Shown one piece after another: positions 1 through 64,000 of a stretch of DNA of 64,000 bases. The DNA lies in NCBI GenBank assembly GCA_963740085.1, contig CAVUCU010000007.1:192001-256000 (forward strand). Reading direction: 5' to 3'. Position 1 is the first letter of the stretch. Every line of letters begins with the position of its first letter. The notes under the pieces were generated by a model. The model was not told the DNA's origin, searched no databases, and saw only the letters and a list, made by a program, of their open reading frames with translations. The DNA comes from Nitrospirota bacterium (GTDB lineage Bacteria > Nitrospirota > UBA9217). The position numbers were made by a program, and so were the translations under genes.

Positions 1-401
1 TCGGCGCGGAGCGCGGTCACTTCCTGCGATAGACGTCTGACCTCTATGGCTTTCTTCACGAGGAGATTCACCTCGTCGAGGTCAAAGGGCTTGGTGATAT
101 AATCGAAGGCGCCCCGCCGCATGGCCTCGATCGCGTTCTGCATCGTTGCCTGGGCGGTCATGATGATGACCGAGATCCCGTGCCCGTCGGCGTGGATCTT
201 GTCAAGCGCCTCTAATCCGCTCATCCCGGGCATGCGGATGTCCATGAGCACGATCGCGACATCGCCTTCTTTGAGACGCTCAAGCCCCTCGGTCGAATCC
301 TTTGCCAGGATCGTCTCTATGCCCTCTTTTTCGAGGGCCTTCTTGAGCACCCAGCGGACACTCTCGTCGTCGTCGACTATAAGTACCTTTTCGTTTGTCA
401 T
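1..401 (-). CDS. ntrC: NtrC-family sigma-54 response regulator, N-terminal receiver domain (runs off the window edge)
   Basis: Manual translation from ATG at 401: MTNEKVLIVDDDESVRWVLKKAL...LMDIRMPGMSGLE...MTAQ...GAFDYITKPFDLDE; directly downstream of an NtrB-like kinase and next to amt/glnK genes. Confidence 0.85.
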   Translation of the reverse strand, partial: MTNEKVLIVDDDESVRWVLKKALEKEGIETILAKDSTEGLERLKEGDVAIVLMDIRMPGMSGLEALDKIHADGHGISVIIMTAQATMQNAIEAMRRGAFDYITKPFDLDEVNLLVKKAIEVRRLSQEVTALRA

Positions 402-492
402 AATCTTTTAACCGGAACAACAACATTGCCTTTATTTACGTCAGGTCCGTGCATCACACTCCGAACTCCGAACTAAAAAACTCCGAACACGT

Positions 493-1587
493 TCATCCCG
501 CCAGCGGCAGATATACGCTGAACGTCGTGCCTTCTTTCTCCTGGCTCTCGACGCGGATCGTTCCCAGATGTTCTTGCACGATCTGATACGAGAGCGCCAG
601 GCCCAGCCCCACACCCCGGTCCTTGGTCGTGAAAAAAGGGGTGAAGATGTTTTGCAGGTCTTGCGGCTTGATGCCGGCGCCGGTGTCGCTTACCTTCACG
701 ACCATGAGCTGGTATTTCCTTCCGTCGGACTGCACGGTCGTGAACAGGTCCGACATCCTTGTCATGATGGTAAGCCTGCCGCCCTTCGGCATGGCCTCCA
801 CGGCATTCTTGACGATATTCAAGAATACCTGGACCAGCTGGTCCTGGTTCCCCGTGATGTCCGGCAGGCTCGGGTCGTACATTCGGGAGAGGACCACGCC
901 ATTCTGCCTCACGTTCTGCTCATTCAGGAGCAATACCCGGTCAAGGATGCTGTGAACATTATGGCCCTTCATCTCTCGCGGCTTGAGCCTTGTGAAATCG
1001 AGGATCCCTTCGAGCACGCTGTTCAACCGGTCCGCTTCCTTCAGGATCACATCAAGATATTCGTCCAGGCTCTTCCCGGAACGAAGCTCCGATTTCATGA
1101 GCTGCGCCGCACCCCGAATGCCTACGAGAGGATTCTTGACCTCGTGGGCGATGCCCGCCGCGATCATCCCGAGCGTTGCCAGCCGGTCCGATCTCCGCAT
1201 CCGCTCCTTCAGGTCCCGGACACCGGTCTGGTCCCGCACCGTCAGGATCACTCCCAGGGGAATGCCCTCGCCGTCCATGAGTACGCTCGTTACCAGGCCC
1301 ACGGGGCGCAGAGACCCGTGCCTTATCATGATCTCTGCCTCGTAATCCGAATACGACCTTCCGGATTTGAGCGTTTTTTCGATCAAGCTCACCGCTGCCG
1401 GATTGTCTGAAAACACCGTATTCATCTGTTTCCCGATGGCCTCTGCCCCGGCGATACCGGTCATCTCCTCGGCGGCCCGGTTCCAGATGAGGACCTTGTT
1501 GGAGGCGTCAGTCACGATCACGCCGTCAACGATACCGGTCAGGATATCGGCGGTCAGATCTTGTATGCGGGGTGAGAATGACTCCAT
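493..1587 (-). CDS. ntrB: PAS-domain sensor histidine kinase, NtrB-like
   Basis: PAS N-terminus, H-box AGIAHEVKNPLVGIRGAAQL, N-box NIVKNAVEAM, DTGAGI, PFFTTK, GVGLGL. Confidence 0.85.
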   Translation of the reverse strand: MESFSPRIQDLTADILTGIVDGVIVTDASNKVLIWNRAAEEMTGIAGAEAIGKQMNTVFSDNPAAVSLIEKTLKSGRSYSDYEAEIMIRHGSLRPVGLVTSVLMDGEGIPLGVILTVRDQTGVRDLKERMRRSDRLATLGMIAAGIAHEVKNPLVGIRGAAQLMKSELRSGKSLDEYLDVILKEADRLNSVLEGILDFTRLKPREMKGHNVHSILDRVLLLNEQNVRQNGVVLSRMYDPSLPDITGNQDQLVQVFLNIVKNAVEAMPKGGRLTIMTRMSDLFTTVQSDGRKYQLMVVKVSDTGAGIKPQDLQNIFTPFFTTKDRGVGLGLALSYQIVQEHLGTIRVESQEKEGTTFSVYLPLAG

Positions 1588-1701
1588 GCTTATTGATATC
1601 ACAATATATTTGAGTATTCAAGCGAATTCATGGTAAAGTGGGGCACACTTTGCGCAAATGCGCTGGTGTATTGACACGCTCTGCTTTCTGCGCTCCGCAC
1701 T

Positions 1702-2613
1702 ATGCAAACTTCACTAAATCCTCGTCTCCTCTTGGTCGCAATTATCTGGGGCGTGAACTTCGCCTTCGTAAAGTACGCCCTTGCCGACTTTTCCCCCTTG
1801 AGTTTCACGACGCTGCGGTTTTTCCTTGCAACGCTCTTTCTCCTCTTCGTCATGCTCGTAAACCGTGAACCGCTCACCATCGATCGCCGCGACGTACGTG
1901 CGGTATTCAGACTCGGCTTCATCGGGATCGCGCTCTACAATATTCTCTTTATGGAGGGCCTCAACTTTACCACCGCATCGAACTCAGCCCTGTTCATTTC
2001 ATCCTCGCCGCTCTTTGCCGCGCTCATTCTTGCACTGAAAAATAAGGAGCGAGTTCCTGCGCAGACCGTCCTGGGGCTCCTGTTGTCAACTATCGGGGTT
2101 TTTCTTATCATTCAGAGCAGGCCCGGCGGCCTCAACTTCTCCCGCCGCGACCTCGCCGGCGACCTGCTCACCATCTGTGCAGCCGCGTGTTGGGCGCTTT
2201 ACACCATACAGGCCAAGCCCCTTCTTGAAAAATATTCCGCTGTCAAGGTCACCGCGTATAGCATGGCAGCAGGAACCGTGCTGCTCCTGCCGGTCAGCTG
2301 CTATGAACTCCTGCATCAGTCCTGGAGTTCAGTGCCGGTCCGCTCCTGGGCCGCCTTCTCGTTCTCCACCTTCGTCTCCGGCGGCATCGCCTTTACCCTC
2401 TGGTATCAAGGGGTGCAGACGATCGGCGTTACCCGCACGGTCGCGTATCAGTACCTCGTCCCCTTTGTGGCAGTGCTGTTCTCTGCCTTTTTTCTAGGTG
2501 AGCGGATCACCTTCCTCCAGATCACCGGAGGCATATCCATCCTCGCCGGCGTATATCTCGTGCAGAGAGAAAAACCCGACGGTGGAAAAGATGAACGGTT
2601 GAAAGATCAGTAA
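1702..2613 (+). CDS. DMT/EamA family transporter
   Basis: 303 aa with about 10 hydrophobic helices, IIWGVNF start and duplicated EamA pattern. Confidence 0.85.
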   Translation: MQTSLNPRLLLVAIIWGVNFAFVKYALADFSPLSFTTLRFFLATLFLLFVMLVNREPLTIDRRDVRAVFRLGFIGIALYNILFMEGLNFTTASNSALFISSSPLFAALILALKNKERVPAQTVLGLLLSTIGVFLIIQSRPGGLNFSRRDLAGDLLTICAAACWALYTIQAKPLLEKYSAVKVTAYSMAAGTVLLLPVSCYELLHQSWSSVPVRSWAAFSFSTFVSGGIAFTLWYQGVQTIGVTRTVAYQYLVPFVAVLFSAFFLGERITFLQITGGISILAGVYLVQREKPDGGKDERLKDQ

Positions 2614-2654
2614 TGGTACTCGTTCCTTTTACCTTGAGTTTCTGCCTTCCTGCC

Positions 2655-4010
2655 CTAATGCGTGTACCCTGTCTCTCCGTGTTGGCTGATATCGAGACCT
2701 TCGGTCTCCTGCTCCAGGTCGACCCTCAGCCCCATCACCTTCTCGATGATCATGAACAGGCCTGTACTGACCACAAATGAATAAACAGCGACAAGCGCGA
2801 CCGATCCCGCCTGCACGGCCAGTTGCTTCGGATTGCCGAAGAGCAGTCCGTTTGCGCCTGCTGCGTTGATGGCGATCGACGCAAAGACCCCGGCCAGGAT
2901 CGTACCGAGTGCCCCTCCCACGCCGTGCACACCGAACGCATCGAGGGAATCATCATATTTGAACATGGTCTTGGCGTTCAGCGCGGTATAACAGAGAACC
3001 CCCGCGGCCATCCCGATGAAAAGAGCCGATATGGGCCCCACGAAACCGGCGGCCGGCGTGACCGTAGCAAGTCCGGCTATAGCGCCGGTCGCGGCGCCGA
3101 ACATGGTCGGCTTCCCCCGGTGGAACCATTCGATAAACGTCCAGGTAAGCGTTGCTGAGACAGCGGCCATATGGGTAGTAACAAAGGCCATGGTCGCAAG
3201 CGATCCCGCTGACAGGGCGCTGCCGGCATTGAACCCGAACCACCCGAACCAGAGAAGTCCGGCGCCGAGAACGGTCATGGGGAGATCGTGAGGAGGCATA
3301 TGCTCCTGCAGAAAACCCTTTCTCTTCCCTATATAGAGTGCAGCGGCCAGGGCGGAAAAACCGGAAGTCGCGTGCACGACGATGCCGCCGGCAAAGTCGA
3401 GCACACCGAAGTTTTTCAACCATCCGCCTGCGCCCCAGACCCAGTGAGCCACGGGATCGTACACGATCGTGGTCCAGACCAATGTAAAGATCAGGAATGA
3501 GGAGAATTTTATCCGTTCCGCAAAGGCGCCGCTAATGAGTGCCGGAGTGATGACCGCGAACATCATTTGATAGATCATAAACGCGAGATGCGGCACCGTG
3601 GGCGCGTAATCCGCATTCGGCGTCAGGCCGACATTGCCGAGTCCCGCCCAACTCAGGTTGCCGATAATCCCCTTCACATCAGGGCCGAAGGAAAGAGAGT
3701 ATCCAACGAGTATCCATTGGACACTTACAAGCGCGATCGCGATGAAACTATGCATGATGGTTCCAAGAACATTCTTACTCCTCACCATGCCGCCGTAGAA
3801 CAGAGCGAGCCCCGGGGTCATGAGCATGACCAGCGCCGTGGACATCAGGATCCATGCGGTATCGCCCGAATCTATTTTTAAAACCGCAGTCCCGGCGGGC
3901 GTAGCGGTCGCTGCCGGTACAGTATCCTGCGCCATCACTGCCAGCGGTACGAGCGCCAGCATGCAGACCAGGATAAGCATAACGAATCTCTTTGATCTTC
4001 CCGTCACCAT
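2655..4010 (-). CDS. amtB: Ammonium transporter Amt (copy 1)
   Basis: GDTAW, MTPGLALFYGG, DFAGGIVVH, LWFGWFGFNAGS, DDSLDAFGVHG; ATG at 4010 has a GGAGG RBS. Confidence 0.95.
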   Translation of the reverse strand: MVTGRSKRFVMLILVCMLALVPLAVMAQDTVPAATATPAGTAVLKIDSGDTAWILMSTALVMLMTPGLALFYGGMVRSKNVLGTIMHSFIAIALVSVQWILVGYSLSFGPDVKGIIGNLSWAGLGNVGLTPNADYAPTVPHLAFMIYQMMFAVITPALISGAFAERIKFSSFLIFTLVWTTIVYDPVAHWVWGAGGWLKNFGVLDFAGGIVVHATSGFSALAAALYIGKRKGFLQEHMPPHDLPMTVLGAGLLWFGWFGFNAGSALSAGSLATMAFVTTHMAAVSATLTWTFIEWFHRGKPTMFGAATGAIAGLATVTPAAGFVGPISALFIGMAAGVLCYTALNAKTMFKYDDSLDAFGVHGVGGALGTILAGVFASIAINAAGANGLLFGNPKQLAVQAGSVALVAVYSFVVSTGLFMIIEKVMGLRVDLEQETEGLDISQHGETGYTH

Positions 4011-4071
4011 TAATTCCTCCCTCGCTCCCTCGATATGGTTGCTCATCACATACCCACGTGCCTTATTTAAT

Positions 4072-4087
4072 AGCAAGTGACATGCCA
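4072..4087 (-). promoter_or_regulatory. Sigma-54 (-24/-12) promoter of amtB copy 1
   Basis: TGGCATGTCACTTGCT, GG-N10-GC. Confidence 0.85.
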
Positions 4088-4180
4088 CTCTTTGATCAGG
4101 CGATTTTATCTCAAGGCCATTGATTTTATTGTTTTAATATAAGCTCGGCCCTGAAAAACTGTTTGAACGACCCTTAACAA

Positions 4181-4216
4181 CGATTATTATTTAGGCACGT
4201 GATTAATTAGTAGGCA
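4181..4216. promoter_or_regulatory. Tandem 17-bp NtrC-like enhancer sites
   Basis: CGATTATTATTTAGGCA-CG-TGATTAATTAGTAGGCA; same layout at 9491-9526 and 13931-13966. Confidence 0.6.
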
Positions 4217-4370
4217 TACAGAACGAAAAACAGTTGCGGGCGGGACATGATTTCCATCGGATGACATTTTTTGATTCAGATATATTATGGAAGGAGTGGC
4301 TGCAGAGAGCGCCTTTATCCTCACTCATGCATGCAAGGTTCACTTGGACCAGGCTAATCAAAAGTACTCA

Positions 4371-4407
4371 TTGACATACAATAATTATCAGATTATAATC
4401 ATTATTA
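4371..4407 (+). promoter_or_regulatory. Sigma-70 promoter overlapped by a PerR/Fur-like box
   Basis: TTGACA(4371)-17 bp-TATAAT(4394); TTATAATCATTATTA at 4393-4407 resembles the PerR box TTATAATnATTATAA; precedes oxidative-stress genes. Confidence 0.75.
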
Positions 4408-4442
4408 AATAGGCATATATCAAACAGCAAAGGAGACTGAAC

Positions 4443-4895
4443 ATGTGCGTAGAGCATAGCGTCAATTGTTCATGCGGCAAGAGCAGCGCAGGCTTTAATT
4501 TTCGCGACGAGGTGCTGCCTTTTGAGGTCATTGTAAAACTGAACTGTCCGGCCTGCTCGCCAGGCGCCCTTTATGATCCATCAACCATGATTGCGGACAA
4601 CGGATGGGTCATCGAATTTGACATGGATGTTGCGCGCTTCATGCTGCAGAAAATAACACCTTCCGGCCGGGTGACCCCCGAGTTTATCTTTGACGAAGGT
4701 TACTGCACCTGGCGGGGGGTAACGCCATCTGACCACGTTGATTCAGTCAGCGAGCGCAACGAGCTTGTCAAGTTGGCCCAAACAGACCGCAAACGCTACT
4801 TCGATGAGTTCAAGAACTGGAGCAATAACCGGATGGCGCGTCTCGCGAGAGAAGGATGGAGAAAGGCAAATGAAAGAGAATCCGTCAAAACATAA
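4443..4895 (+). CDS. Cys-rich hypothetical protein (CxC and CxxC motifs)
   Basis: ORF with AAGGAG RBS, first gene after the promoter. Confidence 0.75.
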   Translation: MCVEHSVNCSCGKSSAGFNFRDEVLPFEVIVKLNCPACSPGALYDPSTMIADNGWVIEFDMDVARFMLQKITPSGRVTPEFIFDEGYCTWRGVTPSDHVDSVSERNELVKLAQTDRKRYFDEFKNWSNNRMARLAREGWRKANERESVKT

Positions 4896-5046
4896 AACCC
4901 GCGGTGTGAAGATCATCGCGGTGATGGATATTATTACGACCTGCCCCAAATGCGGCGGTGAGTTGGGCATCTGGTCAGAGGCTATCGAGACCTTGTGCAT
5001 TTTCTGCAATCATAAGGTCTTTGAAAAGGAGAATACCATCCACTAA
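4870..5046 (+). CDS. Small zinc-ribbon-like protein (CPKC...CIFC)
   Basis: 58-aa ORF with two CxxC motifs bridging neighbouring genes. Confidence 0.55.
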   Translation: MKENPSKHKTRGVKIIAVMDIITTCPKCGGELGIWSEAIETLCIFCNHKVFEKENTIH

Positions 5047-5060
5047 ATATGGAGGGTGCT

Positions 5061-5540
5061 ATGAACCTTGTAATAGAAAAAATTCCCGGCGGCTTCGGCG
5101 TGGACGGACTGGCCCTCAAGAACGGGAAGTGCGGCTGCACCTCGGTACTTCCCTGCTGCTACAGCTGGTCCAAGGTCAGGCAGCGCGGAAATTCCTTTCA
5201 ATTCACGGCAAAGCTTTCCGGGCCTGACACACAAGACGTGTTTGCCTGGAGCTATACGGTGAAAAAAGGTGATATTCTCGTGGAGGTCAGCGTCGAGGAC
5301 GCGCGGGACAAAACGATCTTCTCAGGCTACTATCCGCCGGCCATCGAGGAGTGGACTTCAAAAGGCTGGGAAGTCATTAAAAAAGATGGTGACCGGGAGG
5401 ACTTCGGTTTGTGGCGCTGCTCTGCCTGTAAATGGTTATATAAAGAAAAGGACCGGCAGGTCAGGTTCGACGATCTGCCCGATGGCTGGAACTGCCCGGT
5501 CTGCAATTCCGGACGAGAGGTCTTTGAACAGGTCGGATGA
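5061..5540 (+). CDS. Protein with C-terminal rubredoxin domain and Cys-rich N-terminal domain
   Basis: WRCSACKWLY...FDDLPDGWNCPVC rubredoxin signature; GGAGG RBS. Confidence 0.8.
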   Translation: MNLVIEKIPGGFGVDGLALKNGKCGCTSVLPCCYSWSKVRQRGNSFQFTAKLSGPDTQDVFAWSYTVKKGDILVEVSVEDARDKTIFSGYYPPAIEEWTSKGWEVIKKDGDREDFGLWRCSACKWLYKEKDRQVRFDDLPDGWNCPVCNSGREVFEQVG

Positions 5541-5633
5541 ATAGCGGTCCTGATAATCCACTCCCCTTTTTTTTTGCTATACTAGAGAGTATTCCGGCAA
5601 CGGGGTTATCTTACACACAGGGAGGAAACGATC

Positions 5634-6212
5634 ATGCCATACGCACCAAAGGATTATACGAAGCTTGTGGGGATGGAGGGCTTCAGCGAAGCGCTATTAA
5701 AGAACCACTTCACTCTCTATCAGGGGTACGTGACGAACACGAACAAGGTGCTCGATACACTGGATCAGATGAGCAAGGATGGCAAGACCGCTACTCCCGA
5801 GTTTGCTGAATTGAAACGGCGGCTTGGCTGGGAATTCAATGGTATGCGGCTTCATGAATATTACTTTGAAAATCTCGGCAAGAAAGGCGGTATCAGCAAG
5901 GATGGCAAAGCGGCAAAGGCGATCAGCGCGAGTTTTGGGAGTTTAGAGGCCTGGGAGAAGGATTTCAGAGCCACCGGTGCCATGCGCGGCATTGGCTGGG
6001 TCGTTTTGTACCAGGACACAAACTCCAGCAGGCTTATCAATTTCTGGATCAATGAGCATGATGCCGGTCACCCCGCCGGATGCAATCCCCTCCTCATCAT
6101 GGACGTGTTCGAACATGCCTTCATGCTTGATTATGGCCTGAAGAAAGCTGATTATATAGAAGCATTTTTCAAGAACATCAACTGGTCCGCAGTTGACGCA
6201 CGCGTCAAATAG
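5634..6212 (+). CDS. sod: Fe/Mn superoxide dismutase
   Basis: KNHFTLYQGYV, LHEYYFENL, MDVFEHAF ligand motifs. Confidence 0.9.
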   Translation: MPYAPKDYTKLVGMEGFSEALLKNHFTLYQGYVTNTNKVLDTLDQMSKDGKTATPEFAELKRRLGWEFNGMRLHEYYFENLGKKGGISKDGKAAKAISASFGSLEAWEKDFRATGAMRGIGWVVLYQDTNSSRLINFWINEHDAGHPAGCNPLLIMDVFEHAFMLDYGLKKADYIEAFFKNINWSAVDARVK

Positions 6213-6344
6213 AGAATGATTTTCTCCCCCGAGGCGGGGATCGATCGGCAACGACATCCCCGCCTCACCTCCTCCGTCAACGGAGACCGACCGGTCATAA
6301 AATTCAACGAGGCAGTGCATATTATTGAAAGGAGCATTTCAGCA

Positions 6345-6839
6345 ATGTCAAACTCGGAAAAGAACCTGCAGGACGCATTTGCCGGTGAATCCCAGGCGAA
6401 CAGAAAGTACCTCGCCTTCGCGAAGAAGGCGGAAGTGGAAGGCCATAAACAGGTTGCGAAATTGTTCCGCGCAGCCGCTGCAGCCGAGACCATCCATGCC
6501 CATAATCACCTGAGAGTGCTCGGAGTCGTTAAATCGACAAGGGACAACTTGATGGAAGCCATCAACGGCGAATCCTACGAATTCCAGAAAATGTATCCCC
6601 GGATGATAGCCGATGCGCAGGCTGAGGGCAACAGCAAAGCACTGCAGAGCTTTAACTATGCGAATGAGGTGGAGAAAGTGCATGCGGCGCTCTATCAAAA
6701 AGCGCTCGACAGCCTTGGAAGGAACGAGGACCTTGACTATTATGTCTGTTCCGTCTGCGGGTATACCGCCGAGGGCGAGGCGCCTGATGAATGCCCGGTC
6801 TGTAAAGCGAAGAGACAGGCATTTCACAAGGCGGAATAA
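6345..6839 (+). CDS. rbr: Rubrerythrin
   Basis: AFAGESQANRKY, AETIHA, EKVHA, C-terminal CSVCGY...CPVC. Confidence 0.92.
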   Translation: MSNSEKNLQDAFAGESQANRKYLAFAKKAEVEGHKQVAKLFRAAAAAETIHAHNHLRVLGVVKSTRDNLMEAINGESYEFQKMYPRMIADAQAEGNSKALQSFNYANEVEKVHAALYQKALDSLGRNEDLDYYVCSVCGYTAEGEAPDECPVCKAKRQAFHKAE

Positions 6840-6842
6840 CAT

Positions 6843-7412
6843 TTGAAGATCATCGCATTCAACGGCAGCCCGCGTCCCGGAGGCAACACGGAGATCCTGC
6901 TCACAGAGGCACTGAAACCCCTCCGGGAGTCGGGCCATGCGGTGACGGTTTTTAAGCTCAACGGCATGGATATCAAACCGTGTCAGGACTGCGGCGGCTG
7001 CACCACAACAGGAGTCTGCATTCAGAAGGACAACATGCAGAAGATCTTCGACGCTATCCGGGAAGCCGATAGGATCATCCTCGCCTCCCCCATTTTTTTC
7101 TTCGGCTTGAGCGCGCAGACCAAGGCAATGATCGACCGGTGCCAGGCCTTCTGGTGTGAGAAATATCTCCTGAAGAAAGAGATCCCGGCGGGCCCTTACG
7201 GAAGAAAAGGACTGCTTCTTCTCGTCGGCGGCATGAAAAAAGAAACGGGAAAGGAATGTTCCGCGGGAACGGCAAAGGCCTTCTTCAGGACCGTAAGCGT
7301 ACCCGAACACGATATCCTTTTCTTCGGCGGGATCGATGCCAAGGGCGATATTCAGAAACATCCGACCGCTCTGAAAGAAACAAACGAAGCGGGAAAGCGG
7401 CTGGGACAATAA
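6843..7412 (+). CDS. Iron-sulfur flavoprotein / NADPH-dependent FMN reductase family
   Basis: NGSPRPGGNT, CQDCGGCTTTGVC cluster motif, ASPIFF. Confidence 0.85.
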   Translation: MKIIAFNGSPRPGGNTEILLTEALKPLRESGHAVTVFKLNGMDIKPCQDCGGCTTTGVCIQKDNMQKIFDAIREADRIILASPIFFFGLSAQTKAMIDRCQAFWCEKYLLKKEIPAGPYGRKGLLLLVGGMKKETGKECSAGTAKAFFRTVSVPEHDILFFGGIDAKGDIQKHPTALKETNEAGKRLGQ

Positions 7413-7414
7413 AT

Positions 7415-7453
7415 AAAAAAGAATGGCCGGCACGAGAGGGTACATGCCGGCCC
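7415..7453 (-). terminator. Intrinsic terminator after glnK (possibly bidirectional)
   Basis: GGCCGGCA/TGCCGGCC stem with a T-run on the minus strand. Confidence 0.65.
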
Positions 7454-7476
7454 GTTGAAGATAAAACGACGATCCG

Positions 7477-7824
<348 letters not shown>

Positions 7825-7944
7825 TTAAAGAATGATGATGCGTTGATGCGTGGAAGCGTGGATGCGGTAAAGATAAACCCCTGCGCCTCGACAGCAGGGT
7901 GTTTCTCCGCTCGTACGCATTCGCACCTATACACATCTACGCAC

Positions 7945-9315
7945 TTATGAATTATACGCCCGCTCCCCGTGCTCGCTCTCATCGAGCCCGATCGTTTCTT
8001 CCTCCGCGCCGACCCGCAGGCCGACTGTCGCCTTTATGACCATGAAGATGATGAACGTCATCGCGGCGCTGTACACCAGGGTCACCGCTACTGCTATGAA
8101 CTGTGTCCAGAGCTGGCCGGGATTGCCGTAAAGCAGGCCTCTGCCCGCCTCGTTGATGGCCGGGTCCGCGAACACACCGGTTAAGAGCGCTCCAATGGTC
8201 CCGCCGACGCCGTGAATACCGAAGGCATCGAGCGTGTCGTCATACCCGAACATCGGTTTGAGCTTTGCCACTGCAAAGAACGGGATAACACCCGCCGCAA
8301 TGCCGATCACGATCGCGCCGCCGATGTTCACGAAGCCCGCGGCGGGAGTGATGGCCACCAGGCCGCCGACTGCACCTGAAGCCAGGCCGAGCACCGTGGG
8401 TTTGCCGGAGTGCATCCATTCAACGAACATCCAGGCGATCGCGGCGACCGCGGTCGCGGTATTCGTGTTAATGAATGCCGCGCCAGCCAGACCGTTCGCC
8501 GCAAGCGCCGATCCTGCATTGAATCCGAACCAGCCGAACCACAGCAATCCTGCACCGGTGACCACCAGGGTCAGATTGCCGGGAATGATCGCCTTTGCTT
8601 TGCGCTTGCCCAGGACCAGGGCGCCCACGAGCGCCGCAATACCCGCATTGATGTGAACCACCGTGCCTCCGGCGAAATCCAGAGCCCCGAGCTTAGCCAG
8701 GAATCCGCCGCCCCAGACCCAGTGGGCCACCGGAAGATAGACCACGGTCATCCAGAGCACGGAAAAGATGATCCATGCCGAGAACTTCATACGCTCGATG
8801 TAGGCGCCGCTGGCGAGAGCGACCGTGATCGCCGCAAACGTGAGTTGATACGCGATAAAGATATACTCGGGAATCGTTTTTGCCGCATCCGAGATGCTGT
8901 TCGGCCCGACGCCTTTCAGGAACAACTTCTCAGCACCGCCGATGATCCCCTTCAGGTCCGTGCCGAACGAAAAGGTGTACCCGTACAGGACCCACAACAC
9001 GCTCACGATACAGAAGGTCACGAAGGTCATGGCCATGGTGTTCAGCGTATCCTTGGTCTTTGACAGACCGCCGTAAAACAGCGCCAGGCCGGGGATCGAC
9101 ATCAGCATGACCATCGCCGTGGCCACGATCATCCAGGCAGTATCTCCGGTGTCGATCTTCGGAGCAGGAGCGGGTGCCGTTACTGCAACGGCTGTTGCGG
9201 CTGTTGCCGCTGGCGCTGCTGCCTCTTCTGCCCTGCCCGCAGCAGGAGCGAGAACAAGGGCCACTATCAGACACAACAGAACAACTACAACAGGCTTCAA
9301 AAATCCTACTTTCAT
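7945..9315 (-). CDS. amtB: Ammonium transporter Amt (copy 2)
   Basis: DFAGGTVVHINAG, LWFGWFGFNAGS, DDTLDAFGIHG. Confidence 0.95.
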   Translation of the reverse strand: MKVGFLKPVVVVLLCLIVALVLAPAAGRAEEAAAPAATAATAVAVTAPAPAPKIDTGDTAWMIVATAMVMLMSIPGLALFYGGLSKTKDTLNTMAMTFVTFCIVSVLWVLYGYTFSFGTDLKGIIGGAEKLFLKGVGPNSISDAAKTIPEYIFIAYQLTFAAITVALASGAYIERMKFSAWIIFSVLWMTVVYLPVAHWVWGGGFLAKLGALDFAGGTVVHINAGIAALVGALVLGKRKAKAIIPGNLTLVVTGAGLLWFGWFGFNAGSALAANGLAGAAFINTNTATAVAAIAWMFVEWMHSGKPTVLGLASGAVGGLVAITPAAGFVNIGGAIVIGIAAGVIPFFAVAKLKPMFGYDDTLDAFGIHGVGGTIGALLTGVFADPAINEAGRGLLYGNPGQLWTQFIAVAVTLVYSAAMTFIIFMVIKATVGLRVGAEEETIGLDESEHGERAYNS

Positions 9316-9367
9316 GGCTTATCCTCCCTTTGGTGTACCTTGTATAATTACTGAACACATGATAATA

Positions 9368-9383
9368 AGCAAGGCACATGCCA
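9368..9383 (-). promoter_or_regulatory. Sigma-54 promoter of amtB2-glnK
   Basis: TGGCATGTGCCTTGCT. Confidence 0.85.
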
Positions 9384-9490
9384 AAAAAAGGATTCCGCTC
9401 TTTTGAAGAAAATCATATTGATTTTATTGGTGGATTATATTTTTTGGAAGGAACAGGCATGTGGGCAGACAATTGTCGGCGTAGATCTCG

Positions 9491-9526
9491 AGATGCTATT
9501 TTAGGCAAGTGACCAAATGTTAAGCA
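9491..9526. promoter_or_regulatory. Tandem NtrC-like enhancer sites
   Basis: AGATGCTATTTTAGGCA-AG-TGACCAAATGTTAAGCA. Confidence 0.55.
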
Positions 9527-9610
9527 TGATCCACTTGAAAAGGAGTTTGACATTCAGGTCCGCGGGAATAAGTCCGTACCGATCGGGACCAACACCATGG
9601 TGAGCAAGTC

Positions 9611-9953
9611 TCATATCGCAGCGTTGCCGTGCTCTCCGGTCCTGACGCGCGACCACTTCCGCCAGTCTCGATACGAAAATCTTGCCGTCTCCGATATCCC
9701 CGGTCCTGGCCTGGTCCTGGATCATAAAGATCACCGTGTCCGCCATTGCATCCGGCACAACGACCTCGATCTTCACCTTCGGCAGAAAGGTGCTGGAGAT
9801 ATCCATTCCATGATATAGTTCGACATGCCCCTTCTGCCTGCCGAATCCCCTCGCATCGGGAGTAACGGTCAACCCGCTGACGCCGGCGGCGCTCAGGGCT
9901 TCCTTGACCGCTTCAAGCTTGAACGGTTTTATGATCGCTTCGATCTTTATCAT
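9611..9953 (-). CDS. Divergent P-II protein with a single-base insertion near 9650
   Basis: [13 protein letters not shown]...GDIGDGKIF; removing one G restores VVRVRTGEHGNAAI-stop at 9611. Confidence 0.85.
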
Positions 9954-10072
9954 AATCCTCCGGAGAATCGATGCTCTCTTTGTGTTTACGTGATACTGAA
10001 ATCGGGACAGGCGCTCACCTCAACATCGCTCAGTCCCATCGTACCGTCGGATGTCCCACGCGACGACCCACG

Positions 10073-10411
10073 TTATATTGCTGCTATGCCGGTCTCGTTG
10101 GTTCGTATCCTTATGGCGTCGGCCATGTCGTGAACGAATATCTTTCCGTCTCCCACCTCGCCGGTCAATGCGGCATCACGGATGGACTTGACGATCCTGT
10201 CCGCATCTTCGTCCTTTACGACTACTTCAACTCTCATTTTGGCCACCAGGTTTACTTTATACGATACCCCGCGGTACTTCGTTACGATCCCATTTTGGCG
10301 TCCATGCCCTTTAATTTCAGAGACCGTTACACCGGGATGGCCCACTTTGTCCAAAGCTGCGCAAACCTCTGAAACCTTGGCCGGACGTATAAAAGCTTCG
10401 ATCCTTTTCAT
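10073..10411 (-). CDS. Divergent P-II family protein
   Basis: MKRIEAFIRP, GHGRQNG, YRGVSY, GEVGDGKIF, IRIRT. Confidence 0.9.
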   Translation of the reverse strand: MKRIEAFIRPAKVSEVCAALDKVGHPGVTVSEIKGHGRQNGIVTKYRGVSYKVNLVAKMRVEVVVKDEDADRIVKSIRDAALTGEVGDGKIFVHDMADAIRIRTNETGIAAI

Positions 10412-10457
10412 TGAGGAACTCCTTTCAGCACTTGAGTGACTTTCGTCGTAACGCATC

Positions 10458-10492
10458 AAAAAATGGGCCGGCATGAAAACACATGCCGGCCC
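10458..10492 (-). terminator. Intrinsic terminator after second glnK
   Basis: GGGCCGGCATG/CATGCCGGCCC stem followed by ATTTTTT. Confidence 0.75.
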
Positions 10493-10534
10493 TGTGTTTC
10501 CCCTACGATCTGGGAGGATAATGGGGGTAAACGC

Positions 10535-10888
<354 letters not shown>

Positions 10889-12529
10889 CTAACGATGTGT
10901 TTTCCGCATATTGAAGTCAGGATAGGCGGTTACCGCCACTTCACCCTGGTCGAGTCCTTCCATCTCCGAGCTCCGGATCGACCCTGAGCGGGACGATCTT
11001 ATCGAGGACCTTGAAGAACACGTACATAATAATGAAGACGAACGATGATATTCGTCAGCGATCCCGACCAGTCTGCGCGGCAAACTGTGACCCGCCGCCA
11101 TAGAACAACCCTTTGACCGTACCCGCTACACCGTTCAGTCCATCGCCATAGGTTCCGTCTGCAAAAAGTCCGAGAGATAATACGCCCCAGGCCCCGTTTA
11201 CGCCATGGACCGAGATTGCGCCGACAGGATCATCGACCTTCATGGTCCGCTCCACAAAGAACACGCTCACGCAGACGAGAATGCCCGCTATTGCCCGATG
11301 ATCACGGCCGATACCGAGTTCACAAAAGCGCAGGGGGCAGTGATCGCCACAAGACCGGCCAAGAAGTCCGTTTGCCGATCATCGAGATGTCCGGTTTGCC
11401 GAACCTGAACCACATATACAGCATGGATGAGAACGCTGCAGCGCCACCGGCAAGCATGGTATTGGTGGCAACCACGCCGATCCGCAGATCGCCGCCAGCC
11501 AGTGAAGAACCCGGCGTTGAAACCGAACCAGCCGAAGGCCAGGATGAAGCAGCCCACTACTGCCATGGGAATGTGATGTCCGGGAATGGCGTTCGGCGTA
11601 CCATCAGCCTTGAACTTGCCAAGCCGCGGGACCAAGAACCATGGCCCCTGCAAGCGCTGCCACGCCGCCGGTCATATGCACCACCGAGGAACCGGCAAAA
11701 TCAAGAATGTCCATGGCCAAGCCCGAAGTTGTTGCCGAGCTGTGAGAGCCAGCCGCCTCCCCAGACCCAGTTTGCATACAGCGGATATACTATGCCCGCG
11801 ATAAAGAACCCGTAGACGATGAAGGATTTGAACGTCCACCGCTCTGCCATTGCGAACCGGTCGGGATCGTGGCCGTCGTGTCCATGAACACCATCTGGAA
11901 CAGAAATATGGTGAAGACCACCGCATCATAGCTCACTCCGGAAAGAAAGAACCCTTTGGTGCCGAAAAGCCCGAAGTCTTTGCCAAACAGGTGGATGACG
12001 AACTCACTGTTCGAGCCCGGTTCCTCCGCCAAGCGAGGCAGCGCCGCCGGAGCCGCCCATCTGGATCGCAAAACCGACTGCCCAGTACCCAAGCATGCCG
12101 ATGACATAGACCATGAAGTTCATTGCCATCGTGTGGCCCGCATTCTTGGCCTGCGTGAAGCCCGTTTCCGCCATGGCGAACCCGGCCTGCATAAACATGA
12201 CGAGGAAGCCGCAGATAAGGGTCCACACCACATTGATCGCGATCCGGTTATGCCCGATCACGTCCGCAAGCTTTACCGCCAGCGGCTCTGTGGTAGCCAT
12301 GTTCTTCATATCATCCGCGGTCGGTGCATCCTGCGGATGCGCCGATCACATCCCCAGCGCCGCCGGTATTGGCGCCTGACGGATCGGAGGTCGGCGCAGG
12401 AGCCGCCGCTGCTGCAGAAGCGGGTGGTGCGGCCTGATCATCCGCGAAGACTGCACCGCCGATAACCGCAACCATAAGTGACAAAATCATCGCAACGATA
12501 AAGCGTTTTTTGTTCGCTATGAACTTCAT
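10889..12529 (-). pseudogene. amt: Third ammonium transporter, broken by many single-base indels (sequencing artefact or pseudogene)
   Basis: Fragments in different frames: [46 protein letters not shown] near the C-terminus. Confidence 0.8.
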
Positions 12530-12559
12530 GATAAACCTCCTCTTTCCTTTCAATAATCC

Positions 12560-13702
12560 CTACCAGGCGTACATCACGCCGAGCGCGATGGTGTCCTGCG
12601 TCTTTTTTGTGCTGTTGTCGAATGACTCCTGGTCCGACGAATCATGACGATATTCAGGCCGTACGATGAGACCACCGTCCAGCCGGATCTCCGGTGTCAC
12701 CGTCACTTCCTTCAACTTTTGGACCGTGCCGGTTCTGTATCCGTCCTTGTCGTCGAAATACTCACCGCGCACCGCAATACTGTAGGTTTCGTTGAAGTCG
12801 TACTTTACAATACCCGACAGGCCCGACCACTTCGCATCCGTCGTAATGCCTGAGGGAAGCAGCGTACCGTCAACATTCTCCTCCTTGCCGTCGTCGTAGT
12901 TCAAGATGATCGAGAGCGGCTTTATCGGCTTGATCGTGGCCACAATGTCGATGAGGGTCCTGTTGTCCCTGTTGTTATCGGTCTGTTCCGGCCCCCGGAT
13001 CACGTTGACGCTGGCAGAAAACATTTCCATCGGCGCCACGCCGACACTCAGGCCGAGCGACTTGCCCTTGTTGTTGTCTGTTGCATTATCCCAGCCATTT
13101 ACCAGAAACACGGCTGCGTTCACTACATCATTGAACGCGTAGCTCACTTTCAACCCGGTATGCGTGAGCGGTTCGGCATAGTTGAACAGGAACGAACGCG
13201 AATAGTTCGCATTGTCCTTTGCCTCCATCACTTCAGCCCCTATGAATGTGCCCATCTTCCCGAGATCAAATCTGAGTCCCTTCCCCACGGGCACGATATA
13301 GCTCACATACGCCTCGGTCACGTCGAACGAATCCAGTCCCGCATCACCCAGGCCGACCGAATGGATCAGTTTTGCCGTTTCACCGGCTGAAAGCTTTACC
13401 TTGTATCCGGCCGTACCAGAAGCAGCGTCCTTCAAGAATATGAGTTCTGCCAAATCCAAACCAAAGCTGTTCGCCTTGTGATCCAGCCACCGCAGGTCGT
13501 TTTCCCCCGATCCGGTCGTTGTCGAACTCGCGTTGCCGTTGTACGTATAGCCGCCCTGGACATAAACACTCAGTCCCAATGCGTTCTTCACGGCATCGGG
13601 GTTGAGACCCGCGGGCTTCGCCTCCTCAGCGAAGGCCGTCACACTCAATGCAACCATTACGCAAAAAACCGCCAAACTGAACTTCAAACCGATCTTTTTC
13701 AT
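12560..13702 (-). CDS. Outer-membrane beta-barrel porin (OmpL/bbp2-like)
   Basis: Signal peptide, GKMGTFIGAEV, NYSRSFLFNYAEPLTHTG, NGWD, RPEYRHD, terminal aromatic residue (YAW). Confidence 0.8.
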   Translation of the reverse strand: MKKIGLKFSLAVFCVMVALSVTAFAEEAKPAGLNPDAVKNALGLSVYVQGGYTYNGNASSTTTGSGENDLRWLDHKANSFGLDLAELIFLKDAASGTAGYKVKLSAGETAKLIHSVGLGDAGLDSFDVTEAYVSYIVPVGKGLRFDLGKMGTFIGAEVMEAKDNANYSRSFLFNYAEPLTHTGLKVSYAFNDVVNAAVFLVNGWDNATDNNKGKSLGLSVGVAPMEMFSASVNVIRGPEQTDNNRDNRTLIDIVATIKPIKPLSIILNYDDGKEENVDGTLLPSGITTDAKWSGLSGIVKYDFNETYSIAVRGEYFDDKDGYRTGTVQKLKEVTVTPEIRLDGGLIVRPEYRHDSSDQESFDNSTKKTQDTIALGVMYAW

Positions 13703-13756
13703 CCCTTCCTCCTTGTAATTCTGATTTTATCCTGCTTCTTTTCAGGGCAGGGCATT

Positions 13757-13798
13757 CTGATGAAAGCCTCCGGAGCTTTCGAAAGTTGTCAGCATCAA
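13757..13798 (-). ncRNA. Candidate cis-regulatory RNA in porin-amt operon leader
   Basis: 42-nt element homologous to the nifH leader element at 27159-27200. Confidence 0.45.
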
Positions 13799-13817
13799 CT
13801 TCACTGCATTGCCTTTT

Positions 13818-13833
13818 TGCAAGGCACATGCCA
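13818..13833 (-). promoter_or_regulatory. Sigma-54 promoter of porin-amt-glnK operon
   Basis: TGGCATGTGCCTTGCA. Confidence 0.85.
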
Positions 13834-13930
13834 CAAATCAGAACGAACGTGTTTATCAGCTTTCCCCTGATATATTAAGATCTTTTCCCGTTGGAATTAT
13901 TGAGATGCGACTGGAGGATCAGGAATGCCT

Positions 13931-13966
13931 CGTTCAATCTCTGAGCAAGTGATGAAATAATGGACA
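13931..13966. promoter_or_regulatory. Tandem NtrC-like enhancer sites
   Basis: CGTTCAATCTCTGAGCA-AG-TGATGAAATAATGGACA. Confidence 0.5.
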
Positions 13967-14078
13967 GCATGGCGTTGATCATCATGAATGTTCGCTGATG
14001 ATGGCGGGATGCGACGTGAACAGGTGACGCTACATGACCGACGAAACCCTTCGAACAGTAAATGAAGGCTCCCTGCGA

Positions 14079-15257
14079 TCAGGCGACATCCCGCAGCAGT
14101 CTCGCCTCAAGCACACCCGTGGCTGCGGAGTTGCCTGATGCCGCCACGATATCACTCCGGAATTGATCCAGGTAGGCGCCTATTTCCCGCGCACCGGCCA
14201 ACTCGAGAAATTCGTCGGACTTGATCCGATCAAGGATCCTCATCAGATTTCTGTCGCCGCTCTCGATGTTGAAACGGGACAACACACTGCGCAGTCCGGC
14301 CCGTCCTATGAGCTTGCTCAGGACTATCAATCGATCACCTCCGGACAAGGCCGGGTCCGCGGGTTCGTAGCAAACGGGATCCTGCAGAATACCGTGAATG
14401 TGAAGCCCCGACTTGTGCGCGAATGCGCGCTTCTCAAAATGGCGGCGGTTGATCGAACCGGAGATCAGCTCCCGGGCCAGCTTCAACGGCTCTTCATATT
14501 CGCGGCCGATCTTTTTCCGCCGTGCTTCTCCCTGTTTCGAGCACGCAAGGAGGTCTTCAAGTGCAACAAGCCCTGCCCTCTCCCCAAGACCCAGAATGCT
14601 TGCATCGATGCATTGCGCGCCGAGTCCGATAGCCGTCACTGCGTTCGCAAAGGCATGGCCGAGATCATTATGAAAATGGAAGTGCAGCGCATCAAAGGGA
14701 AGGACAGCGGAGAGGCTCTTCTGGAGTCCTGCAATGCGGGCAGGTGTGTCCGTTCCCACGGTGTCCGCATAGCTCAGGCGGTCCGTGCCCAGCTCCTTCA
14801 AATGACCGTAGAGCTCGGCAAGCTCGTTCCGATCGGTGCGCGATGCGTCCTCGCACGTGAAGCGGACTGACAAGCCGAGCTCTTTCGCAGTGAGGATCGC
14901 CGCGGATATCCGCTCGTATGCAGCGCGTCTTGTCAATCCATACCGTTTCAGGCTCAAGGTGTTTATGCCGGAGAACAGGCCTATCCACCCCAGTCCGAGA
15001 TCCCTTGCCGTCCGGATCTCATCCCGGTCCAGCCGTGCGTGCGCGATCAGGCGGGCCCTCAAGGGAAGCGCCGCGATCTCGGCCACGGCCTGCCGTATCG
15101 ATGGGGCCGCGGCCGGATGGCCGACCTCGATAAAATCGACACCCATCTCGTCGAGCAGGCAAGCCAGTTTTTTCTTTGTCTCGATCGGGAAGAAGACTCC
15201 ATAGCATTGTTCCCCTTCCCGGAGCGTTGTATCCAGTATTTCCATGGCAGTTGACAC
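14079..15257 (-). CDS. nifV: Homocitrate synthase (LeuA/NifV family)
   Basis: DTTLREGEQ, HFHNDLG, GLGERAG, AFAHKSGLH; last gene of the nifB operon. Confidence 0.8.
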   Translation of the reverse strand: MSTAMEILDTTLREGEQCYGVFFPIETKKKLACLLDEMGVDFIEVGHPAAAPSIRQAVAEIAALPLRARLIAHARLDRDEIRTARDLGLGWIGLFSGINTLSLKRYGLTRRAAYERISAAILTAKELGLSVRFTCEDASRTDRNELAELYGHLKELGTDRLSYADTVGTDTPARIAGLQKSLSAVLPFDALHFHFHNDLGHAFANAVTAIGLGAQCIDASILGLGERAGLVALEDLLACSKQGEARRKKIGREYEEPLKLARELISGSINRRHFEKRAFAHKSGLHIHGILQDPVCYEPADPALSGGDRLIVLSKLIGRAGLRSVLSRFNIESGDRNLMRILDRIKSDEFLELAGAREIGAYLDQFRSDIVAASGNSAATGVLEARLLRDVA

Positions 15258-15258
15258 C

Positions 15259-15474
15259 TCAGGATGTCTTTACAGATCGACATGAGTCGGCAAATCGGTG
15301 TGAAACATTCAGTGGATACTTATTCGCCAGATAAAGCCCGCACAACAGGGATCCCCAGGCAATAAGCGTCGTAAAGACCGCGATCCTTCCCTTGTCGAGG
15401 TCCTTCATCCGTCCGATCAGGAATGAAACGAAGAACGTCGTCATTGCAAATGCCAATATTCCGAATATCATCAT
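15259..15474 (-). CDS. Small two-TM hypothetical protein
   Basis: 71 aa hydrophobic ORF with an AAGGGAG RBS upstream, abutting nifV. Confidence 0.55.
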   Translation of the reverse strand: MMIFGILAFAMTTFFVSFLIGRMKDLDKGRIAVFTTLIAWGSLLCGLYLANKYPLNVSHRFADSCRSVKTS

Positions 15475-15666
15475 GGTCCATCATCTCCCTTCTTAACCCG
15501 GACAAGCAGGAAACAACACCTCGGAACGCGAAGGCGCGAAGGTCGCGAAGTTGTGCTAAGATTCTATGGTTAAATACCAGGAGTTAAGGATTTCCTTAGC
15601 GCCCTTGGCGCCTTTGCGGTAAATATTCTTTCCATTTTTAAAGGATTTGGTTTCTCCAGTTACTAA

Positions 15667-16413
15667 TTATGACCGGCAGACCTCACAGTGCTCGTCACGG
15701 GGTATCCGCACCTTCCTGAAATCCATGTCATACGTATTAAACACCAGCATCTCCGAGAGCAGCGGCTTTCCGTACCCGGTAAGCAGTTTGATCGCTTCGA
15801 GCGCCATCATGCAGCCGAGCATACCGGAGACCGCTCCCATGACCGGAAACCCCAGTTCTTCCCATGATGGGTCGTCCTCGGGATGGACGCAATGGAGGCA
15901 GGGTGTGACCTGCGGCAACACATTGAAGAGATATCCCTCCATTCCATTCATGGCTGCCTCGACCATAGGAATGCCCTTCTCGACGCAGGCCCTGTTCAGG
16001 ATGCGCCGCTCGCTGAAATTGGGCCTCGCGGACAGCGCGATCCGGGCGGTCCGGATCAGGTTCTCGACATTTGCCTCCGTTATCCGCTCATCGACAGTCT
16101 CGATCTCCACATCAGGGTTCATCTCCTGGAGCGTCTTCTTCGCCTGGACAACTCTGCTTTTGCCGATCGCCTTATTTTTCATGATGACCTGGCGGTTCAT
16201 GTTCGACAGGGTCAGGTTCCCCGCGTGCACCAGGATGAGCCTGCCGATCCCGGCCGCGGCAAGATAGAGCGCCGCGGTCCCGCCCAATCCGCCGATCCCG
16301 GCAACAAGCGCTGTCGAATTCCTAAGCCAACGCTGGTGGTCGGCCGTGAAGCCCCGAAGCATCAGCTGGCGCCGGTACCGTTCCCGGTCCGTATTATTCA
16401 GTTCGAGCTGCAT
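15667..16413 (-). CDS. hesA: HesA/MoeB/ThiF family protein
   Basis: ERYRRQ, GIGGLGG, LSNMNRQ, PCLHC, C-terminal CEVC; nif context. Confidence 0.85.
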   Translation of the reverse strand: MQLELNNTDRERYRRQLMLRGFTADHQRWLRNSTALVAGIGGLGGTAALYLAAAGIGRLILVHAGNLTLSNMNRQVIMKNKAIGKSRVVQAKKTLQEMNPDVEIETVDERITEANVENLIRTARIALSARPNFSERRILNRACVEKGIPMVEAAMNGMEGYLFNVLPQVTPCLHCVHPEDDPSWEELGFPVMGAVSGMLGCMMALEAIKLLTGYGKPLLSEMLVFNTYDMDFRKVRIPRDEHCEVCRS

Positions 16414-16415
16414 GG

Positions 16416-17306
16416 TCAGCACACCATTTCATTGTATTCCTCGCCGATACGGGTCATCAGCACCTCAAGCTCCATGTCCTTGTCCTCGCCGAGGATGCCG
16501 CAGGCATCGGCCCTGCACTGTTTGCAGTGCGTCATCTGTTTGATGAACGGACGGCATGCCTCGCGCATCCTGGTGATCTCTGCATGGGACGGTCTCTTGA
16601 GGTCCGCAAATTCCGCCTGGGGAATAAGCGGCAGGATGTTCATGATCTCCGCGCCAAGATTGCCGGCCCGCTCTGCGATAAGCGGTATCTCATGGTCGTT
16701 CACGCCGGGGATGAAGACCGTATTGACCTTTACAACGAGCCCTGCATGAACGGCCATTTCAAGGCCCTGCCACTGGTTCCCCAGGAGCAGTTCCGCCGCC
16801 GCCTTGCCTTCGTATCGCTCTCCCTGATAGCTCACCCACCGGTAGACCTTCTCCGCCGTCTCCGGCGTTACCGCGTTGATCGTGACGGTCAGACTGCGCA
16901 CACCCGACGCAATGAGCTGCTCCAGCCTTTCCGGCAGGAGAAGGCCATTCGTGGATACGCAAAGGGTAAGATCGGGGAACTCTGAATGGATCTTCCCCAT
17001 GGTTACATACGTGGCGTCATTCGCAAGAGGATCTCCGGGGCCCGCGATACCGACGACGCTGAGACGGTCGCTCCGCTCGACGAGCACCCTGGTCCGCTCG
17101 ACGGCCTCGTCCGGAGAGAGCACCTTGCTCGTGATGCCGGGCCTTGATTCGTTGGCGCAGTCGTACTTGCGTATGCAGTAGCGACACTGGATATTGCATG
17201 CGGGAGCGACCGATAAATGCGCCCTGCTGAACCTGGTGTGGGCCTCCTCGGTGAAGCAGGGATGCGTTTTGATAAAATCTTTTTTGACTGGACTGGAATT
17301 GTTCAT
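16416..17306 (-). CDS. nifB: FeMo-cofactor biosynthesis radical SAM protein NifB (single domain)
   Basis: HPC, CNIQCRYC, ESRPG, AGPGDPLAN, TVTINA, CKQCRADA. Confidence 0.93.
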   Translation of the reverse strand: MNNSSPVKKDFIKTHPCFTEEAHTRFSRAHLSVAPACNIQCRYCIRKYDCANESRPGITSKVLSPDEAVERTRVLVERSDRLSVVGIAGPGDPLANDATYVTMGKIHSEFPDLTLCVSTNGLLLPERLEQLIASGVRSLTVTINAVTPETAEKVYRWVSYQGERYEGKAAAELLLGNQWQGLEMAVHAGLVVKVNTVFIPGVNDHEIPLIAERAGNLGAEIMNILPLIPQAEFADLKRPSHAEITRMREACRPFIKQMTHCKQCRADACGILGEDKDMELEVLMTRIGEEYNEMVC

Positions 17307-17338
17307 CGTTTCCCCCCCTGAGATCATACCCGTGACAT

Positions 17339-17354
17339 AGCAATATCATTGCCA
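17339..17354 (-). promoter_or_regulatory. Sigma-54 promoter of nifB-hesA-nifV
   Basis: TGGCAATGATATTGCT. Confidence 0.8.
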
Positions 17355-17654
17355 GGTATACTGCGCGTTGTTTTTCAAGGAGTTTACGACCGAAAGATAC
17401 CGCTGCAGGAAAAGAAGCTGCGGGGTTTTTAGGCAGTTGACTGTTTTGAAGTCGATTCAGGGTCCCGGTGCCGTTCTAAGAAGGTCATCTGAGGCAGATA
17501 AGACTGGTCGTCTGTCAGGTAACGAGCACGGCGGATGGTGATGTCCATAATCGTCTCTCCCCTTCACCTGTTTCCTCTCCACACACGGGGAGAGGATGTG
17601 TTAAAGACTCCCTCGCCCTTGCGGGGAGAGGGCCGGAGTGGGAGGGACTCGCAA

Positions 17655-17933
17655 TCACAACGACACGTGCACGTGGCATTTCTTGGTGCATGCGCGGGAA
17701 CAGGCCGCACAGCCGATGCAGTTTTCCGGCCGCGCGATGGACATGACCTTATTGCCCATGTCATCGCCGTATTCGTCTTCGCCCTCGAAAGGCTTTTCAA
17801 TGAGCTCCAGCACGTCGAAACCGCAGACCTTGAAGCACCGACCGCAGCCTATGCATTTGTGGATATCGATAGAATCGATGAATTTCGGGGCCCAGGGTTT
17901 GCCGCCCCGGGTCGTTCCGGTAATGGGTGACAT
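17655..17933 (-). CDS. fdxB: nif-specific ferredoxin III (2x[4Fe-4S])
   Basis: TRGGKPWAPKF, CIGCGRCFKVC, CIGCAACSRAC. Confidence 0.85.
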   Translation of the reverse strand: MSPITGTTRGGKPWAPKFIDSIDIHKCIGCGRCFKVCGFDVLELIEKPFEGEDEYGDDMGNKVMSIARPENCIGCAACSRACTKKCHVHVSL

Positions 17934-18020
17934 GGTTCCTCCTTAAATCAGGGTTCAGGGTGAGGGGTTCAGGGATCAGAAAGTTCCTATACCCTGGCTA
18001 CTGGACCCTGCACCCTGCAT

Positions 18021-18437
18021 CTACGCTATCGCTTCGCCGTTCTTCTCTCCGGTCCTGACGCGGACGGCGCCTTCCATGGGCGACACGAAGATCTTTCCGT
18101 CGCCGGCCTTGCCGGTCTGGTTCACCTTGATGATGGACTTGACAACGGTTTTCACTACGTCATCGGGCACCACGATCGTGAGCAGCCGCTTCGGCACAAA
18201 GAGCGCGATCTTCGGCAGCGTATGGTCGAGCGCGTAGGTCGAGGGCGTGGGCTTGAGCTTCACCGCAGTGCAGTAGCTGTCCGGCATCTCGGAATCCATC
18301 TCCGCGCACATGGCGCCCCGCTGCCTGCCCCGGCCGTCGACGCTCTGGATCGTGAGCGAGGGATAGCCGAGGTCGTCGAGTGCTCTTTTCGTTTCATGGA
18401 GCTTGTCCCGGCGGATAATTGCAGTGATCTCTTTCAT
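18021..18437 (-). CDS. nifI2: NifI2 P-II family nitrogenase regulator
   Basis: MKEITAIIR, GRGRQ, extended T-loop, VPKRLL, GDGKIF. Confidence 0.85.
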   Translation of the reverse strand: MKEITAIIRRDKLHETKRALDDLGYPSLTIQSVDGRGRQRGAMCAEMDSEMPDSYCTAVKLKPTPSTYALDHTLPKIALFVPKRLLTIVVPDDVVKTVVKSIIKVNQTGKAGDGKIFVSPMEGAVRVRTGEKNGEAIA

Positions 18438-18504
18438 AATGAACCTCCCGATAAAAAGTTAAGCAGACAGGCTGAAGTCATGATGGCGCCGGCAAATAAG
18501 AACC

Positions 18505-18604
18505 TTTGACACGGAAAATTCGGATAAAGGCTATGATTTTCACGGATAAGTCCTTACCTAATCATGCCCCTTCAAAGCCTCTCTCAGTGAAAATCCGTGC
18601 CAAA
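18505..18604. repeat. ~100-bp MITE-like repeat, copy 1
   Basis: Imperfect terminal inverted repeats TTTGACACGG/CCGTGCCAAA; core GGCTATGATTTTCACGGATAAG shared with 24607-24706. Confidence 0.75.
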
Positions 18605-18653
18605 TACTTTGACTTTCTCTGTGCTTCAGCGTTTCTGCGGCGAATCTTTTTTA

Positions 18654-18971
18654 TTACAGCGCCGCCTCACCGGTCCTCACCGTGTAGGCATTTTCGACAG
18701 GGCTGACGAATATCTTCCCGTCTCCGATAAACCCGGTCCGCGCCTTGTCCTGGATAACCTTGAGCACCCTGTCCAGATCCTTGTCGTCGATTACGGTCAT
18801 AATGAGCGTTTTCGGCAGCTCGTCGTAATGGACCGGGCCGACCGTCAGTCCTTTTTGTTTCCCTCTCCCGAAAACCGGGACCTTGGTGAGCGAGGGAAAA
18901 CCCGCGCCCTCGAGTGCCAGAACAACTTCCTGTTCTTTTTCCGGCCGAATGAATGCTCTGATCATCTTCAT
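18654..18971 (-). CDS. nifI1: NifI1 P-II family nitrogenase regulator
   Basis: MKMIRAFIRPEK, GRGKQKG, YDELPK, GDGKIF. Confidence 0.88.
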   Translation of the reverse strand: MKMIRAFIRPEKEQEVVLALEGAGFPSLTKVPVFGRGKQKGLTVGPVHYDELPKTLIMTVIDDKDLDRVLKVIQDKARTGFIGDGKIFVSPVENAYTVRTGEAAL

Positions 18972-19030
18972 GTATATTTCCTCCTTGGACTATTGAACTA
19001 TACTCCGAACTCCGAACTTTGAACTCTGAA

Positions 19031-19426
19031 CTATGTTTTACTCAGCGCTTTCCTGATCCATGGCGGCGGTGATTTCCTGATGGTCTCCAACAACTGTCCG
19101 AGGGCGTTCTCGATAGTGATGATCTCTTTCATCTTCATCGGCATGATGCCCTTCTTCACGAGCCGGGCAGCAGACGGTCCGCCGATCTCCGTGAGGTAAA
19201 TGAGTTTGCAGTCGGACAAGCGGTCAACCTTGTTTTGGACCGCCTCATCATGCAGCGAACCCATGTCCTTGGTATCTACGACGGCCATATCCATGCCATC
19301 GGCGAACTTGCGCATCTCGACGAACCGATGACCTGTTTCCGCTATGTCATAGATCGCAAACATGCCCGCCCTGCCGAAATGTTCGTCAACCTGTTTTCCG
19401 TCTGTGGTAGCGAATGCGACTTTCAT
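19031..19426 (-). CDS. nifX: NifX
   Basis: MKVAFATTDG..VDEHFG, IGGPSAARLV, PPPW. Confidence 0.9.
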   Translation of the reverse strand: MKVAFATTDGKQVDEHFGRAGMFAIYDIAETGHRFVEMRKFADGMDMAVVDTKDMGSLHDEAVQNKVDRLSDCKLIYLTEIGGPSAARLVKKGIMPMKMKEIITIENALGQLLETIRKSPPPWIRKALSKT

Positions 19427-19533
19427 AGTAAATCCGCCTCGAATACCCCTCTCCTCAATCCTGTACCCTCAGGGGCGAGGATGCAATATCACCTTCTCCC
19501 TTGGGGGAGAAGGAAGGGATGAGGGGAAACGTA

Positions 19534-22170
19534 TTAATGCCTCTTCATCAGCAGATTCGTCATCTCGCTGATCATCGTGAGCGTTCCCCGATAACCCACC
19601 GTGACCTTCGAGGTGAATCCGAAGGTTTTATATACCGGGAACCCCAGCTCATACAGCGGGATATCGAGCTTCTTTGCCATTCTCTCCGCATGAGAATTCG
19701 AAATGATGGCGTCGTACTCGCCCGTTATGGAATACAGATCTCCTATTCGCACTTCCCGGGCACGGATACGGTCGGCAGCGTTCGAAAGCGTGGGGATCAC
19801 CGCCAACTCTACCGCGGCCCCCATTTCATCCAACCACGTTGATGTCTGGACCGCCAGATCCGGTTCGAGTGCAATGCAGATCTTTCTGCCTCCGAAGTAA
19901 AAGTGCGCATCCCTCATGACATCGACCAGGACCTTTCGCTGCCGCTCATATTTGGCGGACAACGGTCTTCCGCTCAACTCGGTGAGCCATTTCATCAGAA
20001 GATCGGAATCAGCAAGCCCGGCCGTGCTGTCGAACATCCGGTATCCGATGCCGAACTTTTGCTGCAGCAGCTTCGCCGCCGGTTCCATGCTCATGCCCAA
20101 CCCGAGCGTGAACGAGGCATTGGCCATGGCTGTTATTTCCGCCGTGCCCGTCCCCCCTTGCGCAAGGGGAGAAAAATCCTGTCTGCTGCCGTCCAGGCAA
20201 GAGAGGTCCGGGAGAATGATCGCTCTCATGCCAAAGTCTTCGACGATCTCCCTGATCTCGCTGGAATCCGCCGGAGTGAGGTGCGATCCTGCGATGATGT
20301 TGATCGTTCTTGACTCCGAACTCCGGACTTTCGGCTCGATACTCTGTATTACCGCTTCCACCGCTCTAGCGTACCCGGTCTCCAACCCTCCGTCAAAGTC
20401 AGGAGTCGGAATATGGATGATCCTGGTCTTTCCCGCTTTACTCCTGACTACTGTCTCCTGTCTTCTGACCACTGATTCGACATCATCCCCCTTCACCTCC
20501 GAAAGACCCGAGGACAGGACCCCGATAAGAGCGGGGTCGTTCTTCTCGATGAACCCGTCAATGGCCTGCGTCAGCTTCTCCTCGCTCCCCATGACCACGT
20601 CTTCCACAAAGAGCTTGCTTGTCGCAAGAGCGATAGGTTCACGAAAATGCCTGGTCAAGAGCACCTTGCCGAGGAACGTGCAGCCCTGGGCTCCATGGAT
20701 GATCGGCAGCGCACGGTCTATGCCTTGAAGCGCGATCGCCGCGCCGATCGACGGAGAGTGTTTTAATGGATCTATCAGAATTGCGGATTTCGGGTTTACG
20801 ATCTCGGGTTGATGATAGTGCGTCTTTATTTTCTTACTGTCCCCGTTCTGTATCCCGCGGTTGCTCCTCTCATAGAAGCAGATACTGTTGCTGATCTTCT
20901 CCGCCAGGTTCACGAGCCCCAGATATCCCGCATAAGGGGTATGGCGCTCCTGGTTGACGTCCACAAAGGGATAGCCTTCCTTGATCGCCAGGTACTGGTT
21001 CCGTCCGCCCGCAATGAGGATATCGGCGTTCCGCTCCTTTAAGAGCCGCAGCAGGTTCTTCGGCGTCACATCCTCCACGAGCGGCGCATCGGGGCCCAGT
21101 ATCTCTTTCATCTTTTCTTCATCTTCGCGTGTGCTCTTTTTCGTACCGACGGCAACGATCTCAATACCCAGGTCGCGGAGCGCGGAGATGAAGGACCAGC
21201 TCTTGACGCCGCCCGTATACAGCACTGCCTTCTTGCCGCGCAGATGGTGATAGGATTTAAGCTGTTGCCTGAGCCTTTTTTCCTCGACCTTGATGAGGTC
21301 TTCAACCGCTGAGGTCAGGCTCGGTTCATCACGTCCGACCTTGCTTTGAAGTGTGAACGCTATCTTCCTCAAGGCCTTTGCGATCTCCGTGCTTCCGAAA
21401 AAAGACACCTCCACAAAGGGGATGTCGTATTTCCGCTCCATTTCCCTGGCTACGTTGATAAGCGCGCGGCTGCAGACGACCACATTCAGCTTGGCCTGGT
21501 GCGCCCACGTGATCTCTTCGAACGTCGAATCGCCGGTGATCCTCGACAGTATTCGTATCCCGGCCCTGGCGAGAAGCGGCTCTACAAGCCAGAGGTCGCC
21601 CGCGATATTATATTCGCCGATCAGGTTGATGTCGGTATGGGTCAGAACCGGCGTTTCGCCGGTACCGATCACGTGTTCGAGCAATACTTCCCCGGCGATC
21701 CGGTTCCCCAGGTTCTTCGGCCCGACGAACCCCGGCGCGTTCACGGGAATGACCGGAATATCGAGCTCGTTCCCGGCACGTTTGCAGATCGCATCGAGGT
21801 CCTCACCCGTGAGCCCGCTTACGCAGGTGGAGTACACGAAGATCGCCTTGGGCCTGACTGCCTCGAATGTCCTCCTTATGGCGTTCAGCAGCTTCTCTTC
21901 CGAACCATAGACAATGTCGATCTCGCCCATGTCGGTCGTAAAGCCCATGGTATGCAACTCGCCTTTTGACGACTGCGTTCCCCGGCCTTCCCAGGTATTT
22001 CCGCAGCAGGCGATCGGTCCGTGCACAAGATGCGCAGTATCGGCAATGGGCTGCAACACGATCTGGGCCCCGTCGAACGCGCAGGACTCGCCGCCCCGGG
22101 AACGACATACTTTTGTCTTGTCGTCCGTTGAGCATCCGTCCTGTGTTAATCTGTCGATCGCGCTGACCAT
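19534..22170 (-). CDS. nifEN: Fused NifE-NifN FeMo-co scaffold
   Basis: NifE CAFDGA, HGPIAC, CSRA, YTGGVKSWS, then NifN PLKHSPSIGA, HGAQGC in one 878-aa frame. Confidence 0.93.
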   Translation of the reverse strand: MVSAIDRLTQDGCSTDDKTKVCRSRGGESCAFDGAQIVLQPIADTAHLVHGPIACCGNTWEGRGTQSSKGELHTMGFTTDMGEIDIVYGSEEKLLNAIRRTFEAVRPKAIFVYSTCVSGLTGEDLDAICKRAGNELDIPVIPVNAPGFVGPKNLGNRIAGEVLLEHVIGTGETPVLTHTDINLIGEYNIAGDLWLVEPLLARAGIRILSRITGDSTFEEITWAHQAKLNVVVCSRALINVAREMERKYDIPFVEVSFFGSTEIAKALRKIAFTLQSKVGRDEPSLTSAVEDLIKVEEKRLRQQLKSYHHLRGKKAVLYTGGVKSWSFISALRDLGIEIVAVGTKKSTREDEEKMKEILGPDAPLVEDVTPKNLLRLLKERNADILIAGGRNQYLAIKEGYPFVDVNQERHTPYAGYLGLVNLAEKISNSICFYERSNRGIQNGDSKKIKTHYHQPEIVNPKSAILIDPLKHSPSIGAAIALQGIDRALPIIHGAQGCTFLGKVLLTRHFREPIALATSKLFVEDVVMGSEEKLTQAIDGFIEKNDPALIGVLSSGLSEVKGDDVESVVRRQETVVRSKAGKTRIIHIPTPDFDGGLETGYARAVEAVIQSIEPKVRSSESRTINIIAGSHLTPADSSEIREIVEDFGMRAIILPDLSCLDGSRQDFSPLAQGGTGTAEITAMANASFTLGLGMSMEPAAKLLQQKFGIGYRMFDSTAGLADSDLLMKWLTELSGRPLSAKYERQRKVLVDVMRDAHFYFGGRKICIALEPDLAVQTSTWLDEMGAAVELAVIPTLSNAADRIRAREVRIGDLYSITGEYDAIISNSHAERMAKKLDIPLYELGFPVYKTFGFTSKVTVGYRGTLTMISEMTNLLMKRH

Positions 22171-22210
22171 AGATTCTCCGCTTCTCTTTTTGATGCCCAG
22201 GTCTCTCTAC

Positions 22211-22951
22211 TCAGATGAGAGCCAGTTTCATCCCGGCCATCGCAAGCATGACGCCGAGCAATATTCTCAGGACCGGGCTGTTGAACTTCGTTGCCCCCAG
22301 TGTCGAGCCGATGAATCCGCCGGAAACCACGGCAACCGACCAGAAGGCAATGTGATCCGGGAATACCCCGCCTTTTTGAAGATACCCGGTCAACCCGGAT
22401 ATGGAGTTCAGGAGAATGAAAGCAGCGGACACGGCGGCCGTTCTCCGGAGTTCCGCCCAATGGAGAATGATCAGGACCGGGCTCAGGAAAATACCGCCGC
22501 CAACCCCCGTCAGACCGGATAAAAATCCAATGCCTCCTCCCACCGCAAGTGATGCTCCGATACCCGGGTATCCGGCCCGTTCGGGGTCATCGGTTGCAAC
22601 CTTGCTCCGGATCAGGAGATGTCCCGCAGCAAACACCAGCGCAATTCCCACGAGTATTTTATATCTCGTCGCATCCACGGACATCCCTCCGCCGAGGTAT
22701 GCCATGGGAACTGCTGCAACAGCAAAGGGCCAGAATAGGCGCCATGAAAAATGTCCTGCCTGATAAAAACGGATGGTCGTGACCAGGGCCACAATAATGT
22801 TCAAGGCAAGGGCCGTCGGCTTCATCACGGCCGGCGGAAACGAAAGAAGCGCCATGGTTGCAAGGTACCCCGAAGCTCCCGCGTGCCCGACCGTAGAATA
22901 CAGAAGAGCGATAACGAAAAAATATATGCCGGTTATTGCGATGTCATGCAT
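22211..22951 (-). CDS. TSUP (TauE/SafE) sulfite exporter family membrane protein
   Basis: YSTVGHAGASGY, SGLTGVGGGIFLSP. Confidence 0.85.
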   Translation of the reverse strand: MHDIAITGIYFFVIALLYSTVGHAGASGYLATMALLSFPPAVMKPTALALNIIVALVTTIRFYQAGHFSWRLFWPFAVAAVPMAYLGGGMSVDATRYKILVGIALVFAAGHLLIRSKVATDDPERAGYPGIGASLAVGGGIGFLSGLTGVGGGIFLSPVLIILHWAELRRTAAVSAAFILLNSISGLTGYLQKGGVFPDHIAFWSVAVVSGGFIGSTLGATKFNSPVLRILLGVMLAMAGMKLALI

Positions 22952-22965
22952 GGGATCAAATCCTT

Positions 22966-23043
22966 TTACCACAGAGACACAGAGAGAAGCACAAATCACG
23001 TTTCTTGCGTTCTCCTTCGTGTCTCAGTGTCTCCGTGGTGAAA
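22966..23043. repeat. Intergenic palindromic element
   Basis: TTTACCACAGAGACACAGAG ... CTCAGTGTCTCCGTGGTGAAA. Confidence 0.65.
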
Positions 23044-23058
23044 TATATTTTGCCTTTA

Positions 23059-24564
23059 TCAACGGATCACATCAAAGCTCGCCGAACCCTCGGTCTTCCT
23101 GTCCAACTCGTCCAGCACCGTGTTCACCAGCATGGTCAGGAGGTTCAATGCGCCCTGGTATCCGATGATCGGCTGGCGGTGCAGATGGTGCCGGTCGAAT
23201 ATCGGGAACCCGATGCGGACCAGTGGCGTTCCCGTGTCCTGCGTCAGGAACTTGGAATACGAGTTGCCGATCAGGACATCCACAGGGTCGGTGAACAACA
23301 GCGAGCGAAGGTGCCACATGTCCTTGCCCGCGTAGACCGTTCCGTGAGCGCCAAAGGGAGAGGAGGCGAGCAGTTCGTTCGCCTCGGCCTCGAAGTTCTT
23401 ATCCCCATTGGTGCAGATAATGTGCACCGGTTCTCCGCCCATCTCCATGATGAGGCTCATCATGCCGAGCAGGATGTCCGGGTCGCCTACAAGCGCGAAG
23501 CGCTTGCCGTGAATGTACGGGTGGGAGTCGACCATAGCGTCGACGACCCTTCCGCGCTCGGCCTCCACCGCCGCCGGGACCGGCTTGCCGGTAAGCCTGG
23601 AGAGCTCGGCAAAGAACGCATCGGTATTCTTGATGCCGATCGGCGAAAGCGTGAGCGTCTTCTGCCCCCACTCCTTCTGGATATAATCCATGGTCTTCAT
23701 GGTCGAATACTTCTGGAGCGCGACCGTTCCAAGCGCATTCACCGCATCCATGGCTTCCGGGAGCGGCGTGCCGCCGGGATAGAGCTTGTACTCGCCCGTG
23801 TTCGGGGAATCAAACGTGTCGCTCACATCGGCAAGGAGCGTAAACTCGATGCCCATCAGGGCCATCAGCCGCTTGATCTCGTGATAGTTTCCGGTATAGG
23901 TATCGAAGCCCGGAATAATGTTGATCTTCCCGTTCGATGCGCCCTTCTTGCCCGTGGAGAGCATGCTCAGGATGCCCTTCAGCATATTGTCGTAGCCGAC
24001 GATGTGGGAACCAACGAAACTCGGCGTGTGCGCGAACGGCACCGGCAGGTCCTGGGGGATCACACCCTTCTCGCGGGCGGTCCTGATATATGCGTTCAGG
24101 TCATCGCCGATCACCTCAGCCATGCAGGTCGTCGAGACCGCGATCATCCTGGGTTTGTAGAGGGTATAGGCGTTCTCAAGGCCTTCAAGCATGTTGTTCA
24201 GACCGCCGAACACCGCCGCATCCTCGGTCATGGACGTAGAGATCGCGGCAAAGGGCTCCTTGAAGTGCCGGGCGAGGTGGCTCCGGAAATAGGCCACGCA
24301 TCCCTGGGCGCCCTGCACGAACGGCATGGAACCTTCGAATCCCGAGGCGCAGAAGACGGCACCGAGCGGCTGACAGGCTTTCGCCGGATTGATCTTGATG
24401 TTCTGGCGCTTGAAATTGAGTTCCTTGTACTCCTCGGTCTTGGTCCATTCGGAGATCTCTTTCACCTTTTCCGCGGGCCAGCAGTTCTCGAACTCCTTCT
24501 TGCGTGCAAACTGCTCCTGGTAGTCCTTCTGTTTGAATAGCTCGCTATGGTCTTTGACTTTCAT
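23059..24564 (-). CDS. nifK: Nitrogenase MoFe protein beta chain
   Basis: INPAKACQPLGA, QGCVAYF, TTCMAEVIGDD, HTPSF, FDVIR end. Confidence 0.96.
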   Translation of the reverse strand: MKVKDHSELFKQKDYQEQFARKKEFENCWPAEKVKEISEWTKTEEYKELNFKRQNIKINPAKACQPLGAVFCASGFEGSMPFVQGAQGCVAYFRSHLARHFKEPFAAISTSMTEDAAVFGGLNNMLEGLENAYTLYKPRMIAVSTTCMAEVIGDDLNAYIRTAREKGVIPQDLPVPFAHTPSFVGSHIVGYDNMLKGILSMLSTGKKGASNGKINIIPGFDTYTGNYHEIKRLMALMGIEFTLLADVSDTFDSPNTGEYKLYPGGTPLPEAMDAVNALGTVALQKYSTMKTMDYIQKEWGQKTLTLSPIGIKNTDAFFAELSRLTGKPVPAAVEAERGRVVDAMVDSHPYIHGKRFALVGDPDILLGMMSLIMEMGGEPVHIICTNGDKNFEAEANELLASSPFGAHGTVYAGKDMWHLRSLLFTDPVDVLIGNSYSKFLTQDTGTPLVRIGFPIFDRHHLHRQPIIGYQGALNLLTMLVNTVLDELDRKTEGSASFDVIR

Positions 24565-24606
24565 GATAATACCCCCAAACTTTATTAACTCCTGATGAAT
24601 CAAAAC

Positions 24607-24706
24607 TTGACACGCAAGAGGCGGATGAACGGCTATGATTTTCACGGATAAGACCTTTTCTTATCATGCTCCTTCATATCTCTTCTCAGTGTAAATCCGT
24701 GTCAAA
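24607..24706. repeat. ~100-bp MITE-like repeat, copy 2
   Basis: TTGACACG...CCGTGTCAAA, homologous to 18505-18604. Confidence 0.75.
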
Positions 24707-24715
24707 GAATTTTCG

Positions 24716-26189
24716 TTACTTTTTTCTCCTGATCAAACTCCACGTCGGGCTGTTTACGGTCATGTCCATGTCCCGCGCGAAGACCGGGAACCCGTCGAAC
24801 CCGTGGTACGGACCCGAGTAGTCCCAGGAGTGCATCTGGCGGAAGGGCACGCCGAGCTTATGATACGAGTACTTCTCCTTGATACCCGAACCGACCATGT
24901 CCGGCTTTAGCCTTCTGGTGAATTCTTCCAGTTCGTACAAGGTCGCGTCATCCATGATCACCGCGCCTTCCTTCATTTCCGGGTACGTTCGTTTATAATC
25001 GTCGCTGTGACCGAACTCGTAGCCCGAGGCGACCACTTCCATGCCGAGGTCTTCGTAGGCGCCGATGGTGTGGCGCGGACGGAGACCGCCGACGTAGAGC
25101 ATCACCTTCTTGCCTTCAAGCTTCGGCCGGTACTGCTCCACCACCTTGTCCATGAGCGGTTTATACTTTGCGATCACGGCCTCGGCGTTCTTCTGGATCT
25201 TCTCGTCGAACTTCGCTGCTATTTTTCTTATGCTTTCGTAGGTCTTCGTGGGGCCGAAAAAGTTGAACTCCATCCACGGAATACCGTAGGTCTCCTCCAT
25301 GTGCCGGCAGATATAGTTCATCGACCGGTAGCAGTGGATCAGGTTCAGTTTGGCCTTGGTCGCGATGCCGAGCTCGTTGATCGTCGAATCGCCGGTGTAC
25401 TGTGCGATGACCCGGAGGCCCATCTCTTCCAGAATTTTCCGCGAGGCCCAGGCATCCCCGCCGATATTGTAGTCTCCGATCAGGTTCACATCATAGCGGG
25501 GTCGTCTTTTCCAGAGTACCCTTGCCGAGCGCGTAATCTCTGATCGTATCGTTCGCGATATGGTGGCCCAGGGACTGGGAGACCCCGCGGAACCCCTCGC
25601 ACCGTACCGGAACAATAGGGATGGCCATCTCTTTCGCAACCCGCTTCGAGACCGCTTCGATGTCGTCGCCGATAAGACCCACAGGACACTCAGAGAGTAT
25701 GCCTATGCCGCGTCCGAGGGGAAAGAGTCCTTTTAATTCTTTCAGGGCCAGATCAAGGCCTTTGTCACCGCCGTACACGATGTCTTTTTCCTGGAAATCG
25801 GTCGTGATATGCATGGTGCCGAAGGCGTCGATGCCGGTCTGACCGTTATAATAATTCCGGCGCGACCACCAGGAGTACTGCCCGCAACCGACAGGACCGT
25901 GGCTGACGGTGATCTGGTCCTTCACCGGACCCCACACCACGCCCTTGGCGCCCGCGTACGCGCAACCGCGCACGGTCATGACGCCGGGCCGGGACTTGAC
26001 GTTCGACTTGACCTGGCAGGAGCTGCACTGGCCCGTGGGGTCGTTGGCGGCCAGATGTTTCGCCCGCACCTTCTTCGACTTTTCCGGGTACGCATCCAGG
26101 ATCTCTTCGATCATTTTCTGGGTATCTTTGATCTTCCCGCTCACGGGTTTCGCATCTTTGATTTCTTTGTCTTTCACTTCAGTGCTCAT
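24716..26189 (-). CDS. nifD: Nitrogenase MoFe protein alpha chain (one extra base near 25496)
   Basis: RGCAYAG, HGPVGC, SECPVG, then in a second frame [24 protein letters not shown]; deleting one base gives ...[12 protein letters not shown]. Confidence 0.93.
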
Positions 26190-26261
26190 GACGCCTCCTT
26201 CAATTCCCGTAGTCAGGAGCCCTCCTGGCTTCTGCTCCTGGCTTCTGTTCTCTCTGCTGTT

Positions 26262-27200
<939 letters not shown>

Positions 27201-27220
27201 ATTTTACTATTCACGTATAT

Positions 27221-27236
27221 AGCAATGCCCGTGCCA
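27221..27236 (-). promoter_or_regulatory. Sigma-54 promoter of nifH operon
   Basis: TGGCACGGGCATTGCT, consensus match. Confidence 0.9.
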
Positions 27237-27431
27237 GGATCAATACGGGAGCGCCCTTCACCTCAATGCATTGATTTTATGCCGGCTTTGTTGGTGAGCG
27301 GTCCTGGCTCGCGAGTAAACGAAAATATTAATGCGACGCGCTTTTAATCACCGGCATAGAAAATAAGCACAAAGCGTGATTAACTATGGGAACGAGTCAG
27401 GGTATTTATGCAAATCCCATTCATTCAAATC

Positions 27432-27460
27432 TTGACAAAGGAACAACGAACCGCTATTAT
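27432..27460 (+). promoter_or_regulatory. Sigma-70 promoter of OMP gene
   Basis: TTGACA-17 bp-TATTAT. Confidence 0.6.
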
Positions 27461-27517
27461 TTTGAACCGGTCGTAACATATCGCTGTGTGTAAGTCTTTA
27501 TTCGTTCAAAAAACGAG

Positions 27518-28546
27518 GTGATCGTGATTGCCAGAAAAGCATCTATGCTTCTCTTCCTGATATTTTTTTTGTTCCCCCTAACCTGCGTTGCAGGGTACCT
27601 CGATAACAGCGGTGATGACGAGCCGGATATTAATGCGGCCCTGGGGGTCCAGGGGTGGTTTTCCCAGGCAGACGCGAAGTGGCAGATATCCTTTCCCTAT
27701 ACCACCGCGGCTGGTGTTGCGGGTAAGATCGAGTCAAGGCTGGATTACCGAAAGATCGACAGCCCACTGGTCATCGCAACGGCTGGCGGGAACGTGGCGC
27801 CGCGATTTGCATTTGATGTGGTATATGGATTCGGGTCGATCACGGGAGGCCGGGGAACGGATACAGACCGTTTTCTTCCGTCATCGGGTGGAGGCGTTGA
27901 ATTCTCAAAGTCAACAAACAGCCTCGACGGTGATGTACGGCTCTGGGGCATCAACTTCTACTACAATACCAGCCGGTTCGCTGATACGCAGGCCGGCCCC
28001 TGGGGTTTTGTGCTGGGTTTTCTCCATTACGGGGACAACCTTCGGATGACAAACGCCGTGCAAACTGTTTCCGTGCCCTTCGACGGGACCATCTTTCCTT
28101 TACTCGGACCCTTCCCGGCGAACCAGGTGCTCAACTCTACCTACGATTTTTCCTGGAACCTGTTGAAGACGGGAGTAGTGAACCATGCGGAGCTGACAGA
28201 AGGTCTTACGTATACCGGTACGCTCTCGATCTTTCCCTATGTGGACTACCAGGGGGAGGGATATTGGAACCTGCGCGCCGGAACGAATCCGTCGGATTTC
28301 AGACTTCAATCGCCTAACTTTATTCAGAAGTCAAAAAAAGGGTATGGATATGAAATATCGCTGGGGTTGGGGTATGATATTTGGGAGAATGTGGAACTGT
28401 CGGCAGGATACCGGTATATGTACCTCTATGCGGGCAACGGGACCGATACGGTCTATTTCGCGGACGGTTCCACAGTCGAATCAACCCTCGACTGGGTGAC
28501 CGTTTCCCGGCACGGGGCATATGCCGAATTGTTTTTCAGATTTTGA
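27518..28546 (+). CDS. Outer-membrane beta-barrel protein, omptin-like
   Basis: Signal peptide, alternating aromatic beta strands, C-terminal AELFFRF. Confidence 0.65.
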   Translation: MIVIARKASMLLFLIFFLFPLTCVAGYLDNSGDDEPDINAALGVQGWFSQADAKWQISFPYTTAAGVAGKIESRLDYRKIDSPLVIATAGGNVAPRFAFDVVYGFGSITGGRGTDTDRFLPSSGGGVEFSKSTNSLDGDVRLWGINFYYNTSRFADTQAGPWGFVLGFLHYGDNLRMTNAVQTVSVPFDGTIFPLLGPFPANQVLNSTYDFSWNLLKTGVVNHAELTEGLTYTGTLSIFPYVDYQGEGYWNLRAGTNPSDFRLQSPNFIQKSKKGYGYEISLGLGYDIWENVELSAGYRYMYLYAGNGTDTVYFADGSTVESTLDWVTVSRHGAYAELFFRF

Positions 28547-28554
28547 TGGAGAAA

Positions 28555-29385
28555 CTAAAACCTCGGCAGTGGATCGGACAGCGTGCCGCCAAGACTGAAC
28601 TGATAGAACCCCTCGGCATCCTTGTTCTTTAAGAGAGCTACGAGCCCCTCCTGTTCCCTCGCCAAACGCTCCGACAGCTTGAGCTTCACCGTCAGATTGA
28701 GCGCGCCACGCTCGCGCAAGATCAGGTCACCCAGACACCGAACCTTCAGTTCCTTGCCCTCGAGCTCCAGCTTTTTGATCGTCAGGCGGTCACCTTTGAC
28801 CTCCGCCTCAAGCCAGCACTGTTCAAAGTCAAGGTCCGGGATAGAGAACCCCTTGATCTTCAATTCCCGGGAGGCCAACCCCTTGAGCCACAACCTCCCT
28901 TTGCCCGAATCGCCGGTCATCTCGAAGTTCCCGCCCAATTTGCCTGACAGCTTGAGACCAAAATCCTTCAGCAATGCGTATGACCCGACATCCAGCCCGT
29001 TGCCGTCAACCAGAAGATACTGTCTTCCTGGCCTATCCTGTACCTTCACCAGAAGCTCACCGCCGTAGGCCTGTGCCTTCATGTCAAGCGAGGACCGCCC
29101 GCGAAGCAGATTGAAAAGCGAGATCGTGGTCCTGACGGACGGGCTCTCGAACAAAACCCTGCCGGACTTTTCCGACACGACCACATCCGAAAGTACGAAG
29201 CGATTGAAGAACCGGGGCGAAATGCGCGTAACGGAGAGAACAAACGGCGTGCGCAGGCGGACCTCGGATTCCAGTTTTGTCTTGACCCGGTCAAAGGGGA
29301 AGAGCAAAAGAAGAAAGACCAGAAATGCCGCAACGAAATACGCGGTAAATGACAGCCTTCGGATGAGTGTTTTTTTATCGGGCAT
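28555..29385 (-). CDS. gspN: Type II secretion protein N
   Basis: N-terminal TM ending LLFPFD, C-terminal GTLSDP; last gene of gsp operon. Confidence 0.8.
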   Translation of the reverse strand: MPDKKTLIRRLSFTAYFVAAFLVFLLLLFPFDRVKTKLESEVRLRTPFVLSVTRISPRFFNRFVLSDVVVSEKSGRVLFESPSVRTTISLFNLLRGRSSLDMKAQAYGGELLVKVQDRPGRQYLLVDGNGLDVGSYALLKDFGLKLSGKLGGNFEMTGDSGKGRLWLKGLASRELKIKGFSIPDLDFEQCWLEAEVKGDRLTIKKLELEGKELKVRCLGDLILRERGALNLTVKLKLSERLAREQEGLVALLKNKDAEGFYQFSLGGTLSDPLPRF

Positions 29386-29407
29386 GATTTGAAATATTTC
29401 GACTGTC

Positions 29408-29908
29408 CTACTCGGCGCTTGAAACAAGGATCGTTGCGTTCAGCACTTTGGGATTATCAAACCGGGGCTTGAAGTTCAGCTTCTTGATCCGAAGCCCGTC
29501 CTGCTCGAGCTGATAAAGGTAACTCACAATATCGTAGAGCGTAACGCTATCGAGTCTTATCTCGACGATGCTCTCCTTGAACTCCTCGGTCTGGACTCCC
29601 TCCTGCGGCTTGAGAGATACGATTTTACTGCCCAGATTCGCCCGTTTGGTGATATTCTCGATCTCGGTCAGCAGCGGGCCGCGCTTCGCCGCAGCAGCCT
29701 GTGCCTGCTGCAGGCGCTTCTGCATCTCAAGGTACTGTTCCTTGAGCACGCGCATCTCCACCAGGTCCCGTTCCTTCTTCGGGAGCAGCTCGCGTTTTCG
29801 GTCCAGATCGGACGTCAGCGGAGACACCACGAATACATAGAGCAGGATGATTGCCGCCACTATCCCGCCGATGATGAGCGTTTTCTTATCTCTTTGTTCC
29901 AGTTTCAA
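29408..29908 (-). CDS. gspM: Type II secretion protein M
   Basis: LEQRDK + TM, coiled coil, operon position. Confidence 0.8.
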   Translation of the reverse strand: MKLEQRDKKTLIIGGIVAAIILLYVFVVSPLTSDLDRKRELLPKKERDLVEMRVLKEQYLEMQKRLQQAQAAAAKRGPLLTEIENITKRANLGSKIVSLKPQEGVQTEEFKESIVEIRLDSVTLYDIVSYLYQLEQDGLRIKKLNFKPRFDNPKVLNATILVSSAE

Positions 29909-29935
29909 GGAATACCCCTGGATATGATCTTACGT

Positions 29936-31270
29936 TCACAACGTCTGTTTCAATTTAATTTCGAAACGGAATTTCACCTTGTTGTCCACTCCCATGCGCG
30001 TGTCCAGCACGGCTACCTCGGCAAACAGCGGCGACTTCTGGAGCTCGGCCTTCATCTTGTCCATGGAATCGAAAGACGCCGCCTCGCCCTGGAGCTTCAG
30101 CCGGTCCCCTTCCATGTTGAACTCCTGAAAGCTCACCCGGACCTCCTTGGGGATCCCCTCGGTCACCGCCTTCATTACGTCGAGCGCCGACATCCCCGTG
30201 CCGAGCACACCGAACTTCTTTTTTGCTTCGTCAAGCCTGGTGCGAAGCTGCCGCACGGGGTCGACAATGACCTTGGCGTCAGGAAAGGTCTGACGGTATA
30301 TCGCGTTGATCTCGCGATCAAGCTTCCCGTAGCTAGACTCGACGAGGTACGACTTTACTCCGATGTTCGCCGCGACAAGCGCCACCGCAATAACGCCGGC
30401 GATAATAAGGGTGCGTTTTCTCTTGCGTATGCCTATGTCGACCATGCGATACGCGAACTCCCCCTTGCGGAAGTTGGTTTGCTCGGACAACGCGAGCCCG
30501 AGACTCACCGGGTCGTCGGCCTTCTTCCCCCTGAACTCAGGTGTAACATACTCCACGGCAACTCCGAGGTCGGCAAGCGATGCACTCAAACGGTCGTTCG
30601 GGGACAACAGGTATGCCTTCTCCACCCGCTCGCCGCCGTCGCCTTCGATCGCCTTCAGCGTGTGGTCGATCGCCGCGGTGGGTTGAACGCTCGAAAAGCT
30701 CCTGCAGGCGGTTATCGAACTTCCTGACTTCGTGCAAAGGTCGCTGCCGTCGATCAGGACAGCACTTCCCTCCACGGGGACCATCTTCGAAACAAAATAG
30801 AGGCCGATATAGGAAGGTACAATGACCTGCGGATCAATACCGGCCGAGGCAAGAAGATCGAGGTGCCGTCGCAGTACCGACTTGGGCAGCAGCATGCCAA
30901 GCACCGATGCCTCTGTCTTTTTATCGGCATTTTTTCCCGCCTTGTCCAGGATAAAGTGATCGATCTCTACATCGTCAAGAGGAAAGGGCAGGCTGTCCTC
31001 GATCTCGAAGGGCAGGGCCTTTTCAATGCGTTTGCGGTCGACGAAGGGGAAGTGGACGATACGCTGGCTGAAATGGCGGCCGGGGATCGAAGAGACGATC
31101 CGGGCGCCTGCCCATTCCGCGGACTTCTCTTTCAGGATATCTACCAGTTCCGCATCGGTGGCAAAGGCGCGGTTGAAAGAGTCTATGAACTCTGTTTTTT
31201 GACGCAGGCCGGTCACGACGACCGACACGGCCACCCGTCCTTGATCGATGTTCAGCCCGACGATCTTCAC
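29936..31270 (-). CDS. gspL: Type II secretion protein L
   Basis: Actin-like cytoplasmic domain (LPFEIED), TM, PilN-like periplasmic domain. Confidence 0.82.
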   Translation of the reverse strand: MKIVGLNIDQGRVAVSVVVTGLRQKTEFIDSFNRAFATDAELVDILKEKSAEWAGARIVSSIPGRHFSQRIVHFPFVDRKRIEKALPFEIEDSLPFPLDDVEIDHFILDKAGKNADKKTEASVLGMLLPKSVLRRHLDLLASAGIDPQVIVPSYIGLYFVSKMVPVEGSAVLIDGSDLCTKSGSSITACRSFSSVQPTAAIDHTLKAIEGDGGERVEKAYLLSPNDRLSASLADLGVAVEYVTPEFRGKKADDPVSLGLALSEQTNFRKGEFAYRMVDIGIRKRKRTLIIAGVIAVALVAANIGVKSYLVESSYGKLDREINAIYRQTFPDAKVIVDPVRQLRTRLDEAKKKFGVLGTGMSALDVMKAVTEGIPKEVRVSFQEFNMEGDRLKLQGEAASFDSMDKMKAELQKSPLFAEVAVLDTRMGVDNKVKFRFEIKLKQTL

Positions 31271-32163
31271 AACGCTCTCCAGTAATTTACGGTAAATCCT
31301 GAATTTGACCGCGTAATAACAGCCTCGACCTGTTTTGTATATCCTCCCACGGTTGCGTAGGAATACACCTTGAAAACATTGCTCGTTTCAGTCAAAAAAT
31401 TTGCAACCTGCAAGGTCGTGGACGGCAAAAAAGTGCTGTTGATACCGGGGAAGTCGCTGACCTTCGCGTGGTCGGTAAAGGGCGCTTTCTTTCGCTCTTC
31501 GATGATCAAGCCCGCCGCTCCTGAGTTTATCCCAAGGCTTTGCAGCACTTCCGCGGACGCGGTATTGATGTCAATCCTATCCACCTGGCTGGTTGTCACA
31601 AAATCTTTCACTTTGTTGTAATCTTCATCGCTCATGTATTGATGCAAACCCGTCAACAACCCGATATTCTTTATTCCGCTGGTATTCTGGGTCATGTTAT
31701 CGAGAACGACGCGGTCAATGCCATTATTCTCAAAAAGGGCGCTCAGCATGGCCTGCCTGTATGGGTTCGTCTGCATATCGGTGATCCTTATCTTCCCCGC
31801 TTCATCGTCCCACTTTACCCTGAGTTCCACATCGTTTCCCGGCAAAAAAGGGACTGGCTGCCATTCCTGTTGTTCGAGATTGTCATAGATACTGGCCGTT
31901 CCCGTCACACCAGAACTGAGGTTGGCGGCGAGAAATCTTCCAACGAAATTTACGCCCGAGCGCGCAAGGTAGTAGGCGCGCTGGCTATTGCGAAAATTGA
32001 CAGCCGCGCGAAGACTAATCCTCGTACCATAGGCAAATTCAAAGATAAGCGCGATCAGGAGCGCCGTCACCAGGAGTACGATGATCAGCGCAACGCCGCG
32101 ATCGCCCTTGAGAACTGCAGAATCTTTTGCTTCATGAGTCATAAGAGGCTTCACCGTCGACAC
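31267..32163 (-). CDS. gspK: Minor pseudopilin GspK
   Basis: RGVALIIVL, QRAYYLARSG, DEAGKI, IDINTAS. Confidence 0.85.
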   Translation of the reverse strand: MSTVKPLMTHEAKDSAVLKGDRGVALIIVLLVTALLIALIFEFAYGTRISLRAAVNFRNSQRAYYLARSGVNFVGRFLAANLSSGVTGTASIYDNLEQQEWQPVPFLPGNDVELRVKWDDEAGKIRITDMQTNPYRQAMLSALFENNGIDRVVLDNMTQNTSGIKNIGLLTGLHQYMSDEDYNKVKDFVTTSQVDRIDINTASAEVLQSLGINSGAAGLIIEERKKAPFTDHAKVSDFPGINSTFLPSTTLQVANFLTETSNVFKVYSYATVGGYTKQVEAVITRSNSGFTVNYWRAL

Positions 32164-32166
32164 CGG

Positions 32167-32898
32167 TCATTGCCCAAGAGCGGCAGATCCCACTTCGACC
32201 TTCGTACTATAGAGAGAATCATCATCGAGCACAAGCGTGATCTCCACCGCCTTCGGGAGCTGCAGCGATCGCTGGGAAATGTTGTCCCAGTCGTCGCTCC
32301 ACGCTAACCCGTTAAAATACCTCAGCCGCAGACTTTTGATCCGCTCCGTAAGAGCATAATCCATGCCGCCCTCGAGCGGAGTATTCTCCATGCCGAACTC
32401 CCGTTTTTCCATCCGGATCAGCATAGTGCCGTTCTTTTCAGGTGTTTCCTCGAACCGGTAGCCCACCTCCCACAGATCGGTCTCTTTTGAATTTGGTTTG
32501 CGCCAGTTCGTCAGCGTCGTAAGGGCTATCGTATCGAACCGGGGAGCATCCAGTCCCGCGCTGGACTTCTTGCCGTAAAAAAAAGTTTCCTTCATGGACT
32601 GGTCGTAATAGGCATTCGAAATATCGTTCGAAAGCTTCGTCAGCAAGGTACGGGCGAGGTCCCCCGCGTCCCTTCTCGCCTCAGCCTGCGCCACGCCCCT
32701 GCTGGCCGTGGAAAAACTTGCATAGATCACGGTCACGATTCCCGACATGATCGCCACCGCGATAAGAACTTCGAGAAGCGTGAAGCCCTTCGACTTACTA
32801 TCACTGCTGTTTTTTGTTCTTGCTGTTCTGAACTCCGAACTCAGAACGGAGCCTGCCCTCGAATGTTTCAAGCGGGGGAACTCCGGACAGTTATTCAT
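32167..32898 (-). CDS. gspJ: Minor pseudopilin GspJ
   Basis: GFTLLEVLIA prepilin site, LPKAVEI. Confidence 0.85.
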   Translation of the reverse strand: MNNCPEFPRLKHSRAGSVLSSEFRTARTKNSSDSKSKGFTLLEVLIAVAIMSGIVTVIYASFSTASRGVAQAEARRDAGDLARTLLTKLSNDISNAYYDQSMKETFFYGKKSSAGLDAPRFDTIALTTLTNWRKPNSKETDLWEVGYRFEETPEKNGTMLIRMEKREFGMENTPLEGGMDYALTERIKSLRLRYFNGLAWSDDWDNISQRSLQLPKAVEITLVLDDDSLYSTKVEVGSAALGQ

Positions 32899-33292
32899 AG
32901 TCCACCAGCTCCACCAGCTCCGTGCGCGTACCTTCCTTCCACAGGACCGCAATACGGATCTCGGTGATAAACACCGTGCTGAAAAGGGGGATCTGTGAAA
33001 GGGTCTTCTTCCAGGTGTAGTCTTTAAAGTTGTCCTCGTCCTTAAAGTCCCCGGCTTCCTCAACCGGCTGCCTGTTCTTGGACACGATCACGTCCACCAT
33101 CATGCGTTTTGCAAGCAGGGTCGCGGTAGTAATATGTTCCGCCTGCGCAACATCCTGCATGGTCCTGCTCTGGAGTCCCAGGAGGATCACCAGCACCGTG
33201 GCCATGATCGACACGGCAACCATCACCTCGAGAAGGGTGAACCCGCTGTTTGTAAACTTGACCGTTGCCCCTTGACCCCTGACCCTGGTCAT
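32891..33292 (-). CDS. gspI: Minor pseudopilin GspI
   Basis: GFTLLEVMVA. Confidence 0.85.
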   Translation of the reverse strand: MTRVRGQGATVKFTNSGFTLLEVMVAVSIMATVLVILLGLQSRTMQDVAQAEHITTATLLAKRMMVDVIVSKNRQPVEEAGDFKDEDNFKDYTWKKTLSQIPLFSTVFITEIRIAVLWKEGTRTELVELVDYE

Positions 33293-33849
33293 TTCCCCTC
33301 CACATATCCTTCGTGGAGTTCGGTGTCTCCGGAAAGCGGCTTCACGAGAAGCGTGAAATCCCGGCCTGATCCATCCCGCAGATAAATAAAAGCCTGTTCA
33401 ACCCACCCGTCGGGAGTGAACTGGATGTAGGGATCATCAGGATGGCTGCTTACCCGTACGTCCCGAAACGTCGTCTGGCCGGAGAGGCTTCCCTCGGATG
33501 CGATCTCTGAAGAGAAGCGTTTGAATTCCACGGTCTGATCGTTCACCGGAGTCATGACCTCGGTCCAGTAGCGCCCCTCGTGGACATCGAATCTGAGACG
33601 GAATACCGCCTTCCGCGCCTGGGACTCGTCTTTCAGAAATCGTATCATGCCCGTCAGATGTCTGGCGCTGCGCTTCAGATTCGCCTCGCCGAGTTCGCCC
33701 AGACGGGGAATGATCAGCGTAAGCATGACCCCAAGGATCACGATGATAACCGTGAGCTCGATAAGCGTGAAGCCTTTTGAATTCGGATATGCGTGAAGAT
33801 CTGCACGCTGTTCAACGCCAGGCTCCGAACTCCGACCTCCAAACTTCAT
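33289..33849 (-). CDS. gspH: Minor pseudopilin GspH
   Basis: GFTLIEL, IQFTPDG. Confidence 0.85.
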   Translation of the reverse strand: MKFGGRSSEPGVEQRADLHAYPNSKGFTLIELTVIIVILGVMLTLIIPRLGELGEANLKRSARHLTGMIRFLKDESQARKAVFRLRFDVHEGRYWTEVMTPVNDQTVEFKRFSSEIASEGSLSGQTTFRDVRVSSHPDDPYIQFTPDGWVEQAFIYLRDGSGRDFTLLVKPLSGDTELHEGYVEGK

Positions 33850-34286
33850 TGCATCTTCCAGCTTTCAATGTCCGCGTTGTTGCCTTCACCGCCGGGCTCG
33901 TTGTCGGCGCCGTATGAAATGATCTCGTACTCCCTGTTCTCGCTTCCAGGAGAGATGTAGACATAATCCTTGCCCCAGGGGTCTTTCGGGATGCGCGCAG
34001 GCTTGAGATACCCGCCTTCCCGCCACTTCGTTGGAATACGTCCGACCGTGGGCATTGTGATCAGCGCTTCAAGCCCCTGCTCTGTCCCCGGGTAGAACCC
34101 GTTATCGAGCTTGAACGCATCGAGCGCGCCCTCCAGTGACCGGATCTGCGTTTTCGCAACCTCAACCTTCGCTTTTTCCTCCTGCCCGAGAAACTTCGGC
34201 AGCACCAGGCCTGCTAACAGCCCGAGGATAATGATAACGACCATGATCTCGATGAGGGTGAAGCCTTTGAATTTATTTTTTTTCAT
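33846..34286 (-). CDS. gspG: Major pseudopilin GspG
   Basis: GFTLIEIMVV, YPGTEQGLEAL, KDPWG, SYGAD. Confidence 0.95.
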   Translation of the reverse strand: MKKNKFKGFTLIEIMVVIIILGLLAGLVLPKFLGQEEKAKVEVAKTQIRSLEGALDAFKLDNGFYPGTEQGLEALITMPTVGRIPTKWREGGYLKPARIPKDPWGKDYVYISPGSENREYEIISYGADNEPGGEGNNADIESWKMQ

Positions 34287-34363
34287 AGCAACTCCTTTTA
34301 AGCCCATATTCGCTGCCCGGCAAGAGATATTGTTCTGACCCCTGACTCCGTATGCTCTCCGTA

Positions 34364-35584
34364 TCACTGCACTCCCGAGCTCATCTCGAGCATCGGCAGC
34401 ATGATAGCGATCACCACAAAACCGATGACCAGGCCCATGGCAAGGATGATCACCGGCTCCAGGAGCGCCATAAGTCCGGTAAGTTTCGTTTCGACGGTCC
34501 GGTCGAAGGAGTCCGATATCTTGAGCAGCATCTTCTCGAGCTCACCGCTCTTTTCTCCCACGGCCACCATCTGCACCACCACCGGAGGAAACAGGCCGCT
34601 CCTGCGGAGCGGATCGGCGATGGGCTCGCCTTCACGCACGTTCTCGCGCGCCTTCACCACCGCGTTCGCGAGCACCGAGTTGCCGATCACGTTCCTGACG
34701 ATATCGAGGGCTGCGAGCGTGGGAACGCCGCTCTGGAGCAGCGTACCCAGCGTGCGCGTGAACCGTGAAACGGCGATCATGCGGATGAGCGACCCAAAGA
34801 CCGGCAGCCGGAGCAGCCGCGCATCGATATTTTCCTTCCCTGCCTGTGTCCGCGCGTACCGCCTGATGAAGTAGGCCCCGCCGGCCAGCGCGAGCAGAAG
34901 CGCCCACCAGAAGGTTGAGAGGAACCTTACCACGGCAAGGAGCATAAGGGTGATAAAGGGAAGCTGCTGCTTCATGTCCTGGAACATGCCGATGATACGG
35001 GGCATGACAAAGCTGAAGATGAAGAGAAGCATGCCAAGGCCGATGATCGACATGAACGCCGGGTACGCGAGCGCAGCGGCGATCTTGCCGCGAAATCTGA
35101 TCTGTTCGTCAAGAAAGTCTGCAAGCCGGTCAAGCGTGATCTCGAGGGTCCCGCTTGCCTCGCCCGCTGAGACCATGTTGATGTAGAGCGGGGAAAAGAC
35201 CTTCGGGTTTTCCTTGAGCGCATCAGCCAGCGACGCGCCCTCGCGCACCCCGTCACGCACCGAAGAAAGCGCTCCTCTCAGGCTGACATTCTCCTCCTGC
35301 TCCACGAGAACGGTGAGTGAATCCATAAGGGGAAGGCCGGACGACAGGAGCGTCGAAAGCTGGCGGGTCGCATTCGCCACATCGGCGAGCCGCACCCTGC
35401 TCCCGAACCTGAAAGACAGGGTCTCGCGCCGGGCCGCTCGCGTGGAAGCCCCCTCGCGGATCTCAAGGACGATGACCCCTTCTTTCTTGAGTTTCGACTT
35501 GACAGCCTTGAGGCCTTCACCGTCCTGAACGCCGGAAACGTTCCTGCCGCCGCTCGTGACGCCTTTATATTCGTAAACCGGCAT
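34364..35584 (-). CDS. gspF: T2SS inner-membrane platform protein F
   Basis: AGEASG, ALAYP, VGEKSGEL, LEP. Confidence 0.93.
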   Translation of the reverse strand: MPVYEYKGVTSGGRNVSGVQDGEGLKAVKSKLKKEGVIVLEIREGASTRAARRETLSFRFGSRVRLADVANATRQLSTLLSSGLPLMDSLTVLVEQEENVSLRGALSSVRDGVREGASLADALKENPKVFSPLYINMVSAGEASGTLEITLDRLADFLDEQIRFRGKIAAALAYPAFMSIIGLGMLLFIFSFVMPRIIGMFQDMKQQLPFITLMLLAVVRFLSTFWWALLLALAGGAYFIRRYARTQAGKENIDARLLRLPVFGSLIRMIAVSRFTRTLGTLLQSGVPTLAALDIVRNVIGNSVLANAVVKARENVREGEPIADPLRRSGLFPPVVVQMVAVGEKSGELEKMLLKISDSFDRTVETKLTGLMALLEPVIILAMGLVIGFVVIAIMLPMLEMSSGVQ

Positions 35585-35615
35585 GAATTAAAATACCGTA
35601 GACAGCAGTCAGAAT

Positions 35616-37370
35616 TCAAAGGGCGGAAGAACGGCCCTGCTCCCGGTTCCCGGATCCTGACTCCTGACTTCTGCCTTTCTCAGACCTGTTTCTGCGCTGT
35701 GTCACTCGCACCACTTCATCAACCGAGGTGATCCCCGCGAGCACCTTGTCTGCGCCGTCCTGCCGGAGCGTGTGCATGCCTTTTTCCACGGCCAGCGCTT
35801 TCAACATGGCCGCGTCTGCGTTCTTCATGATGAGCTGCCGGACCTCGTCGTCCACGCTCAAAAGCTCGTAGATCGCGCTCCTGCCGAGGTAGCCGGTCTG
35901 GAAGCATGCCGGGCAGGCTTTCGCCCGGTACACGGTCGCGCCGGCTGCATCGGTCTTGAGCTCAAGCTCTGCTGTCTCGGCGGGCGTGATCGGGTAGGGC
36001 TCCCGGCATTCCGTGCAGAGAACCCTCACAAGCCGCTGCGCCAGGATTGCCATGACCGATGACGAAATGAGGAACGGTTCGACCTTCATGTCGATCAATC
36101 TTGTCACGGCTCCCGCCGAGTCGTTCGTGTGAAGCGTGGAGAACACGAGGTGCCCGGTAAGCGCCGCCTGGATCGCGATCTCGGCGGTCTCCGAGTCCCG
36201 GATCTCGCCCACCAGGATCACGTCCGGGTCCTGCCGGAGAACGGAGCGAAGCCCGGCGGCAAAGCTCAGATGGATCTTCGCGTTCACCTGTATCTGGCCG
36301 ATTCCCTTGAGCTGGTATTCGATGGGATCCTCTATCGTTATGATGTTCTTGTCGGGAGAGTTGATCTTCGAGAGCGCGGCGTAAAGGGTCGTGGTCTTTC
36401 CACTGCCCGTGGGGCCGGTCACCAGAATGATCCCGTGGGGCCGGGTGATGTGTTCATTGAACCGGGTGAGCGTATCGCCGGAGAACCCGATCTGATCGAG
36501 CGGCAGGAGCGCGCTCTCGCGGTAAAGGAGGCGCAGCACAATGCGTTCGCCGAAGGCGGTGGGCACGATCGAGACACGGATGTCCACGTCCTTGCCGCCG
36601 ATCTTGATCCGCATGCCGCCGTCCTGCGGCAGCCGCTTCTCGGCAATGTTCAGGTCAGCCATGATCTTGACGCGCGATGCGATGCTGGATTGAAAACGCT
36701 TCTGGATCGTCAATATGTTGTAGAGAATGCCGTCAATGCGAAACCGGGCGACCATCTCCTTCTCAAAGGGCTCGATGTGGATATCGCTCGCGCGTTCCCG
36801 GATCGCCTGGGACAGCAGCGAGTTCACCAGCCGGATGATCGGTGCGTCATCGGTTGCCTCGAGCAGGTCCGTGGGCTCGTCAAGCTCCGCCGCGAGAAAT
36901 GTCAGGTCCTCTTCCTCCATCTCCTGCACGGTGTCCTCGGCGCGGTTCATGTCCTCACTGTGCAGTCGATTGACCGTGTCAAGGATGAGTTCGGAGGGGG
37001 ATAGACAGAGGGAAATATCCGTGTTGAACAGGATCCGGAGGTCGTCGATCGTGGAAAGCGCAAGCGGTTCGGAGGTGGCCACGAGAACGCTGCCGTTCTC
37101 GCGCCGGAGCGGGATCGCGATCGCTTTTTTTGCATAGGTGATCGGCAGCTTGAGCGCAAGTTCACGGTCGATCTCGCCAAGGCCTGCCTGGAACGGCAGG
37201 CCGAGCTGCTCGCCGAGCGCCGTGAGCACCTCGGCCTCGGTCACGAAGTTGAGACGGACGAGCAGTGTTCCGATCCGGCCTCCCCGTTTCATTTGAAGGT
37301 CGAGCGTCTTTTTGAGCCGTTCAGCTGAAAGCCCGGACTCAACGAGTATCTCGCCGAGCAGGCGTCTCAC
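35616..37370 (-). CDS. gspE: T2SS ATPase E
   Basis: GPTGSGKTTT, TIEDPIE, LRQDPD..GEIRD, STLHTN, CxxC pairs. Confidence 0.95.
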   Translation of the reverse strand: MRRLLGEILVESGLSAERLKKTLDLQMKRGGRIGTLLVRLNFVTEAEVLTALGEQLGLPFQAGLGEIDRELALKLPITYAKKAIAIPLRRENGSVLVATSEPLALSTIDDLRILFNTDISLCLSPSELILDTVNRLHSEDMNRAEDTVQEMEEEDLTFLAAELDEPTDLLEATDDAPIIRLVNSLLSQAIRERASDIHIEPFEKEMVARFRIDGILYNILTIQKRFQSSIASRVKIMADLNIAEKRLPQDGGMRIKIGGKDVDIRVSIVPTAFGERIVLRLLYRESALLPLDQIGFSGDTLTRFNEHITRPHGIILVTGPTGSGKTTTLYAALSKINSPDKNIITIEDPIEYQLKGIGQIQVNAKIHLSFAAGLRSVLRQDPDVILVGEIRDSETAEIAIQAALTGHLVFSTLHTNDSAGAVTRLIDMKVEPFLISSSVMAILAQRLVRVLCTECREPYPITPAETAELELKTDAAGATVYRAKACPACFQTGYLGRSAIYELLSVDDEVRQLIMKNADAAMLKALAVEKGMHTLRQDGADKVLAGITSVDEVVRVTQRRNRSEKGRSQESGSGNREQGRSSAL

Positions 37371-39577
37371 CGGCCGGCCTCTGCGGGCGCGGCCGGCGCG
37401 GATAACACGGTTGTTGTTGGAGCGCTCTCCACTCCCTCCGCGGCCGGCGCGGATAATACGGTTGTTGTTGGAGCACTCTCCACTGCCCCCGAGGCCGGGG
37501 TGGATGATTCCGTTGTTGTTGGAGCGCTCTCCACTGCCCCCGAGGCCGGCGCGGATAACACGGTTGTTGTTGGAGCGCTCTCCACTCCCTCCGCGGCCGG
37601 TGTGGATGATGTGGTTGCTGTTGGAACGCTCTCCACTGCCCCCGCAGCCGGCGCAGAGGGGGTCTGATCGCTCTCGTTCTCCCCGGCGGTGCCGGTGTCC
37701 GCGGACTTCATTGACGGCTCCACGCTCCCGGTTTTGTCCAGCGGCTTCAGCATCGGTTGCAGGGATTCACTTTTTTTCTCCATGCGGTATTCCTGACGCC
37801 ACTTTTCCATTGCATCATTCTTCTGCCTTGCCAGATCGCTGGCTTCGTCTTCATTGTTGATGATATAGGGAGTAATGAAGATCATGAGGTTCGTCTTATC
37901 GATGCTGGTTGTTTTAGACTTGAAGAGCCAACCGAGGAGAGGAATGTCGCCAAGGAACGGCACCTTTGAAGTCGAGGAGGTGACGTTGTCGCGGATCAGG
38001 CCGCCGATCACCATGGTCTGGCGGTCTTTCACCACAACAGCGGTGGTCGCGGATCGCTTGCTGGTCGTTGGTCCGGCCACATTCGTCAAGGTGGATGCGA
38101 TCACATCGGAAATTTCCTGATTGACCTCAAGGCGGACATTATCAGAGGAGGCGATCTGCGGCGTTATCGACAACTTGATGCCGACGTCCTGCCGGGTAAC
38201 TGTATTAAAAAGTGACTGGCTGCCTGTTATCGCGTTCTGCGTCTGGCCGGTAATAAAAGGGACGTTCTGACCTACCATGATCTCGGCCTTTTGATTGTCC
38301 ATGGTGAGAATGTTCGGCGTCGAGAGCACGTTTACGTCGCCGTCAATCTGGAGCGCGTGAAGAAGCGCGCCCACACTCAGGAATTGTTTGCCCTGGAAAG
38401 TGAAGGTACCCTTGATCGCGCCTACCGCAAGGCCGCTCATCTGGGCAAGTGCGGCCGGTCCGTTTGCAATGACGTTGCCGATGTTGCCGAAATTGGTTCC
38501 CCCCACAACGGCCGATGTCGCACCTTCATTCAAGCTGCTGGTTTTTATCGGCACCTCAAACTCGAACCCCAGATCACTCATCTTTGACAGACTCAGCTCG
38601 ATTATGGAGACCTCGACATATACCTGGCGCCGACGGATATCGAGCTTCTGGATCACGTCCTTCACAACCTCGTAATCGCCCGGCGAGGCGACGATGATCA
38701 GCGAATTGGTGGATTTGTCCGCCGAAATATTGACGGCACTTTCCAGGATCGTGGAGGAATTCGCCGGCTGGGCAGGTCGACCCGGCTGAGGGGGTGCAGG
38801 CAGCCGCGCGACCAGCGCGGTCAACAGCTTGGAGATATCGTCGGCGTTTGCGTTCTTAAGGTGATAGACATTGATCTTCCCTTTCCCTTCAGGCGCCGCA
38901 ACGTCAATGGCTTGGATCAGGCTCTCGATCTTTCTAATGTTGGGAACCGAGTCAGTGATAATGATCGAATTCGTGTTCGGATAGGCGATCAGGTTGCCGT
39001 CCCTGGACATCAGCGGGCTGAGGGTTTGTAGGATATCATGGGGATTGACAAATTTCATCCTGATGAGCTTGGTCACGAACCCCTCGCCCTGCATAGTTCC
39101 GTCCTGGAAAACCTTGATCCCGCTCTGCCGGGCCATGGCCGAGGGAATGATGCGGGTGACGCTACCGTCCTCCATGGTCGTGAAGCCTTTGATCTCGAGC
39201 GCAGAAAGAAACACCTGGTACGCCTCGTCCGGCGACATCTTCGTCGGCGTCATGATCGTGACCTTTCCCGCCACCTTCTCGTCGAGGATAAAGTTCCTGC
39301 GGGTAAGCTCGCTCATCACCTTGATAAGCGCGTTGATGTCGATATTCGTGAAGTTCAGGGTAACGTAATCGTCAGTGGACTTGCTCTTCCTGAGATGAAC
39401 CTTTTCGGCGGGAGCGGCGGATGCAGTCGGTGCAGCGACAGGTTCGGTTACGGCCGGCACCGTCGGAGCGGGTTCGGCCGCAGGAGGTACGTCTGGATCG
39501 TTCGGCATGCTCTCAGCATATGACGCCGATGCGCTCACAAGCCCTATCACGAGCAGCAGGGCCACTAATTTTTTCAC
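37367..39577 (-). CDS. gspD: T2SS secretin D with repetitive C-terminal tail
   Basis: N domains, LDIRRRQVYVE, IGGLI, KVPFLGDIPLLGWLF. Confidence 0.95.
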   Translation of the reverse strand: MKKLVALLLVIGLVSASASYAESMPNDPDVPPAAEPAPTVPAVTEPVAAPTASAAPAEKVHLRKSKSTDDYVTLNFTNIDINALIKVMSELTRRNFILDEKVAGKVTIMTPTKMSPDEAYQVFLSALEIKGFTTMEDGSVTRIIPSAMARQSGIKVFQDGTMQGEGFVTKLIRMKFVNPHDILQTLSPLMSRDGNLIAYPNTNSIIITDSVPNIRKIESLIQAIDVAAPEGKGKINVYHLKNANADDISKLLTALVARLPAPPQPGRPAQPANSSTILESAVNISADKSTNSLIIVASPGDYEVVKDVIQKLDIRRRQVYVEVSIIELSLSKMSDLGFEFEVPIKTSSLNEGATSAVVGGTNFGNIGNVIANGPAALAQMSGLAVGAIKGTFTFQGKQFLSVGALLHALQIDGDVNVLSTPNILTMDNQKAEIMVGQNVPFITGQTQNAITGSQSLFNTVTRQDVGIKLSITPQIASSDNVRLEVNQEISDVIASTLTNVAGPTTSKRSATTAVVVKDRQTMVIGGLIRDNVTSSTSKVPFLGDIPLLGWLFKSKTTSIDKTNLMIFITPYIINNEDEASDLARQKNDAMEKWRQEYRMEKKSESLQPMLKPLDKTGSVEPSMKSADTGTAGENESDQTPSAPAAGAVESVPTATTSSTPAAEGVESAPTTTVLSAPASGAVESAPTTTESSTPASGAVESAPTTTVLSAPAAEGVESAPTTTVLSAPAAPAEAGR
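37389..37650 (-). repeat. 51-bp (17-aa) tandem repeat x5 in gspD 3' end
   Basis: Unit approx. VESAPTTTVLSAPAAEG. Confidence 0.9.
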
Positions 39578-39707
39578 TCGTTGCCTCCGTGTAAAAAAGC
39601 TTCGACACGGAGACACGGGGAAAAAGGGAACGCGGAGAAAATGGCCGCCAGTATCCTTTTCTCTCCCCGTCACCGTATCACCCGTCGCCGCGTCCGTCCT
39701 TTGCCGG

Positions 39708-40541
39708 TTATCGTATCTCGTAATTCAACGTCTGGCGAGCACCGCCCCGCAGCAGGTCGATGGAGATGAACCGCTCGGTCCTCAGGCCCTGGTAGAGCTG
39801 GAAGAACTTGGCGGGATCGTCCACTTCTTGCGAATTGACCTTCTGGATCACGTCGCCGTTCTGGAGCCCGATCTTCTCATAGATGCTGCCGGGAGCGATC
39901 TCACTGATCCGGAACCCCACGGTCTTCCCCTGCTCCATGTAGGGCAGCGCCCGCGCCTGCGTCAGGATCTGGCTCATGTTCTCGGTGCTCGCGAGCATTT
40001 CCCTCTGGTCCACCATGTACTTGCCGGCTGATAGTCTCTTGACCCCTACACCGGCGTTTGCGCCAGGCGCTTGAATGTCTACGATTTTGTCCTCGTCGGC
40101 AAGCAGGATGTCGACCGTCGATCCGTCAGGCCTCTGGAGTGTTACCTTTTCGCGCTTCACCTGGATGATCTGGGATCCGTCCGGCAGCTTCTGGTGTATC
40201 CGGTAGAATACCTGGCCGGTGCTGTCCTCGAGCACAGCGCCGGAAAAGCTCCCACCCTCTACCGTACCGATGAGCTTGTAGTTCGAGGATTCGACCGCCG
40301 GTGGTCCGCTCGACGGACCTTTGCCTTCGCCGAAGAGGCCGCGTTCCAGAATGGAGGAATAGTCGCTCAACTCCCGGCGGGGCTCCAAGACCGGCCGGTC
40401 GCGCTCCAGGGGCGTGGTGAACCTGGGCGCAGCTTCGAGACTCCGACCGATCATGGCATCCACGGTATCGGCGAGGAAGTAGGCTGATACGGTAAGGAGC
40501 GCAACGAGCACAAAAGCATATAGTGTTTTGTTTTCCTTCAT
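39708..40541 (-). CDS. gspC: T2SS protein C with PDZ domain
   Basis: TM, KLIGTV HR domain, GLQNGDVIQKVN PDZ. Confidence 0.88.
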   Translation of the reverse strand: MKENKTLYAFVLVALLTVSAYFLADTVDAMIGRSLEAAPRFTTPLERDRPVLEPRRELSDYSSILERGLFGEGKGPSSGPPAVESSNYKLIGTVEGGSFSGAVLEDSTGQVFYRIHQKLPDGSQIIQVKREKVTLQRPDGSTVDILLADEDKIVDIQAPGANAGVGVKRLSAGKYMVDQREMLASTENMSQILTQARALPYMEQGKTVGFRISEIAPGSIYEKIGLQNGDVIQKVNSQEVDDPAKFFQLYQGLRTERFISIDLLRGGARQTLNYEIR

Positions 40542-40570
40542 AAATTTACCATCACTTCTTCCAGGTGAAG

Positions 40571-40600
40571 ATTATACTCTCAAACCATGTCTGTTGTCAA
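40571..40600 (-). promoter_or_regulatory. Sigma-70 promoter of gsp operon
   Basis: TTGACA-18 bp-TATAAT on the minus strand. Confidence 0.65.
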
Positions 40601-40702
40601 TTACTAACAACTTGAGAGTTAAAAGTTTTTCAGCAAATTCAGGTTTCCATGGAGGAACATGAATTATTAGCATAACTAAGGCGTGGTTTTCAATAAAAAA
40701 AT

Positions 40703-42635
40703 TTACAGCCCGGGAAACAACGCATCCAACTCGTGTTTGTCCGCTTTATGCCCATGCATCGCTGCGGCCCTTGCTTCTTTCCATCTCCGCCTCAGCTTCT
40801 TCACATTCTCACCCTTCGCTTCTTTTGCCTTAAGCTTGTTATCGATCACCACAAGGCGGGCCAGCGCATCACGAATGCCTTTCTCGAGGTCCCGGTATTT
40901 CACGGGATCGGACTTCGGAATGGAAAAATCGCCGCTCGTTTTCCAGATATCTCCCAATTTCATCCACGCGGCGAAATATTCTATCTTCCCGCCTTCCATG
41001 AGCTCGATCTTCGACGTTGCCTTGATGTCCCTGACCCACAGGCCATTCTTATCCGCAACTACTTTCTGGCTTCCCGTGAACGGTTCAGCCCCCTGGGAAT
41101 CAAAGTATCGCCACTTCACGCGGCTGACCTGGGTCTCCGAATCGTGACAACTGCCGCACGTGCGTGATTTTCCGAGCGGGTGCGCCACCTGTTCAACCTG
41201 GAGCCATGCGAGATAGTTGTTGTTCCCGCCGGGGAAGCTGAAGGTCCCAAGCTGGACATAGGCATCATGCGTCTCGCCTTTCGGCCAGCGGAAGGTGAGC
41301 CCCGGCCTGGGTGCGATCGTATCTTTGATCCCTCCCGCGCTGTTCGGCCAGATCTTTACCGGCATCCACCTGTTATTCTGGTCCTTGATCAATATCGGCG
41401 GTTCCTGCGGGCCGTAATATAATGAATACTTCTTGAACGGATTCGGCTTGGACAAGATCTTGCCCGGCCCCCACGACGTCATCTCGTATCCGCCGAGAAG
41501 CTTCACGTGGCAGGCTTCACACGCGAGATTTTTGTGCGCACTCACTGCCATGGCCTGCTCGACTTCGATATGACAGTCCTGGCACGTCGCCTTACGCTCG
41601 ATGTGCCCCATGCCGCCGGGTCCGCTTTGGTGGCAGTCGACACATTCGATTTTTTTCGCGACATGCACGTCCTCGGGCAGGCCCGCAGGCTCTGAGAAGT
41701 CTTTGCCGAGATAACTGTCCCCTCTTCTTCTCTCCATCGTTCCCGAATGACAAACAAAGGTGCTCCGGCCCCCGCCGGCGCAATTCGGCGATGGAGGTAC
41801 GCGTTTGAATGCGTGCACCCCCTGCTCACGCGTGGGCGCATAGTGACAGTCAAGGCAACCCACGTGGCAGAGATTGCACGCCTTTTGCTTGGCGATCGCC
41901 TGTTCGTGCGAAAGCGGGAGATTGATCTGTGCTACGATCCTTTTCGTGTTCTCGAAAGAGAACCTGTCTCCTTCCGCCCTGCCGACCGGCTGGGTGTCCG
42001 CGAAGGACGGCCCTCAGTTATTCGGGCCGTGGATATCGTTCCAGACGCGCATTGAGCGCTGCCGGAAGTTCGCGGCCATGATGCTGGTATCGAATTGTTT
42101 CACTTCATCAGGATGGCAGGCCGACTTTCCGCAGGTCCTGGCGGCGATCGCCGGGTCGAAGCCGAGTGTGGTCAGATTTCGATCGTGGTACATCAGTGTT
42201 CCGACGTCGTCGTCCAACTCGCCGTCCGCAAGGCGGGGAAGCATGTTCCGCTGCCGGTCGTCACCTGACGGCAGGAGCTGTTTCACATGACCTTTGCGCG
42301 GGATGACGTTCAGATCATTGTCGAGCACGATAAGTTTGAGCATGCCGGCATGCGCCCTGGCCGGGTCATCGAACAGTCCGTTGCCGAGATGGCAGTCGCG
42401 GCACTCCGTGTTCGGGTGGCGGGACTCCTTCTGCACCTGCTCGCGGGTCATCGCGAGTTCGGGATAGCCCAGTTTTGCCATCCGGGTTTTATCCGCATGG
42501 CACGACACGCACTTGTCGCTCGACCGGTAGTTTGAGTAGAAAGAGATGAAGAGCAGAACGAAGGACGAGCTGGGCGACAAGGATCGCCATGCCTTTTCTG
42601 CTGCCGAAGAATCTCCAGAGTTTGCCGATGGCCAT
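40703..42635 (-). CDS. Membrane-anchored multiheme cytochrome c with in-frame UGA (probable selenocysteine) at 42014-42016
   Basis: ORFs 42014-42652 and 40703-41863 are in one frame and separated only by TGA; 8 CxxCH motifs plus CX4CH and CX9CH; the N-terminal TM needs correction of one extra base near 42563. Confidence 0.8.
41966..42013 (-). promoter_or_regulatory. Bacterial SECIS-like hairpin
   Basis: After UGA: TCCTTCGC..CCC-A-GCC(GGTC)GGC-A-GGG..CGGAAGGA; G-first apical loop 26 nt after UGA. Confidence 0.65.
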
Positions 42636-42751
42636 GAGAAATAAGATACCACAGGCAGGGCATCATGACAATCTTAAAAAGGAACAGGGGGGCGAACAAA
42701 GAGTTAACCCGGCGTCGCGAAGCAGTTGGCGACGAGCAATTAATTTAGCTC

Positions 42752-42837
42752 GTAGGTTGGGCTGAACGGTTCATGCGAAGCCCAACGCATTATACGACAT
42801 ATAAATGTTGGGCAGGAGGATCGTTTGCCCAACCTAC
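42752..42837. repeat. GTAG-family REP doublet (REPIN/BIME-like)
   Basis: GTAGGTTGGGC...GCCCAAC and inverted GTTGGGC...GCCCAACCTAC. Confidence 0.75.
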
Positions 42838-42849
42838 ATAAAATTATGA

Positions 42850-44220
42850 TCAGAACAACCGCTCCATCGCCTCTTCCACGGTCCGCACGCCCATCAGCTC
42901 CATCTTTTTAATTGCAGCGGTTTTCTCCATCTTCTCGACGTTCAGCGCCGGCAGCACGCAACGCGTGAAACCGAGCTTCGCCGCATCCTTAAGACGTGAT
43001 TCGGCCTGACTGATCGCACGCACTTCCCCGGCAAGGCCCACCTCGCCCATCACCACAGTCCCGGCATTGATCGGCTTCTCGCGGAAGCTCGAGGCCACGG
43101 CCGCGATCACACCGAGGTCGATCGCAGGCTCGTCGACCTTCAACCCTCCGACGATGTTCACGAACACATCCATGCCCATGAGGTGCATGCCGACCCGCTT
43201 TTCGAGCACGGCGAGCAGGAGAGAGACGCGGTTGAAATCCACGCCGATGCAGGTCCTCCGGGGCATGGCGAGCTTTGAGGGGGCCACCAGCGCCTGGAGT
43301 TCGGCGAGGATCGGCCTTGTCCCTTCAAGGGAGGAGACCACGACCGAACCTGTTGCGTCGGCGGGTCGCTCGGCCAGGAATATCTCCGACGGGTTGGACA
43401 CTTCCGCCAGACCGCTTTCCTTCATCTCGAACACACCGATCTCGTTGGTGGAACCGAAGCGGTTCTTGACCGCGCGCAGGATGCGGAAGGAGTGCCCCTT
43501 GTCCCCTTCAAAATACAACACGGTATCGACGATATGCTCAAGCACACGCGGTCCGGCAATAGCGCCGTCCTTGGTCACGTGGCCGATGAGGAACGTCGGC
43601 ATGCCGGTGCGCTTGGCGTGGATCATGAGCCTGCCCGAGACCTCGCGCACCTGGCCCACGCTGCCCGGCGCGGACGGCAGCTCCGCGGTGAACATGGTCT
43701 GGATGGAATCGATGACCAGTACCTGGGGTTCGAGTCCGTCCGCCGCGTGGATGATCTCTTCAAGCTGCGTCTCGGCCAATACGTAGAGGTTATCGGTCTT
43801 GACGCCGAGCCGCTGGGCTCGCATCTTGATCTGTGAAGGAGACTCCTCGCCGGATACGTACAGCGCCTTGCCCCGGAGCTCGGATACCTGTCTCAGCATC
43901 TGGAGCACGAGCGTGGACTTGCCGATGCCCGGGTCCCCGCCGATCAGCACCACGGAGCCGGAAACGATCCCGCCGCCGAGCACGCGGTCGAGTTCGCCGA
44001 TCTTCGTAACGAACCGGTCCTCGTCCTTTGCCTGGATCTCTCCCAGGAGGACCGGCTCCGATCCCCCGGAGCGCTTCGCGCTCCCGATGTCCTTGGGTTT
44101 CTCCATGCGCTCCTCGACCATGGTGTTCCATGCGCCGCAGTCGGGGCACTTGCCCATCCATCGGGGAGACTGGGAGCCGCAGGACTGGCAAACGTAAACG
44201 GTTTTGGCTTTCGATTTCAT
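42850..44220 (-). CDS. radA: DNA repair protein RadA/Sms
   Basis: C4 zinc finger, GGDPGIGKST, KNRFG, Lon-like C-terminus. Confidence 0.97.
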   Translation of the reverse strand: MKSKAKTVYVCQSCGSQSPRWMGKCPDCGAWNTMVEERMEKPKDIGSAKRSGGSEPVLLGEIQAKDEDRFVTKIGELDRVLGGGIVSGSVVLIGGDPGIGKSTLVLQMLRQVSELRGKALYVSGEESPSQIKMRAQRLGVKTDNLYVLAETQLEEIIHAADGLEPQVLVIDSIQTMFTAELPSAPGSVGQVREVSGRLMIHAKRTGMPTFLIGHVTKDGAIAGPRVLEHIVDTVLYFEGDKGHSFRILRAVKNRFGSTNEIGVFEMKESGLAEVSNPSEIFLAERPADATGSVVVSSLEGTRPILAELQALVAPSKLAMPRRTCIGVDFNRVSLLLAVLEKRVGMHLMGMDVFVNIVGGLKVDEPAIDLGVIAAVASSFREKPINAGTVVMGEVGLAGEVRAISQAESRLKDAAKLGFTRCVLPALNVEKMEKTAAIKKMELMGVRTVEEAMERLF

Positions 44221-44441
44221 TGAGGCCTTCCTACTTTCTCCGAAAAGAATAAATATTCACCCTCACCTGACCAAGTGAGAGGAATCTATAAGGGACCCTG
44301 CAGCAAGCTGCAGGAAATTGCAAGTTCAATAAATTTCTCCGCGAGCTCTGCGAAGTCCTAAGTGGCCGCTTTTCTTTCATAGGCCACTGCGAGAGACCGC
44401 ATTTCGTAAATCCGAAAACAGAACAATTCTCTTAAAAATAC

Positions 44442-44918
44442 TTACCCGGCCCTGCGCTCGTACCGGACCATTGAATAGGGGAGGATGTCCTCGAATTTTT
44501 TCCGCTCGACCTCCGCGAAATCATCGGGGATATCGGGGAAGAATGCATCGCCGTCAAATTCCTCATCAACGATCGTAAGGTAGATCCTGTCCGCAAGCGG
44601 CATGGCCTCGCGAAACACCGCTTCACCGCCGCAGATGAAGACCTCATCAGCGTCCCCGCAGGCCGTGATCGCTGCCCGCAGATCATTCACGACCGTGCAT
44701 CCTTCAGGCGAATACCCCTGTTGGGTCGAGATGATGATGTTCCTGCGCCCCGGCAGCGGGTGTCCGATGCTCTCGAAGGTCCTCCGTCCCATGATGACAG
44801 GATGCCCCATCGTGATCGCCTTAAACCGTCTGTGTTCCGAGGGCAGGTCCCAGGGCAATTCATTCTCACGACCGATCACCCGGTTTTCCGCCATGGCCGC
44901 AATAATTGAAATGATCAT
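44442..44918 (-). CDS. folA: Dihydrofolate reductase
   Basis: VIG..LPW, IMGRRTFESI, PLPGR, GDAFFP. Confidence 0.95.
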   Translation of the reverse strand: MIISIIAAMAENRVIGRENELPWDLPSEHRRFKAITMGHPVIMGRRTFESIGHPLPGRRNIIISTQQGYSPEGCTVVNDLRAAITACGDADEVFICGGEAVFREAMPLADRIYLTIVDEEFDGDAFFPDIPDDFAEVERKKFEDILPYSMVRYERRAG

Positions 44919-45204
44919 GGTGTGCTGTCTCAGCATCCCCCTCAAGATAATTTTTCAACCTGTTCTCATTACACCATATTTTCCGCGATTCTTCAACCTC
45001 AAAAAAATAATGCTATCTTTTGATCTATTTGTTGTATAATGGTCCGCGTGAGTCTCATACTGGATCTGACATCAGGGCAAATCAGTAAAATATTTACTAA
45101 TTCTTTGGACGTACAAATTCACATGCCGGTCAATTGACTCTTTCGTCAAATTGTGGTATGAGAAGATTGAATATTTCATCTCTCAAGGAACAACTAAGGC
45201 AAAT

Positions 45205-46563
45205 ATGAGAATCAAACTGCTTACCACGCTGAGATTCAAAATTGCGTTCTTTATCATCATCCTGCTTCTTATCACCGCCTCCCTTTTTTCCCTTATTACG
45301 GTCCAGACGATGAACCGGCACATCATGGATGAAGTCATCAAAAGAGCGGAATCATTATGCAAAAGCATGGCGGCCCTGGCCCCCTACAGCATTCTCTCCG
45401 GCGATCTGCTGGGCATAGACAATATCGTCTCTAAGGCAAAGGGTGCGAATACCGACGTGGAATACGCGGCAGTCACCAATGCCGAGATGAAGATACTGGC
45501 CCATACCGATGTTGCCCGGCGGGGGGAGATCTTTGTCCCGTATCCACGCAACATATTCAAAGAGAACCAGGACGGGACCCGCGTATATGAAGTTCAGCCC
45601 GCGTCGGAAAAGTTGATGGAAATTGTCTCTCCCATTCTCTTTGACAACAAACAAATAGGCAGCGTAATTATCGGGATCAACAATTCCGTCCTGTTCCATG
45701 CAAGGGCCGAGACCCGGAGAAAGATCCTGGCCGGGTTCGGTATTACCATGCTTCTGGGCATCGGGTGCATCATTGTGCTGTCTTCCGTCATAACACGGCC
45801 CATCAAGGAGCTTACCAGGGGTGTCGATGAACTCAAGCGGGGAAGACAATCGCGGCTCAGGATCTATTCGCATGATGAACTCGGCAACCTGACTGCGAGT
45901 TTCAACCGGATGACCGAACTGATCACCAGTCAACAGGCTCGGCTTGGCACCTATGCGACAGAACTGGAAGAGGCATATGTTTCCACGGTCACGGTGCTTT
46001 CTGCCGCCATCGATGCCCGCGACCCATATACACTCGGACATTCCACGCGGGTCTCCAAATTGTCGCTGCGTATGGGAGCGGCAATGGGGCTTTCCCGTCA
46101 GGAGCTCGAAGACCTTGAAATCGCCAGTCTCTTCCACGACGTCGGAAAGCTGAAGACTCCCGACTTCGTTTTACTGAAGGATGGGCCTTTGGACCCGCAG
46201 GAGCTCCGCGAAATTGCGAACCACAGCGAGAATGGCGCCGCGATCCTGAGCAGGGCGCGGTCTCTTCAAAAGTTTATTCCGGCAGTCAGACACCACCACG
46301 AATGGTTTAACGGCGAAGGCTATCCCGATGGCCTGAGGGGTGAGGACATCCCTCTCTACGCTGCCATCATTGCGGTCGCTGACGCCTTCGATGCGATGAC
46401 GTCCGCCCGGCCTTACAAGGACGCTCTTTCCCATGAAGAGGCGCTTCAGGAATTGGCCCTTTTTGCGGGGCGGCAGTTCAACCCCCGCCTCGTCGAAGTA
46501 CTTCACCAGGTTATCGAAATCCCCTCCCTGTCCACGGAAAATTTTTCAAGCGAAAAAGGATGA
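45205..46563 (+). CDS. Membrane-bound HAMP + HD-GYP cyclic-di-GMP phosphodiesterase
   Basis: Two TMs, HAMP (DELGNL), FHDVGK, HHHEWFNGEGYPDG. Confidence 0.88.
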   Translation: MRIKLLTTLRFKIAFFIIILLLITASLFSLITVQTMNRHIMDEVIKRAESLCKSMAALAPYSILSGDLLGIDNIVSKAKGANTDVEYAAVTNAEMKILAHTDVARRGEIFVPYPRNIFKENQDGTRVYEVQPASEKLMEIVSPILFDNKQIGSVIIGINNSVLFHARAETRRKILAGFGITMLLGIGCIIVLSSVITRPIKELTRGVDELKRGRQSRLRIYSHDELGNLTASFNRMTELITSQQARLGTYATELEEAYVSTVTVLSAAIDARDPYTLGHSTRVSKLSLRMGAAMGLSRQELEDLEIASLFHDVGKLKTPDFVLLKDGPLDPQELREIANHSENGAAILSRARSLQKFIPAVRHHHEWFNGEGYPDGLRGEDIPLYAAIIAVADAFDAMTSARPYKDALSHEEALQELALFAGRQFNPRLVEVLHQVIEIPSLSTENFSSEKG

Positions 46564-46566
46564 TCC

Positions 46567-47265
46567 ATGCGAGCCCTTAGCCCATTGGCACTGACAATGT
46601 TCTGCGCTTGCCTGCTCGCTTTTGCACCATCGTGCTCGTCTATCCGGGCGTTGTCAAAACCCGCCGGAAACGGAAAAAAGGCGGTCAGTGGTACGGGCAA
46701 ACAGGCCCAGAAGACGGTCGATGAAACGGGCAAACAGGCTCAGAAGACGGTCGATGAATCGGGCAAACAGGCTCAGAAGGCGGTCGACGAAACGGTTATA
46801 CAGGCACAGGTGAATATTGTGGGCGGCGAGTATAAGAAGGCTCTCGAGCTCTACGCGAATACCTATGAAACAAAACATACCCTGGAGATGCGCGATAATT
46901 ATTCCGGAACCGGTGAACAGATCCGGAAGATCGCGGACGCGGCGTTTCAGAGAAAGGATTTCGCCGAAGCCGGGAATATTTACAACACGCTGATCGAAAG
47001 CGGTATTCTTACGCGGGATTTTGCCGATTCGCTGTCATTCAACGAAGATTACCTGATCGGGCAGAAGAAGGCCTGCTCCAAGGCGCTTTTGGAAACGGGC
47101 CTGACGATCTATCGTGGCGGCAAACTTGAGGAGGCGATTTCTATCTGGAAGAAAGCCCTGGTATTCGATCGTGACAACAAAGACATCAAGAGCGCGATCG
47201 AAACTGCGACAACTCAGCTCCAAAACCTGAAAAATATAAAACAAAAGAATTCAGTGACCCCGTAA
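46567..47265 (+). CDS. Putative lipoprotein with 11-aa repeats and TPR-like C-terminus
   Basis: Signal peptide with Cys, (GKQAQKTVDET)x3, EAISIWKKAL. Confidence 0.7.
   Translation: MRALSPLALTMFCACLLAFAPSCSSIRALSKPAGNGKKAVSGTGKQAQKTVDETGKQAQKTVDESGKQAQKAVDETVIQAQVNIVGGEYKKALELYANTYETKHTLEMRDNYSGTGEQIRKIADAAFQRKDFAEAGNIYNTLIESGILTRDFADSLSFNEDYLIGQKKACSKALLETGLTIYRGGKLEEAISIWKKALVFDRDNKDIKSAIETATTQLQNLKNIKQKNSVTP
46693..46791 (+). repeat. 33-bp tandem repeat x3
   Basis: ACGGGCAAACAGGCYCAGAAGRCGGTCGAYGAA units. Confidence 0.9.
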
Positions 47266-47266
47266 T

Positions 47267-47971
47267 TCACGCTTTTCCGTCCAGATACCTCCGTCTTTTC
47301 CCTTCCGGGAACCGCTCGATCGCATATCGCAGCATTGTCCGCGGCATTTTTCTGTAATACTGCCTCAGAAATTCCTCTTCGCGGGGAAGGGAACGCTTGC
47401 CGACCTCGCGCAACATCCATCCCACCGCCTTGTGGAGAAGATCGTGATCGTCCTTCAGAAGGATCTTCGATATCCCGAGCGCATCATCGAAATCGTTCTG
47501 CTTGATAAACGGGAATGTTGCCAATATCGCCATCCGTCGTTTCCACAGGTCCTTTGATCTCGCGAACACATACAGCGGCTTCCTGTTCTTGTCCAGAAGG
47601 TATGCCCCGAGGATGTTCGGCGCCGACAGGTCCACGAGGTCCCAGTTATTAATGTGCTTTGTGTTCGCGAGGTAAAGGCCGTAGATTTTCCTTTTCAGTG
47701 CGTCATCGCCCCCTGAATATGCATGGACCAGCATAAAAAGCGCGAGCAGGCGTTCTTCGTGAACGGTTGAAGAAAGCAGTGTCGTGACCTCGCCAAGCGA
47801 TGCACCATGAAATTCCTTCGCCACCCTCCGGATGTCCGGGACCACGACCCCGAGAAAAATGTCCCCCTCCCCGTACTCACCCGGTCCGGTCTTGAAGAAC
47901 CCCCGAAGGACCTTTGCCTTCTCTCTGCTCGCGAATTGCCGCAAGCGTTTTTGGATATTTTCCGCGGTCAT
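47267..47971 (-). CDS. DNA alkylation repair protein (AlkD-like)
   Basis: FKTGPGEYGEGD, NNWDLVD, HKAVGWMLRE, MPRTMLRYAIE. Confidence 0.88.
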   Translation of the reverse strand: MTAENIQKRLRQFASREKAKVLRGFFKTGPGEYGEGDIFLGVVVPDIRRVAKEFHGASLGEVTTLLSSTVHEERLLALFMLVHAYSGGDDALKRKIYGLYLANTKHINNWDLVDLSAPNILGAYLLDKNRKPLYVFARSKDLWKRRMAILATFPFIKQNDFDDALGISKILLKDDHDLLHKAVGWMLREVGKRSLPREEEFLRQYYRKMPRTMLRYAIERFPEGKRRRYLDGKA

Positions 47972-48132
47972 AGAATTAAGATAGATAGGCGCATATTTCA
48001 TTTGTTAATCATGAGGTAATTAAACAGCATAAGACGTGCATTTTTCACCTACTACTGTTCACCTCGAATTATAGAAATCATTAACGAATTCTGGTTGAAA
48101 CTTTCTAACGATGAATACAGCGCCCTGACCAA

Positions 48133-50704
48133 CTACTTCACCTGGTCCAGTACACTCCGCACCTGCTTTAAAAGCATCATCGGTGAAACAGGCTTAAAAA
48201 CCACCGGCGTCTTGTCCTCAAGCAACAGCCTCTGCCGGATCAAGTCAGGGGCGTAACCGCTTTGGAACAGGATCTTGATATCGGGCTGGATCGCCCTGAT
48301 ACTCGTCATAAGCCTCTTTCCCGGACTTCTTTGGCATGATAATATCGAACAGCAACAACTCGATCCTGTCTTTGTTCTCCTTAAACTTGTTCACTACGTC
48401 CTGACCATCGACCGCAGCGATCACGGTGTAACCGGCCGATTCTAGTATTGCCGTGGTCATAATTCTGACCATTTCGTCATCTTCCGCAAGCAAAATTGTT
48501 TCCGCGCCTCCCTTGTGGCGCTCCTGCACCGGTTTATTCTTCTCTTTCACACTTTCGGAGATGAGCGGCAAATAGATTTTGAAGGTCGTACCCTGGCCCA
48601 GTTCGCTGTAAACATTGATGAAACCTTCGTGCTGTTTGATGATGCCGTATACAATTGCAAGCCCCAGTCCGGTGCCTTTTCCTACCCCTTTGGTTGTGAA
48701 GAAGGGCTCGAAGATATGCTCCCGGGTGACCGCATCCATGCCTTTGCCCGTATCTGATACGGTGATCAACCCATAGATGCCAGGCTTGCCGTATCCATGG
48801 ATGGAGATAAACACTTCATCCAGACGCGCCTCCTCTGTGGCAATAGTGAAGGTGTCTCCCGTTGCCATTGAGTCGCGAGCGTTCGTTGCCAGGTTCATCA
48901 GGACCTGCTCAAGCTGATGGGCATCGCCGAAAATCGGCAATGCTGACTCAAAGAGCACTGTTCTGCATTCAACATCCTCACCAATGACCCGCTTCAGGAA
49001 TTTATCCACCGTCCGGATGATCTCATTCAGGTCCACGGGCTTTCGTTCGCTGATTTGTTTTCTGCTGAACAGGAGGAGGCTTTGCGTCAAACGTGCGGCC
49101 CTTTCCCCAGCCTCGAGTATTTGCTCGATGTTCTCGCGATGGGGATCGTCTTTTGCCATCTTCATGAGGGCAATGTTCCCGTAGCCGATGATAACAGAAA
49201 GGATATTGTTGAAATCGTGGGCAATACCGCCGGCTAGGGTGCCGATCGATTCCATCTTCTGAGCATGGCGAAGCTGTTCTTCGAGTTTCTGCTGGTCCGT
49301 GATGTCGCGGAAGATACCGAGGAGGCACTGCTTTCCGCCCAAAGTCACAGACGTGGAACTGATGTCCACATAAAAGAGCGACCCATCCTTTCTCAACATC
49401 GGGACCTTGAGCTCACGCGTGATCTCTCCGCGCACCTGTTTTTGAAAACTCTCTGAGATGGCGGGCAGTTCCTCTTTCGGATGAATATCATCAATACTCA
49501 GGCCAACGATCTCGTCACGTGTATAACCGAGCATTATGCACATGGCCTTATTTGCCTCAATAAAATTCGTGGTCTCCGCGTCGGCGATCAGGATTCCGTA
49601 GGTCGCCTGTTCGAATATGGACCGGAACTTTTCTTCGCTTACCTGAAGTGCCTCTTTCGCTTGCTTGCGAACGGTAATATCGTGGGCAACATAGACCGTA
49701 CCTATCGGAATGCCACGATCGTCCGTCACCGCGGATACCGATACGATAACATCGAATCGCTTTTCGTTCTGCCGGGCCAGACCATCTCCCGGGCGAGGGT
49801 ACGCTCTTCTGCCCGGACTGCGACGCTGGATCCGTTGGGAATACGAATAATGGATGTCAGCTCTTCACCGAGGAGATCGGATTTTTTATTCCCAAGCATC
49901 TCCAGGGCAGCGCGATTGATCAGCCGTATCTTCCCCTCGAGGTCGATGACTATTACGGCCCCATCCATGGTCTCCAGAATCTGGTCGGCGACCAGCTCCG
50001 GCGTAATGTCAACGAGCCGGTATTGTATGACCACATAAGAGCAAATCACAACAAAGATAAACAGGGGGACATAACCGAACGGATAAACTGGAACGCCCAG
50101 CGCGGGGAGAAAGTCAACCGCTCCCACATAGGCAATGCTGAAGGCTATAAGCAGCCTCTGAACCGTTTTTTGTGCAGCTCGTTCGTGCTGAGTCGGTATT
50201 CCTGCCAGTAGAGGCGAAGGGTGAGGACCATGATAAAGAAGAAAAAGCCGATAAACACGAACCCCAACAGCCATACTGTACGAAATTGCCCCAAAAGAAT
50301 CGGGCGCTTCCGCGTACATGCAAATCCGTGAAGATGACCCCAAAGGCAAGGAGCGTTGACAAAACGATGCTTGCTGCGATGGTGAAACGGAAACGATGGA
50401 ACAGGCCAAGGCGGGCTACGGTAAACAAAAGCACGGTAGTGGGGATGAAGACAGAGCCGAGTTGAGAGATCCGGATCCAGAGAAGTGATAGGCCATCATT
50501 ATGGCTTGCATAGTTTACACCGGTCGCTGATAGATAGAGGCTGGTGCTCAGGCCCATGAGGAGGAACAACATCCCGATAAGGGAACCATGCTCTCGGACC
50601 AGGACAAAGAGCCCCAGAAGGGCAATCGAAACACCAACGACGAGCATAGGCACTGCATAACCATTCAGACTGTAGTTCGCGGGATTTAGTATCTGCAGGA
50701 TCAT
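48133..50704 (-). CDS. Hybrid sensor histidine kinase (multi-TM input, 2 PAS, HisKA, HATPase, REC), with several frameshifts
   Basis: Fragments 50114-50791, 49726-50409, 48245-49729; GGIAHDFNN, GTGLGL, DIIMPK; true C-terminus ...FKPVSP...DQVK-stop at 48133. Confidence 0.8.
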
Positions 50705-51044
50705 GCATTCCTCATCATGTTCAATTTGAAAACAAACGGATAGCAGGATAGGGATCAGTAAAGAACTTCGCCTATAAAGAACCTGAACCAAAGCACAAGA
50801 GGCCAGTAAGGAGCAAAACGACCATGAAACGGGAAAAGAGGCACTTCATAGCTCGGCTCATTCTGCCCCACGTGTTGGAATAACGCAATGCCAAATCAAA
50901 TTATAGCAAAGTTTTTCAGCTACTTCTGATTATGTCGTATCCACAAAATTATTCCAGTTTAACCGGATAAAGACTCGTCAATTTTGTTATATGCACTCCT
51001 CCAAACCATCAGAAGGCTACACATAACGGGAAGGAGCTGCGTCT

Positions 51045-51434
51045 TTATTTCGCACTCTTATTTCCCTTCAGCTTCTTCGCAGCGTTTTCGGCAACCTGGA
51101 ACTTCACAATCTTTGTGATCAGCTTTAGCGGGATCGGCTGGTCAATGGGGAACTGAACCGACCCCTTCGCATGCTTGTACTTCTTGAAATCATCTTGAAA
51201 TTTGGCAATTCCGCTCGATGTCGGATAGAATCCGATATGGTTTTTGAAAGCGGCGAACGATACAAGATTGCCATTGTAGGAGAAAGATGGTATTTGATAA
51301 CTAATCTTTTCCGTAGCTTCCGGGGCCGCCTTCTTGATGGTGGCCCGTATTTCCGAGAGTATGCGCTTCACATTATCAGGGAATCCTTCAATGTATTGAT
51401 CGATTGCTGTTAGTTCGTTGGTTTTCGCATTCAC
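51045..51434 (-). CDS. DUF1801 (YdhG-like) protein
   Basis: IDQYI, EKISYQIP, FAAFKNHIGFYP, KGSVQFP. Confidence 0.85.
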   Translation of the reverse strand: MNAKTNELTAIDQYIEGFPDNVKRILSEIRATIKKAAPEATEKISYQIPSFSYNGNLVSFAAFKNHIGFYPTSSGIAKFQDDFKKYKHAKGSVQFPIDQPIPLKLITKIVKFQVAENAAKKLKGNKSAK

Positions 51435-51554
51435 TTGGAACTCCTTGTCGTGCCCAATAAGGGGATCACTATTTCCCCTCGATGTAACGACTCCACTATT
51501 CTATTTCAAAAATGCAGTGTTGCAATGAATGGAAGCACTGCAGACTACAGTCAA

Positions 51555-52751
51555 CTATGTGCAGCTCACCGATGATGCCAGATATCTCTGTTTGTGTGAC
51601 AACATGGCAAAAAGCATTCGAGTAAGTTTATGCATTGTTGCCATGACTGCTTTCTTATAAGGCAATCCAGCTTGTTTCTTTTTCTGGTAATACGCTCGGA
51701 ATTTATCGTTATTGAGGATCACATTTACCGTCATGAGCCAAAGAACACGTCGAAGGTGCCTATTTCCTCTCTTTGAGATTCTGCTCTTTCCCTCGTACTT
51801 GCCGGATTGATACACTGTTGGATCAATCCCTGCGTAGGCAATCAAATGTTTGTGCGTCTCGTAGCTCTCGATTCGTCCTAGCTCAGCCAAAAAAGTGGTA
51901 CCGGTTCCGTTACCGATGCCTACCACGGATGTTACAATCTCCAGGTCTTCGACCATCAGAGAGTTGCAGTAGTCCGTGAGCATGACCGTCAACTCATCTC
52001 GACGATCCTCCAGATGGATTAGTGTCGAGATTTTCCCCCGGAGGATAGTCTCTTTGGCTGGACTGACCGTCCCAACCGAGTTCTTGGCCAGTTTGATGAT
52101 ATCCTCCGCCGTAAAGGTTGATATTCTGCTCCCTGAACCTCGTGGCTCCATAGCTTTAGCTATTGCCCGGGGTTTGGCAAGCACAATCAAACGAGCCGAG
52201 GGAAACTTCTTCAGAAATTCAAGCATGATGCCCGAATAGACGCCGCAGAGCCGCTCAAGCTCAGGAAAGGTCGTCTGCAAGACCCGCTTGATCTCGGTCT
52301 TGGTCGCGGAAATCAAATGGCTCAGCGACTCTCTCTCCCGGGCGAGATCTCGCATATCCTGCATATCCTGGCTGACGGACATCTGAGAAATCTTATCCGT
52401 GTGAGCCAGCAGGAACTGGGCGATCGTCAGTGCGTCTTTCTTATCGGTCTTGGTCTTCCGGAGCGTAAGTTTGGCAAAGTTCGAAATCAACAGCGGGTTA
52501 ATGACTACGGCTCGGATGCCCTGAGACGTGAGATAAGAGAATAGATTGATGTGATAGCAGCCCGTGGACTCCATGCCGACGATGACCGTAGAAACATATG
52601 GTTGCTGTGCCATTATCATCTTCAGCAACTTCGAGAACCCATCACTGTCCATGGTACAATCTTGGGCGAAACAGCGTGTCCCTTTGCCGTCAAGGCCAGC
52701 GGCAGAAAAGGACTCTTTGGAAACATCGACGCCAACGGTCAAACTTTCCAT
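51555..52751 (-). CDS. IS110 family DEDD recombinase/transposase
   Basis: VGVDVSK, MESTGCY, KTKTDKKDA, GIG...AGIDP..YQSGK, SKRGNRHLR. Confidence 0.95.
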   Translation of the reverse strand: MESLTVGVDVSKESFSAAGLDGKGTRCFAQDCTMDSDGFSKLLKMIMAQQPYVSTVIVGMESTGCYHINLFSYLTSQGIRAVVINPLLISNFAKLTLRKTKTDKKDALTIAQFLLAHTDKISQMSVSQDMQDMRDLARERESLSHLISATKTEIKRVLQTTFPELERLCGVYSGIMLEFLKKFPSARLIVLAKPRAIAKAMEPRGSGSRISTFTAEDIIKLAKNSVGTVSPAKETILRGKISTLIHLEDRRDELTVMLTDYCNSLMVEDLEIVTSVVGIGNGTGTTFLAELGRIESYETHKHLIAYAGIDPTVYQSGKYEGKSRISKRGNRHLRRVLWLMTVNVILNNDKFRAYYQKKKQAGLPYKKAVMATMHKLTRMLFAMLSHKQRYLASSVSCT

Positions 52752-52790
52752 TGATCCCTCCTCCATGCAAGATTTAGACAGGCAGGAAAC

Positions 52791-52918
52791 GCCTCCCGAC
52801 CAATCCTCCATCGTTACCAGGGCTCTTTGGCCCAATCAACCTATCATGGCTATGGGAGGCAGGGAACAAACTGTACTGAGGGTTCAAGGACCGAGGAAGT
52901 AAACTAAGTTCTCCTGCC
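52791..52918 (+). ncRNA. Putative IS110 bridge RNA (two stem-loops with large internal loops)
   Basis: GCCTCCC..GGGCT/GGCCC..GGGAGGC and GCAGGGAAC..GGTT/GACC..GTTCTCCTGC; loop 2 matches both element ends. Confidence 0.7.
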
Positions 52919-53080
52919 CTTCTATGACATCTATATAGCACAACTAATCGTAGGAGGAAGTACTTTTTCACCAGTCTTGCGCCGGTACAAATTGACAAGT
53001 GACCGCTACCGGCATGAAACCCTTTGGAAACAACTCGGGCGCGGAACAACATCGTTCCGAGCCCGTATTCATTCAGAGTA

Positions 53081-53887
53081 TTATTTTTTTAAGACCTCTG
53101 CAAAGAAGCTGGTCATGTCCTCCCATGACCTCTTGTCAGCGTCGGCATTATACGCCAAAGGAAGGCCGAACTTCTTGCCCAGTTCGTCCGCTTCCGGGTT
53201 CGTGAAGCTGTGGACCGCGCCCGGATAGTTGATAAACTGAAAATCGACCTTGGCATCTCGCATTTCCTGCATGAACGCATCGATCGTCTGCTGCGACGTA
53301 AACTTGTCGTCCTCGCCGTTATATACCCGGATCTTTGCCTTGACCTTTCCCGCCTGGGCGGGTTTAACCGCGACAAGACTGCCGTGGAAGCTTGCCACGG
53401 CCTTGAGGTCTTCGCCCTGCCGCGCCATGTTCAGCACCACACCGCCGCCGAAGCAATAGCCGATTGCCGCGATCCGTTCCGGGTCCACGGTCTTCTGCTT
53501 TTTAAGAAAATTCATGGCCGCCTCGAACCGCTTCTTGGCAACGGGGAAGTTCTTCATGGTCTCGGACGAGAACTTGGCCGCGTCATCGGGATGCGTTGCG
53601 GTCTTCCCTTCGCCATACATGTCCACTGCCAGCGCCGTGTATCCCAGTTCTGCCAGCATCCGCGCGCGTTTTCGGACATACTCGTTCAGTCCCCACCACT
53701 CGTGTACGACGAGAACACCCGGCCGCTTGCCTTTGATGTTCTCATCATAGGCAAGGTAACCCTTCATGGTCACTCCGCCCGCCTTATAGTCAACGGGTTC
53801 ACCCTTGATCTTTGGAGCAGCGAAAACCGCACCGGCAACGATCAATACCATTACAGCGGCAGACAGCCCAACATTGATTTTTTTCAT
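53081..53887 (-). CDS. Dienelactone hydrolase family protein (exported)
   Basis: HEWWG, GYCFGG nucleophile, HSFTNP. Confidence 0.9.
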   Translation of the reverse strand: MKKINVGLSAAVMVLIVAGAVFAAPKIKGEPVDYKAGGVTMKGYLAYDENIKGKRPGVLVVHEWWGLNEYVRKRARMLAELGYTALAVDMYGEGKTATHPDDAAKFSSETMKNFPVAKKRFEAAMNFLKKQKTVDPERIAAIGYCFGGGVVLNMARQGEDLKAVASFHGSLVAVKPAQAGKVKAKIRVYNGEDDKFTSQQTIDAFMQEMRDAKVDFQFINYPGAVHSFTNPEADELGKKFGLPLAYNADADKRSWEDMTSFFAEVLKK

Positions 53888-54073
53888 AACAGCCTCCCTC
53901 GTTCAATAAAAAAGATCATGCACTACCCTGTCGGATATCAGCGCCTGAATCCGGCTGAATATCGGTGCATGCAGTAAAAACGCTATCCAAGTGACCCTTG
54001 ATGAGGATGAGAGAGAATTGAGTTGCTGATAAGCTCTAGTGTAGCAGAAAATAATGGCTCTTTGGCAGGGGGA

Positions 54074-54541
54074 CTACCGATTTCTTTCCTTCACCACCCG
54101 TTCCACTTCCCGTTTCGACTCCTTCGCCTTGATCGCCTCACGCTTGTCATAGGTCTTCTTGCCCTTGGCAAGACCGATCAGCACCTTGGCCCTGCCGCGC
54201 ACGAAATAGATCTTGAGCGGGATGAGCGTGAACCCCTTTTGCGACACCTTCCAGGTGATCTTCCGGATCTCTTCTTTATGCAGCAGGAGCTTGCGCGTCC
54301 GGAGCGGCTCATGGTTCATGATATTGCCGTGTGTATAGGGGCTGATGCTCGCATTCAGAAGGTACATCTCTTCATTCTTGACGATGGCGTAGCTGTCCGT
54401 CAGGTTCGCGAGCCCGAGGCGCAGGGACTTGACCTCGGTGCCCTGAAGTGAGATGCCTGCCTCGACGGTCTCTTCAACGAAGTAGTCGTGGTACGCCTTG
54501 CGGTTCGTAGCGACCGCGGTGTCCTGTTTTTTTTCTGTCAT
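54074..54541 (-). CDS. smpB: SsrA-binding protein
   Basis: NRKAYHDY, GTEVKSLR, RKLLLHK, KGKK.YDKR. Confidence 0.97.
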   Translation of the reverse strand: MTEKKQDTAVATNRKAYHDYFVEETVEAGISLQGTEVKSLRLGLANLTDSYAIVKNEEMYLLNASISPYTHGNIMNHEPLRTRKLLLHKEEIRKITWKVSQKGFTLIPLKIYFVRGRAKVLIGLAKGKKTYDKREAIKAKESKREVERVVKERNR

Positions 54542-54560
54542 AAATGATCAGGGATACATG

Positions 54561-54860
54561 TTACATTTCGGATCTGCTGACAAGCCTGTATGTCTCCTCG
54601 TAGATGCGTTCACGGGGACCGACTGCGATAATTTCAATGCGCTTTTCCTTCATGAGACGATAGATGATCCTGAACCGGCTGACACGATAGCTTCTCAATC
54701 CGTACAGTTCCTCGGTCAGGGCCTTTCCTGCGTACGGGTCAGCCGCGATCACGTGAAAAGCGGTTTTTAGTTTCCTTTTGATGTCCGGATGGAGATTGCG
54801 GAGGACCGAGGCGGCATGATCGGCTACCAGCATTCTATAGAGTTGCCGCTTTCTATTCAT
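54561..54860 (-). CDS. RelE/ParE family toxin
   Basis: DPYAGKAL, SYRVSRFRIIY, VGPRERIY. Confidence 0.85.
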   Translation of the reverse strand: MNRKRQLYRMLVADHAASVLRNLHPDIKRKLKTAFHVIAADPYAGKALTEELYGLRSYRVSRFRIIYRLMKEKRIEIIAVGPRERIYEETYRLVSRSEM

Positions 54861-54862
54861 GC

Positions 54863-55123
54863 TCAGTCGAAGAGTTCTTCAAGCGTGTAGAGTCTCGCTT
54901 TCCTTTGTTTGAGGTCCTTCAGGCCTTCTTTGATTTCACGCATCAGGGCTGCATCAGAACGCACGGCGATGGTCTCCTTAAGGCTCTCGAACTCTTCGGG
55001 GCTCACCAGAACCGCGGCCGGCGCTCCATTCTTCGTAATAAGCACTTCCTCGTCCGTGGCCTGGACTGCGTCGATGAGACTGCTCAGTTTCATCTTCGCT
55101 TCGGAAAGCGACAGCGTCTTCAT
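54863..55123 (-). CDS. Phd/YefM family antitoxin
   Basis: SLSEAKMKLSSLI, ITKNGAPAAVLVS, ESLKET. Confidence 0.9.
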   Translation of the reverse strand: MKTLSLSEAKMKLSSLIDAVQATDEEVLITKNGAPAAVLVSPEEFESLKETIAVRSDAALMREIKEGLKDLKQRKARLYTLEELFD

Positions 55124-55145
55124 TCGTGATGACCTCCATTCAGGT

Positions 55146-55192
55146 TGACCAGAATTATGACCAATACTACCACCTGTCGCCCTTAGTGTCAA
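55146..55192 (-). promoter_or_regulatory. TA operon promoter and putative operator
   Basis: TTGACA-17 bp-TAGTAT followed by direct repeat TGGTCA-N6-TGGTCA. Confidence 0.65.
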
Positions 55193-55236
55193 GCCGGCGA
55201 AAGAGCTGTCCTCCTGACTCCTGAAGTTTTTAACTA

Positions 55237-57411
55237 TCACATCAGGTTCACCGGGTCCACGTCCACGATAACCCTGCATTTCCTGCCGTACTTCTCCTCC
55301 ACTGCGTTCCGTCCCTCGATCGCAAGGGATCGGATCTTGTCCCGCTGCTGCGACAGGAGCAGCAGATGGAACCGGTATTGGCCGCGCACCCGCGAGATCG
55401 GCGCCGGAGCGGGGCCCAGGAGCACCGTGTCCTTGACGCGCATGAGGCTGCGGATGCGGTCCTGCGCCGTCTTGGCCGCTTCCCCGGCAAGCGCTTCCTG
55501 CGCGCTCTTGATCTCGATTTTGATGATCCTTCCGACAGGCGGATACCCGAGCTGCGTGCGGTACGTGATCTCCTCGTTGTAGAACCCTTCGTAATCATGC
55601 GTCATGCTGTGCCGGACCGAGTAATGGTGCGGGTTCATGGTCTGGATGATCACCTCCCCTCCCAGTTCGCCCCTTCCTGCCCTGCCTGCGGCCTGGGTGA
55701 TCAGTTGAAAGGTCTTTTCGGCTGCGCGAAAGTCAGGCAGGTTCAGCCCCACGTCGGCATCCACCACGCCCACGAGCGTCACTGAGGGAAAATCGTGCCC
55801 CTTGGCGATCATCTGCGTGCCCAGCAGGATGTCGACCTCGCGGCGATCCACCTTGCGGAGCAGCGTTTCATAGGCCTGTCTGCCCTTGACCGAGTCGCTG
55901 TCCATGCGCAGGATACGCGCTGATGGGAAAAGCGCCTGCAATTCCTCTTCGATCCTCTGCGTGCCCGAGCCGAGCAGTTTCATCGCAAGGCCCGAACACG
56001 CCGGGCACTTGTCCGGAGGCCGGGTGAGGAAACCGCAATAGTGGCATTTCAGCGTCTTCTCCGATTTATGGAACGTGAGGGACACGCTGCAGCTGGGGCA
56101 TTTGACGGCTACGCCGCAGTCACCGCAGATCAGAACGGAAGAAAAACCACGGCGGTTCAACAGCAGGAGAGACTGTTCGTTCCGGGCGAGCCGCTGCGTG
56201 ATATGCTCGATGAGCAGGGGAGAATAGAGCGAAGACCTGGGGAGGGTCTTTACGTCAATGACGGCAACCTCGGGCATGGGGCGGTGGTCCACGCGGTCGG
56301 CAAGGCGAAGATACTGATATTTGCCTGATCGCGCATTGTAATAGCTTTCGAGAGACGGCGTCGCGGAACCAAGGACGGCGACCGCGCCCAGGAGCTTTGC
56401 GCGCATGATCGCGACGTCCCGCGCGCTGTACCGAAGGCCTTCGTCCTGTTTGTACGAGTTCTCATGCTCTTCATCTACAATGATGAGGCCTATGTTCACG
56501 AAAGGCGCGAACACTGCCGAGCGGGCGCCGATGGCCACGTCCACCTGTCCGGCCTGGATGCGGCGGTATTCGTCGGACCGCTCGCGGTCGGTCAACCCGC
56601 TGTGCAGCACCGCCACCCGGCCGCCGAAACGTCCCTTGAATCGGGCAAGCAACTGGGGCGTGAGCGCGATCTCGGGCACCAGCACAATGGCCCCTTTTCC
56701 CGTATTCGCGAGACCGCTGATGGCGTGAAGATAGACCTCGGTCTTGCCGCTTCCGGTCACGCCGTGAAGGAGAAATACGCCGAACGTTTTGCATGCGACC
56801 GTCTCGTTGATGCGGCGCACGGCCTCGGACTGCGCAGGCATAAGCCCGGGCGGTACACTCGGACTGAACTCCCCGGCATCCGGTCTCTCATCCGCTTCCT
56901 TCTCGATGATGGTCGCCATCTTTGCGTCGCACAGGGACCTGATGGTAGCGGGGGCAAAACTCTCAAGCTCATCCATGCCTATGACCTGACGATCGCACAG
57001 GAGCAGCAGAAGCTCGCTCTGTTTCGGCCCGCGGATGGCCCCCATATCGTGGTCCCCATCGGCGATCTGCAGAAACCGTCTCTTTTTTGGTTTTGTTCGC
57101 GACAGGGACTTCGGCACGAGCGCGTCAATGGTCTGGCCTAAAGGATGCAGGTAATAATCGGATATCCAGCGGGCAAGAGCGAGGAGCCCCGGCGGAAGCG
57201 GGTTGTCGAGCACGTCGGTCACCGGCTTGAGACCCGCGACCTCGGACGTGCCGGGAAAACCGACGACCGTCCCCTCAATGCTCCTGCTCCCGAAAGGCAC
57301 GCGCACACGCGAGCCCGGAACAAGACGGTCCCTCATCTCCTCCGGCACGCGGTAGTGGAATGTTTTATGAACAGCGATATTGACGGCTATATCAGCGACT
57401 AGATCGGGCAT
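55237..57411 (-). CDS. priA: Primosomal protein N'
   Basis: GVTGSGKTE, VDEEHE, Cys-rich region, GTQMIAKG, AGRAGR. Confidence 0.97.
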   Translation of the reverse strand: MPDLVADIAVNIAVHKTFHYRVPEEMRDRLVPGSRVRVPFGSRSIEGTVVGFPGTSEVAGLKPVTDVLDNPLPPGLLALARWISDYYLHPLGQTIDALVPKSLSRTKPKKRRFLQIADGDHDMGAIRGPKQSELLLLLCDRQVIGMDELESFAPATIRSLCDAKMATIIEKEADERPDAGEFSPSVPPGLMPAQSEAVRRINETVACKTFGVFLLHGVTGSGKTEVYLHAISGLANTGKGAIVLVPEIALTPQLLARFKGRFGGRVAVLHSGLTDRERSDEYRRIQAGQVDVAIGARSAVFAPFVNIGLIIVDEEHENSYKQDEGLRYSARDVAIMRAKLLGAVAVLGSATPSLESYYNARSGKYQYLRLADRVDHRPMPEVAVIDVKTLPRSSLYSPLLIEHITQRLARNEQSLLLLNRRGFSSVLICGDCGVAVKCPSCSVSLTFHKSEKTLKCHYCGFLTRPPDKCPACSGLAMKLLGSGTQRIEEELQALFPSARILRMDSDSVKGRQAYETLLRKVDRREVDILLGTQMIAKGHDFPSVTLVGVVDADVGLNLPDFRAAEKTFQLITQAAGRAGRGELGGEVIIQTMNPHHYSVRHSMTHDYEGFYNEEITYRTQLGYPPVGRIIKIEIKSAQEALAGEAAKTAQDRIRSLMRVKDTVLLGPAPAPISRVRGQYRFHLLLLSQQRDKIRSLAIEGRNAVEEKYGRKCRVIVDVDPVNLM

Positions 57412-57579
57412 GGGAATTTCAGATTTCGGATTGTGGATTTCGGATTGGAAGGCGTTGTCCCGTGAAGATATTTCTCAAAACAGGACTCGCATGTTATTTC
57501 TTATGTACAAACCATTGAAGGAGAGTGGACTCTGATCGAAGCTTTTCAATCCGCGATCCGAAATCAGCAATCCACCATT

Positions 57580-58062
57580 TCAGGCGCCGTCCTTCAGCGT
57601 CTTGATCTCCTTGGCGCTCAGGATGTCCTTGAGTTCGATCATGAACTCGTTGATGTCCTTGAAGGAACGGTAGACCGAGGCAAAACGCACATACGCCACT
57701 TCATCCAGGCGATGGAGGTGGTTCATCACTTCTTCGCCGATGACCGTGCTCGGGATCTCCTTGAGGCCCTTCTCCTGAAGAGACCTCTCGATGTCCGACA
57801 CGGTTGTTTCGATGGACTCGACGCCTATCGGCCGCTTTTCACAGGCCTTCTTGAGCCCGTTCAGGATCTTCAGCCGGTCGAAAGGCTCGCGCCGCCCGTC
57901 CTTCTTGATCACAAGCGGCAGCACGTCCTCGACGCGCTCGTAGGTGGTGAACCTGCCTTCGCACGAGAGGCACTCGCGCCGCCTGCGGATGGATTCGCCT
58001 TCCTTCCCCATCCGGGAGTCGACGACCTTGTTTTCAACGCTGGAACAGTAGGGACAACGCAT
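57580..58062 (-). CDS. nrdR: Transcriptional repressor NrdR
   Basis: MRCPYC, IRRRREC, ATP cone, AYVRFASVY. Confidence 0.97.
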
Positions 58063-58149
58063 AGGGACCCTTTAGAAATATCGATGGATGATGGATGAAC
58101 GCTCGCTTCGCTCGCTAGGGTGACGGACGTATTTTCTTCTCGTCCCTCG

Positions 58150-58602
58150 TCACTCGTCCTTCTTGTACTGTGTTATTTTAAGCCCCGACTCTTTCAGCAT
58201 CGCTTCGGCGAGTTTGTCCGGATACCCGTCCTCGAAGATGATGTGCTTGACGCCCGAATTAATGATCATCTTGGCGCAGATGCCGCAAGGCTGGTTCGTA
58301 CAGTAGAGCGTAGCGCCGTCGATGTTCGTCCCGTGCCTGGCGGCCTGTATGATCGCGTTCTGCTCCGCATGCAGACCGCGGCAGATCTCGTGCCGCTCGC
58401 CCGAGGGAATGCCCATCTGCTCGCGCAGGCACCCGCGATCGAGACAATGCTCGATCCCTGACGGGGCGCCGTTGTAGCCCGTCGCGAGGATGTTCTTGTC
58501 CTTCACGAGGACGGCCCCGACCTGGCGGCGGAGACAGGTGGCCCGCTTCTTCACCAGGTGTGCGATCTCCATGAAATATTCGTCCCACGTAGGTCTTGTC
58601 AT
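58150..58602 (-). CDS. dCMP deaminase (ComEB-like)
   Basis: [24 protein letters not shown]. Confidence 0.92.
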
Positions 58603-58728
58603 TGGTCAAATCCTAAGTTCGAAACCCCAAATCCTAAACAATCTCCAAAGGGCAAAAACAAAATAGTTAATACATCAGATTTCGAATTTGTTTAGACTCT
58701 AGATATTCGTGCGTCGAGTGTACGCACG

Positions 58729-59982
58729 TCATACGCGCGTTTTTTCCATCGCGAACAGGGGGAATCCCGCGCAGAAAGCCTTGGTCCGTTCCTTGATCGC
58801 GGCCAGCTTTTCCGGCGACTTGCCGTTGGCGAGGACTTCGCAGATGATATCGCCGACGATCTTCATCTCCGGTTCGCGCATGCCGCGCGTGGTCACGATC
58901 GGAGTGCCGAGCCGGATTCCGCTCGTGATCACCGGCGACTTCTGATCATAGGGGATGCTGTTCTTGTTCACCGTGATACCCGCGGCATCGAGCGCGGTCT
59001 CCGCGTCCTTGCCGGTAATGTCCTTCGGCGTCAGATCAACGAGCATCAGGTGGTTGTCAGTGCCGCCGGACACGATGCGAAATCCGTCCTCGGTCAGCCT
59101 GCGCGCCAGCGCCTGAGCGTTCTTCTTGACCTGCCGTTGATAATCCCTGAACTCCGGCTGGAGCGCTTCCCTGAAGGAAACGGCCTTGGCAGCTATCACA
59201 TGCACGAGCGGCCCTCCCTGGATGCCGGGGAAGATGGTCTTGTCCACGGCCTTGCCGAACTGTTCCTTGCACATGATCATTCCGCCGCGCGGACCTCTGA
59301 GCGTCTTGTGGGTCGTGGTCGTAACAAAATCCGCGTAGGGCGCCGGGTTCGGATGCTCTCCGACGGCGACAAGCCCTGCGATGTGGGCAATATCGGCCAT
59401 CAGGTAAGCGCCGACCCTGTCCGCGATCTTTCGAAACCGGGCGAAGTCGAGGACCCTCGAATAGGCGCTGAACCCGCACACGATCATCCTGGGCTGGTGC
59501 TCCACTGCAAGCCGCTCCACCTCATCATAGTCGATCAGCTCGGTCTTTTTGTCCACTCCGTAGGCAACGGATTTATAGAGCATTCCCGAGAAGCTCACGC
59601 TTGCCCCATGCGTCAAATGGCCGCCGTGGGCGAGCCCCATGCCGAGGATCGTGTCCCCTGGCTTGAGCACGCTGAAGTAGACCGCCATGTTCGCCGAGGA
59701 ACCCGAGTGAGGCTGGACGTTCACGTGCTCCGCGCCGAAGAGCCGCTTTGCCCGCTCGATGGCGAGTGTTTCAACCTTGTCGGCGAACTCACACCCGCCG
59801 TAATAGCGCCGGTTCGGATATCCCTCCGCGTATTTGTTCGTGAACACCGAGCCCTGTGTCTCAAGCACTGCCTGGCTCACATAGTTTTCCGATGCGATCA
59901 GGACGATCTTGGAGAGCTCGCGCTCCTCCTCGCCTTTGATCGCCTGGTAGACCTCGGGGTCCGTTTCATTCAGTTCTGACAT
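58729..59982 (-). CDS. glyA: Serine hydroxymethyltransferase
   Basis: [35 protein letters not shown]. Confidence 0.98.
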
Positions 59983-60227
59983 GCCATCGTCCTTTTACCT
60001 TTTATCTACTCAAGTCAAAACATGTTCGCCACGAATGGCCTAAAAAATGAACCGGCCACTTAGAGAAACACGCAAGGAACTCAGAGGGCTTTCATTTAAG
60101 GATACCTGAATTCGGGCTTTTTCTTTGAGATCTTTGCCTGCGCCCGCCGTTTACGAGTGCTATGCGCGGGTGCAGGGCGTGTTCTTTTGCGGCCAACCCG
60201 GGTAGTGACCTTAATTGTATCTTTTTT

Positions 60228-60653
60228 CTATATCTTATTGAGCCGCAGCTGGTGCCTGCCGCCTTCGAACTCCGTTTCGAACCACGTCTTCACGATCTCG
60301 AGCGCGACACCCTTGCCGATGACGCGTTCGCCCATGACCAGGACATTTGCGTCATTGTGCAGGCGGCTCATCTGCGCCGTGAAGTGGTCATGACAAAGCG
60401 CCGCTCGCACCTTCGGATAACGGTTCGCCACGATCGACATGCCGATGCCCGTGCCGCAGATCAGGATGCCGCGATCGACCGCCTTGCTCGATACGGCCTC
60501 GGAGACCTTCTTCCCGTAGTCCGGATAGTCCACGGAATCCTTTGTCGCAGTGCCAAAATCCGAGACCTCGACGGTCTTGATCGTCTGGAGGAATTTAACG
60601 ACTTCTTGCTTCAGTTCAAAGCCGCCGTGGTCCGAGCCGATGGCAATTTTCAT
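60228..60653 (-). CDS. rpiB: Ribose-5-phosphate isomerase B
   Basis: GSDHGG, DYPD, CGTGIG, HNDAN, GGRH. Confidence 0.96.
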
Positions 60654-60816
60654 AAAGACCCGCCCTTCTGGAGATGTTGATATTAACATCTCCGCTCTTT
60701 TTGTGTCAAGGGAAATACCGGAATACGGAAGAGCGGCTGCAAAGAAAAAATCTGCCCGTCAAACCGTTACGGGCCGCGGAATCCGGCGCTCATGCCAGGT
60801 TATCGCGTTGCATTCA

Positions 60817-61800
60817 TCATGGCTTGTCCTCATCCCGGGCTTTTTCCCGGAGATCGGCCGGACGTGCGCCCATGCTCTCCCGCACCCTGTTGTTCGACAG
60901 AGCCGGATCGTCAAGCGATTCCAGGTGCGTAAGCACCTCGACATCGCGCAGAGCGCTCCTGATATCGGATTCGATGTGCTCCGCGAGCTCATGCCCCCGA
61001 TGAACCGTCCATGAGCCGGGAACAAGTACATGGAGCGATACGAAACGGCTATGACCGGCCTGCCTCGTGCGAAGATCGTGACACTCTATGCCGTGCAGCC
61101 CGCTGAGCCGGTCGAGAATATCTCGCACGACCTTCATTTCTTCCGGGGGGAGCGAAGCGTCCATCAAGCCCGCTACTGAATCCCGTATGATGCGGGATCC
61201 CGACCAGACAATGTTGCCTGCAACGAGTAAAGCTACCACGGGGTCCAGCCGCTGCCATCCGGTCAGAACAACCCCGCCCACGCCGACCACCACGCCCACC
61301 GAGGTCCAGACATCGGTGAGCAAATGGTGGGCATTGGCCTTCAGCGTGATGGATTGGTGCCGCTTCGCGGCGCGGAGCAGGACCAGCGCCACACCCAGGT
61401 TCACCAGGGCCGCCGCGACGGATACTGCCAGCCCCAGCCCGACCTGTTCCAGCAGGCGGGGATGTAAAAGCCGCGGGATGGCGGTAAAAGCGATGCTGAT
61501 CGCCGCAAGGACGATCAAGGTGCCCTCAACGCCGCTTGAAAAGTATTCCGCTTTGCTGTGGCCGTAGGCATGATCGTCATCAGCCGGCCGGGCCGCGATT
61601 GTCAGCATCGCCAGCGCCATGATCGCGCCCACAAGATTCACCAGGGATTCGAGCGCGTCCGAAAGCAGCCCCACAGAACCGGTAATAAGATACGCCGCGG
61701 TCTTGAGCCCGATCGTCATGATTGCCGCGGCAATGGAGAGCCAGGCAAAACGGGTAAGCGAGGATCGGTTCATATTCGGTGCCTGTACGCGATTGTCCAT
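60817..61800 (-). CDS. Cation diffusion facilitator transporter (FieF-like)
   Basis: [21 protein letters not shown]-terminal metal-binding domain. Confidence 0.9.
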
Positions 61801-61832
61801 TGAAACAAAAAATCCCTTCCGGGCGGCGGAAA

Positions 61833-62624
61833 TCAGCCGACCGCCTGTCGTCCATCAAAAAACTCATATCCGATCATGCTGAGCGCGGCAATGGCCGCGG
61901 TCTCGGTGCGGAGGATATTCGATCCCAGGCTCACGAGATGGAACCCTTTTCCATGAGCCGTCTCCGCCTCCTGCGCGGAAAAACCGCCTTCGGGGCCGAT
62001 AAGCACGATGATGCGCGTCACCCCGGACACCTGTTGGAGAACATTCTTGAGTGAAATGGTCGCTTCTTCCCAGGGGAGGAGAAAGAGCGTTCGGGGTTCA
62101 GGGGGAGGAGAACCGGGGGCACGGGCCAAGGGTCCAGGGTCCGGGGAGAAGACAAAATCCCGGAAGGTCCGGATCTGTTCGATACGCGGGATATCCGGCC
62201 TGTTGCTCTGCATGGCGGCCTCGCGGCAGATCTTCTGCCACCGCGAAACACGTTTCTCTTCGTCCCTGATCTTTACGATGGTCCGTTCGGTCACGAGCGG
62301 GACGATCGTTGCGACGGCGAGTTCCGTGGCCTTTTGCACGATCCAGTCCATTTTGTCGGACTTGGGCAGACCCTGGCCGAGGGTGACGAGGGGATAACGG
62401 ATCTCCCGCTTCGTTCGGGCCGTCACCTCGGTTGTGATCTCGGCTTTATTGACCTGCGTGATCTTGACAGAGTACTCGGCGCCTTTGCCGTCGCACAGCA
62501 GGAGTTCATCGCCTGTCTTCATGCGAAGGACCGTCGCGATATGACGCACGTCCTCGCCGGAGATGGTGATGCTCGTGCCAATGATCTGGTCGGGGGATAT
62601 GAAAAAACGCGGGGGTCTGGGCAT
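61833..62624 (-). CDS. rsmE: 16S rRNA m3U1498 methyltransferase
   Basis: [27 protein letters not shown]. Confidence 0.95.
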
Positions 62625-62786
62625 ATGTTTTGTAGACTCTGAAAACCAGTTTTACCGCTAAGGCGCGAAGAGCGCAAAGGAATGCTTGGAAATTAAGATT
62701 CCAGGTCTTAAAGAAGAAAAGATGACAGCTTTTTGCGTTTTAAACTTTGCGGACTTCGCGCCTTAGCAGTCACAAGTCTTTCAGCC

Positions 62787-64000
62787 TTATTTCCCCGGCT
62801 TCGGCGTTTCGGTCCGTGGCTTGCCGCCCCTTCTCCGCCTGCGCCGCGTTGGCCTCGCTTTTCGCTTTGCGCTTTCCTGTATTTCCTTTTCCTCGCCGGG
62901 CGCGAGCGGATGCTCCTTGATAAATTTCTTCCACCAGACGCGAAGCTCCTGTTTCTCGCCCGTGGTCTCGCTCGTGAAACGCAGATACTCGAAGGCGTCG
63001 GCAAACCCGGGTCGCCGCAGGAAATAACGGGGGTATTTCCCCTCCCGCTTTTCAAAGCGATTCTGGTCCCAGTAGATATCGCGCATCGACAACCCGACTT
63101 TCCTGGGGATCTGCACCCGTTGAGTCTGTTCCAGCATGACCTCGGTCACTGCCCTCGTCATTGCATCAAGTGCAGGCACCCCCTGTTTTCCCAGCTCAAC
63201 GGCTTTTCCCGTGATCAACTGTCCGAACATGAGCGCGAACAGCATGTGCGGCGGGACCTGCCTGCCCGCCTGTACGCAGCCGTCCACCCACTCGAACGCC
63301 TTGCCGATCCAGATGTGCGGGAAGCCGTCGGACTCCGTGTCCACCCACTCGTTCAGGCGCGGGAAGATCACGTCGAAGAGACCCGTCTTCCTGAGAAGCT
63401 GATAGGTCTTCTCGCCCTCACCGAGCAAAAAGAGCTTGAGGACCTCTTCGTACATCCGGGACGGAGAGGCAAGCGCCACGTGGTCTTTAAGCTCCAGCAT
63501 GGCGCGATAGGTCTTCTGTTCGATCTCGAACCCGAGCAGGGCCGCGAACCGCACGGCGCGGACCATGCGCACGGGGTCCTCGGTGAACCGTACCAGGGGA
63601 TCGCCGATGATGCGGATGAGCCCGCGTTCGAGGTCCTGCATCCCGCCAACGTAGTCGATAACGGAGAAGTCGGCAATACTGTAAAACAGCGCGTTCACGG
63701 TAAAGTCACGCCTGAGCGCGTCTTCTTCAGGCGTACCGAAGACATTGTCCCTGAGGATCATACCGCCCTCGGTCTTGAGCATGCGCGGCGGCTTGGGCCT
63801 GGCCGGCGCCTTCGCCGGGGTCGCGGGAGTTGAAGGCGCCTCGCCCGCCACCACTCCGGGGGAAGCAACGGCTTCCTGCGCATGCTGCTCCGTCGGTTGC
63901 GGTGGCAGTTGTTCAGCGACAGGGGCGGCATCCACTGCCTCCGGTTCATCGGACACCATCGACCGGAACGTCGCTACCTCGATGATCTCGTCATGAAAAT
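62787..64000 (-). CDS. pcnB: Poly(A) polymerase I (5' end outside window)
   Basis: EIIEVATFR, RDNVFGTPEEDALRRDFTVNAL, EDPVRMVRAVRF, Arg-rich C-terminus. Confidence 0.9.
   Translation of the reverse strand, partial: FHDEIIEVATFRSMVSDEPEAVDAAPVAEQLPPQPTEQHAQEAVASPGVVAGEAPSTPATPAKAPARPKPPRMLKTEGGMILRDNVFGTPEEDALRRDFTVNALFYSIADFSVIDYVGGMQDLERGLIRIIGDPLVRFTEDPVRMVRAVRFAALLGFEIEQKTYRAMLELKDHVALASPSRMYEEVLKLFLLGEGEKTYQLLRKTGLFDVIFPRLNEWVDTESDGFPHIWIGKAFEWVDGCVQAGRQVPPHMLFALMFGQLITGKAVELGKQGVPALDAMTRAVTEVMLEQTQRVQIPRKVGLSMRDIYWDQNRFEKREGKYPRYFLRRPGFADAFEYLRFTSETTGEKQELRVWWKKFIKEHPLAPGEEKEIQESAKRKARPTRRRRRRGGKPRTETPKPGK

Follow-up and report, generated by a model that had tools for sequence, protein, structure and literature searches.

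An IS110-group insertion sequence built like IS621, with a predicted bridge RNA on the recombinase strand, in a Nitrospirota bacterium

A recombinase gene of the IS110 family, found in a 64,000-nucleotide stretch of Nitrospirota DNA (the window), is adjoined by a two-module element resembling a bridge RNA. The locus raises the question of which strand encodes this RNA, which of its two loops reads which DNA, and where the insertion sequence begins and ends. In an earlier note on this DNA, the element was placed at 51546-52963, with a TA(C) core, a divergent RNA on the plus strand antisense to the recombinase, and a donor-binding loop in the second module (loop 2). The recombinase and the adjoining two-module element were recognized correctly, but the antisense orientation was not upheld. 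With a probability of about 90%, positions 51549-52960 of the minus strand hold an active-looking IS110-group insertion sequence that is built like IS621 and carries its bridge RNA on the recombinase strand.

The recombinase gene (51555-52754, minus strand) encodes a protein of 399 amino acids. Its N-terminal DEDD (RuvC-like) domain matches PF01548 over the full profile length (residues 7-164, E 2.6e-37), and its C-terminal Tnp domain matches PF02371 (E 9.5e-25). Among proteins of solved structure, the best relative by sequence is the ISCro4 transposase (PDB 9t56), similar over both domains at E 1.1e-16 and compared here by protein alone. The YQSG motif of the recombinase aligns with YESG of ISCro4, and its serine is probably the catalytic residue.

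Identical copies of the element were found in the same genome, one in the window, one at positions 67819-69244 of contig C5, and one at the end of contig C6. Since the C6 copy shares its right flank with the C5 copy, at least two independent insertion sites are represented, and the identity of the copies indicates recent transposition. From these two sites the ends are ambiguous: on the plus strand both carry TAC before the element and GTACTT after it, and this ambiguity, inside TAC on the left and GTACTT on the right, accounts for the shared TAC from which the element had been delimited. TAC is indeed present at 51546-51548 and at 52961-52963, and joining the ends there yields the 13-mer that had been described.

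The boundaries were settled by homologues, for which 80 loci from metagenome-assembled genomes (MAGs), at 47-83% protein identity, were fetched and oriented with the gene on the plus strand. In 79 fetched loci, nhmmer detected DNA-level conservation of the non-coding stretch upstream of the recombinase gene. Across the 80 loci the right end reads ...ATAGTTGACT in nearly all of those with a complete open reading frame, with divergence immediately 3' of it, and the left end starts with CTTCCTCCTAC... Six otherwise identical copies in one MAG (L044-L048 and L069) diverge right after ATAGTTGACT, continuing with TTAGTC, GTTATC, GAAGTC, GTAGTC, GTAGTC and GAAGTC, and in multi-copy families, these six copies included, the left flanks diverge immediately before CTTCCTCC. 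The first three bases after TTGACT are GAA in 22 of 65 loci, GTA in 17, ACA in 6 and CCT in 4, with other triplets in the rest. As this triplet varies, among homologues as well as among identical copies in one genome, it is not a fixed part of the element, and GTA/TAC belongs to the target. On the recombinase strand the element therefore begins with CT-TCCTCC... and closes with ...TTGA-CT, so that CT stands on both sides, and both ends move 3 nt inward, to 51549 instead of 51546 and to 52960 instead of 52963. What had been taken for its terminal TAC is target flank.

So delimited, the insertion sequence (51549-52960, minus strand) measures 1412 bp, including a copy of the CT core at each end. 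Its right end beyond the stop codon consists of TTGA and the core CT (51549-51554, core at 51549-51550) and is the left-donor sequence read by the donor loop; the end is very short, as had been noted, but amounts to 6 nt rather than 9. Its left end (52755-52960, 206 nt, core copy at 52959-52960) holds a putative promoter element, the predicted bridge RNA and a ribosome-binding site. Outside the element lie the right target flank (51543-51548, minus strand), which reads GTAGTC on the recombinase strand and includes the left TAC of the earlier delimitation, and the left target flank (52961-52968, minus strand), which reads AAAAAGTA on the same strand and includes the right TAC.

Candidate empty sites favour these boundaries only slightly. 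In the same-genus genome G003 (locus L085), TACAGTAATTTT stands where a CT core predicts TACAGTACTTTT, in an intergenic region with indels. Local alignment to this site scored 64 with the CT ends versus 61 with the TAC ends, and a paralogous, uninterrupted copy of the second site (C6:5610-6041) gave 141 versus 134. In the other same-genus genomes, matches begin only 60 or more bases into the flank. Among the fetched loci, a 12-mer across the CT joint had one match, in an unrelated coding stretch of L005, and a 14-mer across the TAC joint had none. A sub-clade of homologues (L009, L010, L013, L016, L019, L021 and L027) shows CT at the right junction and not at the left. In the same sub-clade the right flanks are of the CCTCT, CCATT or CCTTT type, TC, CC, TT or TA stands at the core in the left junction and the left guide, and a CAT motif occurs in the flank at a variable distance from the left end.

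Both insertions of this genome lie at the edge of a short repeat family whose units contain GTGTTGCAATGAATG or ATGCAACTACAACGAG. The family was located at 51480-51545 of the window, at L002:1428-1506 and in genomes G004, G001 and G005 (loci L105-L111 and L114-L116); same-genus genomes hold it in several copies, G004 giving 7 matches. Some IS110 elements target repeated extragenic sequences, and the repeat-edge insertions recall them. Within the repeat unit, a 14-nt inverted repeat, TGCAGTGTTGCAAT / ATGGAAGCACTGCA (window 51513-51542), occupies the flank just beyond the right end. A separate stretch of contig C5 (73500-76170; L112, L117) is very GC-rich and ends in homopolymers of 168 C, 12 T, 56 A and 8 T, after which come directly the last bases of the insertion sequence and the C5 right flank, repeated at 98% identity; the whole resembles an artefact of assembly or masked sequence at another copy.

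Between the start of the gene and the upstream end of the element, two modules were found, each composed of a stem, an internal loop and a hairpin. The strand of the RNA was read from their base pairs, counted over 4 helices with 25 pairs in 65 distinct sequences, after merging of identical rows and removal of those that were truncated, partial or N-containing (L011, L013, L020, L033 and L036). On the recombinase strand, 1491 pairs are Watson-Crick, 79 are G·U, 11 are A·C and 44 are of other kinds; without three pairs that compete for one GCC, G·U still outnumbers A·C by 75 to 7. Where compensatory states are linked by an intermediate, this is G·U on the recombinase strand, as at a pair with GC in 32 sequences, AU in 28 and GU in 5. 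Read on the plus strand, the 79 helix cells turn into A·C mismatches. RNAalifold, run on the 65 distinct sequences, gave a consensus fold of -22.29 kcal/mol with 26 pairs, 11 of them with compensatory changes, on the recombinase strand, compared with -2.46 kcal/mol and 12 pairs, 4 with compensatory changes, on the opposite strand. Single-sequence folds did not surpass shuffles for either strand (z -0.61 and -0.44) and are thus uninformative on this point. The Rfam scan of 51000-53500, at E-values up to 10, returned no family matching the element region, its sole listed hit being an unrelated lncRNA model outside the element.

The polarity of the guides points to the same strand. If the core is CT, the two guides of either loop terminate at it on the recombinase strand, the 5' guide being identical to the left half and the 3' guide complementary to the right half. 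In the passages on IS621 in PMC11208158 and PMC11208160, the bottom strand is paired on the left, by the left target guide (LTG), and the top strand on the right, by the right target guide (RTG); the polarity found here is that of the IS621 scheme and so favours the recombinase strand. The earlier argument that guides end at the core on the plus strand holds only with a misplaced TA core. It had also been noted that G-U pairs in the inner hairpins favour the plus strand, and in the window copy that strand could indeed add one U·G at the base of each hairpin. At these two positions, however, the recombinase strand has C/A in 44 and 53 of the 65 sequences, the alternatives being GA, AA, TA and one CG, with no compensatory exchange of G-C and A-U, so that the extra pairs do not support the strand. 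Taken with the guides, the pair counts suggest that the bridge RNA is transcribed on the recombinase strand.

Its transcription probably starts from a conserved, extended -10-like motif, TGcTATATA (52932-52940, minus strand), which precedes the first stem by 13 nt. Of 66 distinct left ends, 50 have a TATAxx box at 21-22 nt from the core, and in 40 of the 66 TGn stands before it. The distance from the -35-like TTGACT of the right end to the -10 is likewise 21-22 nt, outside the usual spacing of 16-18 nt and too wide for an ordinary -35/-10 pair, so that a promoter assembled across the circle joint would be hypothetical. With its first stem only 13 nt past the motif, the window copy has no 5' stem-loop, and about a dozen homologues are built likewise, whereas in many others (L009, L019, L021 and L037 among them) the gap is 33-46 nt and holds a hairpin. 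This extra hairpin (for instance AAACGGGTTTTACCCGTT) sits at the position of the 5' stem-loop of IS621. The 5' stem-loop has no role in the guides and is left out of the recognition schematic of Hiraizumi et al. (PMC11208158).

The module next to the gene (loop 1; 52791-52860, minus strand) reads as the donor-binding loop. Its helices enclose conserved guide columns (0.35-0.47 bits per column), and its first three bases, GCC at 52858-52860, also form the foot of the target-loop stem. The left donor guide, GUUGAUU (52834-52840), matches the right end GTTGACT with a U·G wobble at the first core base. The pairing of GTTGACT with GTTGATT recurs in 36 loci, and in L060 end and guide change jointly (GTTAACT with GTTAATT). 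The right donor guide, GGAGGA (52804-52809), is complementary to bases +3 to +8 of the left end (TCCTCC). Across 69 loci this guide fits the left end at 5.55 of 6 bases, compared with 4.71±0.08 after permutation, and left end and guide change together in L006 (GCCACC/GGTGGC), L040 (ACCTTC/GAAGGT) and L007 and L017 (CACACC/GGTGTA). As drawn, the UU of the right donor guide opposite the CT core makes no Watson-Crick core pair, and the UU of the left donor guide makes one wobble. The right donor guide of IS621, as described in a passage of PMC11208158, is also discontinuous, with two flipped-out uridines.

The upstream module (loop 2; 52858-52919, minus strand), with an outer stem, an internal loop, an inner hairpin and compensatory changes, reads as the target-binding loop. 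Its 5' side (52896-52907) consists of the left target guide UUAGUUUA (52900-52907), the core CU (52898-52899) and UC (52896-52897), and its 3' side (52869-52878) of the right target guide CAGUAC (52873-52878), the core complement AG (52871-52872) and UU (52869-52870). The guide columns are variable, at 1.38-1.48 bits per column, and track the flanks. The reverse complement of the 3' side agrees with CT plus the right flank at 4.02 of 6 bases over 65 loci, against 2.33±0.13 after permutation, with a maximum of 2.79 in 2000 permutations. In this genome the right flanks are GTAGTC and GTACTC, and the guide specifies GTACTG (4/6 and 5/6). The left guide agrees with the left flank at 2.74 of six bases versus 2.15±0.15 (maximum 2.66 in 2000 permutations), which is weak but above permutation. 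A variable target loop followed by a conserved donor loop is the pattern given for IS110-group bridge RNAs in the relevant passage of PMC11208160, and the contrast in conservation agrees with Durrant et al. Across homologues it is loop 1, and not the proposed loop 2, that tracks the element ends.

The same loop identifies the core. When the 3' side of loop 2 is reverse-complemented, its two leading bases coincide with the two terminal bases of the right end in 64 of 65 loci, which makes the core CT rather than the TA proposed before. CT occurs at each end and within the left target guide, and the right target guide holds its complement. The core covaries: in L007 and L017 the right end is TTGACA and the loop carries TG in place of AG as the core complement. 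L006, the single exception in the 65, likewise has TTGACA as its right end, and its register is unclear.

A mechanism analogous to that of IS621 can be proposed from these assignments. The 206-nt left end would encode a bridge RNA of about 135 nt on the strand of the gene (minus in the window), in which the 5' guide of the target loop ends in the core CU and the 3' guide in AG. The two sides of the donor loop would read the right end (GTTGA-CT) and the left end (CT-TCCTCC), in other words the circle joint formed on excision, which on the recombinase strand would be ...ATAGTTGA-CT-TCCTCCTAC... The complex of recombinase and RNA would pair the target with the circle joint at their common CT, where strands would be exchanged, leaving CT on both sides of the inserted element. 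The recombination chemistry is presumably that of IS621.

On its 5' side the target loop runs past the core into bases that resemble the left end of the element. In an identity matrix, this side aligns with the left junction in one register only. Its last four nucleotides equal bases +1 to +4 of the left end in 81, 91, 93 and 99% of 70 loci, the UC at 52896-52897 corresponding to +3 and +4, for which the 93% and 99% identity compares with about 56% and 79% by permutation. The post-core bases covary with the left end across clades, as CTTC, CTCA, TCAC, CTAC, CAAC, TTCT and TTTC. A tentative, rather doubtful explanation is that these two or more left-end-like nucleotides form a third handshake, on the bottom strand, which would favour pairing with the left insertion junction, a junction that is both the product of insertion and a substrate of excision. 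No description of a 2-nt continuation of the left target guide was found in the available portions of the IS110 bridge-RNA papers. At the positions of the handshake guides of IS621, the UU after the core complement of the target loop could pair with GA of the right end (A-U and G·U), and the GG of the donor loop does not fit the TA of the flanks; the right end is invariant.

The fit of the target loop to its sites leaves room for another explanation, namely that the element is a canonical IS110 whose target loop is drifting or non-functional in this lineage, the two insertions being half-matched or off-target. The left guide is a poor fit to both occupied sites, 7 mismatches separate the window site from the 16-nt ideal target, and the whole genome contains no site with 2 or fewer mismatches to that target, the best having 3 (six sites tie). 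Insertion at half-matched sites has been reported for IS621 (bioRxiv 10.64898/2026.08.31.748434). Nevertheless, transposition has been recent, the right guide fits both sites and the loop structure is intact, which makes a decayed loop unlikely. A functional target loop is preferred, and across the clade natural sites lean on the right guide. The left target guide also resembles the right end of the element itself, ATAGTTGA (51551-51558), at 6 of 8 positions; because of this likeness 13 of 16 positions of the target loop agree with the right junction of the C5 copy, which is among the six best-tied sites. The resemblance may be due to chance, at about 0.4% for one comparison.

A plus-strand transcript could also exist beside a sense bridge RNA, as an antisense regulator of the bridge RNA or of recombinase expression. 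Antisense regulators occur in some other IS families. A sigma-70-like site lies on the plus strand at 52631-52660, inside the 5' part of the recombinase gene, with TCGAGA, an 18-nt spacer and TACAAT with TG before the -10; it aims toward the bridge-RNA region, and the plus strand folds locally. However, one such site on that strand compares with 0.5±0.7 expected, which is chance level, the local folds do not exceed shuffles on either strand, and the consensus fold detects no conserved plus-strand feature. Such a regulator is therefore very improbable.

The divergent plus-strand RNA of the earlier note, with loop 2 as donor loop and a TA(C) core, is the least probable reading of all: the paired matches to a TAC joint, the guides that would end at or near a TA core, the extra U·G pairs of this copy and the weak promoter-like site at 52631-52660 are outweighed by the varying triplet after TTGACT, the variability of a loop 2 that tracks flanks while loop 1 tracks the ends, the A·C mismatches with the poor consensus fold, and the want of compensation at the two hairpin positions, and no antisense bridge RNA is described in the IS110 passages, titles and abstracts consulted.

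The sequence matches from which that reading arose are nevertheless genuine. Both motifs, ACTGTACT (52870-52877) and GAGGAAGTA (52893-52901), are present on the plus strand. Among 3000 dinucleotide-preserving shuffles of 52791-52950, matches to the hypothetical joint of at least 8 nt on one strand together with at least 9 nt on the other, the lengths of the two exact matches, occurred in just 3, and either alone in 248. The pair is non-random. Its members form the opposite sides of the target loop and match the insertion junctions (left, TA-CT-TCCTC; right, A-CT-GTACT); they resembled a single circle joint only because the target has GTA on both sides of CT. That the loops read element junctions was seen correctly, although the homologues do not place a joint at TA(C). 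From ends placed three bases off followed the antisense RNA, the TA core and the misassigned donor loop. A boundary error of 3 nt can flip the assignments of strand, loop and core.

Compared with known systems, the element shares with IS621 of E. coli the DEDD and Tnp domains, a long left end and a short right end, a predicted RNA in the left end on the strand of the gene, a variable target loop followed by a conserved donor loop, and a CT core at both ends. It differs in several respects. The protein similarity is distant (E 7.1e-14) and was aligned only over the C-terminal domain, and the window copy is without the 5' stem-loop. As the right end is just 6 nt, the sequence recognized as donor reaches into the stop codon. 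Opposite the core, the right donor guide carries UU; the target loop, on its 5' side, goes on for 2 nt beyond the core with the same bases as the left end; and the -35-like TTGACT stands 21-22 nt from the -10. The IS1111 group belongs to the same recombinase family and follows the same RNA-guided principle, but in the passages of PMC11208160 that treat it, its seekRNA or bridge RNA lies downstream, in a long right end, and long subterminal inverted repeats are present; here the RNA lies upstream and the right end has 6 nt. The element is accordingly an ordinary member of the IS110 group, and not of IS1111, and it shows those IS621-like features that can be tested.

An antisense, divergent bridge RNA would be a new architecture of RNA-guided recombinases, and the evidence speaks against it. 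If the left-end-like bases past the core do act as a third handshake, it would join the two handshake guides of IS621, which are described as lying 3' of the right guides there, and, together with the weak fit of the left guide, would leave the choice of target here mainly to the right guide. The homologues, which come from Nitrospirota, Thermodesulfovibrionales and Desulfobacterota-type MAGs, form an uncharacterised clade of compact IS110 elements whose marks are a short bridge RNA, a right end of 6 nt and a clear code between right guide and target, and this clade offers a further natural example for catalogues of bridge recombinases.
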